A stretch of 64,000 bases of DNA from Myxococcota bacterium (GCA_036337945.1 JAYZDF010000089.1:5609-69608); one strand, 5' to 3'. Shown: positions 1 through 64,000, counted from the first letter of the stretch. Translations and numbers: made by a program. Notes: generated by a model from the letters alone, not told the origin.

Positions 1-825
1 GGCACCGGCGAGTGTATCGACAATAGCCTATGGCAATTGGGTGAGCTCGGAAATGCGTCTATTCGACAAGGCTTACTCAATGGAGAAACGCTGCTACTGA
101 TCGAACTGGTAGGTATCGATGAAGATTTTCGTGGAAACGATCGGAATCTGACTTTGAAGATATATGCGGCTAGAGATGCAGACCAACCCATTCGTTCATC
201 CAATAATTTCTCTATTCCTGAAGGAGCCTCTTCTTGCTGCGAATTCAAATTGAGCGAACAGTCTGTGCGAGGAAATCCACGGCAAGCCATCGCCCGCGCT
301 CCTGCACGAATTGAACTTGGGGACCTCCGAACTTTGGGTACGGTTTACTTGCGGATCGCCATCTCTATCGGCAGTCCACCTTATCCGGAGTTAGATTTGC
401 GGAGATTGCTCATCTCCAGCAGAGTAGCATCAGACTTTTCTCAAATGAGTGACGGTTTGCTCGGCGCAGCACTACCCGCACGCACCTTGGCACAAACGAA
501 TAATCCATACTGCCAAACTTTGAGCACTTTCTGTCCTCAGACTTTGCCCGACTCAAGCCTCCTCGACCTCGTTGTAGCGCTATTGCAGCCTGACCTCGAT
601 ATGGACGGCGATGGACTCGAGGTCGTGTTACCAGGCGCGAATGGCCGAATCGCTGAATGCTACGACGGCTGTGGTCTGAATTGCTCAGAGTTCGGCCCCT
701 CTATTCCACCCTATGATGTTAACGAACCGTATACCTGCGCCTTACAACCTGAAATTCAAGATGGTTTTTCCGTCACTTTCAGTTTCGATGCTGTTCAAGC
801 TTATGTAGTTGGAATCGGCAGGTGA
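1..825 (+). CDS. 5'-truncated Cys-containing hypothetical (myxobacterial-type surface protein)
   Basis: Frame is open from base 1 (GTGECIDNSLWQLGEL...). Several Cys pairs and a DxDxDG-type Ca-binding motif (DLDMDGDG). Confidence 0.7.
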   Translation, partial: GTGECIDNSLWQLGELGNASIRQGLLNGETLLLIELVGIDEDFRGNDRNLTLKIYAARDADQPIRSSNNFSIPEGASSCCEFKLSEQSVRGNPRQAIARAPARIELGDLRTLGTVYLRIAISIGSPPYPELDLRRLLISSRVASDFSQMSDGLLGAALPARTLAQTNNPYCQTLSTFCPQTLPDSSLLDLVVALLQPDLDMDGDGLEVVLPGANGRIAECYDGCGLNCSEFGPSIPPYDVNEPYTCALQPEIQDGFSVTFSFDAVQAYVVGIGR

Positions 826-841
826 CTTTCTACAAAATTCC

Positions 842-1855
842 ATGAGCTTCTCTCGCACGAATTTCGTCGCTCTTTTCGGCTCGAGCATAATTCTTGCGAC
901 GGGATGCGCGTCTACGACCTCCATACGAGTGTACGAAGAATCAGCACCAAAACACGCAATCAAGTATTTTGGTGTTTCCGCTGTCCAGCTCTTGTACGAA
1001 GGTCAAACACTGGAAGGGAGTCAAAGAACGCAGAGGCTACTCGACTTTCTGTCGGAAAAGACGAAATGGTCCATAGTACCGTCTAACGAGTTCTCGGTCG
1101 TTAACCCGCTAGAGACAGATCCGATTCGTAAAACAGATCTCCTCTTGCGGCTGAAATCCCCAAAAAACCTCGCCCATAAGATAGCTTTATTGGAAACCAC
1201 GGTTTCATTTAGAGAATCGAAAGGGAGAGCCACAATTCGCGCCTCAACCGGGACCATGATTGGCAGAGCTCATGAGATCGACCTTGTTATACGAATGACT
1301 GTGAGCGGAGAGAATGGCCGCGTTCTGTTCGATGCAGAATCAGTCACGAGAGTAGACCCATTTGCTATCACACCCGATTTCGATTCTCGAAGCTATGTTG
1401 ATGTTGCATTATCCGCTTTGGCAGACACGATGGTGGAAGAACTCGAGGGACACGTTCTCTCCCATCAAAGGGAGATAAAACTCTTCGGAAGGCCCACCAT
1501 AAATGGACTGAAATCTTATCCTAGCCGAACACTTCGCTCTCTGCATTCACCTCAACTAGGCCAAATGGAAAAAGACATCCGCCATTGGCATATCCTGCAG
1601 TACTTCGACTCGACCGCAACCATTGACGATGCAAAACATGACGCCTCAAAAGGTATTGCTTTTTGTCTCACGAAAGAACTTGAGAACACATCGCTTCGTT
1701 CAGGAGACTGCATCATTTCGATTGGTCAAAAGAGTATCGCTAATGCTCATCAGTTATATTTATACCTGGGCGAAAACCCAAAAACAAAAACGTTTTTGCT
1801 CAAAGTTCTCCGAGCAGGGACCAGTGTCCCTGTAGACGTTAGTCTAACCCCCTAA
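842..1855 (+). CDS. lipoprotein with C-terminal PDZ-like domain
   Basis: ATG at 842 gives a signal peptide with lipobox LATGC. The C-terminus LRSGDCIISIGQKSI...LKVLRAG resembles a PDZ domain. Confidence 0.65.
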   Translation: MSFSRTNFVALFGSSIILATGCASTTSIRVYEESAPKHAIKYFGVSAVQLLYEGQTLEGSQRTQRLLDFLSEKTKWSIVPSNEFSVVNPLETDPIRKTDLLLRLKSPKNLAHKIALLETTVSFRESKGRATIRASTGTMIGRAHEIDLVIRMTVSGENGRVLFDAESVTRVDPFAITPDFDSRSYVDVALSALADTMVEELEGHVLSHQREIKLFGRPTINGLKSYPSRTLRSLHSPQLGQMEKDIRHWHILQYFDSTATIDDAKHDASKGIAFCLTKELENTSLRSGDCIISIGQKSIANAHQLYLYLGENPKTKTFLLKVLRAGTSVPVDVSLTP

Positions 1856-2331
1856 AGAGATGAAGCAAGCTCCATCGTCCAAGAAAGTTCTCCCTTAGTT
1901 TCAGAACGAAACCAGTAAAACAGAAGCTCAAGGTCACGTTGGGAATTTTTATTCTTTGTAACTCTGCCGTCTGACAAAAACCGATACCAAATCTTCGTAC
2001 GAACTCGAGCACGGCTTCCTGAACGATCAAAATCGACTTCCTGAATATCGAATCGCATTATATCGAGGTTCTCATGTTTCATTACGAATACTCGCTTAAT
2101 GAGCTTTGGGATATCTCGTTGTTCTTGCGTCGATTTCAAATGATACGTTGATGCTCGAGCGAAGTCTTTAAACTGAAGATCTTCCAAAAAATCATAGGTA
2201 CGTTCGGACAACCAACGTTTCTCGCTGCCGCCAATATCGACATTTCCGATAGAAATACCGTACTCATACGCAAATGCGCTGAGTCCCGCTAAAGCGATAA
2301 CAACTCCTAATATTATAAGTTTCGTCTTCAT
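1852..2331 (-). CDS. membrane-anchored/secreted hypothetical protein
   Basis: 159 aa with an N-terminal hydrophobic helix; last gene of the ABC operon (6-bp gap). Confidence 0.7.
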   Translation of the reverse strand: MKTKLIILGVVIALAGLSAFAYEYGISIGNVDIGGSEKRWLSERTYDFLEDLQFKDFARASTYHLKSTQEQRDIPKLIKRVFVMKHENLDIMRFDIQEVDFDRSGSRARVRTKIWYRFLSDGRVTKNKNSQRDLELLFYWFRSETKGELSWTMELASSL

Positions 2332-2337
2332 ATTCTC

Positions 2338-3075
2338 TCAGTCTTTAGCTTGTTTCAGTTGCCACAGTGTAACAACAAAAAGACCAGCTATCATTAGAGC
2401 CAAAGGTAAAATATGAAACGATGTAGACACAATTGAGTCGCCCTCTTGCCACCACATTTTCATACTTTCATAACCCCAGTAGACGGGCATCGTAAACTGC
2501 GCACTCTCTGTCCAATTACTGAGCTTTCCCTCGCCAAGCGCAAACTCTGAAAAGAGTATTTGCGGAATAATTAACAGAGGCACGCACACCACGGCTCGAT
2601 CGGTGGTTCGGACCATCGCAGACACAAAAAAACCCAGCGCCATTCCCGTCCAACTCACTAACACTCCTGCAAGCATAAGCACCACTATTGGGACATCAAG
2701 CGGAATAAACAAGCTTACTAATGCGAATAAGAGTAACGTCTGAAACAGGATCACGACACTTTGGACAAGATATTTTGATGCCAAGTATGAAGCCACTGAC
2801 AGGCTAAACATTCGTTCACGGAGAAATAGAGTGCGTTCCTTAACGATTTCACGGCAGCTATTTATCGCACCAAAGAAGAAGCAGCTTAGGCATAGAACAA
2901 AATATAAAGTTAGAGAATCACCAGAGATATTACGCCACACCCCCGCCACACTAAGCCCTATGAGAGCTACTTGTAGAAGATTCAGGAATACCGCCCGGTA
3001 GTCAGAAAGCAATAAATGTCCATATCGCTGGCTAAGCACGCGAAACTGGTGTTGGTCGAAGCGTATCTTATTCAC
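2338..3075 (-). CDS. ABC-2 type transporter permease
   Basis: About 6 TM helices; EIVKER..FLRER and PQILFS motifs typical of ABCG/ABC-2 membrane domains; overlaps the ATPase gene. Confidence 0.85.
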   Translation of the reverse strand: MNKIRFDQHQFRVLSQRYGHLLLSDYRAVFLNLLQVALIGLSVAGVWRNISGDSLTLYFVLCLSCFFFGAINSCREIVKERTLFLRERMFSLSVASYLASKYLVQSVVILFQTLLLFALVSLFIPLDVPIVVLMLAGVLVSWTGMALGFFVSAMVRTTDRAVVCVPLLIIPQILFSEFALGEGKLSNWTESAQFTMPVYWGYESMKMWWQEGDSIVSTSFHILPLALMIAGLFVVTLWQLKQAKD

Positions 3076-4036
3076 CTTTACCCCGTTGTGCTTTTAACTC
3101 CTGCAATTTCTCTTCTGGAGTCTTTCCTCGATGTTCAAGATTGCTGCGCTCTGCGGCAGGTTGCCCAGAAGAATTGACACGGTGTTCAATCAACTGATTT
3201 TCTTGTCCTGCCTTCGACCAATCGATGGACTCACGTGGTTGACGTAAACGTTCAGATACAAATTCTCTGCAGACCGATGATTCTTCGAACCGTTGCAGAT
3301 GTTCTTCAAGCCGATCGGACGTAAGCACTTTATATATCGAAAGCAGATGGTCGACCTCAAAATGCGTGGCTGCGTGTTTAGGAGGCCCTACAAAAAGCAC
3401 GCGCCCTTCGCACATGAATACCACAAGATCAACACAGTCGAGGGTCGTCAGCACATGAGTCGTAACCAACGTAATCCTTTGGGGCGTCGTGAGGTCGCGA
3501 AACAGTTTCATTGATGCTGCCTCGAGCGCTGGATCAAGACCACTCGTTGGCTCATCGAGGAAAAGAACCGGAGGTTCCGCTAACAACTCCACTGCCACTG
3601 AAACACGCTTTCGTTGGCCTCCAGATAAACTGCGTACTGTTTTCGATTGGTGTTCTGCTAATTCTAAAATCGTTAAGAGGCGATTAACTTTTGCTTTCCT
3701 AAGAGCGTCGGGAATATCAGGGGGTAATCGAAGTCGAGAGGCGTAATCAAGAGTCGCTGAAACGCTCAGTTGTTGATGAACAAGGTCATCCTGCGGGACA
3801 TAGCCAATCTTCGTTCGATGGTCATCGAAGTTCGAATAAAGCTCTTGGTTTCCTAAGTAAACTCCACCCTCGCCTTGGCTGAATCCGCACAGTGCTTTCA
3901 AAAGGGTCGATTTTCCTGAACCTGAGGGCCCCAACAACGCAATGAGCTCACCTCCTCGAAGAGACAGGTTCACTTGCTGTATTATCTTGTTACCACCTCG
4001 CGTCACCGCAAGTTCTTGTGCATCCAGACGTAGCAT
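3068..4036 (-). CDS. ABC transporter ATP-binding protein (ABCG/Rv1747-like ATPase domain)
   Basis: Walker A GPSGSGKS, Q-loop YVPQDD, signature LSGGQ, Walker B LFLDEPTSGLD, H-loop TTH. Confidence 0.95.
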   Translation of the reverse strand: MLRLDAQELAVTRGGNKIIQQVNLSLRGGELIALLGPSGSGKSTLLKALCGFSQGEGGVYLGNQELYSNFDDHRTKIGYVPQDDLVHQQLSVSATLDYASRLRLPPDIPDALRKAKVNRLLTILELAEHQSKTVRSLSGGQRKRVSVAVELLAEPPVLFLDEPTSGLDPALEAASMKLFRDLTTPQRITLVTTHVLTTLDCVDLVVFMCEGRVLFVGPPKHAATHFEVDHLLSIYKVLTSDRLEEHLQRFEESSVCREFVSERLRQPRESIDWSKAGQENQLIEHRVNSSGQPAAERSNLEHRGKTPEEKLQELKAQRGKGE

Positions 4037-4072
4037 CTTTCTCTAGGACTTTTACCACACCTAACTTATGTA

Positions 4073-6061
4073 TCATTCACATGCACTGTCTAAGGACTTT
4101 GCCGCCCGAAGCTTTGCACCACCAGGATCTCCCACCGATTTAATGAAACACGTGTACTGATGTCTCCCACTTTCTTGATTGAACAAAACGTAATGACCGA
4201 GCGTGTTCGGAGCATCGTACTGAACAACCGCAGCTGTTTTCCCATTTAGGTTATTATTCACGGGATAATCGATTGGAGCTACTCCGCTTAACTCAATAGA
4301 ATCAGGCAAAACCGGTTCGACTCGGTTTCCTGCAAGAGGCACGCCTAATGCTACCGCGAGAGCGGCTTCTGCGTTCGGGCTAAAATACCCATCCACAACA
4401 CCCGCGCTCATGAAGACGTCTTTTGGCTCCAGACCTGGGCGAGGCGCTTTGACAACATAATGCGCTTTGGCAACGGGGTCTGCCATATCCCATAAATTCT
4501 GTAATGCATGCAAAATGGGGTGAGCGAGATGAATTTGTTTCCCCTCTTCTTGTAATTCTAAGGTCAGTTCAAGAAGACCTTTCAGCGTCACAGGCTCTGT
4601 CGCATTGACCGCGATATCAATCAAACTCCCGCCAGAACCCGAAAGCACAATACCTTTCAAACGCGGGTCAACACCGGCCCAAGGCACCCCGAGAGTTGAG
4701 CCCATGGATTGTCCCATCCCAGAAAGGCGCTCCGGGTCGAATCTAATCGTGCTCTGCATGCCCGGATCCAAATTACTCGACAATGACGGATCTACTTCAA
4801 CGCTGAGCATTAATCTCGAAAGCAGTGTCAATTCCATCACTGAGACATAGAAATTATCAATCGTTGCCTCAATATTTTCGAAGATATTGTAGAGTTTCAG
4901 TCCGGTCGTGTCAGAGGGGCTGTGCCTATTACCGTGAAGCGGAAAGTCAAGTGCTACCGTCGCCACACCTCGTCGAGCAAGCCATTCGGCAGGACCCGTT
5001 CCGGGCACTGCAGGGGGAGCATCGACGGTCTCCAGACGAGGACCACGGTTAATCGCTTGATACCACTCTCCTCCGGAACCATGCATATAAATCATAAGAG
5101 GAAAGCCACTCACAGGCTGTGGAGATTTTGGAATTGTGAGCGCTAACCTTACAGCTTGTTCATCGCTTTTTATAGCATTCCCTTCGTTATCAAATTCTAT
5201 CAGTCCTTCGCCCAAAAGAGCATATGGTCGCTTACCGCTTTGAACCACCGGGACATTAAACGTCGCAGTAAGAACTTGGTAACTTTCGTACTCCTCCGCA
5301 ACAACCCACGGGCTTGCCAATTTAGGAGCAGCTTGTTTCTCTGCCCAAGAGACTAAGTCGACAAGTCGAGAGCTGTGATCTAGGGTAGTGAAGATTGATG
5401 CAATCGATACTCGTGAAAGGTCGAAATCCTCCTCATCGAGAACCTCCCGAAGCCCATCAAACTCATCTCCAGTTTCGAACGCCTCGTGAAATTCTTTCGA
5501 GCGACCGAGTGTCTCACCGCTGGTGTCCCGGATACTATTGGTCACAACCAGTGCGTATCGAGTGTTTGGTCTCCGAACGAAGCCAAACGCAGGTGTGGCA
5601 GCAAGGAGGTTATCAGGAGACCATTTGTCGCCTTCAATAAGAAACTCAACATCTAATGGGAGTCGCTGTCCTCGCGCGGGAGAATTTTCGTCAATATCAA
5701 TGAGAAACACGGATGCATCTCGTTGCAAGGTCTGTGCTCGAACTTTTGGCAGGGTATCGATGTCAATTGGGCCGGAAAGCGGAACAAAGACACCAGAACT
5801 AACACCCCATTTTCCTTGTAATCTGAAGTCGGCCGCCTGAAACCACATCCACAATAAATCATTCGTCTGAGCGAGAGGCCAATCCTCCCAATCACCCGTT
5901 CCATTGCTTTTCACACGCTGTTCACTGGGAAATGGGAGAGACCAGTATTCGGGACTCTCAGTATCGAACAAAGCCTGGGTCGGATACTCAACAAAAGCTG
6001 GAGTACAGCCCACGAGAGAGAACGCCAGCACAAAAACACCAAGTTTACTCACAATATTCAA
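4073..6061 (-). CDS. lipoprotein, alpha/beta hydrolase (lipase-like) with N-terminal Ig-like region
   Basis: Lipobox LVGC; oxyanion region YMHGSGG; nucleophile elbow GQSMG; candidate Asp (VDGY) and His (GHYV). Confidence 0.8.
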
Positions 6062-6158
6062 TTATCAACCGTCAACCACTTGGTCAATGAGTGCCCAAGA
6101 CGAGTTGCACTTGACCTGTGGGGCTACCCCTGAAAATGTGCAGGCATCCATTAACCTT

Positions 6159-7985
6159 ATGTTCGGTCTCGCGGTTATCTTCTTTTCGTGGATGGTTACT
6201 TACTATCTGTTCAAGCAGCTTTTGCGAAGTTCGCAAGAGCATCGAAAAAATGTCGCACTCACCGCGACTCTCTTATTCCACGCTAGCGTACCGACAATTC
6301 TTTGTCGCTATCTCTCCAATTATCAGTGGAGTGTATTTGCCGCCCTTTGTATTCTAGGCGTCGCCGTTTACCTGAACTGGCAACGCATCAAAAAAGTTGT
6401 TCCACCAGTCGACCATCGACCGACGATTGATCGAACTGCTCTTTTCGTCGGAACCGTTACAACAGGATTTGTCGCGTGGGGCCTAATCTCTGGCCATTTT
6501 TGGGACGAAAACGCGGCTCACTTCGGTGTATCTAGTGCCTTAGCGAGAGGAGTTTCGCCACCCGAGCATCCATTATTTCCAGGCCAAATTTTTCGATACC
6601 ATTATGGTTTTAATTCATTGGTAGCCGCCGTTATCGCGTTCTCAAGCATCGATGCGGCAACCGCGATCGACATCGTCTCAATCTTGTGTTTTGCGGCGTT
6701 ACTTATCGGAGCCTATTCATGTGCGGAAGACCTGGGAGGAAAATCTGCAGGAAGGTTAGCGATTGTCTTGGTGCCGCTGGGAAGCGGACTTCTGCAGCAC
6801 CTGCTTTTCAGCGACTTCGGAATTTTAGAAAGTCCCTTGAAGCCTTTTCCTACGGAGTGGCAAAAAGACATCCCTCCACCAGTCATTTCAAATTTCTTTC
6901 AGCATCCGCAGGGACTCGCGATGGCAACTGTTTTCGGTGTCATTCAATACTTTAATCGGGATGAGGCCAGACACTTCTCGTTTTGGAATTGTGCATTTCT
7001 CGTCGCAGCATTTTCTGTTTCACACATCGTTTTCTTTGGCTTATTAGGACTAGGACTTGGCGTATCCTCTCTGTTCAGTTTTTTACGAACAAGGTCCTTA
7101 TTCATTTTGACGAAAGAGACAGTCTGCCTTTCACTTGGGCTTATTCTGGCGTTCCTGGCTGGAGGCTTTCTTGGAACTGATGGAGTTCAAGATAACCATA
7201 TTACCTTTCAAAAAGATTTCTTTGAGGAAGCTTTTCATAGCCGTCTCGGCCATCACCTCGTCCTTTTCGGACTTCCATTTATTTTTCTCCCAATCGCGTT
7301 TCTCAAGATACTGAAAGCACCTCATCGAATTTTACTTACGATGATGACTATGATCCTGATTGGGTTCTCTGTACCAAATCTGATGAGTTATGAACGAAGC
7401 TGGGACATCGTAAAATTTTTGGGCGTGGCTATGTTTTTTACAAACTTTCTCCTCGCCGTTTATTTGCCGAGTCTCAACGTCAACAAGCTTGTGGTCGGCT
7501 TACTTCTGCTGCTGTCTTGTACGACGGGATCAATCTGGCTCCTCCGAGTCTCAGTATTTGACGGAAAATTAGGCATTCCTAAAATGCACTTCCCTGCACC
7601 CGCGCCCATTGCACAAAAAACGGCGGAAGTCCTCACCCCAATTCTCTCCGCTTCGGACCGTGTCTTCAGCACGAATATTGACATGTCTAAGGTTGGCTTA
7701 CTTACGCCCGGTTTCAATTGGCGTCAATTTGGGCGCGGCTATATAATGGATAGAAGGAAGGTCGACCTACAGCTGAGAGCAGCGAAACGCTTTCGTCGTA
7801 ACCTTTCTCAAAAAGATATAAAGAGTTTAAGGATTCGATACCTCATACTAAGTCCCGCGGATGTGAAGGGGCTTTCTAAGGAGGCCAAGAAACGTCTTCA
7901 GGACCCAGATCATTACGAATTCACACGAGAAGTGAGGTCTCATAGTCAGAAGAGATTCATCTACAAAGTCCTAAACCAGGAGTAG
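6159..7985 (+). CDS. polytopic membrane protein, GT-C glycosyltransferase-like
   Basis: More than 12 hydrophobic segments, loop motif FWDE..H and YHYGF, soluble C-terminal domain. Start moved to ATG 6159 to avoid overlap with the divergent gene. Confidence 0.6.
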   Translation: MFGLAVIFFSWMVTYYLFKQLLRSSQEHRKNVALTATLLFHASVPTILCRYLSNYQWSVFAALCILGVAVYLNWQRIKKVVPPVDHRPTIDRTALFVGTVTTGFVAWGLISGHFWDENAAHFGVSSALARGVSPPEHPLFPGQIFRYHYGFNSLVAAVIAFSSIDAATAIDIVSILCFAALLIGAYSCAEDLGGKSAGRLAIVLVPLGSGLLQHLLFSDFGILESPLKPFPTEWQKDIPPPVISNFFQHPQGLAMATVFGVIQYFNRDEARHFSFWNCAFLVAAFSVSHIVFFGLLGLGLGVSSLFSFLRTRSLFILTKETVCLSLGLILAFLAGGFLGTDGVQDNHITFQKDFFEEAFHSRLGHHLVLFGLPFIFLPIAFLKILKAPHRILLTMMTMILIGFSVPNLMSYERSWDIVKFLGVAMFFTNFLLAVYLPSLNVNKLVVGLLLLLSCTTGSIWLLRVSVFDGKLGIPKMHFPAPAPIAQKTAEVLTPILSASDRVFSTNIDMSKVGLLTPGFNWRQFGRGYIMDRRKVDLQLRAAKRFRRNLSQKDIKSLRIRYLILSPADVKGLSKEAKKRLQDPDHYEFTREVRSHSQKRFIYKVLNQE

Positions 7986-7987
7986 CG

Positions 7988-8016
7988 AGCAGCTCCAAGC
8001 TTCGAAAAGCTGCTTT
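7988..8016. terminator. possible terminator between convergent genes
   Basis: Inverted repeat AGCAGCT...AGCTGCT in the 29-bp gap, followed by TT; loop is large. Confidence 0.3.
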
Positions 8017-8341
8017 AGGCGACGAGGACTGTAAATCCAAGTACAGGAATCAAAACAAACCATCCCACACTACGAGTTACGAGAGCAGGAAATTGTTGAA
8101 AGATTTGAGCTCGCAACCAGGGTTTTATGTAGGTGCTCATCTCTCCTGGGAACCAAATAAAGGAGACCGGTATAACAGACAGGATCAGTACCATGACAGC
8201 AGTCGCGACGCCTGACGTTGATGCAGCAAACGCCACATATAATATCGCTACTACGACAGCGACACATTTCCATAGGAAGTGCTCTACGATCGCATTTGGA
8301 AACATGGGTTGGAGACTAAATTCACACTGCGGAGATTGCAA
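8015..8341 (-). CDS. small membrane protein
   Basis: Three hydrophobic segments, co-oriented with the upstream operon; start may be ATG 8305. Confidence 0.55.
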   Translation of the reverse strand: MQSPQCEFSLQPMFPNAIVEHFLWKCVAVVVAILYVAFAASTSGVATAVMVLILSVIPVSFIWFPGEMSTYIKPWLRAQIFQQFPALVTRSVGWFVLIPVLGFTVLVA

Positions 8342-8347
8342 GTTTTA

Positions 8348-9877
8348 TCAGCGTCGTCGGTAGTAGGACCATTCCCCACTTCGATGCACAAGCTCTACCC
8401 GAGTTTGATTGATCCCATGCAGAGGAGAATCCGGGAACTTAGCGTGCCGACGAACGACAAAAGCATCAAAAGACCAACTATGGCGATTCCAATCAAAATA
8501 CTCCGCTTGTCCCCAAGGAGGTGCGGGTGCAGAGACTTTCCTCTGTACGAGCACATCCGGATGTTCGAATACATTTTGAGGCACAAAACCACCCGTTTCT
8601 AAGAGATAATAGTTTGAGGCATACCCGTGAGGCTCTCCCGGGTACTCATGAACCTCAGCCGGAGTCCAGTGAAGCAGAGTAAGCTTTTGTCCAGCGGGCA
8701 CTGCCTTTATGGCCTCCTCAAAACCTCTCATCTCTGTTCGACCAAAATTCCAAATATCAATAACAGCAAGGGCAACAATAAAAAGATTGAGGCCATAGAG
8801 CGACCAGGAAGCCATACGGTTCTTATCAGGCCAAGTCCCCACCAGAGGAACCAATAAAAGTCCAAGGAAGATTGGGAGCCTGAGGTTCCCACCCCACCAA
8901 TTTACAGGAGGCCCAATATACGACGGCAATAAAATGAACATGAATGCTGTAATTGCAAGCATCAGCCATAAACAGTTCCGCACTTGTCGCTGCTCTTGGG
9001 AGCTCGTACTTTTGGCCCTCATGAAGGTCACGAGGCCTACAAGGCACATTCCTATCCATATGGCCTGCAGTACATCATCGATCTTCGAATATCTGTAGGA
9101 TGCAAACAACCAATCCCAGAGCTGCGAGAATATTTGCGTTCGATCAGCCGAGATGACCGCCTCGTAGATTGCTTCCAAAGCACCTGCTTTTCCACGGCTT
9201 CGTCCTTGGAAGCTCAGCCAATGCGGGACCATGCTCATCACAGTTATCAAAACGAGCGACAAGCGAGCAGCGGCGCTTTTGGTTCGAAGAACGAAGCAGT
9301 CCCAAATTGCGACAGCGAGAAGCAATCCCCACACCACAAGAAAGACAAAAACATGAAAGGAGTGTGTAACGAGCATGAAGCCCAAAAAGAGAACCGACGT
9401 TCGTACGCGAGATTGTCGAGTTCTCATCTGGAAATAGCACGCCATCGTACATACGCCCGTCACCAAAGCACAAGCATTAGGCATGAAACCACAGTAGACA
9501 TGCTTGCCTAGTGAAAGAGGCAAAACAAAGTACGCCAAACGAATGTCGCTGCCGACACTTCTGCACAGCCATGCCATTGCAGGTCCTAGGCCCCCAAGAG
9601 CCAGAGTCAGAACAATTCTTCCAGCGTCCATGGGAGGCAACCAATTCGCAAGCCCGGCAATCATCCAGTACATCAAAGCGTTTGGTCCCGCCCCGCCTGA
9701 AAATTCAAAGTAATGAGGTAACTGCGCGTCTACTTCGTTGTAGTTGAGGATGACGCCGACCACTCCAAGATGGCCAGGCCAATCCTGGAAGGGTAGATAG
9801 TCTGAAGCCCAAGGAAGAAGGCCCGGAGAACATAATCCAAGCCAAAACAGCCAATGTGGATTCTTAGCGTTTCTCAT
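8348..9877 (-). CDS. polytopic membrane protein, GT-C-like
   Basis: N-terminal LPFQDWPGH loop motif, about 11 TM segments, soluble C-terminal domain; 4-bp overlap with the acyl-CoA ligase. Confidence 0.6.
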   Translation of the reverse strand: MRNAKNPHWLFWLGLCSPGLLPWASDYLPFQDWPGHLGVVGVILNYNEVDAQLPHYFEFSGGAGPNALMYWMIAGLANWLPPMDAGRIVLTLALGGLGPAMAWLCRSVGSDIRLAYFVLPLSLGKHVYCGFMPNACALVTGVCTMACYFQMRTRQSRVRTSVLFLGFMLVTHSFHVFVFLVVWGLLLAVAIWDCFVLRTKSAAARLSLVLITVMSMVPHWLSFQGRSRGKAGALEAIYEAVISADRTQIFSQLWDWLFASYRYSKIDDVLQAIWIGMCLVGLVTFMRAKSTSSQEQRQVRNCLWLMLAITAFMFILLPSYIGPPVNWWGGNLRLPIFLGLLLVPLVGTWPDKNRMASWSLYGLNLFIVALAVIDIWNFGRTEMRGFEEAIKAVPAGQKLTLLHWTPAEVHEYPGEPHGYASNYYLLETGGFVPQNVFEHPDVLVQRKVSAPAPPWGQAEYFDWNRHSWSFDAFVVRRHAKFPDSPLHGINQTRVELVHRSGEWSYYRRR

Positions 9878-11676
9878 TGCGTCATATAGAGGCTGTCTAT
9901 CGCCCTGGCGTGCTTTTCATAAACGACTCGGCGCTTCACCTTCAAAGTCGGCGTGAGCTCACCACTTTCAATAGTCATTTCTTCCAGCAATAACTCCCAG
10001 CGCTTCAATTGTTGAAATTTAGGGAGTGATTTATTGATTTCGTCGACGTGCTTCGACAACACTTGTCGCGCTTCATTGAGAAACTCTTCCTCAAAATTTC
10101 CCCCAGAACAGCGTTCGTTTTTTAAATCGCTGTCAACAACCATAAGCGCCACTAAGTATGGTTTTCGATCGCCAATAACCACAGCTTGACTCACCCATGG
10201 ATGAGCTGTCAGCTGAGCCTCGATCGGTTGAGGTGCTATGTTCTTTCCTCCAGCAGTAATAATGAGATCCTTCAATCGGTCTGTGATAACCAGAAAGCCC
10301 TCGTTATCGACAAATCCGATATCTCCAGTTCGAAACCAGTGATCATCTGTAAATGCCTGCTTTGTGGCTTCCTCGTTCTTAAAATAACCTTTGAAGATGC
10401 CAGGTCCTTTGACCTGAATTTCTCCCTCATCAGAAATCCGAACATGTGTCCCGCGCAAAGGCATTCCAACAGTTCCTATTTTTCGTTTATGTAACGTATT
10501 GAGAGACACGGGGGCACTCGTCTCCGTGAGCCCATAGCCCTCTAACACCGGGACGCCAATGTCATCGAAAAACTCGTTTATGTGAGTAACCAAAGGCGCG
10601 CCTCCACATCCGAGCCATCTCACTCGCCCGCCCATCCGGTCGCGAACCTTTGCTCCAACCAATCGATCAGAAATTTTTCGACGAATTCGTAGTCCGAAGG
10701 GGATGGGCTGACCTGCTCGCCGAAGCCGCCCGGCCTGGGCGAGCGTATTCATCGCATACTGAAACACTTTGTGCCTAGCACCTCCCTGCTCTTTTGCGGT
10801 GCTATAGACTTTAGCGTGTATTTTCTCGAGTATGCGAGGAACTGTAGCAAAACATGTAGGCTGGACTTCCCGAATATTCGCCGGCACCTTGTCTAGTGAT
10901 TCGGCAAAATACCCTTTCACGTCGGCAATAAGCGCCAAGTAATTGGCATAACGCTGTAACGAGTGTGCTAATGGCAAAAACGATAGTGACACCTCATCTT
11001 GATACCCCATCGCCTCAATTGAAGCGTAAATCACATATACAAAGTTTTGGTGCGTAAGCATTGCCCCTTTCGGCTCACCGGTGGTGCCGCTGGTGTATAC
11101 ATAAGTGACAACGTCGCTCGATTTGTTTAGTGACATTCTATCTGTGAGTTCGGATGGGTACTGACTTCGCCGACGAGCCCCCATAGCTATCAGGCTCTCT
11201 AAAGTACGCTGACCATCGACATCGTGGCATATCGTCACACAAGTAATTTCGAGTTCACGCATTGAGGCTGCTTTCTGTACTTTCCTGAACTGTTCAGAGT
11301 CCTCGACGAACACCAAGCGAGCATTCGAGTGTTCGAGGATATGCGCAGTTTGTTCGACCGTCAGCGTTGGATAAATCCCCACAGTAATACCACCGACGTA
11401 CATGCTTGCGATGTCAATCTGGGACCATTCTCGCCGAGTAGTACTGAGAATAGCCACACAGTCTCCTCTTTTGACGCTAAGTTCCAATAAACCGGAGGCG
11501 ATATTTTCGACTGCCTCTCGAGCTTCGCCCCAAGTAAAAGGCTGCCACTTGCCCTGCTCTTTTACGTGTACACTGACCTCGTTTGGATTCCTCTGGACGC
11601 GACGTATAAACAGCTCCGGAATAGTCGTCGAGGCTTCATACATGACCTGTTGCTCTCTCTCTTTGATACTTTCCAT
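9874..11676 (-). CDS. fadD: long-chain fatty acid-CoA ligase (AMP-dependent synthetase)
   Basis: YTSGTTGEPKG, GYGLTET, FRTGDIG, DRLKDLIITAGGKNIAP, LTPTLKVKR. Confidence 0.92.
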   Translation of the reverse strand: MESIKEREQQVMYEASTTIPELFIRRVQRNPNEVSVHVKEQGKWQPFTWGEAREAVENIASGLLELSVKRGDCVAILSTTRREWSQIDIASMYVGGITVGIYPTLTVEQTAHILEHSNARLVFVEDSEQFRKVQKAASMRELEITCVTICHDVDGQRTLESLIAMGARRRSQYPSELTDRMSLNKSSDVVTYVYTSGTTGEPKGAMLTHQNFVYVIYASIEAMGYQDEVSLSFLPLAHSLQRYANYLALIADVKGYFAESLDKVPANIREVQPTCFATVPRILEKIHAKVYSTAKEQGGARHKVFQYAMNTLAQAGRLRRAGQPIPFGLRIRRKISDRLVGAKVRDRMGGRVRWLGCGGAPLVTHINEFFDDIGVPVLEGYGLTETSAPVSLNTLHKRKIGTVGMPLRGTHVRISDEGEIQVKGPGIFKGYFKNEEATKQAFTDDHWFRTGDIGFVDNEGFLVITDRLKDLIITAGGKNIAPQPIEAQLTAHPWVSQAVVIGDRKPYLVALMVVDSDLKNERCSGGNFEEEFLNEARQVLSKHVDEINKSLPKFQQLKRWELLLEEMTIESGELTPTLKVKRRVVYEKHARAIDSLYMTQ

Positions 11677-11794
11677 GTAGTAAAAGGCTCAAATGTGGTG
11701 GGTCTCTAAGTACAATCAACGGCGGCAGAATAACCGCAGTGCCTGGACCATCCAAACATGTCTAGTTCCTGTGTAGTCGTTTTGTGCTTTAGTT

Positions 11795-13219
11795 TCAATC
11801 ATCAAAAGGTACATGACGGGTGTAAACGTCGTATCGCGTTTGTATTCTGCTTACGTAGGCAATCGGTTGTTCGGCCCGGCAATAACCGTATCGCGTCTGA
11901 CGATACCACCGTGGGTCTTTTTTCAGGCGAATTGCTTTTTCCACATTATGAAACCATCGGTTTTCATCATACCCATTCGTTCGTGCGAGTGCTCTCGCGT
12001 CCTTAACGTGACCTAAGCCTACATTATAGGCCGCAAGAGCGAACCGAATGCTCTGTCTCGGAGAGACCGCGTCATTCTGAAAATGGCGAATGAGCCACGC
12101 CAAATAGCTGGTGCCAACCCGAATATTGACCTCCGGTACAAGGAGTTGATTAATGACTTCTTCGTTTGTCCCCTTTAGCTTTCCATGTTTTCTCGCCGTC
12201 GAGGGAAGTACTTGCATGAGCCCGACTGCTCCAAACGCACTCTTCGCCTTTGGATTGAATCTCGATTCAGCAAAAGCCAATGCAGCGAGTAAGCGCCAAT
12301 CAACATTCTTAGTAGTACCCATTTTCTTGAAATATCGATCATACGGAGAAATCTTTCCTTCTTTATCCGCGCGATAATCATTGTCTGACGCTTTCGTCAT
12401 ATGTCGCCGTGCAGCCGAAAAATACCGTTTATAGAGAATAGGAATCAGATTACGTTTATTTTTACTAATAAACTCATTGATGCTCGTTCGCAGTTGCTTA
12501 GATTTCGGTCGCACTCCCCAGGCCTTCGCAAACTCGCTGGGCAGCTTCACACGCTCGGCGACGTTGAGTCCGGATGGCATCTCAAGTTCAAACACATTCC
12601 GATCGATGATACTCGCTTCGTATTCGCCCGAATCAATTCTCCTAAGAATTTCTTCCATTTCCACGCTGGGATCAACGTGCTCTGTTCGTAGGTCAAAGCC
12701 TCTGGATTTTGCGAGTTCTTTTGCGACCTCAAATGTCGTTGAGTATTTATTCAAAGCTAATTCAAATTGACCGAGTTGCTTAAAGTCGTTCAATTTCTTA
12801 ACAGTATGCCGGTGAGTAACAATCAGGCGATCGACACTAAACATTGTGTCGCTAAAAGAAATCAGCTTTGCTCGTTTGTCTGTCACGGTCATTCCTGCCG
12901 CAATGATGTCTCCTTCTCCCTTCAACAGCGCCGGGATGAGACCTGATCGCGATTGGGGAACCACAATTGCAAGTCGAACACCGATTGAATCCGCATATGC
13001 TTTTGCAACCTCGTATTCGAAGCCAAGCTGGCGCCCTTTGGCGATGAAGTATGAAGAAGAGTTATTTCTGGTGAGGACCCGTAGAACGCCTTTTTCCTTT
13101 ATGACGTTCAGATCTCCTACGTATCTTTCTTGCGTATGCCCTGTAAGAACGCGCTCATATTGGACGGCAGGAGGAGGATTTGCGATGAAAGCAAAAGCAA
13201 TGACTAGAGGAGAAATCAT
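11795..13219 (-). CDS. mltF: membrane-bound lytic murein transglycosylase F (SBP family 3 domain + SLT domain)
   Basis: N-terminal GFEYE/GDIIAAG substrate-binding domain; SLT motifs AESRFNP, GLMQV, AAYNVG; YVSRI. Confidence 0.88.
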   Translation of the reverse strand: MISPLVIAFAFIANPPPAVQYERVLTGHTQERYVGDLNVIKEKGVLRVLTRNNSSSYFIAKGRQLGFEYEVAKAYADSIGVRLAIVVPQSRSGLIPALLKGEGDIIAAGMTVTDKRAKLISFSDTMFSVDRLIVTHRHTVKKLNDFKQLGQFELALNKYSTTFEVAKELAKSRGFDLRTEHVDPSVEMEEILRRIDSGEYEASIIDRNVFELEMPSGLNVAERVKLPSEFAKAWGVRPKSKQLRTSINEFISKNKRNLIPILYKRYFSAARRHMTKASDNDYRADKEGKISPYDRYFKKMGTTKNVDWRLLAALAFAESRFNPKAKSAFGAVGLMQVLPSTARKHGKLKGTNEEVINQLLVPEVNIRVGTSYLAWLIRHFQNDAVSPRQSIRFALAAYNVGLGHVKDARALARTNGYDENRWFHNVEKAIRLKKDPRWYRQTRYGYCRAEQPIAYVSRIQTRYDVYTRHVPFDD

Positions 13220-14418
13220 AGTGCACTTAATCCGTAACTGAGCACCCCAATCGCAACGCTAGCCAGAGGAGTCCACCATCGGAAGTTTCCTGTTTCGTCT
13301 TCTATATAACTCAACGCACTTAAACTCACCCCCGAGGCCATTATGCTGTAACCGAGCGGCGCTACGAGGACGTTATTGAGGCCAGCGCACGATTCTCCAC
13401 GCTCACGAGAAGAGTAATCGCACGCCCGCGCAAAAGTGTTTCTTTCGTCAGGAAGACAAGCATCTCCCGGACAGGGACTAATCGTCTGTGCTTGTACCGG
13501 CAACACCAATGCTGTCACCGCAATACCGGCACCAACTAAGGCTGTCCCTAGACCTGTCCACCTCATGACAGACTTACTCGCCTCTAGCCCCTGAAGATTA
13601 GGTTCTTGCTTCACTGATACGTCAACAGTCTGACCAGCTGGAACCATTTCATTGAGTTCTACCGGGCGGATAGAGCCATCGACACTTCTTAGTTCTAGCT
13701 TTCGCTGTCCGGCTCTGAGTCCGCGAATGAACACCTGGTCATCTGCTAAACTTCCCACGAGTTGGCCCTCCAGCATAACCATCATCCCCTTTCCGCCGGT
13801 CAAACGGATCTCACCAAAGGGGCGCCATTGACCGATCGAGCGTAATTTTTGACGAAGTTGTTGAGTAATCAAATCTTTGAAATATCGATTTGTACTTTCA
13901 AGATTTGACACAAGAGTAAAGCCACGGACCGTTTCAACGGCTCGTTCGAAAATAGTGTCCTCGACGTTTATAGATAAATCTTGCCCTCCGAGGGAGGCCT
14001 TCTCAAGGATTCGTTGAACCTCCGGCAAATCGATTAGCAACGTGGAGAATCGATCGCCTTTGTTCGAATCTGGAATAACAGAGGTCACCATAAGAAGTTT
14101 CGGAGAAGATCGTTCCGAGTCAGTGGTATACGCATTGATGAGCAAGCGTGACCAACAACTGAGCTGTTCCTCAGGGTCACACTCAGAAAGCGAGGTTCGG
14201 TCGACGCCAGCAATCTCCATCGAGTCGACGCGCAGGCCCGTGTGTTTTCGAAAGACGTCATTGGCGACACGCAAAATCTCACTAATTCTTGCGGAAGCTA
14301 ATTCACCGCGAGGTGTCTTTACCATCATCGCCACAGGCTCTCTTTCGTCGACCACGAGGTCTAAAACAGTCGGTACGCTCGAAAGAAATAGAGAGGCCGT
14401 CAACGCTTGAAAAAACAC
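13216..14418 (-). CDS. secreted hypothetical protein with PEGA-like segment and hydrophobic C-terminus
   Basis: Signal-like N-terminus, beta-rich middle, two C-terminal hydrophobic stretches; 4-bp overlap with mltF. Confidence 0.6.
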   Translation of the reverse strand: MFFQALTASLFLSSVPTVLDLVVDEREPVAMMVKTPRGELASARISEILRVANDVFRKHTGLRVDSMEIAGVDRTSLSECDPEEQLSCWSRLLINAYTTDSERSSPKLLMVTSVIPDSNKGDRFSTLLIDLPEVQRILEKASLGGQDLSINVEDTIFERAVETVRGFTLVSNLESTNRYFKDLITQQLRQKLRSIGQWRPFGEIRLTGGKGMMVMLEGQLVGSLADDQVFIRGLRAGQRKLELRSVDGSIRPVELNEMVPAGQTVDVSVKQEPNLQGLEASKSVMRWTGLGTALVGAGIAVTALVLPVQAQTISPCPGDACLPDERNTFARACDYSSRERGESCAGLNNVLVAPLGYSIMASGVSLSALSYIEDETGNFRWWTPLASVAIGVLSYGLSAL

Positions 14419-14450
14419 CGCTTCTCAAGTGTACGGAAAGAGTCACTTTG

Positions 14451-16205
14451 ATGAAAGTCGATGATCTATATAAGCCGACTATCTGGTATATTTGGGCGGG
14501 TAATAAGTTGTCTTTGGGCAGTCATAAACAAGGGACGGTTGTGGACAACCGATTTGAACTCCTCCGACAGCTCGGGCGAGGTGGTTTTGGCGACGTTTGG
14601 CAAGCGAATGACCTTGCTAACTCGCGCATAGTTGCTCTCAAACTACTACACACGGACCTTGTTGATAACAGTACGATATTAGAGCGTTTTTGCCTAGAAG
14701 CAACACTTCTCACGAAACTTGTTCATCCCGCCATTGCACACTGTATTCATAGCGGGCAACACGCAGATACAGCGTACATGGCGATGCAACTCGCGCCTGG
14801 TGAAAACCTTCATGACCTCATGATTCGACGAGGACGCGCGCAGAAAATTCTTCCTGTCAACTTTACACTTAGCGTCATAACTCAAATAGGAACAGCTCTC
14901 GATTTTGCCCATGCAAAAGGTGTTGTCCACCGTGACCTGAAGCCGAAAAATATAATGATCAACGTAATGAATGATAGGGTCGACGCGAAATTACTAGATT
15001 TCGGCATCGCTAAAGTTCTGTACGACACCGCCAAAGATGCAACTACAGTTGGCAGGCTACTTGGATCACTCCTTTATTTATCACCGGAGCAAGCACTCAG
15101 TGACACCGTCTCTGCTCGCGCCGACATCTTCGCTTTAGCCACTGTAACCTTTGAAATGCTGACTCAGCGACGTGCTTGGGCCTGGGACATCAACAACAAC
15201 CCACTTCCCAATACCGGAAAAGCCATCCGCAAAGACACCCAAAACAACCAGATGGCCATCATGAAACGAATTGTCAGTGGGCCCCGTCCACTCGTTCACC
15301 GTTTTCATACAAGCATCCCCAACGCAACTTCCGAGGTCCTTGTCAAAGCGTTATCGCCAGACCCCACTGAACGTTATGAAAGTGCAAAAGAGTTCGTGCA
15401 CGAACTGAAGCTTAGTCTCGGAGAATTCTCGGAAACGGAAGACCAAATTTCCGAAAATTCGCTCACTCACGTCGTTCCGCGTTCCAGCAAAAACGACGCA
15501 GCACTTGAGCCTGTTATACCTTCTGAACAGGACGAAAAAGACTTGCTTCCGCGCACTCAGAACCAAAGGCCTTTGCCGACTCCTTTGGGGCTTGAGACAT
15601 CTTCGAGCGGGTCGTCCCCAGAATACGGAGCTATAAATGTTTCTTCTCGCAAGAGACCTTCATCACTTCTTCTCTTGGCGGCTGGGCTTCTCCTCGGCGT
15701 TGGTGGAACGGTCCTAACCTCAAGATGGCTAGAAAACCACGCACCGGTAAAGACATCAGCGACTTCTAACATTCCTCAAACCAAGACGATCACCGCTAGA
15801 AAACGCCAGAACGAGTCAAAGTCGACAGAGCCTGTCATTACAAAAAACGACGCTAAGAATCCGGAAACGACTGGTTCCGCCAAGTCATCTCCTAAGCCAA
15901 ACTCGAGGCCCTCAAAGAAGAAACGCCCGAGGCTCCTTCAATCCGCGAAAAATACGCAAAGGAGCATACTTTCTTCCTCAAGCAAAGTGTCGCTCATACA
16001 GACAGCTTGGAATGAGTTTCAACTGAAGCCAGAAGATACTGAGGCAATGCAGCGGTTTAGCAAGTCATTTCAAAATGAGCTGGAGACGGTGCCGGCAGGA
16101 AAAGAACGAACGAAGCTGACTCGTTGTCTCAAGCTTGCCGAAATTCAAGCCACTCTATCTGGTTTTCGAAAGTGCTTTGAGATGTACCAGGCCAGGCTAA
16201 AATAA
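14451..16205 (+). CDS. Ser/Thr protein kinase (Hanks type) with single TM
   Basis: GRGGFG, VALK, HRDLKPKN, DFG, YLSPEQ; TM LLLLAAGLLLGVGG. Start uncertain (14451 ATG or 14508 TTG). Confidence 0.92.
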   Translation: MKVDDLYKPTIWYIWAGNKLSLGSHKQGTVVDNRFELLRQLGRGGFGDVWQANDLANSRIVALKLLHTDLVDNSTILERFCLEATLLTKLVHPAIAHCIHSGQHADTAYMAMQLAPGENLHDLMIRRGRAQKILPVNFTLSVITQIGTALDFAHAKGVVHRDLKPKNIMINVMNDRVDAKLLDFGIAKVLYDTAKDATTVGRLLGSLLYLSPEQALSDTVSARADIFALATVTFEMLTQRRAWAWDINNNPLPNTGKAIRKDTQNNQMAIMKRIVSGPRPLVHRFHTSIPNATSEVLVKALSPDPTERYESAKEFVHELKLSLGEFSETEDQISENSLTHVVPRSSKNDAALEPVIPSEQDEKDLLPRTQNQRPLPTPLGLETSSSGSSPEYGAINVSSRKRPSSLLLLAAGLLLGVGGTVLTSRWLENHAPVKTSATSNIPQTKTITARKRQNESKSTEPVITKNDAKNPETTGSAKSSPKPNSRPSKKKRPRLLQSAKNTQRSILSSSSKVSLIQTAWNEFQLKPEDTEAMQRFSKSFQNELETVPAGKERTKLTRCLKLAEIQATLSGFRKCFEMYQARLK

Positions 16206-16215
16206 GGCGAGAAGC

Positions 16216-16785
16216 CTAATTCCTGCTCCCTTTCGGTTTTCTGAGTACCGGGAGCTTCTTGATCCTTAGACGGCCTGCGAGGTTCCTCTGGAGCTGAGAC
16301 GCCTTCTTGAGGTCTTGCGCGACCCAAGCTACGTGTTTTTTCAAAGCCTCCCAGTTTGGAGACGGCGGAGCTTCTCCGTCGCCCTCGTCATTTTCCACAA
16401 AATCCATGTACGGCTTGACCTGGTTTTGCAAATCTTTCTCGAGCTTCTCGAGCTGCCGTTCTGCCTCAACGAGATTCTTACGCAGCTTTTCCAATTTTGG
16501 ACGTAATTTCTCGTCGGAGTCTTCGAGAAGGTCCGTTGTTTTATCAACGTGCTTTTTCGCTTGAGACACCGCTTGACTAAGAGAGGAAGCAAGTTTGGAC
16601 GTTAGTGAGAAGTCGAACTCTCTCGCACTCAAGGCGGCGGAAAGAACTCGAGCCTCGACTGAAGAAAAGTTAATGAGTGCTTGGCTTTGTTGAAAATGGA
16701 TTTTCTTTGAAGCTGCATGAGACGGAGTCGTGGCTCCAAACCATGCGAACAAAACGAAAGACGATAAAAAGGTTAGATTTCTCAT
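16216..16785 (-). CDS. secreted helical/coiled-coil hypothetical protein
   Basis: Signal peptide ending SHA; heptad-rich; GGGAG RBS upstream. Confidence 0.7.
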   Translation of the reverse strand: MRNLTFLSSFVLFAWFGATTPSHAASKKIHFQQSQALINFSSVEARVLSAALSAREFDFSLTSKLASSLSQAVSQAKKHVDKTTDLLEDSDEKLRPKLEKLRKNLVEAERQLEKLEKDLQNQVKPYMDFVENDEGDGEAPPSPNWEALKKHVAWVAQDLKKASQLQRNLAGRLRIKKLPVLRKPKGSRN

Positions 16786-16839
16786 GTTTCTCCCTCGGGT
16801 GAGAGCCGTTTAGGCCGCTCCGCGCCTAAATACGACCAA

Positions 16840-17406
16840 TCACTCTTGGTCTGATTCAGCAAGCGATTCCTCAATGCAGGTTTTCACAAGGTTGCTAAGC
16901 AGGAACCTCTCGGTAGAGTGAATAATTTTCAAGATCTCATTCGGTAAGATGTAAATATGAATTTCAGAGTTCGGGTCGATGTAGGCTGCATCTCCGGAAA
17001 TTTCAGATGCTGGCACTCTCAACTCGATGACTCCAGTATCATCCAGGCTTTGGATAGCTGCAATGAGCTCCGTTACAGCCTGGCCCATGGTGAGACTCAC
17101 TTGTGCGAATTTGTCCCGATTCGCGAGAAAAATCTCCTCTGGGTCAAGATGCCCAATCGCTCGAACGGGAAAAGAGCTGGCAAACCCAATGGCTCGCCGC
17201 CGGTCCGGAATCTCTACATTATGCGTTTCGTAGCCCTCAAGTTCGGCTGTCAATATCTCAACCGAGTCTTTATCTTCTCTGGCTTCTGCCATTGCTTTGG
17301 CGAATCGCAAGATCCCACTGAGATCAGTCACGTCAGACGCATCTCTCAGTAAAGATGCAGCTTCACGTACGCTCTCGTTTTGCAAAATAGATGTTGTTTC
17401 GCTCAT
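16840..17406 (-). CDS. stand-alone AbiTii-like domain protein
   Basis: LSGILRFAKAMA...ELEGY....IPDRR resembles the AbiTii pattern L..lLr.a..lA...ELxGY...PxYR, recalled from memory. Confidence 0.5.
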   Translation of the reverse strand: MSETTSILQNESVREAASLLRDASDVTDLSGILRFAKAMAEAREDKDSVEILTAELEGYETHNVEIPDRRRAIGFASSFPVRAIGHLDPEEIFLANRDKFAQVSLTMGQAVTELIAAIQSLDDTGVIELRVPASEISGDAAYIDPNSEIHIYILPNEILKIIHSTERFLLSNLVKTCIEESLAESDQE

Positions 17407-17609
17407 TACCGCTCGTATGGGCCCTGGTTACATCCAAGGCCTACTACCGCGAGTGTCCGCTGATTTCTGACTATGCTCAAGCGCAGTGGCACATTTTTCG
17501 GCCTCCAAAAGAACAAATAAATGAGCAAGAATTGAAATCCTCAGTGTTAATCCCGTAACTATCCAAATCAGCGTAGACGTGACGTTCAACTCTCAGTATC
17601 CTCCGGTCC

Positions 17610-19064
17610 TTGATTTCGGCACCAAATGAAACGCCTGACGACCTCGCGGAAAGATATCGTCAAACACGTGGCTTCGACCTCGCGGAAGTTCGCTTGGTTG
17701 AGTATTTGTCGTCAGACAGAGACCTCTTACCTCATCACGACGCGAATCAGTTGAGATTGATTCTTAACCTGGCGCGTCTGTGGGTACTGGAGCAGGATGA
17801 CGGGTCTTCGCTCGCAGTTGGTCCAAAACTCGGCAGTTTCCGGGAGAAAGCCAGACTGTTTGCCCAGGAAATACGAGACGCTGATACGATGAGCGCGGAA
17901 GAAATGGTCCGACATTCGCGGCAGCTGGAACCGCATTTCAAGGAAGCAAGGCAATCTCTAAAGCGGGAATTTCGCGGTACGATGTCTCCCTCAGAGCTTC
18001 GAAGGGAGCTGTGCAATAAGAGGCTCACGTTAGTCCTAGGTGGTGGAGGAGGCTGCGGTTACGTCCATCTTGGTGCACTCGCACTGCTTGAGGAACTCAA
18101 GATCCGACCCGGACTTGTGGTTGGGAGTAGTCTGGGCTCGATCATGGGTATCTTTCGCTGCATGCACCAGCAGTACAAGGCGGAAATGATTGAAAGAGTG
18201 ACTACTGGATTGAGTTTTAAGAACTTATTTCGAGTTTTAGAGGGACAACCTAGATACGGCCTCCCTGGCACCTTGCGCCTCTACCTCCGGTCGGCCATGG
18301 CCAAATTCTTCATGAACGACAATGCGGAAGTCGTCACTCTCTCCGAGCTCGCTATTCCCTTCATATGCGTAGTGACCGGAGTCCGGCGTGACGTCGTAAA
18401 ATCAGACTTCGCCAAATATGAGCACGAGTTCGCGAAGCGTCTTCGGAGAGGCCCTTTGGGCGCTTTGCTTCATGTTACCGAATTGGTCAAAAGCTGGTCC
18501 ACTCTGATCAAAGATCTGATCATGAGCGGAGGAATCAAACCGATTCCTCTCGGTATGTGCCAAAATAGCCAAACCTTCGATGCACTCGACGCCGTAGGCT
18601 TTTCTTGTTCAGTACCTGCCCTCATCCATTACGATATTCTTCGAGATGACCCCAGGATGCACAATCTGGCTCGTAGCTTGCTCAAAAGCCACAACGTCGA
18701 TCACCTCATAGATGGCGGCATCTCCGCGAACGTTCCGGCTCGATGTGCCTGGGAGGCTGTTCAGCGAGGCCACATAAAAACACGAAATAGCTTCATAATG
18801 GGGCTCGACTGTTTTGCCCCCCAACTTCGCCGAAATATGATCTTTTTGCCCATGATGCGTCTTGCTGCCGAAAATGTGAGCAGGGATCGGCATTTTGCAA
18901 ACTTCATGTTCACCTATCGGAAAGTCCTCTCTCCGGCTTCCCTTATCCCGAACGCACGAAGTCTCCGGCGCGCCATAAATCACGGTAGAGACGAGCTATC
19001 CGCCGAGAAATCCTTTCTAAAGACGATGCTCGAACCTCTAGAGATGCCGAAATTGACCAAGTAA
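17610..19064 (+). CDS. patatin-like phospholipase with N-terminal helical extension
   Basis: Gly-rich oxyanion loop LGGGGGCG, nucleophile GSSLG, DGG motif. Confidence 0.88.
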   Translation: MISAPNETPDDLAERYRQTRGFDLAEVRLVEYLSSDRDLLPHHDANQLRLILNLARLWVLEQDDGSSLAVGPKLGSFREKARLFAQEIRDADTMSAEEMVRHSRQLEPHFKEARQSLKREFRGTMSPSELRRELCNKRLTLVLGGGGGCGYVHLGALALLEELKIRPGLVVGSSLGSIMGIFRCMHQQYKAEMIERVTTGLSFKNLFRVLEGQPRYGLPGTLRLYLRSAMAKFFMNDNAEVVTLSELAIPFICVVTGVRRDVVKSDFAKYEHEFAKRLRRGPLGALLHVTELVKSWSTLIKDLIMSGGIKPIPLGMCQNSQTFDALDAVGFSCSVPALIHYDILRDDPRMHNLARSLLKSHNVDHLIDGGISANVPARCAWEAVQRGHIKTRNSFIMGLDCFAPQLRRNMIFLPMMRLAAENVSRDRHFANFMFTYRKVLSPASLIPNARSLRRAINHGRDELSAEKSFLKTMLEPLEMPKLTK

Positions 19065-19082
19065 AAAAGAAACAAAGCCGAC

Positions 19083-19390
19083 TGTTACATATTTGTTACA
19101 CAAGAAAATATCAGAAAGCATGTACGCTTCTGTAACCTAACGTAATCCTTTTCCTTTCTCCTCACTACTCAAAACCGGAATATATTTTTTTCAAAAAAGT
19201 GACTGTGTTGTGACATCGGTCATTTGACGTATACCGCTAACCACCTGAAATTACTGACACCCCACTGTCAACTGAACATCTGTTCTTTCCAGAGCATCCT
19301 GTTATGACGCACAGAGCCAAAACCTGAAGGAATCCCGCTGGTTACATTGTACTACACCGCCCAACACTTATTATTGGGGGTATATTGACA
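19083..19390 (+). promoter_or_regulatory. AT-rich regulatory region with repeated GTTACA motifs and a TTGACA hexamer
   Basis: TGTTACA at 19083 and 19094 (11-bp period), inverted TGTAAC at 19131, GTTACA at 19341, TTGACA at 19385. Confidence 0.4.
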
Positions 19391-19505
19391 CGGTGAATTC
19401 GAGGTCGATATCGCTGGAGTACGACAGATTCTAGGGATTTAGCGAGCAATAGGGCTTCCTCTAAATCTCGGACATAACAACTGATTTATTCAGGGGGAAT
19501 TTTGT

Positions 19506-20300
19506 ATGGGGCATAAAGAACAACTAGGAATGGTAGACGTAGATGACTGCACTGAAATGCTGAAAGATCTCGTTGAGAAGCATCCGGACTTATTCGGGCA
19601 ATTCCTAGGTCAACTCGACTTATCATGGATTTACCATGAGAATGCGCTGGAAGGCGTCGTAATCACACACGCGGAAATGGAATCGGCACTGAAGGGCCGC
19701 CCGATTGCGCTCGACACCTATTATCCCATTCGAAACCAAAAACTCGGGTTAAGCCTTATTCGAGACATCGCCTCTACTGATGAAGACTTCAAAATCGACC
19801 TCGAGTTGATGCATCGGATAAACCGAGTTTTATCGACCGACGAAAACGGGACTCCAGACGAGCGCGAATATCGAAAATTTATTCCACTGCATCGGACCTA
19901 CTTTCACGAAATCGCTCAGCCAGAGCATATCGAGCAAAAAATGGAGGACCTTGTTCAGTGGGCCAATGACAATATGCCCACCGACGAAAACGCCATTATG
20001 TTCGCTGCGGAGTTTCATCTTCGGTTTATGAAAATCTTCCCATTTTCGAAGCACTCCGGAAAGGTGGGCCGCCTTCTACTGAACCTTATCCTAATGCGTT
20101 ATGGCTACATGCCAGTGATTTTCCACGGAACGGAGCGTCAGCGCTATTATGACACCCTGCGTCATGGACCTCGCCAAATGGAAGACTTCCTGCGAGGAAT
20201 GATGATGAATTGCATCGATAACGCAGAAAAATTCATCGAAAATGAGCTGAAGGAGCGAGAAAAGCGCGAGTTCCGTCAGCGTTTCATGAACGCAGGATAA
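19506..20300 (+). CDS. Fic-domain protein with non-canonical active site
   Basis: Alpha-inh-like YHENALEG; core H..F.KIFPFSKHSGKVGRLL where HPFxDGNGRxxR is expected; RQRYY helix; GGGGGA RBS. Confidence 0.85.
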   Translation: MGHKEQLGMVDVDDCTEMLKDLVEKHPDLFGQFLGQLDLSWIYHENALEGVVITHAEMESALKGRPIALDTYYPIRNQKLGLSLIRDIASTDEDFKIDLELMHRINRVLSTDENGTPDEREYRKFIPLHRTYFHEIAQPEHIEQKMEDLVQWANDNMPTDENAIMFAAEFHLRFMKIFPFSKHSGKVGRLLLNLILMRYGYMPVIFHGTERQRYYDTLRHGPRQMEDFLRGMMMNCIDNAEKFIENELKEREKREFRQRFMNAG

Positions 20301-20337
20301 ACTGGCGATTTATCGCAAAATTCGCAATGCTTGAGCC

Positions 20338-21507
20338 GTGAGGATAATCCGCTCGGCTCAAACAATTGCTCCCTTCGGGGACCTTGTTTGCGACCTGCCC
20401 TTTCTGGACGTCAGCTTTGAACAGTTCAGGCGCAGGGAGGTAGAACAAGCCCGCGTAAACTCAAACGACCTATGCTTCGCCTCTTGGGCCTTTGCTTCCG
20501 CTCCAATTCTCGAGGCTTTTAGACGTCAAACCAAACCCGGAAACCCTTCTCGCCTGTCATTACCGGCCGGTCACGTCAGTCGCAGTTTTCAACCTTTGAG
20601 CAGTATCAAGAGCCAAGATGAACAACTCCTATTCGACATATTTATTTATGCTGACCCGAATGCCTCGCTAGAGGAACTTCGGCAAACCTGCACTCCCGTG
20701 TGCGTCGAAACCGAATCCAAAACAAATATACGCCAGCTGCCTCGTATAGGTTCAGGGCCGTCTGAGGTTGAATATCCGATTGATGGACGCCTCGCCGTTC
20801 ACCTTCATCACTGGGTTCATTTACTTTGGGCTATTCCGTGCCTTGTACCGAGACTTCTCAAAAATGCTAGAAATCGTGTTGGGCGTAATGTGACCATTCA
20901 CCCCACGGCTTATCTTGAAAATGCGGTAATTGGAGACAATACCCAAATCGGCGCAGGTTGTTTCATCTCAAATAGCTACATTGGACCAGGCAGCCAACTG
21001 TTTGATTTTACCAAAGTACGCCACAGCGTTTTGGGACATGGAACCCATACCCTGGCAGACGCCAGTTTCTCGCACGTGGTGTCTTTCGGCGGCGCAACAC
21101 TTTCTAATCTGCTACTCCGCGATGTCATACTTGGGCGTAATTGCTTTGTGACTACCGGCGTAATTTTCCAAGATCAGTCCATAGACGAACCTGTTCATGT
21201 CTTGGACGCAGGTAAAGAAGTCAATACCGAGCGTATGGCACTCGGTGGATGCGCGGGCCATGGCTGCGTACTGGGGGCACGCGCGATTATCGCCCCAGGT
21301 CGTGCTCTTCCAAACCGAACCACCATCGTCATGAGACGAGCGGAAGGAGTACACAAAATCTCGCCCGAACACACGAAGATGCCCGTATGTTGGAATGAAG
21401 GGACTCTGACGCCGGCAGCCGAGATGCTCAGCGAAGGTGGAGTCGACGAATTCGAAGATGATCGAAGACTGTACTCTAGAGACAGCAACCCTCAGAGGTA
21501 TGCATGA
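20338..21507 (+). CDS. nucleotidyltransferase-like N-domain + left-handed beta-helix protein (paralog 1)
   Basis: Hexapeptide repeats (VGRNVTIHPTAYLENAVIGDNTQIGAGCFI); HWVHLLW motif. Confidence 0.75.
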   Translation: MRIIRSAQTIAPFGDLVCDLPFLDVSFEQFRRREVEQARVNSNDLCFASWAFASAPILEAFRRQTKPGNPSRLSLPAGHVSRSFQPLSSIKSQDEQLLFDIFIYADPNASLEELRQTCTPVCVETESKTNIRQLPRIGSGPSEVEYPIDGRLAVHLHHWVHLLWAIPCLVPRLLKNARNRVGRNVTIHPTAYLENAVIGDNTQIGAGCFISNSYIGPGSQLFDFTKVRHSVLGHGTHTLADASFSHVVSFGGATLSNLLLRDVILGRNCFVTTGVIFQDQSIDEPVHVLDAGKEVNTERMALGGCAGHGCVLGARAIIAPGRALPNRTTIVMRRAEGVHKISPEHTKMPVCWNEGTLTPAAEMLSEGGVDEFEDDRRLYSRDSNPQRYA

Positions 21508-22808
21508 TGGCAAGTTCGGGAAGATATAAGGGTCGAATGGTCGTCCTGCGAACAGATACGGTGATTACTCCGTTCAACGAACACCCACGTTTATCAATAT
21601 TCACAGATCAGACGATTGAAGCATGGCAACATGACACGGCTTCTAAAAGCAAACTTGAACTCGTGAAAGCAGACTCACCCGAACAGGCGGTAGAACTTCT
21701 TGCTGAGTGCAAGCCAACTCAATTTGGAGTTCTCATTCTAGATCGTCACTTTATTACGCCGAAAATCCTTAAGGACTTTATTCGAGTCTCAAAGAAATCG
21801 GATAGTGAGTGCCTAAGGCTTTCACTCACACGAAACGCGTCCGTCGAGTACACCGAACCGTTACAGACTTTAGACAAAAACGGCGATCGCATCGCACACG
21901 ACATTTACTTCTTTAAAAACAGTCGTTCTGTTTTACCCGCCGACGGAGAATGGCTGAGTGAACTTAGGAAACTCGCAACGTGGATTGACGTCCCCAAAAA
22001 AGAGCTTGTTCGAAATATTCCCTTACCTACAATCGGAGAACGGAAAGCAACAACCATGCGTTATCCAGTGACGACCAGTGTTGTCGTCTCCATAGAACAC
22101 TGGGTGCATATCCTCTGGTTAAATCAACTTTCGTTTGGAATAAGATGGGTGGACTTAGTTTTGCGACAACGACCCTTTTGGGCGCTTTTTAAGGCCTTTT
22201 CGGCGCTATCGTTTAATATTGAGAACATTATGAATCGCTTAGTGTCCCGAGGGTCGGGCTGTAAAATTCATCCTACTGCACAAATTTCAGGTTCAATTAT
22301 TGGAAGTGGCGTAACGATTGGACCGAACGTCACGATTAGAAACTCGTACATCTGCCCAAATGCAGTCATCCAAGACCACGCTGTAATCTTGAATTCAGTC
22401 ATTGGAGAAGATGCCCTCGTCCTCGAAAACACGTTTCTCGTTAGCTCCACATGTTATCCGGAATCGACGGTCGGAAATTACAAGCTTCAGGTATCTCTGA
22501 TTGGCCGTGGAGCTTATGTAAATGCCTGGGCAGGCTTCGTTGATGCAAAGTTCGTCGGTTCCGTAAATGTGAGTCATAAAGGAGAATTGACGAGTACAAA
22601 CCGGTCATTTTTGGGCTCAGTAGTTGGACATGGCGCGAAAGTCGCTGCCAAAGTTCTGATCCACCCTGGACGCGAAATTCCAAACGAAACAGTCATTGTC
22701 ATGCGTCCAGACGAAATCGTTTCGGTTGTTCCGGATGATATAGAACCAAATCAGCCGCTCGTTCGGCATGAGGGCACACTTGTTCCTCTTGGAATGGAGA
22801 AATCCTAA
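21504..22808 (+). CDS. nucleotidyltransferase-like N-domain + left-handed beta-helix protein (paralog 2)
   Basis: Hexapeptide repeats (GCKIHPTAQISGSIIGSGVTIGPNVTI); HWVHILW motif; ATGA overlap with paralog 1. Confidence 0.75.
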   Translation: MMASSGRYKGRMVVLRTDTVITPFNEHPRLSIFTDQTIEAWQHDTASKSKLELVKADSPEQAVELLAECKPTQFGVLILDRHFITPKILKDFIRVSKKSDSECLRLSLTRNASVEYTEPLQTLDKNGDRIAHDIYFFKNSRSVLPADGEWLSELRKLATWIDVPKKELVRNIPLPTIGERKATTMRYPVTTSVVVSIEHWVHILWLNQLSFGIRWVDLVLRQRPFWALFKAFSALSFNIENIMNRLVSRGSGCKIHPTAQISGSIIGSGVTIGPNVTIRNSYICPNAVIQDHAVILNSVIGEDALVLENTFLVSSTCYPESTVGNYKLQVSLIGRGAYVNAWAGFVDAKFVGSVNVSHKGELTSTNRSFLGSVVGHGAKVAAKVLIHPGREIPNETVIVMRPDEIVSVVPDDIEPNQPLVRHEGTLVPLGMEKS

Positions 22809-23507
22809 ATGAGTATCGCTTTGATTCCTCTGATACAGAAAGTATTGTTTGCGGGGCTCGTCAGCGGGCAACTTCCGATACCGGACCATGCTCCGATGTC
22901 GATCGCCGAACTAGACAACCTTGGGGAGAAGCTCAAGGCGCGAGTCGTATACGTTACGGCGAAAGAAAAACAACCGCGCACAAGTATCATCTCTGCTCAA
23001 CTTCGGGATGGATTTGGTGTCGCTCTCAATGACAACACCATCGCAATCATGTCGTTGATTGTTCAGAGTTCCGCCGAAATTATGATCCATGGCCCATCTA
23101 GAAAAGCCCTCAAAGGGATCCTGCTCGCCGAGAATCCAAAGTCACGCGTGAGCTTGATTCGTGCAAAAGGGTCTCTGAGTTCTATCGGTTTAGTAGCCTC
23201 TGAGTGGGTTGCCGAGGCACAACTGCAAGTAGGCTTGCCTACCTTCGCCTTGTCGAGCACTCTCGGCAAACCCGAAATCCAAGAATTTTTTCTCACCCAT
23301 ACCGGACTCGAAATAGGCTACGAAGGCACCCCTCGCCTCAACCACCCACTGCAAAATGGGATGCCAGTTTTCAACGCAAGTGCCCAGTGTCTAGGGTTCG
23401 CCCGAGCGGGCTTATGGGATGTAGACAAGAACCTTTTGGTGCCTGCGAAAGCGATACACGAAGCATTCGCAAACGAATCATCACGCCCCAACAGCTCGAA
23501 CCGATAA
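22809..23507 (+). CDS. trypsin/HtrA-fold protein lacking the catalytic triad
   Basis: Aligns by eye to the HtrA protease domain (GFGV, LQVG, GMPVFN...CLGF, LLVP) with H, D and S replaced. Confidence 0.65.
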   Translation: MSIALIPLIQKVLFAGLVSGQLPIPDHAPMSIAELDNLGEKLKARVVYVTAKEKQPRTSIISAQLRDGFGVALNDNTIAIMSLIVQSSAEIMIHGPSRKALKGILLAENPKSRVSLIRAKGSLSSIGLVASEWVAEAQLQVGLPTFALSSTLGKPEIQEFFLTHTGLEIGYEGTPRLNHPLQNGMPVFNASAQCLGFARAGLWDVDKNLLVPAKAIHEAFANESSRPNSSNR

Positions 23508-23723
23508 ATTGACTCTTTCTTCCTTCGTACTGGAAGATTTCCAGCATTTATCTGTCATTTTCATCATTTAGTTCTGAACATCGGCGACTTAACCGTGCTA
23601 CGCCCCATATGTACGGTTGTTGGGTCTTGCCTGGGGGTAAGAAAATCTGCGTTGATGTAGTATAGACTTGACCAGGGGGACCCTGAGGGTTTAGCGCTCA
23701 GCCAACCGAACGGAGTGTACGGA

Positions 23724-24794
23724 ATGGTAGTTGCCCGAAGTAAACCACCTGCTGAATCGAGCCTGCTCGGCCGCTTGAGCCGCCTGAGCGGAGAAAACGG
23801 TAGCGAGACCGTTTCCCGTCGGTTGTCGAACCTAAAGTCGATTCTCACGAAGGACTTAGCTCGAGTTGAGGCTGCCCTCTCCGAAGTCGTAACACCAGAG
23901 CACATTGCGGGTCAAAGCGCATCCCAGCTCCTAAGCTTATCAGGGAAAAGGCTAAGACCACTCTGTGTAGCACTCGCTGCCCGAACCGGGTCAGGCTTCA
24001 ACCCTGCTGCGTTGAACATTGGCGTCGCGGTGGAACTCGTCCATAGCGCGACGCTCCTTCATGATGATGTCGTCGACGTAGGCACCACAAGACGCAACCA
24101 GCCGTGTGCGCGTCTCTTGTACGGAAACGCTGCTGCCATCTTCGGTGGTGATTGGCTGCTTGTAGCTGCTCTGCGACGAGTCATTGCTTCAGGTCTCTCG
24201 GGAGCCGTTGATGAGGTCCTCGACGTCATCGAGAAAATGATTGAGGCCGAAGCGATGCAGCTCGAAGCCCGAGGATCACTTGATTTCGATATCAAGAACT
24301 ACATGAGAATCATCGAAGGCAAAACCGCCGTTCTGTTTCACTGGGCGATGGGGGCTGGAGCTCGTGCTGGCGAACAAACAGATGAAGCCGTCCAAGCACT
24401 CGAGAATTATGGACGAAACCTCGGCCTCGCATTTCAGATTGTCGATGACACACTTGACCTCACTGGAGAGGCAGCGGTCACTGGAAAAGCCTTGTTTACG
24501 GATTTACGTGAAGGAAAAATGACATACCCACTCATCATTGGTGCGCAGAGAGATAAAGGACTCGTTGCGATGCTTGAAGAGGTGAACACTAATGATGCAG
24601 CAGATGAACTTTCGTTGGACCTCAGACACTCCATTCTGGGCAGCCTTGTGAATAGTGGAGCTGTCGAAACATCAATGGCCTTTGCAAGGGACCTCTCAGA
24701 CCAAGCGCGAAAAAGTCTTAGCGCACTCCCTCCAAGCGCCGCCCGGACAGCCCTCGAGCTCGTTGCCGAGGAGGCGCTGCATCGCAAGAGCTAA
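23724..24794 (+). CDS. polyprenyl diphosphate synthase (IspB/HepT-like)
   Basis: GKRLRP, LLHDDVVD..RR, KTA, FQIVDD, DLREGK.T.P. Confidence 0.93.
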   Translation: MVVARSKPPAESSLLGRLSRLSGENGSETVSRRLSNLKSILTKDLARVEAALSEVVTPEHIAGQSASQLLSLSGKRLRPLCVALAARTGSGFNPAALNIGVAVELVHSATLLHDDVVDVGTTRRNQPCARLLYGNAAAIFGGDWLLVAALRRVIASGLSGAVDEVLDVIEKMIEAEAMQLEARGSLDFDIKNYMRIIEGKTAVLFHWAMGAGARAGEQTDEAVQALENYGRNLGLAFQIVDDTLDLTGEAAVTGKALFTDLREGKMTYPLIIGAQRDKGLVAMLEEVNTNDAADELSLDLRHSILGSLVNSGAVETSMAFARDLSDQARKSLSALPPSAARTALELVAEEALHRKS

Positions 24795-24821
24795 CCGGCT
24801 GAGTTCAAGGTGAAGTAACGA

Positions 24822-25544
24822 ATGAAATCCGAATCACTCACTCCAGTAGCTAAAGGGGGCATCGGCGGCTCCGGCGAGATGTTCGATGCCATCGCGCATA
24901 GGTACGACCGTTTGAACCGTATTTTGTCGATGGGTCTCGATCAGGGTTGGCGCAAAACAACTCTCAAGAAGATTGGTCTACGTGATGGTCATAAGGTTTT
25001 AGACCTCGCGACTGGGACTGGAGACCTCGCCATGCTTCAAGCCAACACGACCAGCCAGATCGTCGGGCTAGACCCCTCTGCGAATATGCTGGCCGTGGCT
25101 CAAGAGAAAGTAGATTCGAGTGGAATCAGTGACCGAGTTAAGCTCGTTCTTGGCGACGCCCAAGACTTGGAATTTCCTGACAACCATTTCGATCGAGTCA
25201 CGATTGCCTTTGGAATTCGGAATGTGCCGGACCGGATGCAGGGATTAAGAGAAATGGTCCGTGTTCTGAAGCCAGGAGGAATGGTTGGAATTCTCGAACT
25301 CAATGAACCGGAACGTGGAGTACTCGCAGCGGGCGCAAAGCTTTACATAAGAAGGATCGTTCCCTGGATCGGCGCAATTCTCTCAGGCTCAAAAGAGTAC
25401 AGATACCTACAAGAATCCATTGCTGCCTTTCCGAATAACAATGATTTTAAGGAAATGATGCGAACGGCAGGTTTCACTAAACCAGAAGCCTACCCCCTGA
25501 CCTTCGGCGTTTGTACACTATTTGTTGGAACGAAGGGACCCTAG
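24822..25544 (+). CDS. ubiE: demethylmenaquinone methyltransferase
   Basis: MFDAIAHRYDRLNRILS, VLDLATGTGD, FGIRNV, YRYLQESI; located in the men cluster (MenG function). Confidence 0.93.
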   Translation: MKSESLTPVAKGGIGGSGEMFDAIAHRYDRLNRILSMGLDQGWRKTTLKKIGLRDGHKVLDLATGTGDLAMLQANTTSQIVGLDPSANMLAVAQEKVDSSGISDRVKLVLGDAQDLEFPDNHFDRVTIAFGIRNVPDRMQGLREMVRVLKPGGMVGILELNEPERGVLAAGAKLYIRRIVPWIGAILSGSKEYRYLQESIAAFPNNNDFKEMMRTAGFTKPEAYPLTFGVCTLFVGTKGP

Positions 25545-25547
25545 AAG

Positions 25548-26897
25548 ATGGTTAGTCATGCGGCACCTCTACCTTCGGCCAAACTGCGAGATCAAAGCCG
25601 CGGTTCGAAATACGCGGTGGCTATCTATGACGCGCCTCTGATCGACCCCCTTCACTTTATCTCGAAAGAGACCTCACAATCGACGTATCTGTGGTTACCG
25701 CCATCTCCAAAAAAAGCCTGGGTAGGAGTCGGGTGTCTGGAGAGAATAACAGCTGAGTCTACTGACAGATTTCAAGACCAAAAGCAGCAATCAACAAGGA
25801 TCTTCTCGCAACTCGCTGAACCAGGCTTCACCAACTTATTACCCCCACGCGCCCGCCTGTTCGGAGGCTTTTCATTTGCAGAGCAGACGAGCAACGGAGA
25901 AAGCCAATGGAATGACTTCAGCAACAGCGAGTTCGTTCTTCCTAAATGGTCATACGAAATCGACTCAGGCCGCGCATTCGTAACAGTTTATTACCCTTCG
26001 TCATCACATCCCGACACCTGTAAAAAGCGCGCGTTTGCGCACCTCGCGAAAGTTGCCTCGAACCACTTTGAGCCTAGCAGTGAGGAGTTACAGCTCGTCG
26101 AAAAAGCTCACGCTGCTTCAGAGTGGGGTGAAAGAATCAAATCGATTCAAGCGTCTATCGAGTCCGGCGAAGTGGGCAAAGTGGTTGCTGCACGTCAGAC
26201 AGAACTACACAGCCAACGCAGGATTGATATCAGAAACGTACTTGAAAACCTGCGACAAGCAGACCCTACATCAACGCTCTTTTCATTCCCCTCAGAAAAA
26301 AGCGTTTTCATTGGTGCGACACCTGAGACCTTAGTTAGGAAAGTGAAAAACCAACTCTATACAGAGGCTCTTGCTGGAACGGTTAATGCTCTAAATAGCA
26401 ATGCGGATAACACGCTTCAAAATAGCGACAAGGACCAAGACGAGCATAAATTCGTAAGAGACTATATCTTGTCCAAGATCGAAAACCTCTGCGTTACACT
26501 CTCGGTTGCTCCAGAACCGACACTACGTCGTCTAAAGGACGTGATGCATCTCTGCACGGCGATTTCTGGTGAATTAGCGAACGAAAGACATATCTTGGAC
26601 CTCGTTGAAGCACTTCACCCGACGCCTGCCGTCGCCGGGATGCCCGTACATGTAGCTCAGTCAATGATAAACCAAAGTGAGCCGTTCTCTCGCGGATGGT
26701 ACTCCGGCCCAATCGGCTGGTTCGATCGCGATGGAGACGGTGAATTTGCTGTTGCGCTGCGTTGTGGCCTGATCAATGATTCAAAGGCACACTTGTTTGC
26801 TGGTGCGGGTATTGTTCGCGAGTCCGAAACAGCATCGGAATATGAGGAAACCCGTCTAAAGCAACAGCCACTACTGCGTGCACTGAGACAAGGATGA
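25548..26897 (+). CDS. menF: isochorismate synthase
   Basis: KVVAAR, GATPETL, EALAGT, LHPTPAVAG, RGWYSGP, FAGAGIV. Confidence 0.92.
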   Translation: MVSHAAPLPSAKLRDQSRGSKYAVAIYDAPLIDPLHFISKETSQSTYLWLPPSPKKAWVGVGCLERITAESTDRFQDQKQQSTRIFSQLAEPGFTNLLPPRARLFGGFSFAEQTSNGESQWNDFSNSEFVLPKWSYEIDSGRAFVTVYYPSSSHPDTCKKRAFAHLAKVASNHFEPSSEELQLVEKAHAASEWGERIKSIQASIESGEVGKVVAARQTELHSQRRIDIRNVLENLRQADPTSTLFSFPSEKSVFIGATPETLVRKVKNQLYTEALAGTVNALNSNADNTLQNSDKDQDEHKFVRDYILSKIENLCVTLSVAPEPTLRRLKDVMHLCTAISGELANERHILDLVEALHPTPAVAGMPVHVAQSMINQSEPFSRGWYSGPIGWFDRDGDGEFAVALRCGLINDSKAHLFAGAGIVRESETASEYEETRLKQQPLLRALRQG

Positions 26898-28624
26898 GTG
26901 ACCAAATCGAGCAAACTCGTTGGACGAAAACCTTTATAAGAGCCTTAGTGCAAGCAGGTGTTAGATCGGCAGTCATAAGCCCCGGCTACAGAAACACGAG
27001 CTTGGTTTCCGCACTCCTCGAGCAGGATGTGGTTCAAACCTTTTCTGTTTTTGATGAAAGGGCTGCAGCCTATCTCGCTTTAGGACAAGCAAGAGTCACC
27101 CGACAACCAAGCTTACTTATTTGCACTTCCGGCACAGCCAGCGCGCATTATTTACCAGCAATTATTGAAGCAAGATACTCCGGACTACCGCTACTCGTTA
27201 TCACAGCCGACAGGCCTCTCCATCTCGACCAATGTGGCGCTCCGCAGACGATCAACCAGATCAATCTCTTTGGACACCATGTTCGAGGTTTTTTTGAGCT
27301 TGGAGACCCAAGAGGCGACGACAACTCCCTTCGCGCACTGATTAGAAAAGCAACACAGGCGTACGAAAAAACAACGTTTCCCGTGGCCGGACCTGTCCAT
27401 ATCAATTTTCGCTCCGAGAAGCCTCTTGAGCTAAACCAAGATAACAAGAAAGTAGACGAGCTATTTCATTCAGTCAGAGCCTCCAAGTCCATCTCGAGGC
27501 TTTGCGACGAGGATCTCTCCAAGTTCATCAGCGACTGCCTCAATTCGAAACGTGGCTTAATGGTCGCCGGCGCCCTGCCCCTTTTGTCTCAGCCTTTGAA
27601 GGAGCGAATTCTCTCCTTTGCGCAAGAACAAGGATTTGTTTTACATGCAGAAGCCACTAGTCAATTACGCTTCTCGTCATCTCCACAGCATCCCTCACCC
27701 ATCATCGACAACTTAGATGGTTATCTCAGAAACGAAAGCTTGCGAAATGGCTGCCGACCAGACCTCATTGTACAAATAGGAAAAGCGCCAGTCTCGAAAG
27801 GAGTACAACTACTTCTTCAAGAATGCTCAGGAACACCATTTTGGGTCATTTCTCCCGAGCAATGGAACGACGCAGACAATCGAGCAACCGTGCTCATCCG
27901 CACTCAAGTTGAAGACTTTTTTGAGCAATTAACCGAGACCCTGGGAACCCTGGATACCAAACAGGTGGACAAAGGCTGGCAGCAGCAACACGCTTCACTT
28001 TCTGCCGACTGTACGACACGTATCCAGAAGAGTCTCAGCTCAGCTTCACTGACCGAAGGCCAGATTACCCGTGCCCTATTATCCTCTGCGCCCGAATTCA
28101 GTACAGTCTTCGCAGCGAACGGTTTACCCGTGAGACACTTGGACACTTTCGGACCCGCGCATTCTGCGCAGCTTGATGTGCTATCGCAGCGTGGAACGAG
28201 CGGCATTGATGGGCAGATTTCTGGTGTCTTAGGCGCGGCAACAGTATCAAGTAAACCTATTGCCGCGCTTATCGGAGATATCGGCTTTCTCCACGATATC
28301 TCGGCGCTAGCGAATTCTAAGCTGGCTCAGCAGGCCGTTGTTTTCGTCGTAATCAATAACGGAGGCGGCCGCATTTTCGAGCAGCTACCCGTTGCTCGGA
28401 CAGGTATGCCCAAAACGAACTGGGAATATTGGACCACCCCACAGAACTTTAATCTGGCCCAAATTTGTGAAGGCTACGGGGTAAAAGTAGAGTCGTGGAA
28501 CTCGTTGGACCAGTTGGTGGCACCGCTCGAGGCGGCATACAATCATCACGGAGTCTCGGTTCTTGACGCACAAGTCGCGCCCGACAGTTTTTACCGTGAG
28601 TCTCAATTGCTTTGGGAGCAATAG
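26894..28624 (+). CDS. menD: SEPHCHC synthase
   Basis: ISPG.RNT.L, DERAAAY.ALG, CTSGTA, TADRP, RGTSGIDG, GDIGFLHD, NNGGGRIF. Confidence 0.95.
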   Translation: MSDQIEQTRWTKTFIRALVQAGVRSAVISPGYRNTSLVSALLEQDVVQTFSVFDERAAAYLALGQARVTRQPSLLICTSGTASAHYLPAIIEARYSGLPLLVITADRPLHLDQCGAPQTINQINLFGHHVRGFFELGDPRGDDNSLRALIRKATQAYEKTTFPVAGPVHINFRSEKPLELNQDNKKVDELFHSVRASKSISRLCDEDLSKFISDCLNSKRGLMVAGALPLLSQPLKERILSFAQEQGFVLHAEATSQLRFSSSPQHPSPIIDNLDGYLRNESLRNGCRPDLIVQIGKAPVSKGVQLLLQECSGTPFWVISPEQWNDADNRATVLIRTQVEDFFEQLTETLGTLDTKQVDKGWQQQHASLSADCTTRIQKSLSSASLTEGQITRALLSSAPEFSTVFAANGLPVRHLDTFGPAHSAQLDVLSQRGTSGIDGQISGVLGAATVSSKPIAALIGDIGFLHDISALANSKLAQQAVVFVVINNGGGRIFEQLPVARTGMPKTNWEYWTTPQNFNLAQICEGYGVKVESWNSLDQLVAPLEAAYNHHGVSVLDAQVAPDSFYRESQLLWEQ

Positions 28625-28625
28625 G

Positions 28626-29522
28626 ATGAACGAAACCTCAAAATTTCAAGCTTGGGTACTCGCGTGTAGACCAGCGACACTCACCGCCGCCTTCGTTCCA
28701 GTATCAGTCGGAGCCGCAGTATCTTATTCTCATCAATCGTTTGAGCTTTTACCGGTCCTAGCGGCTCTCTTTGGAGCGTTCGCGATACAAATAGGTACAA
28801 ACTTCGCAAACGATGTCTTCGACTTTAAGAAAGGAGCCGACAATAGCGACCGTTTGGGCCCGACTCGAGCAGTAGAAGCCGGACTCATATCGGCGAAAGA
28901 GATGACTTTAGGAATGGTCGTAGCGTTTGCGATTGCCGCTCTCTTTGGGGTGTACCTCATCACCGAAGCTGGCGTAGCCATCCTCATTTTGGGTATCATT
29001 TCTATACTTTCGGGAATTGCGTACACCGGAGGCCCCTATCCGCTTGCCTACAATGGATTAGGCGATATTTTCGTATTCATCTTTTTTGGGTTCGTGGCCG
29101 TTTGCGGAACCTGTTACGTGCAAGGTCAGATCATCCCAGCAACCGCGTGGGCAGCATCAATCCCCATCGGTGCACTCGCAACCGCAATCCTCGTGGTCAA
29201 TAACGTTCGGGACCGTCATACTGATGTGGTTGCGAATAAGAGGACACTCATTGTTCGCTTTGGCCGGCGATTCGGAGTGGCCGAATATATAGTCCTAATG
29301 CTTATGGCCTATCTCACGCCAATATGGCTTCTATTTCGTGAGTCTTCCTCGCCGAATTACAGTTTATTATTGCCACTGTTAACGCTTCCGTGGGCCGGAA
29401 AACTAACGAAAGATGTCATTCAACTAGAGGGCAAGCCGCTGAATGCGACCCTTGCTAGTACAGCGAAACTTCTTCTTCTTTTCGGCCTCATCTGGACTTA
29501 CGGGCTTTCTTCAGTGCACTGA
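28626..29522 (+). CDS. menA: 1,4-dihydroxy-2-naphthoate polyprenyltransferase
   Basis: RPATL, NFANDVFDFKKGAD, YTGGP.PLAY.GLG, NNVRD..TD...KRTL; ATG 1 bp after the menD stop. Confidence 0.95.
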   Translation: MNETSKFQAWVLACRPATLTAAFVPVSVGAAVSYSHQSFELLPVLAALFGAFAIQIGTNFANDVFDFKKGADNSDRLGPTRAVEAGLISAKEMTLGMVVAFAIAALFGVYLITEAGVAILILGIISILSGIAYTGGPYPLAYNGLGDIFVFIFFGFVAVCGTCYVQGQIIPATAWAASIPIGALATAILVVNNVRDRHTDVVANKRTLIVRFGRRFGVAEYIVLMLMAYLTPIWLLFRESSSPNYSLLLPLLTLPWAGKLTKDVIQLEGKPLNATLASTAKLLLLFGLIWTYGLSSVH

Positions 29523-29616
29523 GGGAGTAAAGCACCGAAAATCCTTATCATTTCAGAAGATTTTTGTGGGAAAGACTTGCGTGCGGACCGCTATCCAGAG
29601 TTTAATACACGTGGTT

Positions 29617-30192
29617 ATGAACCGTCACTGTCCTCGCCAAGCAGGCTTCACGCTTATTGAGGTCATGATATCCGTGGCTATCGTTGCTATTCTCGCCAGC
29701 ATCGCGATACCGAACTTTATTAACTACCAACTTAGAGTAAAGACATCCGAAGCACGAACGCTCGTAGGCAATATAGTCACGACACAAAACTCGTTTGCTG
29801 CAGAATTCGAAGGCTACGCAAGTATTGACGTAGGCAATCCCGCAACGCCGCCAGGCATTGGAAAACGTAATTGGGACCGTGTCGAGTGTGACACGAACTG
29901 TGACCGAGATAATCTCGCAGCTTGTAGCGCTTTCGACTGTATTGGTTTTGAACCACCCGCCCCCGTTTACTTTCAGTATTATTCACCAGGGACAATCTCT
30001 CAGGCGGGTATCGCTTCGGAGTTTGCGGTGGGGGCTGTAGGCGACCTTGATGGCGACAGTCGACAATCGTCCTTCTGTTTTCAGTCGAGCAACAACGGTT
30101 CTGGTTTTGGTGCTATCACAGTACCCCAAACGGCTTGTCAGGCGGGTGTTGAGTCAACTGTTCTTCACAACTGTAATCCGGCCAACTTCTAA
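29617..30192 (+). CDS. type IVa pilin (PilA-like, deltaproteobacterial)
   Basis: Class III signal G|FTLIEVMISVAIVAILASIAIPNF..YQ...K.SEA; C-terminal GDLDGD. Confidence 0.88.
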   Translation: MNRHCPRQAGFTLIEVMISVAIVAILASIAIPNFINYQLRVKTSEARTLVGNIVTTQNSFAAEFEGYASIDVGNPATPPGIGKRNWDRVECDTNCDRDNLAACSAFDCIGFEPPAPVYFQYYSPGTISQAGIASEFAVGAVGDLDGDSRQSSFCFQSSNNGSGFGAITVPQTACQAGVESTVLHNCNPANF

Positions 30193-31547
30193 GTAAATAG
30201 AAACAGGCCCAGTATAAACCAGACACCGCTAAAGACCATAACCGCAGTCGTGTAACCAATAATATCTCGCGCCTTCACACCTGTAATGCCAAGCAACGGC
30301 AGCGCCCAAAATGGCTGAAGCATATTTGACCATTGGTCCCCGTAGGCAACGGCCATCACGGCCTTGGATAACGGGATCTGAAGCTCCGCCGCAGCCTGGA
30401 CCGCTATAGGGCCTTGCACAGCCCACTGTCCGCCTCCACTAGGAACAAAGAAATTGATAAGTCCTGCGACAAAAAATGTAACGATGCTATACCCGGTCGC
30501 GCTACCGATACCCGCTGCCCAAGATGCGAAGAGAGAAGCAAGACCAGTCGTTTTCATCATTCCCATAATGCCCGCATATAGCGGAAATTGGAGGATAATG
30601 CCGGCGCAGCCACTTACAGCCTGACTCACAGCACGTACATACGCTTTGGGTGTACCATGAAGCGCGATTCCTAGAGTGAGGAGCGTCATATTGATGATAT
30701 TGGGATTCAACTTTCCTAGGCCATTATCTCGATAATAGAAAAACAGTGCCGCAATCGCTGGAACGAGCAAAGCGGCCGAAACCCATTTACTCTGTTCTAG
30801 TTTTTCTGAGAAGTTTCTTGGTGTTTCGATGGATTCAGAAGCGAATTCGTTAGCCTCCGGAAAAGATTCGATGGTCTGACTTCCGCCTGGCGCGGGCATC
30901 AGAAAGTAAACAATGAGCGGTACCAAAAATAAAAGCCCGCCAGACACAAATAAGTTCATCGTGCTGAAAATGGTATCGAAGGTAGAAACCGGTTCGACAG
31001 TTGCGGCCATTTTCGGGCCCAACAATTCGACCAGGTCTTTGTTCGTAGTCACCTTGAGAGGTGCACTTCCAGATAAGCCCCCATGCCAAATCATCAGTCC
31101 GGTATATCCTGCGGCTGCCAGCAAGGGATAATGGACAACGATTCCGCGCTCCTTACATCTGTGCCCCATCTGGCGCGCCAGTAACGCGCCAACAATCAAC
31201 CCCAAGCCCCAATTAAAGAGACTGGTAGAGAGCGCGATAAATGCGACCAATGCGCCCGCAACCCGTGCGGAACCGGCTAAGTCTACTGCTCGATTGATTA
31301 GACGGCGGACAACCGGGGCGCTTGCGAGGGCGTGTCCAGTGACCAATACCAAACACATTTGCATGGAAAAGCGTAAAAGGGACCAGATCCCTCCGTGCCA
31401 AGCTTGAATGACTTCAGAAGCGTTGGATGTTGTCAGGATCAAGCAAAGAAGCGCTGTGGTCGCAGTCAACGCAATCGCTAAAACAAACGGGTCAGGTGTA
31501 ATTGTCCGAAAAAACTTAGCGAGTCTCTCTCCAAATTCCTGAATCAT
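30189..31547 (-). CDS. atoE: short-chain fatty acid transporter (AtoE family)
   Basis: PDPFVLA, MQMCLVLVTG, HGGLSGSAPL, FVPSGGGQWAVQGP, YGDQWSNMLQPFWALP. Confidence 0.9.
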   Translation of the reverse strand: MIQEFGERLAKFFRTITPDPFVLAIALTATTALLCLILTTSNASEVIQAWHGGIWSLLRFSMQMCLVLVTGHALASAPVVRRLINRAVDLAGSARVAGALVAFIALSTSLFNWGLGLIVGALLARQMGHRCKERGIVVHYPLLAAAGYTGLMIWHGGLSGSAPLKVTTNKDLVELLGPKMAATVEPVSTFDTIFSTMNLFVSGGLLFLVPLIVYFLMPAPGGSQTIESFPEANEFASESIETPRNFSEKLEQSKWVSAALLVPAIAALFFYYRDNGLGKLNPNIINMTLLTLGIALHGTPKAYVRAVSQAVSGCAGIILQFPLYAGIMGMMKTTGLASLFASWAAGIGSATGYSIVTFFVAGLINFFVPSGGGQWAVQGPIAVQAAAELQIPLSKAVMAVAYGDQWSNMLQPFWALPLLGITGVKARDIIGYTTAVMVFSGVWFILGLFLFT

Positions 31548-31635
31548 ACTTGCGACAAACAAACATTGTTCAATCGAAATTACAATCTAAGGCAAAATCA
31601 GGTGAGAGGATGACTTGAAGGAAAACTTTGAGGAT

Positions 31636-31668
31636 GGCGGGCGCTACGAAATGATTCGTAGCGCCGCC
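31636..31668 (-). terminator. strong GC-rich hairpin downstream of the lipoprotein gene
   Basis: GGCGGCGCTACGAA-TCAT-TTCGTAGCGCCCGCC on the minus strand, 15 bp after the stop; U-tract is weak. Confidence 0.6.
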
Positions 31669-31683
31669 GAGGCGTTGTGGATA

Positions 31684-33012
31684 TTACTCAGCTGCGTAAA
31701 CCGCAACTTCACCGATGTCAGTGATCAACGGCGCAACCATGCTCATCTGCGTATTTTCGACACGAAACCGCATCCAAGAAGCGACTTGTCCCATAGATGC
31801 TGAGGTGTCAAAGCTGACGAGAGCACTCACTTCGTCGCTGCCTCCGTTTCCACCACAAAACCGGCCTTTTTGAACCCAGTCTCCGTCACCGCTCATCTGA
31901 GCACTCCCTACACTGTCATAGGCTTGAGGTGAGAACTCCAAAACAATACAGGCGGAATATGAGTTCGACACGACCGAGTTGAGCAGGCCAGCGTCAGTCA
32001 CTAGGCTCCCTAGCGGCAGCTGTACATAGACCGCTTGCGCAGGGGACATGAGCGATAATCGCGTGGATGGCAGGCCATCGGTAGCGGCAGAGCCGTCAAT
32101 GGATTCAGCTCCCGACTCGGTGATAGCCCATACGCCTGAGGTCATAATTGGCTGTCGGTCCATAGCAGGATTCTCGAATACGCCTTCAACAGTAAACGCG
32201 GTTCGCCAATTCATCTCCCGGCCATTCCCTTGAACATAGGCCGCAAAATTCCCCATATCAGAATAGAATGTGTACAAAGAGAAAGCTGAAACATCTAAAG
32301 ATAGCCGGTCGCTCATTGCCTCTTCGTTACAACCACCCAACGTAGAATTTTCTCCGTCGAAACATCGCTGAACCAAACGCGAGCCACCGCCGCGAATCTC
32401 TACCCGATAGGTGGTATCTACTGATGCTGTGCCAGCAGCCGTACTTCGATTCCAGGCAAAATTTACATTGCCTGACATTCCGGCGTTTGACACATCTGCG
32501 ATTGCATTAGCGTCCCAAAGGTTCAGTTCTCCTGGATCCCAAGTCTTGTCCGTCTGCTGATAAGTGTAATCATTGGTAAACACACCCGCATTTCCGAGCA
32601 TATCGTTCGGGTCTTTGACGACAATAACGACGTTCGAACCTTCTACAAGACCCATCTCGTCCATGACGCCGCTTTGTCCGGCAATATCGGCGCCTTTAAA
32701 ATCCATCGAGAATCGGCCTTCCATATCGGTTGTCGTTTTTGAAACTAGACCTACTTCCAAATCCAAGCCAGGGTATCCGCAGTCGACCGCGTCGCAGTCG
32801 AACAGATCGTCAACGTCCGGGCGCAGCAACTTTGCGGGGTGGAAATACCTAACCACCTTCACCTCGGCACCGACCAAAGGGTCTCCGTCGGCAGTTACCG
32901 CTCGCCCTTCGGCATAAAATGTCGATTCTGGGTCAATTGTCGGGTTGGTGCAGGCCATTGCAAGACCAGCTGTGAATGCCAAAAGTGGCAGTTGAAACAT
33001 CTTAGACTTCAT
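31684..33012 (-). CDS. acidic Met-rich surface lipoprotein with carboxypeptidase-regulatory-like N-domain
   Basis: Lipobox AMAC; G...DG.PL.GA.V...TTTD.EGRF beta-sandwich pattern; strong GAGGAGG RBS. Confidence 0.75.
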   Translation of the reverse strand: MKSKMFQLPLLAFTAGLAMACTNPTIDPESTFYAEGRAVTADGDPLVGAEVKVVRYFHPAKLLRPDVDDLFDCDAVDCGYPGLDLEVGLVSKTTTDMEGRFSMDFKGADIAGQSGVMDEMGLVEGSNVVIVVKDPNDMLGNAGVFTNDYTYQQTDKTWDPGELNLWDANAIADVSNAGMSGNVNFAWNRSTAAGTASVDTTYRVEIRGGGSRLVQRCFDGENSTLGGCNEEAMSDRLSLDVSAFSLYTFYSDMGNFAAYVQGNGREMNWRTAFTVEGVFENPAMDRQPIMTSGVWAITESGAESIDGSAATDGLPSTRLSLMSPAQAVYVQLPLGSLVTDAGLLNSVVSNSYSACIVLEFSPQAYDSVGSAQMSGDGDWVQKGRFCGGNGGSDEVSALVSFDTSASMGQVASWMRFRVENTQMSMVAPLITDIGEVAVYAAE

Positions 33013-33097
33013 AATTCCTCCTCAGAAGGTCGTACGGACATCAACACGTGACCGAAGTTCAGTCAATCTATAGACCCTCTAAATGGAGGGTTCAATC

Positions 33098-33119
33098 AAA
33101 TGTGACCGCTGGCACAACA
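33098..33119. promoter_or_regulatory. CRP/FNR-family-like binding site
   Basis: aaaTGTGA-ccgctg-GCACA matches TGTGA-N6-TCACA at 9/10, about 90 bp upstream of the lipoprotein start. Confidence 0.5.
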
Positions 33120-33184
33120 GAAAAATCAAAGTGACGAACTTAGACTAGATACTGAAAATCATGAAACAATTCGCAGTGGGTTTA

Positions 33185-33568
33185 TTATCTCGTTCTACGA
33201 GCTAAAGCCGCGCGTAAGGTAGAGAAGAGTGTTTGCGCTGCTTCTAGTCGACCCGTAAGGCTCGCAAATTCACTGTCGTGACCAGCTTCTTCGAGTACCT
33301 TCATCCGCTCCCGAGCGCTTTCGAGACGCGCAGTGACCTGCTCCAGCTGGCGAGCAAGTTCAGGCGCTGCTTCTTCGTCACGACTCTCTCTGCCTACGTT
33401 CTTTCGTAATTGAGCTAAACTCATAGCGAGTTCACCATCAGTCACATCTCGACCTTCGAGTTGGCACAACAGATGTTCATACTTTTCGAAAGCTCCCACT
33501 AACGAGTGACGCTCCAAAGAAAACGTCTGAGCCCAATTTTCGAGCTCGGCCTGGGTCTGTGTCTTCAT
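33185..33568 (-). CDS. small coiled-coil hypothetical protein
   Basis: Helical heptads; ATG 33568 lies 4 bp after the upstream stop (ORF track start 33607). Confidence 0.65.
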   Translation of the reverse strand: MKTQTQAELENWAQTFSLERHSLVGAFEKYEHLLCQLEGRDVTDGELAMSLAQLRKNVGRESRDEEAAPELARQLEQVTARLESARERMKVLEEAGHDSEFASLTGRLEAAQTLFSTLRAALARRTR

Positions 33569-33572
33569 TGTT

Positions 33573-33869
33573 TCAGATCTCGTTTGAGACTCTTCGTAGT
33601 AACTCAACCAACTTATTGGAAGCTTCGACCCGCTTGAGGTGCTCCTGTGCCGTTAAATTCTCAGTAGAATTTCTTACAGCCTGGATCTGGTCGGCAAGCA
33701 TCTTTAGTCGGTTTTCACGCTCTGCTTTTGGCCAATTCATAAGCTCAGCAATCGCACCGGTGACCTCATCAATTCCTTCGGTGATCTCTTTTTCGTTTGC
33801 TTGCTTCTGAGTACTACGCCGGGAAGGAACACCGTTCGCGCGGCCTAACAAAAATGGGGCTTTGGTCAT
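33573..33869 (-). CDS. small helical hypothetical protein
   Basis: 98 aa, tightly packed in the operon. Confidence 0.6.
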   Translation of the reverse strand: MTKAPFLLGRANGVPSRRSTQKQANEKEITEGIDEVTGAIAELMNWPKAERENRLKMLADQIQAVRNSTENLTAQEHLKRVEASNKLVELLRRVSNEI

Positions 33870-33880
33870 CGATAATGAGC

Positions 33881-34291
33881 CTAAAACGAAAGGATGTATG
33901 CAGCCAGATCCACGATCTCTTTCGACGTATTTGCGGGAATTCCGGTTTGTCTCGCTAACCTTTGAGCCTTCAATTCGCGAATCTCTGGAGAAACTTGGGA
34001 ATCGAGTTCTTTTTCTGAGGACATCATCTGAAGCTGTGGTGCTGCCGCAGCCTGTTTGGTCCCGTAGTAAGACTCAGCGAGGTCGGAAAGTCCGGCCATG
34101 AGCGTAGCCGTTAGCGGACTAGAAGCAGCGGGCTTTTGGCTCTGGGCGACCTGGGAGGCCAATTGATCCACGGGCGCGGATACAGGAGCCTGTGCTTGAG
34201 CCTTGGTGGCTGCACCCGTTGATTGCGACTGGATCGGCGTAGAAATTTGCGCAGCTGAAGTCGTCTGAGTTCCTGATTTAATTTTCGCCAT
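33881..34291 (-). CDS. S/T/Q/A-rich low-complexity protein (secretion-substrate-like)
   Basis: MAKIKSGTQTTSAAQISTP...; GGGAG RBS; no Sec signal peptide. Confidence 0.65.
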   Translation of the reverse strand: MAKIKSGTQTTSAAQISTPIQSQSTGAATKAQAQAPVSAPVDQLASQVAQSQKPAASSPLTATLMAGLSDLAESYYGTKQAAAAPQLQMMSSEKELDSQVSPEIRELKAQRLARQTGIPANTSKEIVDLAAYILSF

Positions 34292-34378
34292 GGCGTACTG
34301 GTCTCCCGTTTTCACCTTATCGACTGCTTGTCGATTCTGGTGCTAAAATGTATGCAAAAAACGACATTATGGCAAGCC

Positions 34379-34837
34379 CTAAGCAGCAAGGTAGGCCTCA
34401 ATAGACCTTCGGCGGACCGGATCTTTGACTCTGGTACAGGCATCGGCGAGGTCAGCCCTCGCCTCAACTGTGCGCCCCAATCGCAGCAATAATTCACCGC
34501 GCGCTAAAAAGGCTTCCGCCGCAACGTCAGCAAATTCGTCTACTTGCGCAGAAAGCTTAATGGATTTACCAAAGTAATCAAACGCTTCTTCTACATCGTT
34601 TTCGAGGGCAGCAGAATGTCCGTACATCAAATAATGCACGGATTTTTCTGGCTCTAAATCAATCAATACCCCAAATGCGGCCCTAGCCTGTTTCGGCTTG
34701 CCTTGCTTGAGTTTCGCCATTCCAAGAGCCCCCAGAGCTTTTCGTTCGCGCGGCGACAACCACGGGAAATCTCTGAATTCAATCTCACCTCTAATCAGGC
34801 GAGCGAGCTCCTTAGCTACATGACGAGGGTCGGCCAT
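34379..34837 (-). CDS. TPR protein resembling SycD/LcrH class II type III secretion chaperones
   Basis: 152 aa. The GEIEFRDFPWLSPRERKAL N-terminal segment precedes 3 TPRs (GK.KQA.AAF..L..LEP....Y). Confidence 0.6.
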   Translation of the reverse strand: MADPRHVAKELARLIRGEIEFRDFPWLSPRERKALGALGMAKLKQGKPKQARAAFGVLIDLEPEKSVHYLMYGHSAALENDVEEAFDYFGKSIKLSAQVDEFADVAAEAFLARGELLLRLGRTVEARADLADACTRVKDPVRRRSIEAYLAA

Positions 34838-34902
34838 AACTATCTATCACTCAAAGAAACCCGTATCGGTGAGAATTGCAAGACTAGTGATAGTTCTGGA
34901 AT

Positions 34903-36567
34903 TCAAGGTTTTCTCCCTCTTTTTTGAGCTTGGAGGCTTGGCGTGCGTTCGTTCGATCGCCCGGGGCCTTCGCTCACGTGATCTGAAGACGGCGCAAGTT
35001 GGTCGTCTATATCAATTTCAGCTTGATTGATAATCATCGTAGCTTGAGATTCATGTTGTACTTGCCCTCGCCGCGAGGAAAGACTCCCCTCGCCTTGTGA
35101 GACCTCTGGTAAATCAAGCTCTTCGCTAAAAGCCTCAGATTCATCCGCGAGATTGTACGTTCTCGAAGGCATATCGTCGACAAACGGCTCGTCAGTGGCT
35201 TCTGATGACGCGCCAATCTCAGTATGAACTTCTTCATCCTCTTCGGAGAGATTTTGGGGGACGACCGGCGCCAACTCTTCTTCCTCCGCAAGATATTGCT
35301 CGTCTTGGTCCTCAATATCTTGCCCAGCAGGAGTATCCTGCCCCGGAGGAGTAATCTCATTACTAAGCTCTTCATCTCCATTTGACGCTGCATCGAGAAC
35401 CTCCCTCGCTTCGTCAATCACGGGAGTCTGCATTCGATCAGGCTCGATAATTTCCTGAAAAGATCGCTCTTCATTATCTAAAATAAACGCGTCGCTGACC
35501 CGCCGCTGTTCCACCGAAGTGACCAAGGGAGTCATCCCAAGTGGTTGGCTTTTCTCGTCTTCACTGCGCACTTCAAGGTCTTCCGCAGCAGAGTCAACGA
35601 GTTCGGGAGCGGTGGTCAATAAACGCTCACGAAGGTGAGAACCACGTAAATCAACCAAATACCCGGACGCAGACCTTTGCGCCAAAGCTCTAATGGTCAG
35701 TCGGTCTTGCCAGTATTGCGGTTCTCCTAAGGCTGTGACGCTTGCTCCATCGCAAAGAACCAAAAGATCGATACGAGAGGTAATCATTGATTCAATGCCC
35801 TTCAAGATCATGCCTGGCCGCACATAACTCAGATACGAAATCATCGAATTGATAGCCTCACTCATCGTCTTACCATCAAGCGCAATGAGGACTCGTGGAG
35901 GCAACATCAACATAGATGTGAGCGTGTCGGCGCTAGGGTCACAGGCTACAATAGCTTCGCCGAGATTTGCGTCTATATCAAATATTGCTTTGGATTCGAT
36001 GATTTGAGCACGAGGATGATCTGAAGGCGTCCAAAAAGGATATTCTAACGCAAGTACATGATTTTGAGCTGCCCAGTAATCGCCAATAGCGGCAAGGACT
36101 TGGCCTCTTACTCGGCTCCGAGTTCCTCCGACAACCACAATGTTCGCTCGGGTCTCGACACAAGCGATCAGAATTTTAGCAAGTCGCTCGTCAATAATGT
36201 CACTCCGTCGCAAACTCTCGAAGTTATGGTCCCCAAGCACCGGAAGCCTACGGGCGTTGAGTAGTGCGGACCTCGTATTTTCTTTTCCATCACAAATGGT
36301 GAGTAGCCAGCCACTTGGAAGCGCACCTCGAACGCAGTGGCAGGTTCGGCTAAGTGGCTGACCGATATCTTGCGCTATCTTTTTGAGCGCAGGTAAAAGC
36401 TGTGCTCCAGCAAATGGGCTATCTCTTTCTTCGAGGGTGCCATCTCGCCAAATCGACATAGGCGTGTTCTCTCGAATCAAAACCTCTGTGATCGAGTCAT
36501 CACTCAATACTTCCTCAAGTGCGGTTCGTCCGTGCGATGCTATTTGCAAACCCGATTGTGAACTCAT
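34903..36567 (-). CDS. CpaF/TadA (VirB11-family)-like protein with degenerate ATPase motifs and acidic tail
   Basis: N-domain LEEVLSDDSITEVLI...RDG.LE...IAQDIG...LPSG resembles CpaF; the Walker A region reads GGTRSRVRG. Confidence 0.7.
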   Translation of the reverse strand: MSSQSGLQIASHGRTALEEVLSDDSITEVLIRENTPMSIWRDGTLEERDSPFAGAQLLPALKKIAQDIGQPLSRTCHCVRGALPSGWLLTICDGKENTRSALLNARRLPVLGDHNFESLRRSDIIDERLAKILIACVETRANIVVVGGTRSRVRGQVLAAIGDYWAAQNHVLALEYPFWTPSDHPRAQIIESKAIFDIDANLGEAIVACDPSADTLTSMLMLPPRVLIALDGKTMSEAINSMISYLSYVRPGMILKGIESMITSRIDLLVLCDGASVTALGEPQYWQDRLTIRALAQRSASGYLVDLRGSHLRERLLTTAPELVDSAAEDLEVRSEDEKSQPLGMTPLVTSVEQRRVSDAFILDNEERSFQEIIEPDRMQTPVIDEAREVLDAASNGDEELSNEITPPGQDTPAGQDIEDQDEQYLAEEEELAPVVPQNLSEEDEEVHTEIGASSEATDEPFVDDMPSRTYNLADESEAFSEELDLPEVSQGEGSLSSRRGQVQHESQATMIINQAEIDIDDQLAPSSDHVSEGPGRSNERTPSLQAQKRGRKP

Positions 36568-38726
36568 CTTTGTATCCCTTTGCGTGGAGAGGGTTTAGAA
36601 AGCACGACGCGAGCGCTTTTGATGAGGTCATCCGGTTGAAGTGCGTCGACTACATCCATTCCATCCCGCACTTGACCAAACAGTGTGTATCCTCCGTCAA
36701 GATGGGGCTGCGAGGAATGGGTAATAAAAAACTGACTCGCACCGGTATCCCGGCCATTGGTCGCGATACCTACCGAGCCCCGTCGGAAAGTCATCGGCGA
36801 AACCTCTTCTTCGATCGCATAACCAGGGCCACCCCATCCGTCACCTCGTGGACAACCTCCCTGAGATACAAAGTCAGGGACGATTCGATGCCACGAACGA
36901 CCATTATAGAAGCCCTCATTGGCAAGAGATGAGATTACTCCAACCGTTCGAGGAGCCAAGTCTCCAAACATTTCGATTACGATAGTACCACGTTCCATCT
37001 CGAGATAGAGAATGGGCCTACCACCGATAGGACGTGGACGGCGATATGGCTGTTTTCGAGGATTTGCACCGAACTCCATGGGGATTGAAAAATCACGTGA
37101 CATCACTGCGGCAGCTCTCCGGCGAATGGCTGGGCGAGCGTCATTCATGAATACGGATAGGTTCCGCTCGAATTCAGCGGTCGGAATCTTCAGCGCGCCA
37201 ATAGCATCAATGAGGCCCACGACAAAATTGGGGTCTGGTTCTCCCGACATTTTGTGGAGTGCGGACTTGAGGGCGGAAATGACTTCACCATCTACCTCCT
37301 TGGCGATTTTCGGATTTTGAAACCACGACGCTGCCGCCGCAACCACATAGGGGTCTGAGTGGCTAAGTAACTCACTCAGCACTTTGTTTCTGTTTGGAAG
37401 AGTCACATTGGCAAGTGCCAACGTAGCGATCACTCTAGTTTTGGAGTCTCCAAGTTTAAGCATTGCCAATAACCCAGCAAAGCCACCTTCTTCATCAAAC
37501 TCTAAGAGTCGGCTCTCAAGTTCTAATCTTCTCCAGGCCAGCAGCCGCGAAGAACCACAAACTCTGACCCGGCGGATATCTGATTCACGAAAATCCGTTG
37601 CAAAAGCGAGGTGGCAGTGAATCGCTGCGCCGTCGCTTTGTGTTGCCGGTGAGAACTGCCCGAGATTCCGCCATTTTTCTCCGTCGAGGCGACGAATGAG
37701 TTCATCACCAGAATCACCTAGTCTACCTGCCACTCGAACAATTTCAGAGAGGATATGAGTGCTCGTCCCGGAACCGATTGAGCCACGCTGACCAAAGCGG
37801 ACCAATTCATGCGACAACATCACCATTAGTCGCTGAGCCACTGCAGGTGCTAACCCTGGAATCCTCTCAGCCATCGAATCCATGGCTCGGACTGCCTGAT
37901 ACCTAACTTTCCAATCTGGATCTTTTATGACCGAATCGAATATTTGAATCGTCACACCTGACTCCCCTAAACCACGAACCCCCATGGCTCGGATTTCGGA
38001 GTTTTTGTCTGCAAGGACAGATGTAAAAGAAGCTGCGACATCTGGGCCCGGCATGCGCATGAGTGCGTAAACAGCACCATAACGATCAGCAGGGTGCTTT
38101 GAGCGTGCCAGCTCTGACAAGCGCTTCGATATAGTTGTTGTCTTGACTCGCTCAGCACCAACCCTTTTCGCGATGAGTCCTAACGCCAAGGCTGCAGAGC
38201 CTCGAACTTTTGGCTTCTCATTCGAAAGAACAGGATACAACTCACTCGCAACTGAAGCCGTCGCCGAGCGCCCTAGTGCTCGGAGAATTGGTGGCTTAGC
38301 GATCGAGTCATCCGAAAGAGCCTCGACCAGTCCTGAAACAGCTTGAGCATGACCAATCTGACCCGCAGCGAATGCTGCCCATTTCGCAACTTCAGGATCT
38401 CGGTCACCCAGAAGTGCAAGAACCTGAGAAGTAGAACTCGGTGATTCAATTCGACTCACCGCTTTCAGTGCAGCAAGTCGAATATTTCTCTTATGATGCG
38501 AAAGACCTATCTGCACCGCTTCAGCCCCGGCATCCCTGCGGGTCTCAGCCTTCAGGATATCGAGATGAACTTTGCGAACCGAAACGTCCGATGAACTGTT
38601 CGCAGGAATCGTCTTACAGCTGGTCGCCGCGCATACCAATCCAAGCGCGAAAGCGAATATTCGGGGACAGAAACGAGGAGAATGTGATGGGTTGTGGTCA
38701 GACACAAAACGAATCAGTTTAGACAT
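36564..38726 (-). CDS. HEAT-repeat lipoprotein with C-terminal cyclophilin-type PPIase
   Basis: Lipobox ATSC; HEAT repeats; APRT..GFYNG..WHRIVPDFV.QGGCP.GDG.GG, GASQFFI, HLDG.YT.FGQV. Confidence 0.88.
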   Translation of the reverse strand: MSKLIRFVSDHNPSHSPRFCPRIFAFALGLVCAATSCKTIPANSSSDVSVRKVHLDILKAETRRDAGAEAVQIGLSHHKRNIRLAALKAVSRIESPSSTSQVLALLGDRDPEVAKWAAFAAGQIGHAQAVSGLVEALSDDSIAKPPILRALGRSATASVASELYPVLSNEKPKVRGSAALALGLIAKRVGAERVKTTTISKRLSELARSKHPADRYGAVYALMRMPGPDVAASFTSVLADKNSEIRAMGVRGLGESGVTIQIFDSVIKDPDWKVRYQAVRAMDSMAERIPGLAPAVAQRLMVMLSHELVRFGQRGSIGSGTSTHILSEIVRVAGRLGDSGDELIRRLDGEKWRNLGQFSPATQSDGAAIHCHLAFATDFRESDIRRVRVCGSSRLLAWRRLELESRLLEFDEEGGFAGLLAMLKLGDSKTRVIATLALANVTLPNRNKVLSELLSHSDPYVVAAAASWFQNPKIAKEVDGEVISALKSALHKMSGEPDPNFVVGLIDAIGALKIPTAEFERNLSVFMNDARPAIRRRAAAVMSRDFSIPMEFGANPRKQPYRRPRPIGGRPILYLEMERGTIVIEMFGDLAPRTVGVISSLANEGFYNGRSWHRIVPDFVSQGGCPRGDGWGGPGYAIEEEVSPMTFRRGSVGIATNGRDTGASQFFITHSSQPHLDGGYTLFGQVRDGMDVVDALQPDDLIKSARVVLSKPSPRKGIQR

Positions 38727-38750
38727 GTTGCCTCTGTTCAGACTCCGGGC

Positions 38751-39410
38751 TTAATCCTCGCCCAGCAGACGCTTCAAATCTCCGACTACAGATTCCAGTT
38801 TTTGAGGAACGTCTTGCGGAACTTCTTCTGTTTCGAGCAAGAGTCCGTAAAGTCGCTCAGCCAACACGACGCATTTTCGTAAGCGTGCCTGTGGGTCTAT
38901 CGCTGATTTCTTTACGGGGTCCGGTGCACGCTCGCGGACCAATTTGCGAATCTGTCCGGGCGATGGGTCTTCGTCAAAGACCTGGTTTCGGAGTTCGCGG
39001 AAATCAGATTCGGAGAGATATGGGTTTTCTCTTGCCTCAGCCAGAACATCGAGTGCTTGGAAGCTGGGCAAAGGTACAACATTTTCAGATGGGTCACGCT
39101 CTTCGAGGAACCGTCTTTCATGAGACTCTAGAAAATTGTATGAGCGTAGCAGTTTTACGACGGTATCCTTTCGAAGATAAAGTTCGTGTTGCGTGTACGC
39201 GGTAAGGGTTCGGTAGCCCCACTCTTTGTACGACTTATTTTTTTCAATCACAGATAGAGCCTTCGCAAGCTCTAGCCATGAACGCTTGAAGTCGATGGCG
39301 GTTCGCAAGATCGCATATCTCTCGCTTCCAGGTGCTAAAGTTTCGAGACGAGCTTCCATGGCCTGCGCCGATTTAGAGTTCGACGTATTCTGGGCTGTCA
39401 TTGCTGTCAT
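38751..39410 (-). CDS. hypothetical protein with possible HTH (DUF3102/partition-protein-like)
   Basis: LAKAL..IE...YKEWGY.TL..Y...EL.LRK.TV.KL pattern; TAATG coupling to the helicase gene. Confidence 0.6.
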   Translation of the reverse strand: MTAMTAQNTSNSKSAQAMEARLETLAPGSERYAILRTAIDFKRSWLELAKALSVIEKNKSYKEWGYRTLTAYTQHELYLRKDTVVKLLRSYNFLESHERRFLEERDPSENVVPLPSFQALDVLAEARENPYLSESDFRELRNQVFDEDPSPGQIRKLVRERAPDPVKKSAIDPQARLRKCVVLAERLYGLLLETEEVPQDVPQKLESVVGDLKRLLGED

Positions 39411-41149
39411 TAGCGAGCCCTCGCTCGCTCGATGGTTACTGGCGTGTCATCGACACTGAGTCCTGACTCTGCCTTTTGAATGGCTTGTTCTGCAATTTCC
39501 ACGGGTACGACTACAAAAGCATGAGTTCGCCGAACTTGCACCTTTTTGAGCATTTCTGGCTCTCCGCAATTCGCCGCTTGGAGCACCAACTCCTTGATTT
39601 TGTCTCCGTCGTAGCCCTGACCAGAGCCTCGATTAATGAACAAACGCCAACCGTCTAACTTCTTATCTTCACTCGCTTTTTCCTTTTTCGGCCGCTCCCC
39701 TTTCGGCTTTTTTTCGGCGCGCTTAGCGTTCAACGCCTTAGCCGCTTCTGCGCGACGGTGCGCCCGTTTTTGGCCTTCTTCTTTTTCAATGCGCTTGTCG
39801 TTAGCCCTGGCCTCACTTTCACGTTTTTCTTCAAGGATTCCAAAATGTTGTCGAAGCAGAAAAGCAATCGCTTGCTCGCTTTTTTCAGTTTCGAGCAGAC
39901 GTTTCGCCATTGGCAAGAAGGATGTTGTCTCTACTTGGCGAGCCATCGCGATGAGCTCCCGGGTCACACGACTTGCTTGAAGCTTCGCGAGTTCATCTTT
40001 GCTTGGAAGCGTCCGGGTCTCAAAATCGATACCGTATTCGCGCGTGAGCTCGGTTTTCGTGTATTCATCTTTGCCGCTGATGAGAGAGATGGCCGTTCCT
40101 GACTTTCCGATTCGTCCGGTTCGTCCAACGCGATGCAAATAAACTTCCGTGAACTCGGGAAGAGAATAAAGAACCACGTGCGTGAGGTCTGAGATATCGA
40201 TACCTCTGGCCGCAATATCGGTTGCTACGAGGTATTGAAGCTCTCCTCGTTTCATCCTTTTCATGATTCGCTCTCTTTCTTTTTGATTCAAATCGCCTGA
40301 AAGAGCTAATGCGTTCAAGCCCTGACGCCTCAGGAAAGAAGCGACAACTTGCGCATCCTGACGTAAGTTGCAAAAGATTACCGCGTTTTCAGGCTGCTCT
40401 ACTTCCAAAATGTAAAGCAGGTTTCGCGGCTTAGGCAGCGCGTCATCGCGATAATAAGCAATGTTTAGAATTCCTTCTACCGTCAATTCATCTTGCGAGA
40501 TATCAAGACGGACTGGGTCATTGAGATACTTGGAGGCGGCGCGACGGATTTCATCTGGCAAGGTCGCCGAAAAGAGCAGAGTCTGACGTTTTTTGGCCAA
40601 TTGATCCAGAATCGCCGTAACGTCTTCCCAAAATCCCATTGAAAGCATTTCATCGGCTTCATCCAGCGCCACTCCTTGCACAGTGGACAGTCTCAATGCT
40701 CTTCGTCGAGCCAAGTCCAGAACGCGGCCCGGTGTGCCAACAACGATGTCGCAGCCTTCTTTCAGATTTCGTAATTGCGGGCCTATCGGTGTTCCTCCAT
40801 ATATAGGTATAACCCTCACACCCTTCGGGCCTCCTAACTCAGACATTTCTTCAGCGACTTGAATGGCTAACTCACGTGTCGGGCAAAGCACCAGCGCGCG
40901 GGGATCCGTTACGTCCGCCTCGATTTGAACCTGTTCGACCAGCGGAAGACCAAACGCAGTGGTTTTTCCTGTTCCTGTTTTCGATTGAACGAGTAGGTCA
41001 CGACCTTCCATGGCCGGTCCAAGGCTCGCAGCCTGAACGGGTGTCGCTTCTTCGTAACCAAGGGCTCGTACGCCAGCCAGCACCTCATCAGAAAGTTCAA
41101 GGGCGTCAAAACGTACAGATTTAGGGAGATTATTTTCGGTCTCGCTCAC
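39410..41149 (-). CDS. DEAD-box RNA helicase with DbpA-type C-terminal RNA-binding domain
   Basis: Q motif TPVQ, KTGTGKT, PTRELA, TPGR, DEAD, SAT, ARGID, HRVGRTGR; LFINRG C-terminal domain. Start set at GTG 41149. Confidence 0.93.
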   Translation of the reverse strand: MSETENNLPKSVRFDALELSDEVLAGVRALGYEEATPVQAASLGPAMEGRDLLVQSKTGTGKTTAFGLPLVEQVQIEADVTDPRALVLCPTRELAIQVAEEMSELGGPKGVRVIPIYGGTPIGPQLRNLKEGCDIVVGTPGRVLDLARRRALRLSTVQGVALDEADEMLSMGFWEDVTAILDQLAKKRQTLLFSATLPDEIRRAASKYLNDPVRLDISQDELTVEGILNIAYYRDDALPKPRNLLYILEVEQPENAVIFCNLRQDAQVVASFLRRQGLNALALSGDLNQKERERIMKRMKRGELQYLVATDIAARGIDISDLTHVVLYSLPEFTEVYLHRVGRTGRIGKSGTAISLISGKDEYTKTELTREYGIDFETRTLPSKDELAKLQASRVTRELIAMARQVETTSFLPMAKRLLETEKSEQAIAFLLRQHFGILEEKRESEARANDKRIEKEEGQKRAHRRAEAAKALNAKRAEKKPKGERPKKEKASEDKKLDGWRLFINRGSGQGYDGDKIKELVLQAANCGEPEMLKKVQVRRTHAFVVVPVEIAEQAIQKAESGLSVDDTPVTIERARAR

Positions 41150-41303
41150 GTTGGGCAGGTATCTATGGTCGCAGAATGTGTCAATCGCAGCCTGATAATC
41201 ACCGATAAAAACACCCATTTTATGCGATCCAGCCCAATAACTTACCCCGAAAATGCAAAGTTTCGGATAGACAAGCTGGATAGAGTTTGAATAACTCGCG
41301 TTT

Positions 41304-42875
41304 GTGAACTTTGTGCGACATTCCTGGCTAACCACCGCGATAGTACTGACGCTCGGCGTCAATTACGGCTGCGACGACGACGCAAGCATCATCCGTCTGC
41401 CCGAGCCCGAAGTGCAGATTGACGAGCTGAAACAACGCTCGGCTGCTGCAGTGGACATCCTTTGGGTGATCGATAGCTCCGAGTCTATGGTTCAAGAGCA
41501 AGAGCTCTTGGCCCAAAACTTCGATCGATTCATCACCGGCCTCACCGTATGCCAAGGAAGTGAGACACCGGATGACATTTGTGACTTCACAACCAAGAAG
41601 TGCTCTAAATCCGGCAATCCCTGCAATCCGCCAGATTATCACATTGGAGTCATCTCTACCGACACCAGAAGTTCAAACGCGTCTGGGCGTTTGCGAAGAG
41701 CCGGCATTTGCGTCCCGCGTCCGAATAGTGCGCCAGCCAACAACAAGACTCTTTACTGCGGCGGTCCAAGTGACTGCGCCGAAACGACCAACCCCAATTA
41801 CGACGCACAAAACGTTCATTGCGATTTAGTCCAGGCCATCTCTTATATTCAACCCACCACACCTGGTGCCAAAGACGCTTTTGGAAAGCTCGTGAAAGTG
41901 GGTATCTCTGGTTCAGCCCTCGAAACCGGTATTCAAGCAGCTGCTCAAGCGCTTGGTCGCGACGCAGACCGAACCACGGGTCAGTTCATTTCGGCTCCCG
42001 CGGAAAACGCCGGCTTTTTGCGTAATGATGCTTCACTATTTGTCATCTTCGTTTCGGATGAAGACGATTCTTCCTTTGGTCGAGTTTCTTACTACTATCG
42101 AACCTTCGAGAGCCTGAAAGGTGCCGGCAACGAAGGCCTCATTTCCTTTAGTGCAATCGTTGGTGACCCTGATCCAGACGGTTCAGGACCGGTACGCGGA
42201 GGATGCCCCTCTGAACCGAACACAATTACAGCCTTTCCTGGGACCCGATACGTTGCCCTTTCAATGTATTCGCGCGGTCTTTCGTCAGAGTTCAGAGTTT
42301 GCGATGATACGCGTCTCCCCTGCTTAGAGGGAAGCGTCTGCCAAAAACCGATTCCCGAATTCCCTCGGTCAGGCTCTGAGGTCGGTGTTTGCGTTCCAAC
42401 TGGCCAATGCCAAATCGATCAAGACTGCGGAAACTTCAAGTGCTCGGACGATAGAGGATGTATCACCTGTGAAAACAATCAATGCACGCTAACTTCAGAG
42501 CGATTTGTTCAACTTCTGGAACGAAACGGTGTTTTTGGTTCAATTTGTAATCCTGATTACGCCGTTGTTCTCGGCGCCCTCGGCTTCGAAGCAGCTGGTC
42601 TACGAAGAAAATTTGAGCTGACCAAATTCCCCGACTGCAGCAAACCGGTGGATTGCGGCGATGCGCAGTCTCCAGTTTGCGTTCGCGTAAACGGTGTTAT
42701 TGTTCCGAACAACCGAGCTTCAGGATGGGTTTGGGAGCCCAGCTCGAACGCTATCTTCTTCGACGGCGACTTCGTACCTCCGACGGACGCCAATATTGAG
42801 ATCAGTTACAGCATCGCGCGAGCAGGTGGTGCGGAAGCAACCTCAGCACTTAGCTGCGATAGTGCGCTTCAATAA
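41304..42875 (+). CDS. vWA-domain lipoprotein with Cys-rich insertions
   Basis: Lipobox NYGC; MIDAS DxSxS in VDILWVIDSSESM; HIGVISTD; FVSDEDD; FGSIC..DY. Confidence 0.8.
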   Translation: MNFVRHSWLTTAIVLTLGVNYGCDDDASIIRLPEPEVQIDELKQRSAAAVDILWVIDSSESMVQEQELLAQNFDRFITGLTVCQGSETPDDICDFTTKKCSKSGNPCNPPDYHIGVISTDTRSSNASGRLRRAGICVPRPNSAPANNKTLYCGGPSDCAETTNPNYDAQNVHCDLVQAISYIQPTTPGAKDAFGKLVKVGISGSALETGIQAAAQALGRDADRTTGQFISAPAENAGFLRNDASLFVIFVSDEDDSSFGRVSYYYRTFESLKGAGNEGLISFSAIVGDPDPDGSGPVRGGCPSEPNTITAFPGTRYVALSMYSRGLSSEFRVCDDTRLPCLEGSVCQKPIPEFPRSGSEVGVCVPTGQCQIDQDCGNFKCSDDRGCITCENNQCTLTSERFVQLLERNGVFGSICNPDYAVVLGALGFEAAGLRRKFELTKFPDCSKPVDCGDAQSPVCVRVNGVIVPNNRASGWVWEPSSNAIFFDGDFVPPTDANIEISYSIARAGGAEATSALSCDSALQ

Positions 42876-42895
42876 AGGCAAAGAGGAGAACGACG

Positions 42896-44269
42896 ATGAA
42901 GAATCTAATTTTTGTATGGTCTCTGGTTTGCGCCCTCGCCTTGAGCTTGGCGTCGTGTAGTCAAACGTCCCAATTTGAAAATGGTGTTTGTGAAGCCAGA
43001 AGTGATTGCCCGGTCGGCGCAGCCTGCCGAGGCGGACTTTGTGTTTGTATCAGTGACGAAGCTTGCGGGCCCGGTGAAGAATGTAACAGCCAAGGACTCT
43101 GCCAAAAGGTTTCCGGGTGCCGCCGAAACGACCAATGCCCAGACCCTCAAAATACTTTCTGCGACCTTGCGACAGGAAAATGCATCGACAAGGTAAGTAT
43201 TGATAACTCGGGTGTGAGATCAGGTTGTGGCTCAAACGTCCATTGCGACCCCGGTTATGTTTGTAATGCCCAGACTCGACAATGCGTCGAAGGCTGCAAT
43301 GAAGACTCAGATTGTCCGTTGTACCGAGTATGTCAGGGCGGAAGCACCGGCGTTCCAGGAACTTGTGTTGCTGGCGGCTGCAGCGACAACAGCTTTTGCG
43401 AATACGGCCAGCTTTGTACGGCACAAGGTTGCGTGGATAGCCCAGACCCTAACCACTGCCAGCCCTGTTCTCCGGGCGCGAACGATTGTGGTTCGCCCAA
43501 CAATTTTTGTCTCATCAACCCTAACTACATAGAGGGCGACCCAAACAGCGGATCACGTAATTATTGTGGTGTTGATTGCGCAAACAATGCAGATGTTTGT
43601 CCTAACGGTTACAACTGCAACACTGTCCGAATCCTGACCCAGGAAATCTGCGTCGAAAATACAGACTGCTGCGACGCAAGTAACCCTAATGACTGCTGCC
43701 CCAATGGGGACGATGATTGCATGAACAGGAAACGTTGTTCCAAAGGTGAGGGACAGCTCACAGGTGGCTGCACATGTCTGAATGATCAAGACTGCACCAT
43801 TGATACATTCAGCCCCTTCTGCCTCAAGACCTGCCAGCAAACTGGCGCGACTTGTGTTGACGATACCGACTGCAAAAGCTGCAGCGGTGCTGGCTTTCTC
43901 CCATGCAACGAAGACTCTGATTGTCTACTCGGACGTTGTGAGATGACACGCGGCGACCGATGCTCTGACTCGAACAAACAATGTCAGTGGCCTTTGAACA
44001 CTGCCTGCGGCGACAATAGTGATTGCCAGGAGCTACCATTTTGCGTGCCCCTCAACGGGACTCAGAGCTGTATTTGGGACATTGGCGGCACACCTTGCAA
44101 CACCAATGCTGAGTGTATGTGTAACCGGACGACCGGAGAATGTATGGGAACGGGACGCCCTTGCCAGACTGCTGCAGATTGTCAGCTCACGTGCCAAAAC
44201 GGCGGATGCCTTATCGGGGCGTCTTGTGGACCAGAGGAAGGTCTCAGCTGCAATGACATCCTAAGGTAA
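42896..44269 (+). CDS. Cys-rich repeat lipoprotein A
   Basis: Lipobox LASC; 68 Cys in 457 aa by hand count; CxxDxDC repeats; GAGGAG RBS. Confidence 0.85.
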   Translation: MKNLIFVWSLVCALALSLASCSQTSQFENGVCEARSDCPVGAACRGGLCVCISDEACGPGEECNSQGLCQKVSGCRRNDQCPDPQNTFCDLATGKCIDKVSIDNSGVRSGCGSNVHCDPGYVCNAQTRQCVEGCNEDSDCPLYRVCQGGSTGVPGTCVAGGCSDNSFCEYGQLCTAQGCVDSPDPNHCQPCSPGANDCGSPNNFCLINPNYIEGDPNSGSRNYCGVDCANNADVCPNGYNCNTVRILTQEICVENTDCCDASNPNDCCPNGDDDCMNRKRCSKGEGQLTGGCTCLNDQDCTIDTFSPFCLKTCQQTGATCVDDTDCKSCSGAGFLPCNEDSDCLLGRCEMTRGDRCSDSNKQCQWPLNTACGDNSDCQELPFCVPLNGTQSCIWDIGGTPCNTNAECMCNRTTGECMGTGRPCQTAADCQLTCQNGGCLIGASCGPEEGLSCNDILR

Positions 44270-44288
44270 TTTCACCTGTCGATTCGAA

Positions 44289-44939
44289 ATGAACTCCGCG
44301 ACCAGAATATGCTTAGCCTTATCGGTTGGCCTGTTTGCCTGTAAAAAAGAATCAACGCGTTCGTCTGTGTCACTGCCTTTTAGCGACGATTTCAATCGCA
44401 ACGAACTCGGACCGAACTGGTTCCCGAGCGGAGGAGATTGGAAAATCAGAGATGGCTACGTGTACACGACTTTCTCGAACAATATGCCCCTGTTTTTGAA
44501 CGTTGATTTGCCTAGTGATGTCGTGATGGAGGTCGACATAAAAAGCGAGCTTCCTATTGTAGACGCGAAAATTGAACTGATGACCGACGGACGAACACAT
44601 CAATCTGGATATGTCTTTATCCTGGGCGGCTGGAGTAACAAACTCTCCGTTATCGCTCGACTTGATGAACACGGTAAAGACCGCAAGGTAAAGTCCCCCA
44701 CCAACGTAAAAGGTAATAAGACCTATAGATGGCGGATTGAAAAGAAAGGTGGAAACCTGAAATGGTACCTCGATGGACAGCTGTATATGACTTACAACGA
44801 CCCGAAACCATTGGATGGATCAGGTCATAACCGCCTGGGTTTTGGTAACTGGCAAAACCAAATTCGCTTCGACAATCTCAAAATCTGGGCTTATGCCGAC
44901 GCCCCGACCATACGCACATCAACGACTGTAGCCCCTTAA
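44289..44939 (+). CDS. lipoprotein with concanavalin A-like (LamG/DUF1080-like) domain
   Basis: Lipobox LFAC; FSDDF..W..W.I.DG...YRWRIEK..L.WYLDG...G.LGF...IRFDNLKI beta-sandwich pattern. Confidence 0.7.
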   Translation: MNSATRICLALSVGLFACKKESTRSSVSLPFSDDFNRNELGPNWFPSGGDWKIRDGYVYTTFSNNMPLFLNVDLPSDVVMEVDIKSELPIVDAKIELMTDGRTHQSGYVFILGGWSNKLSVIARLDEHGKDRKVKSPTNVKGNKTYRWRIEKKGGNLKWYLDGQLYMTYNDPKPLDGSGHNRLGFGNWQNQIRFDNLKIWAYADAPTIRTSTTVAP

Positions 44940-45043
44940 CGCCGACGCAGAGCTCCTTGAGAGACTTTTTCCCTTCGGAGCATTATAAAAAGGTCGCAAT
45001 GAATGATTGAAAGCGGCTGAAAATGTGCATAAAAGGCCGGTGT

Positions 45044-46252
45044 ATGGAAAAGGTCACTGAATTCCTGAATTCAAATATCTACGCTAAGAATGCCGCCATT
45101 ATCGCAGGAGCTGTCGTACTCAGCATCGTTGCCTATCTTATCGCACGACGAGTCATCCTCCGAGGGCTCAGATATTTCACTCAAAAGACGAAGTTTAGTT
45201 GGGACGACATTATTCTTGAGCAAGGCGTCTTTAACAAACTGGCGCTTTTAGCCCCGGCTATAGTCATCTACTACTTTGGCTATGCGTTCGACCAAGTAGG
45301 CGTATTCCTACAACGAGGGGTCAGCAGCTATGTCCTCTTCGTGTTTTTGCTCGCAGTGAATGACCTGCTCACCGCAGTCAATCTCATTTACAACCGGTAC
45401 GAGTTCGCAAAATCTCGGCCTATCAAGGGTTACATACAGGTTGTAAAACTGATCGTATTTTCAATCGGTGGCCTGACCATTATCGCTCTCGTCATGGGTA
45501 AATCGCCCGCCGTCGTAATCAGCGGTTTGGGCGCTTTGACCGCCGTCCTCATGCTCGTATTCAAGGACAGTATTCTGTCACTTGTAGCAAGTATCCAGCT
45601 CGCAACAAACGACCTTATCCGTATCGGCGATTGGGTTGAAATGCCGAAGTTCAACGCGAACGGTGAAGTCTCAGATATCGCCCTCAATGCTGTAAAGATT
45701 CAAAATTTCGACAAGACCATCACCTCGATACCAACTCATCGTTTCCTTGAAGATTCATTCAAGAACTGGCGTGGCATGGCCGAGTCTGGAACAAGGCGTA
45801 TCTTGAAGTCGATACATCTCGACCAAACGAGCGTCCGTTTTCTCACGGAAGAGGAACTAGACAAACTTGAGAAAGTCGCAGTGCTTTCTGACTACATCAA
45901 GGGCAGACGCCAAGAAATCACCCAGCATAATCAAGACAAATCCGTTGATCTGAGCATTTCGGCAAATGGAAGAAGACTCACGAATCTAGGTACTTTTAGG
46001 CAATACGTTTTCGAATATTTACACAACAACGAGAACATTCGAAACGATCTCACTCTGCTCGTTCGGTTGTTACAACCGACAAATCAAGGTATCGCGGTAC
46101 AAATCTACTGCTTCAGCGCAGACCAAAGGTGGGCCCAATACGAAGGTATCCAGGGCGATATTATCGACCATCTACTCGCCGTACTCGGAGATTTTGATTT
46201 ACGTGTGTTCCAAGACCCGGTCGGTAGCGATTTCGCAAAATTTCAAAGCTAG
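45044..46252 (+). CDS. MscS-family mechanosensitive channel (YbdG-like)
   Basis: PIKGYIQVVK, GLGA.TAVLMLVFKDSILSLVASIQ, GDWVEMP, NFDKTI, FKNWRGM.ESG.RRI, LTNLGTFR.Y. Confidence 0.92.
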   Translation: MEKVTEFLNSNIYAKNAAIIAGAVVLSIVAYLIARRVILRGLRYFTQKTKFSWDDIILEQGVFNKLALLAPAIVIYYFGYAFDQVGVFLQRGVSSYVLFVFLLAVNDLLTAVNLIYNRYEFAKSRPIKGYIQVVKLIVFSIGGLTIIALVMGKSPAVVISGLGALTAVLMLVFKDSILSLVASIQLATNDLIRIGDWVEMPKFNANGEVSDIALNAVKIQNFDKTITSIPTHRFLEDSFKNWRGMAESGTRRILKSIHLDQTSVRFLTEEELDKLEKVAVLSDYIKGRRQEITQHNQDKSVDLSISANGRRLTNLGTFRQYVFEYLHNNENIRNDLTLLVRLLQPTNQGIAVQIYCFSADQRWAQYEGIQGDIIDHLLAVLGDFDLRVFQDPVGSDFAKFQS

Positions 46253-46253
46253 C

Positions 46254-46736
46254 TCAGCTCTGTAAATAATCTCTGAAGGTATCAACCGGAGCAGATGGCC
46301 CCGAAAATGTTCGTTTTACTTCCTCGTCTTGGCCCAGCGCAACATATCGAATGGTGACTGAGCTTTCCTCTATCACTATACCATCCACCGCTTGCCGAAG
46401 AATGACCTCATCATTTACCCAGAAATGTCGCGGATACAGAACAAGACGTTTTTTCTTCCCGCCCTCTCTCAGACGGACCTTCGCTTTCGCTTCACGCTCT
46501 AAATAATGGCGTAAGCCAATAAAAGCCGTCATCAGCCCGAGGAACACAGAAAACGCAAAACCGACGGCTATTTCGCGTGGGCTAAGACCTGCCGGTCCAA
46601 AAAACCAACCGAGCACCCACGACCAAAATAGGAACTGGGTCTGTAATACACTCGTAAAAATCGCACGGCGCTTATCTTTCGCTCTTCTTCCACGTATCTC
46701 TGCCGTTTCCACAACATTTTGCGCAATTAGATTCAT
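46254..46736 (-). CDS. small membrane protein (2 TM + beta-rich C-domain)
   Basis: Two hydrophobic helices; 4-bp overlap with the upstream Cys-rich gene. Confidence 0.6.
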   Translation of the reverse strand: MNLIAQNVVETAEIRGRRAKDKRRAIFTSVLQTQFLFWSWVLGWFFGPAGLSPREIAVGFAFSVFLGLMTAFIGLRHYLEREAKAKVRLREGGKKKRLVLYPRHFWVNDEVILRQAVDGIVIEESSVTIRYVALGQDEEVKRTFSGPSAPVDTFRDYLQS

Positions 46737-47989
46737 GGTGGATTAACTTCACTGCAGGCCAGGCCTTGGATAGGTGCGCAGTTTTGACCGATGCGGCAAC
46801 CACCATTCACACATGGGACCGGGCCACAATCACCGTTACCAGGCACGCAAGGGTTTCCTGTGATCGCACAGGCTCCGCGGCTGGGGTCGCAACTATCTCT
46901 TGGACAATCGGCGTCAGTTGCGCAGGAACAAAAGCCGGTCACTCGAGCTTCGCCGACACGACATTCTCGCTCTAGATTGATATCTCCACCACAGCATTGG
47001 CCGCCCACACAGGTTCCACCTTCGGCACAATCAGAGTCATCATCACATGTACAAAACCCAGCTGTATCACCACGGGGAACGAGACACGAAGCATCTCCCT
47101 CACCTCCTGGATTACAATCTAAATGGCCATTGTTGACGCAGAAAGTCGCATCGGTAGCAGCACTTCCATCTGCATTCACTGGTACACAGGGGTCGCTCAC
47201 CGTGCAAGTACGTGTAGCAAAAGAGATCTTGTCTCGATCGCACTGACATTGTGCATTGGTTGTGCAGACGTCATCTGTAAGAATCACGACAAAGTTGCAA
47301 TCATAGCCATTGGGGCACTCCTGTCCCAATGAACAATCAACGCCGCAGAATTGCCTAAACCCACCGGTTTCGGCACTATTGATAAGGCAAAAATTACGGG
47401 CGTCATCGCAAGGCTCCGGATTTAGTGCGGTGCGACGGCTACAGCCACGACAATAAGGTCCTCTCCTGTCCTTCTTGCAAGCATTACCTTGGCACTGCTC
47501 TCCGTAATCACAAAAGGCGTCCTCGCTGCAAAGTCCTGTGCCAGTGGCGCAAGCTTTTCCAGTTCCATCATCATAACAAACTTCTCCCAGCGGACAGTCG
47601 CCGTCATCATGGCAGCCAACAATGCATTGAGTCCCATCGCATATTGTACGAAGTGGGCAGTGACTGACCAAGCCACAGGCAGAATCTAATTGCTGTTTCG
47701 GGCCTTCCAAACAACGCCCTGATTTCAAATCACAAAATTCATTCTCACCAAGGCATTCTGCGTTTAGGCTACAGCCACTCTTCTTTTGGCATGAACCAGC
47801 GAGATTGCAGAACTCACCGTCAGCGCAAGCTTCGTCCGTTGCGCAAACGCATTGTTGAGCTTCAACGTCACATCGTGTTCCAGGAGCGACACAATCAAGG
47901 TTTTCAGCGCAGGTATTATCGGTAGGTTTATCGCTGGAGCAAGCCGACAGCAAAGTCGCTATCGCGAGCAGTCGTAAAATTCTAGGCAT
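46733..47989 (-). CDS. Cys-rich repeat lipoprotein B (paralog of 42896-44269)
   Basis: Lipobox LSAC; 59 Cys in 418 aa by hand count; shares NFCLIN, CGVDC, CPNGYxC, V.ILT, NGGC.IG..C.P..GL.C with A. Confidence 0.85.
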   Translation of the reverse strand: MPRILRLLAIATLLSACSSDKPTDNTCAENLDCVAPGTRCDVEAQQCVCATDEACADGEFCNLAGSCQKKSGCSLNAECLGENEFCDLKSGRCLEGPKQQLDSACGLVSHCPLRTICDGTQCIVGCHDDGDCPLGEVCYDDGTGKACATGTGLCSEDAFCDYGEQCQGNACKKDRRGPYCRGCSRRTALNPEPCDDARNFCLINSAETGGFRQFCGVDCSLGQECPNGYDCNFVVILTDDVCTTNAQCQCDRDKISFATRTCTVSDPCVPVNADGSAATDATFCVNNGHLDCNPGGEGDASCLVPRGDTAGFCTCDDDSDCAEGGTCVGGQCCGGDINLERECRVGEARVTGFCSCATDADCPRDSCDPSRGACAITGNPCVPGNGDCGPVPCVNGGCRIGQNCAPIQGLACSEVNPP

Positions 47990-48019
47990 TTTCTTTCTTC
48001 GTTCTCTTTGTTGCGTAAA

Positions 48020-51000
48020 CTAATCAGTCGATTCCTTAGACACAAATTGTGAGTACCACAGACTCCAGCTCTTCCAGAAAAAGCGGGAATATTGATTGTA
48101 GATGAACTCGTTGTAGTTAAACCTTGGCGCAATCGCCTGCTCAACGACCCAAAAATAGGTCCCCGGAGAATCATAGGCTTGGACGCCTAGAGGATTCGGG
48201 GGCATTTCATAGCTTTGTAAACCGCCTGGACCAAAGACACTCCAACGAACAAATTGAACCGGCGCTCCGCCGCACATTTGTGGTTCGTCCGCTTCACAAG
48301 TTCCATTCATGTTGCCATCGACACAGCAACACGCACTTACGCTGGTCACGTCAACAGAATACAACCGAGTCAAATTAGGCACGGCACCTGGTTGAATCCA
48401 AGAGAATTTTCCGTCCACCGCGAGCTGATTCGGCTTTGGTGATACATCCTGCGGCATATCCACAAAAGGTCCCACATCGATCCCAGCAGCCGTTTCATCG
48501 CCACTTTCATGAAGAGTCTCCGACAGAGGCGCTCCTGACGTCCCGTCCGGACGCGTAGTATACGAACCTGCCAAGTAGAAGAACTTCGCACCCGCTAAGT
48601 CAGGCAGGCCGTTGAGGACTACAGTTGTCTCTCCGAGAACTTCACTGCCCGGAAACGCTATCACCCCTTCACTTCCCAGATTCAGGTAAGGAGCCACCGA
48701 AACAGTTGTTGGCCCCGGTAATTGCGCAGGGGGATTATCCAGACGAATCTCGACCTCTTTGGTAAGTTCAATATCGAGCGGAATGTTGATGTTATCGGTG
48801 ACCACGCCTGCAGCGGATGGCACCTGACGGGCTATACCCATTCGCCGAGGCACGAACTCCTGAGTCTCCTCATTGTAGTCTCCTAGGATTGCATAGACCG
48901 CAATGGTTCCAACTCGCGCCGGTGTAATTTCGTACTCGCCGCCATCTTCGAACACATAGTCAACCTGACTCGCGGGCATCGGAGGATTCGTCTGAAAAAC
49001 ACTGGGCTGAGTATAGGTAATTCTAGCCACCGGTCTCCATCCAGGTCGTGTGGTTTGGTCGAGTGATGATTTGAACCGATATATTTTTCCGCGCACCACT
49101 GGGCCAGGACCACCTGTTGGGCACGGAGGCACTGGGTCATCCGGTGAAGGGCTGGACGGATAAGCGCTAGTCAACATCGTTACGTTTCGAGCATTCAACT
49201 CCATGTACGTAACAAACTCGTATTCCTCACGACCCGCTGTAACCGTATATTCTCCAGCGATTTCTGGCGCACTGATTGTAACAAGTCCATTCTCATCGGT
49301 CACCCCAGTGTAGCGAACGTCATTGTCTACTCCGAGCTGGACGACGAAGCCCGCGAGGGGACGGCCAGAGCCAATATCGAGGACACCAACGTTCACGGAA
49401 CCATCGATAGGTCCACCCCAAGCACCACCCGTCACAATTCGAGGGTCGTAGTAGTTGAAACCACTTTTGAACGTAAACAAACCTTTCGGCATGACTACGT
49501 CCACATCAACGGCACCTGTATCGGCTGGTTTTGTGCGGAAGCTAACTATCGAGCCATTTTCAACCGTAAGAGATTCAACATCTTCACCGTCAAAGGTAAT
49601 CGAAACGTCGTCTGCCTTTGAGTCGAAACCTCGGCCAAGCGCTGTTACATAGGTATTTCCAGCGATAGAACCCTCGTCTGGCTTCAGACGGATAATCGCA
49701 AACTCCTCGATGAACTTGAAGGAGTCTTCGAGGGTGCCCTTAGAATCGGCATTGCTGACGACAACATCATGAAGTCCATGCGCACCTGCTACCGTTTTGC
49801 CGGTGATTTGCGTCGGTGTTATTGCCAGGTCTGTCAAAGGCACATCAGCAATTCGCACGATCACATCCTGGGTAAAGCCAGAACCAGTAATCGTGACAAT
49901 CGTTCCACCACTTGCAGGGCCTTGTTGTGGGCTGACACCAGTCAGGACCACTGGATCAAAAACGTTTATCGCTCGGCTGGCGGACAAGGTCGAGCCGAAC
50001 GTAAAGATATCAACGTCGTGCTCTCCAATGCTTAGTCCGGTGGGTAGAAGCACGGCAATTTCATTGCTACTGTTGGTCGAAACGACCGTCGCAGACTGAC
50101 CGCCGATTTGGACTCTTGAGGGAATCGTTGGCATGTTATGGCCGATTATGGTCACGGTGGTTTCGCTATCTGCTTCCACTCGGCTCGGTACAACACCAAT
50201 GATTTCGGCCGACGTTGCGTTCGGATCGAAAACAATGAATCCGCTGGCAAGTGTGTCCGACGCATCAGAGTTTTCGACGACAACATCATAAGCCCCGGGC
50301 ATCACTTGACCGGGCGCTGTGACATCAACTCTGGTGGCTTCGTCTCCGGAAATCTCGAGGCCGATCCCCTCAAGCGAACCAAACTTGATATTCTCCGCGA
50401 GTTGGAAACCTTCCCCCGTGAGACCCTGAACGGACTCCAGGCTAACTGGGGCGAAACCTGGTGCGATAGATTCGATTTTTGGGGTCGCGTAAACGAATGC
50501 AAGGTCGCTTCGACTCACTTCGGCATCTGCATTAAAAACGTGTATTTCAGGTCGCCCAGGCGCCAAAGCCGGTGCGTACCCAGTTATCGTCTCGGAATCA
50601 ACAACCGTCGTTCCACGCAACACCTTCCGATCAAGCAGGACAACCGTTAGGTCGTCGAATCCTTTTCCGGTGATCGTTACGGGCACACCGCCCTCTTCGG
50701 GGAGTCGCTGTGGTGAAATGGAGTCGATTCTTAGTTCAAGGTGATAACGAAACCCTCGGGGGAGGTCCGCCACGCCACCGGGTGTAATCACGCGAACATC
50801 TGCAGGTCCGATCACGCCGGCAGGTGTGGTCGCAGCAATTGAAACTTGGTCGAGCACTACGACATTTGTTGCCGGTATTCCCTGGAAAAATACTTCTGCG
50901 GGTTCAACAAAAGATGTACCCCTAAGTGTAACCCGCGTGCCCCCCGTTTCCGGCCCGTAGTTAGGACTGACTTGGTTTAACGTGGGAGATGGGATGTCTG

Positions 51001-51166
51001 GATTGGTACCTGCATCGCCAACAGGAGAACTCACTATTCTGGCGTCGGGGAGCGAAACGCCCCCGGCGTCGGTGCCGCTCAATTCATCCGGACTCGAGCC
51101 TGTCTGGCTGTCACGACAACCGACCAGCAGAAAAAGCCCTAATAAAGTTATGCTTAGACGTTTCAT
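48020..51166 (-). CDS. large IPT/TIG-repeat lipoprotein
   Basis: Lipobox LVGC; repeated V.P..GP..GGT.VTI.G.GF IPT units; carboxypeptidase-like segment TDENGLVTI. Confidence 0.85.
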   Translation of the reverse strand: MKRLSITLLGLFLLVGCRDSQTGSSPDELSGTDAGGVSLPDARIVSSPVGDAGTNPDIPSPTLNQVSPNYGPETGGTRVTLRGTSFVEPAEVFFQGIPATNVVVLDQVSIAATTPAGVIGPADVRVITPGGVADLPRGFRYHLELRIDSISPQRLPEEGGVPVTITGKGFDDLTVVLLDRKVLRGTTVVDSETITGYAPALAPGRPEIHVFNADAEVSRSDLAFVYATPKIESIAPGFAPVSLESVQGLTGEGFQLAENIKFGSLEGIGLEISGDEATRVDVTAPGQVMPGAYDVVVENSDASDTLASGFIVFDPNATSAEIIGVVPSRVEADSETTVTIIGHNMPTIPSRVQIGGQSATVVSTNSSNEIAVLLPTGLSIGEHDVDIFTFGSTLSASRAINVFDPVVLTGVSPQQGPASGGTIVTITGSGFTQDVIVRIADVPLTDLAITPTQITGKTVAGAHGLHDVVVSNADSKGTLEDSFKFIEEFAIIRLKPDEGSIAGNTYVTALGRGFDSKADDVSITFDGEDVESLTVENGSIVSFRTKPADTGAVDVDVVMPKGLFTFKSGFNYYDPRIVTGGAWGGPIDGSVNVGVLDIGSGRPLAGFVVQLGVDNDVRYTGVTDENGLVTISAPEIAGEYTVTAGREEYEFVTYMELNARNVTMLTSAYPSSPSPDDPVPPCPTGGPGPVVRGKIYRFKSSLDQTTRPGWRPVARITYTQPSVFQTNPPMPASQVDYVFEDGGEYEITPARVGTIAVYAILGDYNEETQEFVPRRMGIARQVPSAAGVVTDNINIPLDIELTKEVEIRLDNPPAQLPGPTTVSVAPYLNLGSEGVIAFPGSEVLGETTVVLNGLPDLAGAKFFYLAGSYTTRPDGTSGAPLSETLHESGDETAAGIDVGPFVDMPQDVSPKPNQLAVDGKFSWIQPGAVPNLTRLYSVDVTSVSACCCVDGNMNGTCEADEPQMCGGAPVQFVRWSVFGPGGLQSYEMPPNPLGVQAYDSPGTYFWVVEQAIAPRFNYNEFIYNQYSRFFWKSWSLWYSQFVSKESTD

Positions 51167-51255
51167 TGGCTACCCTCTGTTTGAGTCACGAATGACTCAA
51201 TAACGCTACCCTATTCGCGATACCAATGTCAGGCGGATGTTGGCGGAATCTGCAG

Positions 51256-51286
51256 AAAAAAGCGGCTTTTCTCAGAAAAGCCGTTT
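51256..51286 (-). terminator. Rho-independent terminator
   Basis: Minus strand ACGGCTTTT-CTGAG-AAAAGCCGC followed by TTTTTT, just after the stop at 51298. Confidence 0.7.
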
Positions 51287-51297
51287 GAAGTTGCGAG

Positions 51298-52053
51298 TCA
51301 TGGCTCGATGCGAACCAACAGAGAGTCTAGAAAGCTTTGACGACGAACCTGGCCTTGGAACAGTAGTGGATACTCGCCTGCTTGTCCGAACTCGATCCAA
51401 TAGACACCTGGCGGGCCAGGAGCAAGGGCATACCCGGGCTCACCACCGCCCTTGATAGCAAATGACCGCATTTTTAGAGCAAGCGGAACTCTCAGTTCAA
51501 CCGTTTCTCCAATTTTATAAACGTTCGCCTCAATCTCCGCGCGATTCTTGATGAAGCTGTTCCAGCTGTAGCCCGTGATTGAGGTCGGTGATTCGCGAAG
51601 AAGGTAATCGAGAAGCTCCAGCGGGTAGATATCGACGATCTTCCCAACCTTGGGCATAAGCGCGATGATCTTCCGCGCGCGCGCTGGGTCTCCCAGAAGA
51701 ACGAGCATCTGCGCCACCTCTTTCATTACAACATCTCTCGACTTTGACGTTCGACGATTTGCGAGGATGAGCATCAAGTGCTCAGCAAACAAATGAGGAC
51801 TGAGCCCCTCGAGTTCGGCGGGAGGAAAGTCATCTTGACCAAGCTTGTGTTTCAGCTGAACCGATTTGGGCAGCTTTGGTTGCTTTGAATCCGGCATCGT
51901 GGGGAATAAGCCCGCGTGGGCGGGAAGCCGGAAGGAATCGCTGTTTTTCACAGTTTCATCCCCGCGGGATACCAATGACGGGGCCTTTGCACTTACTTTG
52001 CGTGCCGGGGTCGCCCCGCCCTGTTGTCCCTTCTTAGGACCGTCGATCGCCAA
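51298..52053 (-). CDS. hypothetical protein (low-complexity N-terminus, beta-rich C-domain)
   Basis: Long ORF. TTG 52053 (MAIDGPKK...) directly follows the stop of the upstream mini-gene; ORF track start is 52098. Confidence 0.6.
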   Translation of the reverse strand: MAIDGPKKGQQGGATPARKVSAKAPSLVSRGDETVKNSDSFRLPAHAGLFPTMPDSKQPKLPKSVQLKHKLGQDDFPPAELEGLSPHLFAEHLMLILANRRTSKSRDVVMKEVAQMLVLLGDPARARKIIALMPKVGKIVDIYPLELLDYLLRESPTSITGYSWNSFIKNRAEIEANVYKIGETVELRVPLALKMRSFAIKGGGEPGYALAPGPPGVYWIEFGQAGEYPLLFQGQVRRQSFLDSLLVRIEP

Positions 52054-52055
52054 GG

Positions 52056-52238
52056 CTACGCGACTTCCCGAAACTGAATCGCGGTCAGGTTGCCGCAACT
52101 TGTACAGATAAAGTGATGGATTTCTGCGTCTCCAACGTAGACGTAAGGTTCAACATCTCCCCAATATCGGCGTCCAGCGCCCTCAGGAATAGATGTACGA
52201 CGATCCATAGTTGCCTCGCAGCGCGTACAGACATTCAT
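52056..52238 (-). CDS. 60-aa zinc-ribbon protein
   Basis: CTRC ... CTSC pairs near both ends; fills the gap upstream of the 51298 gene. Confidence 0.55.
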   Translation of the reverse strand: MNVCTRCEATMDRRTSIPEGAGRRYWGDVEPYVYVGDAEIHHFICTSCGNLTAIQFREVA

Positions 52239-52348
52239 TTTCTTAACTCGCTTTTTGAGGCGGAACTTCACGGTTCTACTTTTGGGCTCATTCTCTCCTA
52301 CGTCAAGGTACCCTCGATTCTGAATCACATTTCAGGCACTCTTACACA

Positions 52349-53575
52349 GTGCGGTATGGTCTACTCCTTCTCATCATAGGCTTAGGTTGCGGGGAATCCA
52401 TCTCTACCGAGACACCACCACAAATTCGCCTGAATCCTGGCTGGGAGACTGTTACAAATGCCCCACAACACCAGACATCTGCACTGTTTGTCGAGTCAAA
52501 CGGTATTCATATTCTCGAAGGAAGTTTAGATTTTGTCGCCAAGCTGGATGGCCAATACGGATTGGTCCTAAGTGACCAACGCAATGACATTGCTCGAATC
52601 ACACAGCTTTATGCACAAAATGTTGAAGACTTTGCTGGCACACTTGTCTTGTTCACTCAATTTCCCGATGCAGCGAGCTTCTCTTCCGCCTATTTTCTTC
52701 CGATTTACAACCCAACGTTAGGAACCGGCATGCCCGCATATGACCGGCGCACTAGCTTTGGCACCGAGCAAATAGAGGGCTTCGTCAATATGCAAACGCT
52801 GACAGAACATAGCGCCAATCTCATGGATGTACTCACTCATGAAATCGCCCACCGTCATGCTGCTTACCTCAAGGCGGATGTGACATCGTCCACCAGCCCG
52901 TTTTCTCTATTAGGCCGCGAGGGCGCACACTGGCACGCAGCCTTCAACAGCCAAGGGTCTCTTCTCGAAGGATATCATTGGCGCGAAACGGGGACTGGAC
53001 GTTTTGTTTCTATTGATAAGCAGTCTTCGCTCGCCCCTATTGATCTCTACGCACTTGGCCTGCTTGACCCAGAGGAACTTAGCGACCTGTTTTTTATCCG
53101 GAACGCCAAAGTCGAAAGTGGAGCGTCTCTTCCGGCGGCAGCCGACCTTCCGATAGGAACAGTGGTTCGTGGTGAGCGTCTCGACATTTCTGGAGAAGCT
53201 ATCGTTTCAGCCATGGGACCAAGACCTCGGCAGGAAGTGACAGAAGTTAGATTTCTTTATGTTACCCGCCCAGGCGAATCGTCGACTTCGACCTTGACCC
53301 AAAGCGACATTCGCACCCTTGAGCAGATCCGAGTGGAACTCGAAGCGTACTGGCAGGATCAAACCGGTGGCCGCGGACAACTCCGAACCACCCCAACCAT
53401 TTCAAGGCAAGCGGATGCTACGGTTCAAAACGATCTCGGAACATCACAAGCCACAACGACTTCCAATTGCCAATGCAACGCAAAACGAAAACGAGGTTTC
53501 TCCTTAAACATGTCGGCAATTCTTAGTTTGCTACTCGTGATATTCTACTTGGTCGGTCGTAGGAACGAAGCGTAG
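52349..53575 (+). CDS. zinc metallopeptidase with lipobox and MYXO-CTERM-like tail
   Basis: LIIGLGC; HEIAH zincin motif plus downstream HW; C-terminal CQC, hydrophobic helix, RR. Confidence 0.75.
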   Translation: MRYGLLLLIIGLGCGESISTETPPQIRLNPGWETVTNAPQHQTSALFVESNGIHILEGSLDFVAKLDGQYGLVLSDQRNDIARITQLYAQNVEDFAGTLVLFTQFPDAASFSSAYFLPIYNPTLGTGMPAYDRRTSFGTEQIEGFVNMQTLTEHSANLMDVLTHEIAHRHAAYLKADVTSSTSPFSLLGREGAHWHAAFNSQGSLLEGYHWRETGTGRFVSIDKQSSLAPIDLYALGLLDPEELSDLFFIRNAKVESGASLPAAADLPIGTVVRGERLDISGEAIVSAMGPRPRQEVTEVRFLYVTRPGESSTSTLTQSDIRTLEQIRVELEAYWQDQTGGRGQLRTTPTISRQADATVQNDLGTSQATTTSNCQCNAKRKRGFSLNMSAILSLLLVIFYLVGRRNEA

Positions 53576-53589
53576 ATTAGGCCTCTTTA

Positions 53590-54717
53590 CTAACGGAATA
53601 ACTCATCCGCAGCACTATCACCAGGACCAGACTTCTTCCCCTTGGACATATCGTCCATCAACTCGTTCATACCTTCTTCTGATAAATCTGTACCTTCTTC
53701 GATCATATCCGCAAAGTCTGCGGCGATTTTTGAAACATCGTTTGCCATGCCAAAAATAGCCTTTGCGTCCTTTAAGGTTCCCTTTTGGGCCGTCCGACCC
53801 CAAGACTCAAACAAGCCGAACGCACCCTCAAGTCGTGCTTTCATGTCCTCAAGTCTCTGGGTCAATCGCTCCAATTCTGCCATGACGCTCTGCAACTCAG
53901 TATCGACCGGCTCCCCTCGTTTTCGCCGTGCCACCAAACGCGTCACGCGAGACTTGAGTTTCTTCTGCTCATCCAAGAGTTTCCTTAGTTTCGCCTTTCT
54001 ACGATTTAGACGACCATCTAAAGCCTTGGCCACCTTGAGACCTTTCGCCTCCATATTTTTCGCGTGACTTACAAAAAATTTATCCCAATCAAAGTTCTCG
54101 TCGCTCTTCTCTGTTCGGCCTAGCCCACCTTGGTTATCAGTCAGAATAGATTTGCCTGCGCCGACATCTTTGCTCACATCGCGTTCATCTCCAGATACGG
54201 ATACGCGTCCCTCCGAGACTCTCACAACCACAGTACCGTCAGCCGCAACTCCGGTATCGAACTCTGTCCCTCGAACTCCTGCGACCGCGTTCGCAGTTCG
54301 AACTTCAAACGCAGTATCGCCCGATTTGGATTTGGTTACCTTCGACCAAATACGGCCAAAGAAAACAACCGCGCCGTTTGGTTTTTCTCGAGGTTTCGCA
54401 GACGCTTTTACAATGATTTCGGAGCCGGGCTTAACTTCCGTAAGGCTTCCATCGGCAAACCGAATTTTGACCATGCCCGCGGACTCTGTTCGAACCCTTG
54501 TGCCCGAAACGAGCTGAGCACCTTTCTTCACGGGCAAATACGACTTTTTACCCGGGGCACGCATGGTGTTCTTACCTGTCGTGGCTATCACTGTAACTTT
54601 TGCATCTTGGGCATAGACTTGCGTACTATTAGTAGTCACAATCGCGAGCATTACGACCAAGAGTGCACTTATTCGTGAGGTACAGAAAGATTGAATCTGC
54701 AGAAAGCCGGTAAACAT
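53590..54717 (-). CDS. FecR-domain protein with long C-terminal coiled coil
   Basis: G..VRT......I.FADGS...V...SEI and FEVRT.NAVAGVRGTEF..V.V.EGRV.V FecR pattern; start set at ATG 54717. Confidence 0.8.
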   Translation of the reverse strand: MFTGFLQIQSFCTSRISALLVVMLAIVTTNSTQVYAQDAKVTVIATTGKNTMRAPGKKSYLPVKKGAQLVSGTRVRTESAGMVKIRFADGSLTEVKPGSEIIVKASAKPREKPNGAVVFFGRIWSKVTKSKSGDTAFEVRTANAVAGVRGTEFDTGVAADGTVVVRVSEGRVSVSGDERDVSKDVGAGKSILTDNQGGLGRTEKSDENFDWDKFFVSHAKNMEAKGLKVAKALDGRLNRRKAKLRKLLDEQKKLKSRVTRLVARRKRGEPVDTELQSVMAELERLTQRLEDMKARLEGAFGLFESWGRTAQKGTLKDAKAIFGMANDVSKIAADFADMIEEGTDLSEEGMNELMDDMSKGKKSGPGDSAADELFR

Positions 54718-54768
54718 CCTAGCGTCATCATAGACACAAGCCCGCGTGAGTTCCAGGGGTGAGATGTG

Positions 54769-57492
54769 ATGAATTTGACTGTAGCCGCGATCACACTTTT
54801 TCTTGCGGCACCCGACCCAACCCCCAACCCGACACTCATCTCTCTTCGAGACCAGTCCAAAACCACGTTCTCTCAAGAGCAAGAAACTGCAGCTTGCATT
54901 GTCAAAACATCGCTTCTTAATGAGTTTCGTCGAAACGGCGGATACGATGTATTACCCTTAGACAAAACTCCGCCCGACAAATCACAAAAAACGATCACAC
55001 TCAGTGTCGAATTAGGTTCGGATGGAGCTTGGACGGTCACTTATCCAAAGTCGGATGAAACCTATACCCTTTTTCTTCAGCCCAACCGAGCGATAGGCCC
55101 TCAACTGCGACCCCTGCGCGCTCACTTCGGTCTAAAACCCGAGGTAAGTGGCTACCCATTTAATTTCAATGACCAGGCAATGGCCTTTTTATGCAGGGGA
55201 CAGAAGAAAAAAGCGTTACAAACTACAGGTTCGGCCTTTCATGAAGCCTTTCTCCACGTGGAAAATCTTGAGCTGTCCGCCTCACAAACGGGTCTGTTCA
55301 AAAGCTGGCTACAGGGGAAAGGTCAGCTTATTAAAAAAGAATATCAACAGGCCGAAAAACGCCTGCGTTCCGTCTCTAAACGACTGCAGCGAGGAGAGTG
55401 GATGCCGGACTGGCGCATCGGCAACTCGGAGAACTTCTCAGCCTCATTTGTCCAATTCATCGACGAGCATTTGATCGTATTCAATCAGGGCAAATTCATG
55501 AGTTTGAATCCACGCTCGGGTGAGATGAAATGGCGTTTTTCTCTACCAAAAGGCTTATCAAAGCTTGTCAAATTAGACCCAGGTACGCTCCTCGCAATCT
55601 CCACCCAAAAACTGACAGGCCTGGATCTAGAAAAAGGTATTCCTCGATGGTCCGTGCCTCTCAGCCATCCGCTTGATGAGGTTGTTGTAAAACGTGGAAT
55701 TCTCTACGCAGCCAATAAAGATAGCCTTGTTTCAGTCAACATAGAAACCGGACGCGTGATCTGGAAAAAAGGCAGCCCAAAACGGATAATCGCGGGCCCG
55801 GCTCTGTTTGAGGACTATGTTGTTGTTCCCCAAAGGAATCATCTGTCATTTTACACGAGTCACGACGGGCAGCTGAAACACAGGATAGCTATGCCGGACG
55901 AAGTTTCAGGTCCTCTTTTTTCACTCAATAAAAATGCATTGTGGGCACTCATCGGGGGAAGTCAGATGGGACTCATACGTTCGGAGCCCGTTTTTTCAAC
56001 TCGCTCTGCTGAAACGATGACCACACCGCAATTGACCGCTACGATTTCGGGAGCCTTAGCCGTAGCGTGGCCTCCAAAAAAGTTTGGTGACTCAATCGTC
56101 TTCTCCGCTGAGCACATTAAGCGCGGCCCGTTTGTGAGCCAGGTCAATATTTCAGGAAAAAAACCAGCCCAAATTCGCCATTGGCGCTCCAGTGGACCCG
56201 TTCACCTTCTGGACTCTTTTCAGGGCTTTATATCCCTTTCGCGGAACAGAAGGAGCCTTGCTGCCAAGTCACATCAAGGGAAAAAGCTTTGGCGAAAGAA
56301 ATTTCGGAGCCCCGTGGAAACATTTCATGCGCATCACGACTTAGTCTGGGTTGCTGCAGACCGAATCGCCTTTGCTTTGGACCAGCTCTCCGGAAAAACG
56401 GTTCTCAAGATTCAATTCGATGAACCTATCGTTGAACTAAAAACGTCTCGGTCTCAAGGCGTCGTCGTCAGCAAATCAGGAACGCTTTATGGTTTTAATA
56501 CCGCGCCCTCCAAAACTCAGAGGTCAATTCTTAGTCGAGTACAGACGGACCTCGTTCAATCCTATTTGGGTTCCAACCAGGTACGCAAAGCAAAGAAGCT
56601 GATTAGGGCGATGGATAGAGACCCAAAAAACCCAAGTTTTGCTCGGTTCTGGAATCCTCTTTTAGACCCGAAATGGTATCCCAAATCAGGCCAGGAGGTG
56701 CCATTTCATCCCTCATCTCTTCGATCTCGCCCTTTTTATCAGCGACTATTGCGATCAACTGGTGCCTCGCGTCTTATGACGCTTACGTCGTCGATTCCCG
56801 ACCAAATGTTTTTGGCGAACATTCTTCGCGATACGATTAAACAGGCACCGATACCTCAGTCGAAAAATCTCAAAACCCAAGCGATCCGAGCGGCATATCC
56901 AAAAGAGAAGCTTTTGGCGGCCGGCAGTGAATTTATCGTTTTGGCCGCAACAACGAGTACTCTCTCAGACACATCGAGCAAAAGCACTCGAATTAGAGTC
57001 TTCGACCACCAAACGGGAAAGCAGCTCTGGCAACGGTCGTATAAAATGCAGCTCAGCGAAGCCGCGGTTGCTAAAGACGGTATTTTGTTCTTCGGCCCGA
57101 ACGATATTATTTCAACCTCAACTGCGAGCGGAATAAAAAGATACAAGAGTAGCTCACCTGGCGGAGACAAGCTCTATGTATCCTCTTATCGAACATCTTG
57201 GCTTCTCGCTGCGGGTAAAAGGGTTATGCTGCTCAACAAAAAGACCGGCACACTGAATAAAACGTATTCTCTCGGCGCCAAAATCAAGGCCTTTTCACAC
57301 TCCAACGGAAGCAATACAGCTTTCATTATCGACACCGAATCAAACCTCCATTTACTGAGTCTGAACAGCGATAGGAAAAAGACATACAAGCGAGTTCCCT
57401 TCAGCCGCTTGTATAGCGGCCATGGGGCAACCGTCGCCTTTCGACCGGGTGCAAGCTCTGCATTCATCTTAGAGCCTAACGATCAAAAATAA
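54769..57492 (+). CDS. PQQ-like beta-propeller repeat protein
   Basis: Repeated L...SGE.KW / TG.VIW / GK.LW blades; signal-like N-terminus. Confidence 0.75.
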   Translation: MNLTVAAITLFLAAPDPTPNPTLISLRDQSKTTFSQEQETAACIVKTSLLNEFRRNGGYDVLPLDKTPPDKSQKTITLSVELGSDGAWTVTYPKSDETYTLFLQPNRAIGPQLRPLRAHFGLKPEVSGYPFNFNDQAMAFLCRGQKKKALQTTGSAFHEAFLHVENLELSASQTGLFKSWLQGKGQLIKKEYQQAEKRLRSVSKRLQRGEWMPDWRIGNSENFSASFVQFIDEHLIVFNQGKFMSLNPRSGEMKWRFSLPKGLSKLVKLDPGTLLAISTQKLTGLDLEKGIPRWSVPLSHPLDEVVVKRGILYAANKDSLVSVNIETGRVIWKKGSPKRIIAGPALFEDYVVVPQRNHLSFYTSHDGQLKHRIAMPDEVSGPLFSLNKNALWALIGGSQMGLIRSEPVFSTRSAETMTTPQLTATISGALAVAWPPKKFGDSIVFSAEHIKRGPFVSQVNISGKKPAQIRHWRSSGPVHLLDSFQGFISLSRNRRSLAAKSHQGKKLWRKKFRSPVETFHAHHDLVWVAADRIAFALDQLSGKTVLKIQFDEPIVELKTSRSQGVVVSKSGTLYGFNTAPSKTQRSILSRVQTDLVQSYLGSNQVRKAKKLIRAMDRDPKNPSFARFWNPLLDPKWYPKSGQEVPFHPSSLRSRPFYQRLLRSTGASRLMTLTSSIPDQMFLANILRDTIKQAPIPQSKNLKTQAIRAAYPKEKLLAAGSEFIVLAATTSTLSDTSSKSTRIRVFDHQTGKQLWQRSYKMQLSEAAVAKDGILFFGPNDIISTSTASGIKRYKSSSPGGDKLYVSSYRTSWLLAAGKRVMLLNKKTGTLNKTYSLGAKIKAFSHSNGSNTAFIIDTESNLHLLSLNSDRKKTYKRVPFSRLYSGHGATVAFRPGASSAFILEPNDQK

Positions 57493-57494
57493 GG

Positions 57495-58616
57495 CTACTC
57501 GAGGTCCTTAAGTTCAGAATATCTGAAGTCGCGAATTGTAGGGTCAGTTCGAACTCGAATATTCTTTGTCACCCCCGAAAAATCACCTTCAGGATGCTGC
57601 ACATCGTCATCCTCTGCAATTGTATCTACAGCACTCACAGCAGCAGGATTTCCTTGAAGCGGTCTCCCCCCAACCGTTGCTTCCTCGCGGTTATTCGCAG
57701 GAATCTGATGACCCACGGAAGCGCTCGGCGCACGCGGCGGATGAATTTTCCGGAACAAGTCGAGCGGATTTATTTTGTTTGGCGCAGCAAGCCTTTCTCT
57801 CACCTCGTCCATCGAGGCGGGACGTTTCTCCGGTTCAAAGGCGATCATCGAATTTACTAGGTTTACGATATCAGAGGGACAGTCAGGCCTCTCAACAGCA
57901 GGAGACGGCAAACCTTTTTCCTGTTGGATTCTCATTTCAATGGCAGACAGAAGCGGATTGGCTACGGGTTCTAACTTGTATGGGAGTTTCTTTGTAAGAA
58001 GCCGATACAAGACGATACCCAGGGCGTATATGTCACCGGCCGGCGAGCCTCTCTCTCCATCAATAATCTCTGGCGCGAGGTAAGTCGGGGTACCCACGGT
58101 TGTCCCTGTAATGGTCAACTTTTCGGAGTCCTCACCCAGGGCCAGACCGAAATCGACGAGTTTTACAGTCTGACCATCTGAAAGAACAAATATGTTCCCA
58201 AGTTTCACGTCTCGATGTGCAACTTCTCTAGAGTGCGCGTAGCTAAGCGCTGATGACACCTGAGACAGAACAAAGCGTATATAGTCTACCGGCCAGGGGT
58301 GCTCATCCAGTGCGATTAACGCCGCAAGCGAATTCCCCTCTAGGAGCTCCATAGGCAAGAAAAGACGGCCCGCTTGCTCAAAAGCAGGCAATGTTTTTAC
58401 GATATTTGGATGTTCGAGCCGTGCACAAATCGCGGCTTCTTGTAAAAAACGAGTTTTGAGCTCATCAAGTTTCGAAAGTTCAGGCCTTAAAATCTTGATC
58501 GCGTAATCGCGACCATCGAGACGATGACGTGCTCGAAAAATAACCCCGACCGCACCACGACCTATTTCCTCACAGAAATCCCATTCTCGAATTGTCGAGC
58601 CCGGTTGAATGCGCAT
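57495..58616 (-). CDS. cytoplasmic Ser/Thr protein kinase
   Basis: GRGAVG, YAIK, HRDVKLGN, DFG, GTPTYLAPE; no TM. Confidence 0.9.
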   Translation of the reverse strand: MRIQPGSTIREWDFCEEIGRGAVGVIFRARHRLDGRDYAIKILRPELSKLDELKTRFLQEAAICARLEHPNIVKTLPAFEQAGRLFLPMELLEGNSLAALIALDEHPWPVDYIRFVLSQVSSALSYAHSREVAHRDVKLGNIFVLSDGQTVKLVDFGLALGEDSEKLTITGTTVGTPTYLAPEIIDGERGSPAGDIYALGIVLYRLLTKKLPYKLEPVANPLLSAIEMRIQQEKGLPSPAVERPDCPSDIVNLVNSMIAFEPEKRPASMDEVRERLAAPNKINPLDLFRKIHPPRAPSASVGHQIPANNREEATVGGRPLQGNPAAVSAVDTIAEDDDVQHPEGDFSGVTKNIRVRTDPTIRDFRYSELKDLE

Positions 58617-58739
58617 GCGGCGAGTATACACAATTCCCAACGCTTACCGTCACATTTTGTCCTCTTCTGGAGAATCTTTCCATTGAATGCTAGTATAAAA
58701 GCGGTCGTTTATTTCGACCGTCCGCAAGGTAAAACACGC

Positions 58740-60398
58740 ATGTCCACTGAAACTGTTCAAAGCAGGGCGCCAGCACCGAAGAAGAAAAAAAAGCGCCCTC
58801 CTCTTCCTATTCCTCTCGGAGAGGTCCTGAACGGCTATAAACTAATCAAAGTCGTGGGTCGTGGAGGCATGGGCACGGTTTACTTGGGTGAGCATGAGCT
58901 TCTCGGAAGAAAAGCTGCGGTAAAAGTCCTCGCCAAAAGCTTCTGGAATGACCAAGAATTTGTATCGCGATTTTTTAGCGAAGCGCAGGTCGCAACCAAG
59001 ATTAGCAACCCAAATATCGTCGATATTCTTGATTTTATCCATACCGAAAACCCCAAACGAATCGCGTATGTTATGGAGTTAGTCCAAGGTCCAACCCTGA
59101 AGGCTTGCATCCAGAATCATCGGTTTTCTCTTGCACAAAGCATCAATGTGAGTGCCCAGCTTGCGTCTGCACTTCGTGATGCTCACGAAGCAGGTGTCAT
59201 TCATAGAGACCTCAAACCCGCAAATATCTTGGTCGTTGAGCCACTCGACTCGGACCTATCCATTCTTCCTAGCGTGAAGTTACTCGACTTTGGCATCGCG
59301 AAAGTGACTTCGGGTCAAGTCAACCATCAAACCATGCAAGGAACGGTACTCGGAACTCCAAAATATATGGCGCCAGAGCAAATCAGCGCAGAGCCGGTTA
59401 GTCCGGCGACAGATATTTACGCGCTTGGAGAGATTTTCTTCGAGATGGTGACAGGTCAACGAATCTTCAACGGCCCCAACAAGCTGGTCATGGCTCACAA
59501 GCTAAGCGGCAAGATTCCAGAACTTGAATGCCCCGCTGATATCCCGGGGAGCGAAAGAATCATTCAACTCACAAATGCCTGCCTTCAGCCTGACCCAGTG
59601 AAGCGAATCTCGATCGACGAATTTTCGTCAATGTTACAATTGTTGCGAGAGAATACAGACATAGACAGTTCGTTGCCGATTACCAGACGCAGGCAGTCGT
59701 GGACTGCAGAAGATATCCCTTCAGACAGTAATCCAAGCGTTTCCGCGGTTCCTGTGTCTGCGGCAGCGCCAAATCGACCGAACTCAGTCACAGCAACGAA
59801 CGCCGAAAGTTTCTCACCGCCGCAAAAGAAGCGAGCCCCCATAATGTTGATCGCGACCGGGGTGCTCATCGCTGCTACTTTCATTGCTGCTTACTCGCTT
59901 TTGCAAACGCCCAAACAACAAGAAAAGACAGCGCAACCAACGACCCGTAGCGAGCCGGCCCCTGCCACAACAGATAAGAAAATCATTTCCAAAGTAATAC
60001 GGCTTACATCAGAGCCTGCAGGAGCATCCGTCATTGATGTGCAGCGTAATACTCGACTTGGTACAACGCCCTACCAGCTTGAGTATACCGACGGAGACAT
60101 AATCCAATTACGACTCACGACTGACGGATATCGACCTTATCCCATTCGAATCACTGAGTGGGCGAGCGAGATTCACTATCGCCTCACAAAACGGGCAAAT
60201 AGTCCCACGATACAACCGGCTCCCGTCAGTGAATCTAAATCTAAAACGTCTCCAATGAGAAAAAAAACCACGGCGATACCTGGGCAAAAAGAGCCGATCC
60301 GAACCAAGAATCAAGGTATGGAAGAGCCCGAAGTCGAACCCACTCGAGATGGAGATGATACTTCACCTATGAATCGACAGGATATGCCTAGCTGGTGA
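58740..60398 (+). CDS. membrane Ser/Thr kinase with PEGA-like domain
   Basis: GRGGMG, AAVK, HRDLKPAN, DFG, GTPKYMAPEQ; TM; SEPAGASV...LGTTP PEGA-like segment. Confidence 0.92.
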   Translation: MSTETVQSRAPAPKKKKKRPPLPIPLGEVLNGYKLIKVVGRGGMGTVYLGEHELLGRKAAVKVLAKSFWNDQEFVSRFFSEAQVATKISNPNIVDILDFIHTENPKRIAYVMELVQGPTLKACIQNHRFSLAQSINVSAQLASALRDAHEAGVIHRDLKPANILVVEPLDSDLSILPSVKLLDFGIAKVTSGQVNHQTMQGTVLGTPKYMAPEQISAEPVSPATDIYALGEIFFEMVTGQRIFNGPNKLVMAHKLSGKIPELECPADIPGSERIIQLTNACLQPDPVKRISIDEFSSMLQLLRENTDIDSSLPITRRRQSWTAEDIPSDSNPSVSAVPVSAAAPNRPNSVTATNAESFSPPQKKRAPIMLIATGVLIAATFIAAYSLLQTPKQQEKTAQPTTRSEPAPATTDKKIISKVIRLTSEPAGASVIDVQRNTRLGTTPYQLEYTDGDIIQLRLTTDGYRPYPIRITEWASEIHYRLTKRANSPTIQPAPVSESKSKTSPMRKKTTAIPGQKEPIRTKNQGMEEPEVEPTRDGDDTSPMNRQDMPSW

Positions 60399-60418
60399 TG
60401 GAAACTAGTTCGAGTAAG

Positions 60419-61981
60419 TTACCATTGAGGCATCTCTTCGCGATTCATGGGACTTTCTGAGTCTTCGTTCTCCGGACTTCGTATCACCGGCTTCTTCCTC
60501 TCATTCACTTTTCTTTTTGGCTGCAGTTTTCGCACAGGAGCGAGAACAGGTTTTTCTTGCACATCTTTCTGCTTGGTTGGCCTATCAACGACAGGGACTG
60601 CAGACCGCTGCGGCAAAGGTTTTTGGGTGGTCTTTGGCGCTTCTGATTTCGAGGGAGTCTCATCTATAAGCATCTTCGAATTCTTCGTAGAAATACCTTT
60701 TTCTGCGGGCTCTACAGACCGCTTTTCCCGAGTTTCGGATTGCTCTTTCGGAGCACGAATAGTCGATTCTGTATCGACAGGTGCGTCCTTCGTAGAATAA
60801 GCAATCGCGATAAGTATTGCTGCCGCAATACCGAGAACCAATAGGAACACACTCGGTCTATCAGCTCGATACGCCAGTGACGTCAGGGTGGTTTGATTGT
60901 CCGAAAGCCCCAATAAATCTTCTTGAGAGTCCTGTATCTTTTCGAAATCACCTGTCGTAACCGCCGGAATGGTTGAGGAACGGTCTGTCACTGAACCCTG
61001 AACGAGGCCACCAACTGATATTTGAGACATGTCTGAATCCGCTGGCGTTTGAATCCATGTTCCAACAGCCTCCGAAAACTCGCTCAGTCCCAATCGATCG
61101 GCTGGTTCACGAGCTAAGCCCGCTCGAATCAGACGGGTTAGGTAGTCCACATGTAATGCATCACTCGGCAAATTTAGCGTTAATGGTTTATGAGACAACT
61201 TCGCTTGAAAAACGGCCATATTGCTTCCAACAAAAACCGGTTGGCCTGTCAGCATCTCGTACAGCAGCTCAGCAAGTGCATACACGTCGGTTTTTGGGGA
61301 GACATTGTCATTTCCTATCTGCTCTGGAGCCATATAACGCGGCGTGCCCATCATGACGCCCGCTTCCGTCGGGTTGGAAGACAAGCTGTCATCGTCGTTC
61401 CGTCGTTCGTGTTCAATCTTAGCGATGCCGAAGTCCAAAATCTTTACACACGGAATAACCGACAAATCAGAATCAGGAGACTCTACCAAAACAATATTCT
61501 CAGGCTTCAAGTCTCGATGTACAACCCCGAGTTCGTGAGCCGCCGCAAGAGCCGAGCATAGTTGTCGCGAAACATTCGCTGTTTGAATTCGGCTCAAGCG
61601 TCGTTCTTTCAATACATCCGCCAGACTGGGGCCCTTTATATATTCCATCACATAGGCAATGACGTGTGGTGTTTCCGTCTGAACAAAGTCGACAATATCA
61701 ACAATGTTTGCGTGACGAATGTCGTTTACTACTCGAGCTTCGTGGAAAAAGCGACGAACCAAATCAGGCTGATGGCTCAAATGCGGGTAAAGAACCTTCA
61801 CGGCCGCCCGGCGCCCGAGTAGCGTATGCGTTCCTAGATAAACGCATCCGGCGGAGCCTTCACCAAGAACCCGGTCTAATCGATACCCGCCTATGACCTC
61901 ACCCAATTGAATGGGTAAAGAATTGGATAAGTTTGAAAGTGCGTTTGTTTCGTCGCCTGTTTGTTCGAGGTCTTCTGACAA
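60419..61981 (-). CDS. membrane Ser/Thr kinase (paralog of 58740-60398)
   Basis: GEGSAG, AAVK, HRDLKPEN, DFG, GTPRYMAPEQ; TM VFLLVLGIAAAILIAIAY. Confidence 0.92.
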   Translation of the reverse strand: MSEDLEQTGDETNALSNLSNSLPIQLGEVIGGYRLDRVLGEGSAGCVYLGTHTLLGRRAAVKVLYPHLSHQPDLVRRFFHEARVVNDIRHANIVDIVDFVQTETPHVIAYVMEYIKGPSLADVLKERRLSRIQTANVSRQLCSALAAAHELGVVHRDLKPENIVLVESPDSDLSVIPCVKILDFGIAKIEHERRNDDDSLSSNPTEAGVMMGTPRYMAPEQIGNDNVSPKTDVYALAELLYEMLTGQPVFVGSNMAVFQAKLSHKPLTLNLPSDALHVDYLTRLIRAGLAREPADRLGLSEFSEAVGTWIQTPADSDMSQISVGGLVQGSVTDRSSTIPAVTTGDFEKIQDSQEDLLGLSDNQTTLTSLAYRADRPSVFLLVLGIAAAILIAIAYSTKDAPVDTESTIRAPKEQSETREKRSVEPAEKGISTKNSKMLIDETPSKSEAPKTTQKPLPQRSAVPVVDRPTKQKDVQEKPVLAPVRKLQPKRKVNERKKPVIRSPENEDSESPMNREEMPQW

Positions 61982-61983
61982 CT

Positions 61984-62568
61984 CTACTTCCCGTCTCGTT
62001 GGCCGGGTTTCCAGAGAATCTCGCCGAACTGCCCTTTAACCGCAACGTATCTACCTACCACAAAAAGCCAATCACTGAGTCGATTCAAGTACTGAATCAA
62101 TTCTGTTCTCTGTTCTTGTAACTTGCTCAGTGCGACCACTCTTCGTTCGGCACGGCGACACACCGTACGCGCCTGGTGAATGAGCGCGGATGTCTTACCT
62201 CCTCCGGGAAGAATGAAAGACTTCAGAGTCGGCAGCTCCAAATTGTAAGCATCTATCTCTTGCTCTAAAGTCTCAATATCCTCAGATGAAACCAAAATTT
62301 GTTGTGGATGCAGATCCTCTGGCAATGTTGCCAATTCGCCGCCCGCATCAAACAATTCGTGCTGGATTCGACGCAATTTTGCGGGCAGGTCCGAGTTTTC
62401 CTCGAATTCACCCAGTTCTATCACCAGGCCAACGACGGCATTGAGTTCATCGACCGTGCCATACGCTTCAAGGCGTGAATCGTCCTTCGAAATCTCTTGC
62501 CCACCGGCTAGTCGTGTTACGCCAAGATCGCCGGTCCTAGTATAAACCCGGTTTATTGTAATTCCCAC
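61984..62568 (-). CDS. pduO: ATP:cob(I)alamin adenosyltransferase, PduO type
   Basis: VYTRTGD.G.T.L, EAYGTVDELN, FILPGG, ARTVCRRAER, YLNRLSDWLF. Confidence 0.92.
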   Translation of the reverse strand: MGITINRVYTRTGDLGVTRLAGGQEISKDDSRLEAYGTVDELNAVVGLVIELGEFEENSDLPAKLRRIQHELFDAGGELATLPEDLHPQQILVSSEDIETLEQEIDAYNLELPTLKSFILPGGGKTSALIHQARTVCRRAERRVVALSKLQEQRTELIQYLNRLSDWLFVVGRYVAVKGQFGEILWKPGQRDGK

Positions 62569-62710
62569 ACGGCGGGAATAGAACGTTCCGCCTACTACAG
62601 GCAAGCCATCCTAGTGAAAAAATTGCCATTTTCTCTGCGTGCGAGAATTTTTTAATGTGCAAGACCCACGATTGCTAGTATCCACGCACAGCCCAAACAG
62701 GGCGCAACCG

Positions 62711-63211
62711 GTGAACGTGGTGTTTTCAAAAACAAATGTGGCATTCATTGCTCTTGGAGCTAACTTGGACCGGCCTCGTGAATGTATAGAACTCGCTGTT
62801 GAGCATTTCGGAACAAACGAAATCAAAGTCTTACGGCGCGCCTCACTCTACCGCTCCCCTCCGATGGGCCCCCAAGACCAGCCGGACTTTATTAATACGG
62901 TCGTCGAAGTCCAAGTTGAATATACGGCCCGCGAGCTATTACAGAAGCTCCAAACTATCGAGAGTCTGATGGGTAAAAAAAAGATACGCCATTGGGGACC
63001 TCGAATCATCGATTTAGATCTTATCCTTTTCGGGGAGCAGATTATAAGCTCAGACACGCTGATGGTGCCTCATCCAAGAATGCACGAGCGCCGATTTGTA
63101 CTCGAGCCATTAGCAGAACTGTCACCCGACATCATTGTTCCAACCCATGACAAATCCGTCAAAGCACTCGAGGCGGAACTTACTGATCCAGCAATATTTC
63201 GGCTGGCTTGA
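62711..63211 (+). CDS. folK: 2-amino-4-hydroxy-6-hydroxymethyldihydropteridine diphosphokinase
   Basis: IALGANL, PMGPQDQPDFIN, WGPRIIDLDLI, VPHPRMHERRFVLEPL; start approximate. Confidence 0.95.
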   Translation: MNVVFSKTNVAFIALGANLDRPRECIELAVEHFGTNEIKVLRRASLYRSPPMGPQDQPDFINTVVEVQVEYTARELLQKLQTIESLMGKKKIRHWGPRIIDLDLILFGEQIISSDTLMVPHPRMHERRFVLEPLAELSPDIIVPTHDKSVKALEAELTDPAIFRLA

Positions 63212-63243
63212 CTTGTCCTTTCGGGCGTTTCAATCTGCCAATT

Positions 63244-64000
63244 GTGAGAGCTATTGTAGCAATCGGCGCGCTGCTTGTCCTTATTTGCACAGCTTGTGAA
63301 TTCGACCGTGCAACGGTGGACTCAGATTCTCTCGAACGTATCGCTAAACTAAAAAACGACGCGATTACGCAACCGACAAGTGTTCAAGCCCATTATTCAC
63401 TCGCTTTGAGCCTCGAAGAGGCGGGTTTAGACATGGAGGCGGCAGATACGTATCACCAAGTCTTGCAGCTCAACGATACTCATGGGCCTAGCCTTGGGGC
63501 ACTTGGGCGCCTCTACGAAAAGCTAGGATACTTTACAGCATCCTATCGGCAACTCATGACGTGTGTGCGGGTCGCGCCTGATCAACCCGAGTGTCTTTAC
63601 CAACTGGGTGCACTTCTCCAAAGAGACGGCTCTAACGCGGGACTACAGCAAAGCCTAACCTACTGGCGGCGGTTTCTTGAGACCGCTCAGAATCATCCGA
63701 AACGTGCTGAAGTTCAGCGACGCCTGAACGAAGTTGAGGCCCAGCTAGATACGGCCTTAGACAAGACTCCGCCATCAAACGAGGTGGCGGCTGCAGCTCC
63801 CACGGGTGCGCCACAAGCAGCCTCCGCTCTACCAAACCACTCGAGTGAAAAGTCTGACGATTCCGTAGGAGAACTCAATCCATTCGGAAAGGCCATTGGT
63901 GAGGCCATTGCAGCAATTCGTAAAAAAGATTCACCGACCGCCGAAAAAGCCTTTCGTAGAGCTCTTGCGCTCAGGCCTAACGACGCCGGCGCGATGGCCG
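63244..64000 (+). CDS. TPR-repeat lipoprotein (3'-truncated; absent from ORF track)
   Basis: Hand translation from GTG 63244: VRAIVAIGALLVLICTAC...AHYSLALSLEEAG...LGALGRLYEKLG...CLYQLGALL; open to the window end. Confidence 0.8.
   Translation, partial: MRAIVAIGALLVLICTACEFDRATVDSDSLERIAKLKNDAITQPTSVQAHYSLALSLEEAGLDMEAADTYHQVLQLNDTHGPSLGALGRLYEKLGYFTASYRQLMTCVRVAPDQPECLYQLGALLQRDGSNAGLQQSLTYWRRFLETAQNHPKRAEVQRRLNEVEAQLDTALDKTPPSNEVAAAAPTGAPQAASALPNHSSEKSDDSVGELNPFGKAIGEAIAAIRKKDSPTAEKAFRRALALRPNDAGAMA

Follow-up and report, generated by a model that had tools for sequence, protein, structure and literature searches.

Four Clustered Genes with Fic, Nucleotidyltransferase-Like, and HtrA-Type Folds but Without the Canonical Motifs in an Uncultured Marine Myxobacterium

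What Is Encoded at the Locus?

The window discussed here is the whole 64,000-nucleotide stretch of DNA that was analyzed, and its host is an uncultured marine myxobacterium. At 19506-23507, the plus strand carries four open reading frames, all co-directional. Together with the gene and the intergenic region ahead of them, the features are:

17610-19064, plus strand: patatin-like phospholipase (Pfam Patatin, 61 bits), catalytic residues intact
19065-19505, plus strand: intergenic region between the patatin end (19064) and G1
19506-20300, plus strand: G1, the Fic-type protein, 264 aa, ATG start
20338-21507, plus strand: G2, 389 aa, GTG start
21504-22808, plus strand: G3, 434 aa, ATG start
22809-23507, plus strand: G4, 232 aa, ATG start

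G1 and G2 are separated by a 37-nt gap, G2 and G3 overlap in ATGA, and the TAA stop of G3 is followed directly by the ATG of G4 (0-nt gap). No frameshift or internal stop was seen in any of the four. An earlier sequence-only reading had described this same arrangement, with co-oriented, intact, frameshift-free genes behind a region of 440 bp; the junction sequences and open frames agree with it, and the region measures 441 nt.

The catalytic residues of the patatin are intact: 23 orthologues share, without exception, its GGGG oxyanion loop, S174 as the Ser of GxSxG, and DGG at D368-G370. It lies upstream of the G1-type gene, on the same strand, in all loci examined from the host's family. Families f8, f9, and f10 show the same adjacency, in one case with the two genes overlapping by 4 nt, and it recurs in 21 of the 80 best GTDB loci, where flanks of only 3.5 kb were covered. 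As for the intergenic region, its 3' 200 nt are conserved above synonymous sites: compared with a metagenome relative (L052), it is 81% identical overall and 83-95% identical in 40-nt windows from 19305, the yardstick being the third codon positions of the flanking genes (65-69% identical). Within 19065-19505, we found no Rfam match, the promoter scan gave no plus-strand promoter site, and the RNA fold z-score was -0.46.

Is G1 Still a Fic Enzyme?

G1 belongs to the Fic/Fido superfamily on both profile match and fold similarity. It scores 48.3 bits against Pfam Fic (PF02661; cut-off 24), its best PDB sequence match by phmmer is human FICD (E 7.8e-16, residues 40-230), and its Atlas model has whole-length TM values of 0.77-0.85 to Fic clusters, with 0.77 for the "Huntingtin interacting protein E" cluster. 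Class II Fic proteins carry the N-terminal inhibitory-helix motif (S/T)xxxE(G/N). Opposite the H-T-V-A-I-E-G of FICD, G1 has H-E-N-A-L-E-G, with Glu and not Ser/Thr at the first motif position; G50 never varies across the family alignment, and conservation of E49 reaches at least 90%.

The canonical Fic motif is HxFx(D/E)GN(G/K)R, and its His is presented as invariant and essential in the literature on Fic proteins (PMC4454073). This motif is absent from G1, which reads FPFSKHSGKVGR. In the phmmer alignment, IFPFSKHSGKVGR of G1 stands opposite the motif stretch of FICD, with His replaced by Phe, Asp by Lys, Gly-Asn by His-Ser, and the first Arg by Lys; in the G1 family as a whole, GNGR has become H-[ST]-G-K. 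All 120 of 120 close homologues have Phe at the catalytic His position, and the 79 motifs read among the best 80 Myxococcota GTDB loci have either Phe (49) or Tyr (30). Since every relative read has Phe or Tyr for the catalytic His, these proteins cannot transfer AMP by the canonical mechanism. Their flap region is another matter: R123, H129, Y132, and H134 are invariant, as is the stretch PLHRxYFHE, which is particular to the family, and such residues could form a new catalytic center.

The G1 family shows no signal peptide. It is present in 38 of 41 genomes of the phylum, usually without G4, and a relative is encoded in 552 of 600 scanned GTDB stretches, including those of cultured Anaeromyxobacter species; the genes downstream vary across the phylum. 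PADLOC Fic models (SoFic, PDC-S04) match G1 generically (E 1.6e-18 to 4e-13), and PADLOC returned nothing for the patatin, G2, G3, or G4. A mobile defense island is disfavored because the family's spread is phylum-wide and chromosomal. In the literature that joins Myxococcus and the Fic domain, we found no published account of these proteins.

What Are G2 and G3?

G2 and G3 are paralogues (28% identical over 346 residues, E 7e-38). Their sequence matches in Pfam, NCBIfam, and the PDB sequences are confined to the hexapeptide or left-handed beta-helix (LbH) part, with Pfam Hexapep at 46.4 bits for G2 and 35.2 bits for G3 (cut-off 27). The NTP_transferase family (PF00483) has no match in either protein at E <= 1, NCBIfam Arch_glmU reaches 38.8 bits against a cut-off of 292, and the acyltransferase models of NCBIfam all stay far below theirs.

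Judged by its AF2 model (pLDDT 91.5), G3 is a complete sugar-1-phosphate nucleotidyltransferase plus LbH fold, the Rossmann-like domain coming first and the beta-helix after it. Residues 10-400 superpose on residues 1-385 of ST0452 (VIA Z 31.5, rmsd 2.7, 314 aligned, 15% identity), and further matches are an eIF2B chain (VIA Z 24.0) and GMPPA/GMPPB entries (23; range about 22-24). The C-terminal part, residues 252-402, also matches a sugar N-acetyltransferase (Z 19.6, rmsd 1.7, 21% identity). By homology to G3, G2 is predicted to have a nucleotidyltransferase-like plus LbH architecture. The beta-helix of ST0452 carries acetyltransferase activity. In GMPPA and eIF2B gamma/epsilon, the LbH domain is non-catalytic; LbH acyltransferases (the GlmU C-domain, LpxA/D, PglD) are trimers whose subunit interfaces hold the acyl-CoA site and the catalytic residue.

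Sugar-1-phosphate nucleotidyltransferases (GlmU, RmlA, GMPP) have a Gly-rich loop, G-x-G-T-R or GGxxxGTR, behind strand 1. In G2, G3, and all 34 family rows, the N-terminal loop is free of both G.G[TS][RK] and GG.{0,4}G[TS]R. Among 99 G3 homologues, the single G.G[TS][RK] match lies in the linker of a fragment, and the GMPP-type form is not found. A genuine PF00483 protein (P0224) carries GGPQKGTRFRPLS and can be aligned with the G2/G3 family only in the LbH.

In the tree, the G2-type sequences form a clade of 14 rows (support 100/99) and the G3-type sequences one of 15 rows (support 100/98). Residues H256, K327, Q329, D347, H376, R390, and N394 of G3 are kept across clades; all three paralogue clades have in common a conserved polar cluster in the beta-helix, which includes the invariant Gly-His pair G375-H376. 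K327, Q329, and D347, along with E167 and T190, are polar residues invariant in G3 and mostly kept in other paralogues that G2 lacks. By these comparisons, G2 and G3 are an old tandem pair in which G2 has diverged further and G3 is the better conserved. Given the polar site preserved in its beta-helix, G3 may still be an enzyme. Beside the pair, we saw no conservation of substrate-related genes.

What Is G4?

G4 has no Pfam match, PDZ included. Its AF2 model (pLDDT 89.1) matches DegP, DegQ, HtrA1, and the RsgI9 S1C domain (Foldseek E 2e-12; VIA Z 20-21, residues 30-227). The value for DegP is Z 21.3 (rmsd 2.7, 185 aligned); 7sjy, the entry of the RsgI9 S1C domain, ranks first in Foldseek and has Z 20.4 in VIA. 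At the sequence level, a search with the family profile extends to genuine Trypsin_2 proteins, with E between 1e-7 and 1e-3. When 34 family rows are aligned with 11 genuine Trypsin_2/S1C proteins, the triad columns His/Asp/Ser read Leu/Arg/Asn in the window's G4. Across the family, the His and Ser positions are variable, the Arg at the Asp position (R113) is invariant, and GMPVFD...R...WD is a signature of the family itself. G4 is an HtrA-type (S1C) barrel of 232 aa, with neither a PDZ domain nor the catalytic triad.

Most G4 orthologues begin with plain signal peptides, and G4 is probably exported. The window's own N-terminus is atypical for a signal peptide, so the location of G4 in the host organism is uncertain; the possible export suggested by the sequence-only reading fits most orthologues and is less secure for this one. 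All 19 of the family's other genomes have G4, against 0 of 21 outside it, and a profile search of 1.84 billion representatives returned 48 proteins at E <= 1e-30.

Is the Four-Gene Order Fixed?

Synteny was read in the 19 other genomes of the host's family. In 4 of these, the four genes are contiguous, as they also are in L052, the metagenome relative. An insertion of 7 kb or 14 kb splits the order in 2 others (G010 and G006), 1 shows G3-G4 at a contig end, and 1 is broken by the assembly. In the remaining 11, the Fic gene directly adjoins G4 and there is no G2/G3 pair. Nine of the 12 sister genomes without the pair beside G4 have no G3 relative anywhere at E <= 1e-3.

Four or more further families have G2-type/G3-type pairs that lie apart from Fic and G4, and both clades contain members of families f1, f3, f6, f7, and f11. 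Families f3 and f6 have tandem pairs and f7 has separate genes, with no Fic or G4 match in the pair loci of these three. On the patatin tree, where the supports are weak (84-90), the four-gene order is seen in early-branching lineages of the host's family; it may be ancestral, with functional coupling in those lineages and later loss.

The sequence-only reading had taken the four genes as one system and had offered synteny in related genomes as the test of that idea. The outcome is divided: the contiguous loci speak for it, and the genomes that keep Fic and G4 without the pair, like the pairs found elsewhere, speak against it.

How Are the Data Best Explained?

Two central observations of that reading have been borne out. 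Profile and structure matches bear out the Fic, nucleotidyltransferase plus LbH, and HtrA folds, and the Fic His, the GxGTR loop, and the H/D/S triad are all missing. To call them "dead" is only partly justified: the canonical sites are lost, but the polar cluster of G3 and the invariant flap His and Arg of the G1 family leave altered catalysis possible.

All four genes are under purifying selection. Against a 76-94% identical relative, dN/dS is 0.03 for G1, 0.07 for G2, 0.06 for G3, and 0.18 for G4, at a dS of about 0.8-1.0 that is near saturation; the flanking housekeeping genes give 0.035-0.037. We therefore give practically no credence to the idea that the frames are decaying pseudogenes or chance open frames, which has the missing motifs behind it and nothing beyond. 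Against it stand these dN/dS values, hundreds of homologues with the same substitutions, and confident AF2 models for G3 and G4. Simple decay, which had been called unlikely, is excluded, and the motif losses are family-wide.

The explanation we prefer, at slightly better than even, is a mosaic locus: three modules that can be separated, all of them under selection, in place of one dedicated four-gene machine. The first module would be the intact patatin lipase and G1, the latter most likely a binding or regulatory protein. It would still employ the target-binding groove of Fic proteins, together with a phosphate-binding loop that is kept in part. The second would be the ancient tandem nucleotidyltransferase plus LbH pair, with its NTP-binding Gly-rich loop gone. 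G2 and G3 probably assemble through their beta-helices, G3 as core and G2 as degenerate partner, by analogy with GMPPA/GMPPB, eIF2B gamma/epsilon, and GlgD/GlgC, all of them paired nucleotidyltransferase plus LbH paralogues with a non-catalytic member. The ligand of such a pair would be a sugar-phosphate or an acyl compound, or G3 may carry out acyl transfer in its beta-helix; the pair would make no NDP-sugar. The third module, G4, would be a small, probably periplasmic HtrA-fold pseudoprotease that likely binds a peptide or glycan ligand or modulates a genuine protease, in the manner of MamO or the RsgI9 S1C domain. In the host's family, these modules would have come into one transcription unit, in which they are probably co-expressed, and many sister genomes would have lost the G2/G3 pair altogether while keeping Fic and G4. 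Several points count against this explanation: the overlap and 0-nt gap are a pattern of translationally coupled partners, the four-gene order may be ancestral and functionally coupled in the early-branching lineages, the conserved polar residues of G3 fit an active site as well as a ligand site, the invariant flap residues of G1 could form a new catalytic center, and the location of G4 in the host is uncertain.

It is possible, if unlikely, that the proteins are active enzymes with non-canonical chemistry on the cell envelope, and that "pseudoenzyme" fits textbook motifs only. In one version, G3 (with G2) would be an LbH acyl- or acetyltransferase working beside the patatin lipase, G1 would use other catalytic residues, and G4 would be a periplasmic binding partner. 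The beta-helix polar cluster with its Gly-His pair in all three paralogue clades, the sugar N-acetyltransferase match of G3, the invariant flap residues of G1, and the intact patatin all suit this proposal, as does ST0452, the best structural match, which is deposited as a sugar-1-phosphate nucleotidyltransferase and has acetyltransferase activity in its beta-helix. Fic motif variants have also been tied to other activities, although the same source treats the His that G1 lacks as invariant and essential (PMC4454073). Further against it, the LbH parts most resemble in sequence those of GMPPA and eIF2B gamma/epsilon, which are non-catalytic, and neither the acyltransferase models nor the neighboring genes of the pair lend it support. 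We find it improbable that the four proteins form one signaling or scaffolding system, in which cytoplasmic dead nucleotide-handling folds sense ligands and an exported dead protease serves as peptide receptor. The overlapping and abutting frames, the contiguous or split order in sister genomes, the early branching of the four-gene genomes, and the selection on every gene are what one would cite for it. However, Fic and G4 persist together without the pair in most sister genomes, the pair persists elsewhere without them, the phylum-wide Fic protein has varied downstream genes, and insertions of 7 kb and 14 kb are tolerated inside the "operon." In addition, the G1 family has no signal peptide and most G4 orthologues do, which would place them in different compartments. 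Quite improbable, in our view, is a phylum-wide pseudo-Fic repurposed as regulatory subunit or sensor of the patatin, its signal extended in the host's family by a G2/G3 sensing pair and a periplasmic pseudoprotease; if true, this would be an envelope-linked lipid-signaling pathway made entirely of retired enzyme scaffolds.

How Does the Locus Compare with Known Systems?

Each part has its own relatives. G1 resembles FICD/HYPE-type class II Fic proteins in its best PDB sequence match, its overall fold, and the alignment of E49-G50 with the inhibitory-helix Glu-Gly. It differs in its Phe/Tyr for His, its H-[ST]-G-K for GNGR, the lack of a TPR region, and PLHRxYFHE, which is the family's own. 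AvrB, clades F3/D1 of Khater and Mohanty 2015, and Bartonella BepC likewise lack the canonical motif on a preserved Fido fold, and selection is described as retaining the variant motifs of degenerate Fic-fold proteins (PMC4454073). AvrB and BepC are host-targeted effectors, whereas the G1 family is chromosomal, phylum-wide, and often follows a patatin gene.

G2 and G3 share with GMPPA/GMPPB and eIF2B gamma/epsilon the two-domain fold and a duplicated pair with one more degenerate member. The paralogue GMPPA is non-catalytic: it binds GDP-mannose and acts as a regulator of GMPPB (PMC11228364). Unlike in these pairs, the Gly-rich loop is missing from both G2 and G3, which therefore have no obvious catalytic nucleotidyltransferase partner between them. 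ST0452 (Sulfolobus tokodaii, bifunctional) and GlmU are alike in that ST0452 is the best structural match of G3 over both domains; they are unlike it in that G3 has neither the NTP_transferase Pfam match nor the GxGTR loop.

For G4, the closest parallels are MamO, an HtrA-family pseudoprotease with non-catalytic roles (PMC4794232), and the S1C domain of RsgI9, which resembles a protease and can bind cellulose (PMC12203970). All three have the S1C fold with a degenerate active site, the non-catalytic role being that of MamO and RsgI9. G4 differs in standing alone, at about 230 aa and lacking PDZ, NTF2, and transmembrane domains, and in carrying an invariant Arg at the Asp position within a GMPVFD...R...WD signature of its own.

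The locus and its leader

The locus comprises three uncharacterised, strongly conserved bacterial families that have classic enzyme folds without the textbook catalytic residues. The window, G000:C89:5609-69608, comes from an assembly of 5.06 Mb in 147 contigs, and close homologues carry source names such as "Myxococcota bacterium" or "Deltaproteobacteria bacterium." The sequence-only reading had described four tightly spaced genes, and the ORF listing and junction reads reproduced its coordinates and junctions exactly: a 37-nt gap between G1 and G2, an ATGA overlap between G2 and G3, and the stop codon of G3 abutting the ATG of G4.

Genes of the locus (G1 to G4 from the ORF listing)
17610-19064: patatin-like phospholipase gene, upstream of G1 across a 441-nt gap
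19506-20300 (+): G1, FICD-like Fic variant
20338-21507 (+): G2, nucleotidyltransferase-like protein with left-handed beta-helix (LbH)
21504-22808 (+): G3, paralogue of G2
22809-23507 (+): G4, HtrA-type (S1C) barrel
from 23715: polyprenyl synthase gene, next downstream of G4

The 200 nt upstream of G1 (19305-19505) are 83-95% identical, in 40-nt windows, to L052, a metagenome contig related to the window, with stretches of 27-55 nt that match without a difference; between the same two sequences, identity at third codon positions in the flanking genes is 65-69%. This conserved segment is probably a promoter, operator, or leader, as judged from the two sequences compared. Rfam gave no match at E ≤ 1 across 18900-23800, the RNA fold of the leader was nothing unusual (z -0.46), and the promoter and terminator scan found no more sites than in shuffled sequence. 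A terminator-like hairpin lies at 23530-23544, directly 3' of the G4 stop; such sites are no commoner than in shuffles. Parts of the stretch also occur in seawater and marine metagenome runs (shares ≤0.47), a lead on habitat only.

L052 carries patatin, G1-G4, and two downstream genes in the same order as the window, and this pair of sequences gave dN/dS values of 0.032 (G1), 0.074 (G2), 0.058 (G3), 0.180 (G4), 0.035 (patatin), and 0.035-0.037 (the two downstream genes), all of them rough because dS is 0.8-1.1, close to saturation. Rough as they are, on this pairwise comparison decay of G1-G4 is excluded; simple decay had previously been thought unlikely, and the range of 0.032-0.180 for the four genes bears this out.

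A Fic variant without the catalytic histidine

G1 matches Pfam Fic at 48.3 bits, and among solved structures it is closest to FICD of human and nematode (E 7.8e-16 to 1e-13). The segment IFPFSKHSGKVGRLLLNLILM of G1 aligns to a 21-residue segment of human FICD, and YHENALEG of G1 falls on YHTVAIEG of the human protein. By this alignment G1 retains the Fic fold together with the Glu-Gly of the inhibitory helix and the final Arg; Phe has taken the place of the catalytic His, and HSGK that of the GNGR loop. In the Atlas model of the protein (pTM 0.85), residues 8-256 can be superposed on Fic clusters.

Loss of the His is constant. Phe occupies the His column in all 120 close homologues of G1, and in a GTDB scan using one genome per species, the 79 motifs read in the best 80 loci had Phe in 49 and Tyr in 30. 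Relatives of the variant account for at least 552 of the 600 matching GTDB stretches, the cultured Anaeromyxobacter oryzae, A. oryzisoli, and A. terrae being among the carriers listed, and the genome search found it in 38 of the 41 genomes of the phylum. Loss of the catalytic His in G1 is thus, on these alignments, a family-wide trait and no private defect. PMC4454073 describes the Fic His as invariant and essential, and treats Fic clades without key residues as possibly AMPylation-inactive and possibly serving some other function.

In three further families of the phylum (f8, f9, and f10) the Fic gene also has a patatin gene before it, the two overlapping by 4 nt in one case. Downstream of Fic, different genes are found outside the window's family, repeatedly of one of two conserved types. 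ORFs of 221-228 aa with the same N-terminal sequence type follow Fic at L132:7008-7694 (-) and L134:1069-1734 (+), and ORFs of 274-277 aa with a second N-terminal type follow it at L136:8922-9746 (+), L144:3334-4167 (+), and L145:3815-4648 (+), overlapping the Fic stop by 4 nt in two of these three loci.

An old pair of nucleotidyltransferase-like proteins

G2 and G3 are paralogues that share 28% identity across 346 residues (E 7e-38). By sequence, their matches are confined to the beta-helix half, the top ones being the LbH domains of GMPPA, eIF2B gamma/epsilon, GlmU, and LpxD. An AF2 model of G3 built from 42 homologues (pLDDT 91.5, pTM 0.88) superposes (VIA scores) on ST0452, the Sulfolobus tokodaii sugar-1-P nucleotidyltransferase/acetyltransferase, at Z 31.5 and rmsd 2.7 over 314 residues (model 10-400 on chain 1-385), on an eIF2B entry at Z 24.0, on GMPPA/GMPPB and the plant and Leishmania GDP-mannose pyrophosphorylases at Z 21-23, and, with the two domains set at another angle, on GlmU at Z about 20. 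Since the model aligns as a whole to nucleotidyltransferase-LbH structures, the "NTase/LbH" label proposed from the sequence is right at the level of the fold.

The canonical nucleotide site is another matter. After strand 1, the loop sequence is RTDTVITPFNE in G3, SAQTIAPFGD in G2, and GGPQKGTRFRPLS in a genuine PF00483 protein that the same search returned. The Gly-rich motif is absent from all 34 family rows, and its GMPP-type form from the first 80 residues of all 99 G3 homologues; the single G.G[TS][RK] match among the 99 belongs to a fragment of 251 aa and falls in its linker. When the G3 family was aligned profile to profile with P0224, a genuine nucleotidyltransferase, only 57 columns, all of the beta-helix, could be paired. 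By these alignments the canonical site is gone from both G2 and G3.

A maximum-likelihood tree of the 34 rows separates a G2-type clade (14 rows, 100/99) from a G3-type clade (15 rows, 100/98). Families f1, f3, f6, f7, and f11 are represented in both, so the duplication, by this tree, is old. The two types stand in tandem in f1, f3, and f6, and on separate contigs in the f7 genome. G2-type proteins sit on longer branches, and the G3 profile does not match them before about position 60; they no longer have the G3-invariant residues E167, T190, K327, Q329, and D347. Common to all clades are W200, H202, H256, G375-H376, and G389, with R390 and N394 mostly so. What is left is a conserved polar site of the beta-helix, putative in its role, above all in G3.

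The window's genome has two further paralogues with the same altered loop, at L043 (G000:C101:4029-5264, -) and L044 (G000:C19:7825-9096, +). One is flanked by dnaB, beyond which comes the gene for ribosomal protein L9, and by a gene for a protein with Ig-like repeats; the other stands between a TPR protein gene, which an acyl-CoA dehydrogenase gene adjoins, and an MFS_1_like transporter gene. The LbH and MFS_1_like pairing is seen again in another genome, G008 (L042).

Atlas clusters resembling G3 are named "hypothetical protein" or, automatically, "multidrug transporter family protein," apparently a misannotation passed on between records. Look-alikes with Hexapep and GMPPB_C domains (cosine 0.97-0.98) carry the transporter name and are commonest in Chloroflexota, so the altered family may extend beyond Myxococcota. 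Among metagenome contigs, G2 found one true relative, L052 (88%), the only contig used for comparison; L053-L056 share 26-39% over a larger part of G2 than the rest do. The other matches, many of them from gut, were rejected as generic beta-helix, covering only about 50 to 200 residues within that domain.

A stand-alone HtrA-fold pseudoprotease

G4 had no match in Pfam or among PDB sequences. Its AF2 model (pLDDT 89.1) placed the RsgI9 S1C domain, HtrA1, DegP, and DegS at the top of Foldseek (E 2e-12 to 6e-11), and over residues 30-227 it superposes on DegP (VIA Z 21.3, rmsd 2.7, 185 aligned) and RsgI9 (Z 20.4). It has no PDZ domain.

A word-index search returned only four close homologues, and the family becomes visible through profile and genome searches. 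Over 1.84 billion representatives, the family profile matched 105 proteins at E ≤ 0.001, 48 of them at E ≤ 1e-30. A Pfam scan of 28 of the 105 included 21 weaker ones (E 8e-9 or worse), 19 of which scored above the Trypsin_2 cut-off, several with PDZ domains; family member P0268 was likewise at that cut-off. In the joint alignment, the segments TNxHV, D(I/L)A(V/L)L, and NSGGP of genuine proteases correspond to IMSLIV, RVSLIR, and QNGMP of G4, which puts Leu, Arg, and Asn at its triad positions. Of these, only the Arg position is invariant across the family.

Our G4 alignment held 22 sequences: the window protein, three close homologues, and 18 family orthologues translated from fetched loci. 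At the N-terminus, most orthologues have a plain hydrophobic segment that resembles a signal peptide; at the C-terminus, 12 of the 18, all outside the window's clade, carry RPWWA(R/K), as at L012:8930-9655 (-), L014:7681-8373 (-), and L017:9734-10489 (+). Five others show a related ending, either RPWW plus A, G, or T and a short tail or else a variant of the motif; L021 has no motif. The window protein and its three closest homologues have no such tail, and an atypical N-terminus instead of the plain signal peptide. Outside the window's family, G4 was found in none of 21 genomes.

One system or separate modules

The four genes had been read as a single operon of pseudoenzymes. Contiguity was found among the 19 other genomes of the family, with Fic-G2-G3-G4 together in four (G003, G004, G008, and G009), but support for one system is partial: Fic adjoins G4 without the G2/G3 pair in 11, and in f3, f6, f7, and f11 the G2/G3-type genes sit elsewhere with no recurring partner. 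Nor was a recurring partner gene of G2/G3 pairs found across other families. Matched coordinates were used for such loci, since greedy ORF maps over-extend starts at high GC. Elsewhere in the window's family, an insertion of 7.3 kb separates G3 from G2 in G010 (L020, G010:C1:820000-839999), about 14.5 kb lies between the G2-G3-G4 block and patatin-Fic, both on one strand, in G006 (L016/L028, G006:C9), G013 (75% complete) has G3-G4 at a contig end, and an assembly break splits the locus in G012. Of 12 genomes without the pair beside G4, nine lack any G3 relative at E ≤ 1e-3 genome-wide, and the remaining three have weak or partial beta-helix matches only. The Fic variant and G4 would thus manage without the G2/G3 pair, and the pair without them.

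On a quick patatin tree, the pair-bearing genomes are early-branching lineages of the family, 9 of 10 genomes without the pair form one group (support 86), and pair presence or absence needs at least two changes. Because of that early branching, the four-gene order may be ancestral to the family and the pair lost later; support for the branches is weak.

What the modules may do

We picture the locus as three modules that would be co-expressed in this lineage. Canonical, His-dependent transfer is closed to the Fic variant, which still has the groove, the Glu-Gly of the inhibitory helix, and some of its phosphate loop. It most likely serves in binding or regulation, and its most conserved neighbour, the patatin lipase with its catalytic residues intact, is the obvious candidate partner. 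G2 and G3 probably form a heteromer, as in other duplicated nucleotidyltransferase-LbH pairs, and their role would be ligand binding, or acyl transfer within the beta-helix, but not synthesis of an NDP-sugar. G4, probably periplasmic and with the conserved cleft signature GMPVFD...R...WD, would, by analogy with MamO and RsgI9, serve in ligand binding or in the modulation of a genuine protease.

The main rival is that G3, the Fic variant, or both are active enzymes with non-canonical residues. The Fic variant has family-specific invariant residues (R123, H129, Y132, H134, P139, R211, Q212, and Y214), and G3 has its polar site. We regard such activity as less likely than a binding or regulatory role. 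If G3 or the Fic variant were active, they would represent new chemistry on old scaffolds. The phylum-wide His-less Fic behind a patatin gene is the most useful and most testable lead: the cultured Anaeromyxobacter carriers, the constant Phe/Tyr, and the repeated place after an intact patatin gene open its role to genetics.

Comparison with known systems

Pseudoenzymes are well charted in eukaryotes and poorly in bacteria. For the three families, there was no curated NCBIfam model near cut-off and no defence-system assignment beyond generic Fic similarity, and a literature search on Myxococcus and the Fic domain found only unrelated papers. G1-G4 are all members of known superfamilies, and all three folds have pseudoenzyme precedents. 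G2/G3 would be a bacterial counterpart to the GMPPA- or eIF2B-type regulatory nucleotidyltransferase folds, and with G4 a stand-alone HtrA-fold pseudoprotease takes its place beside MamO and the protease-like RsgI9 S1C domain.
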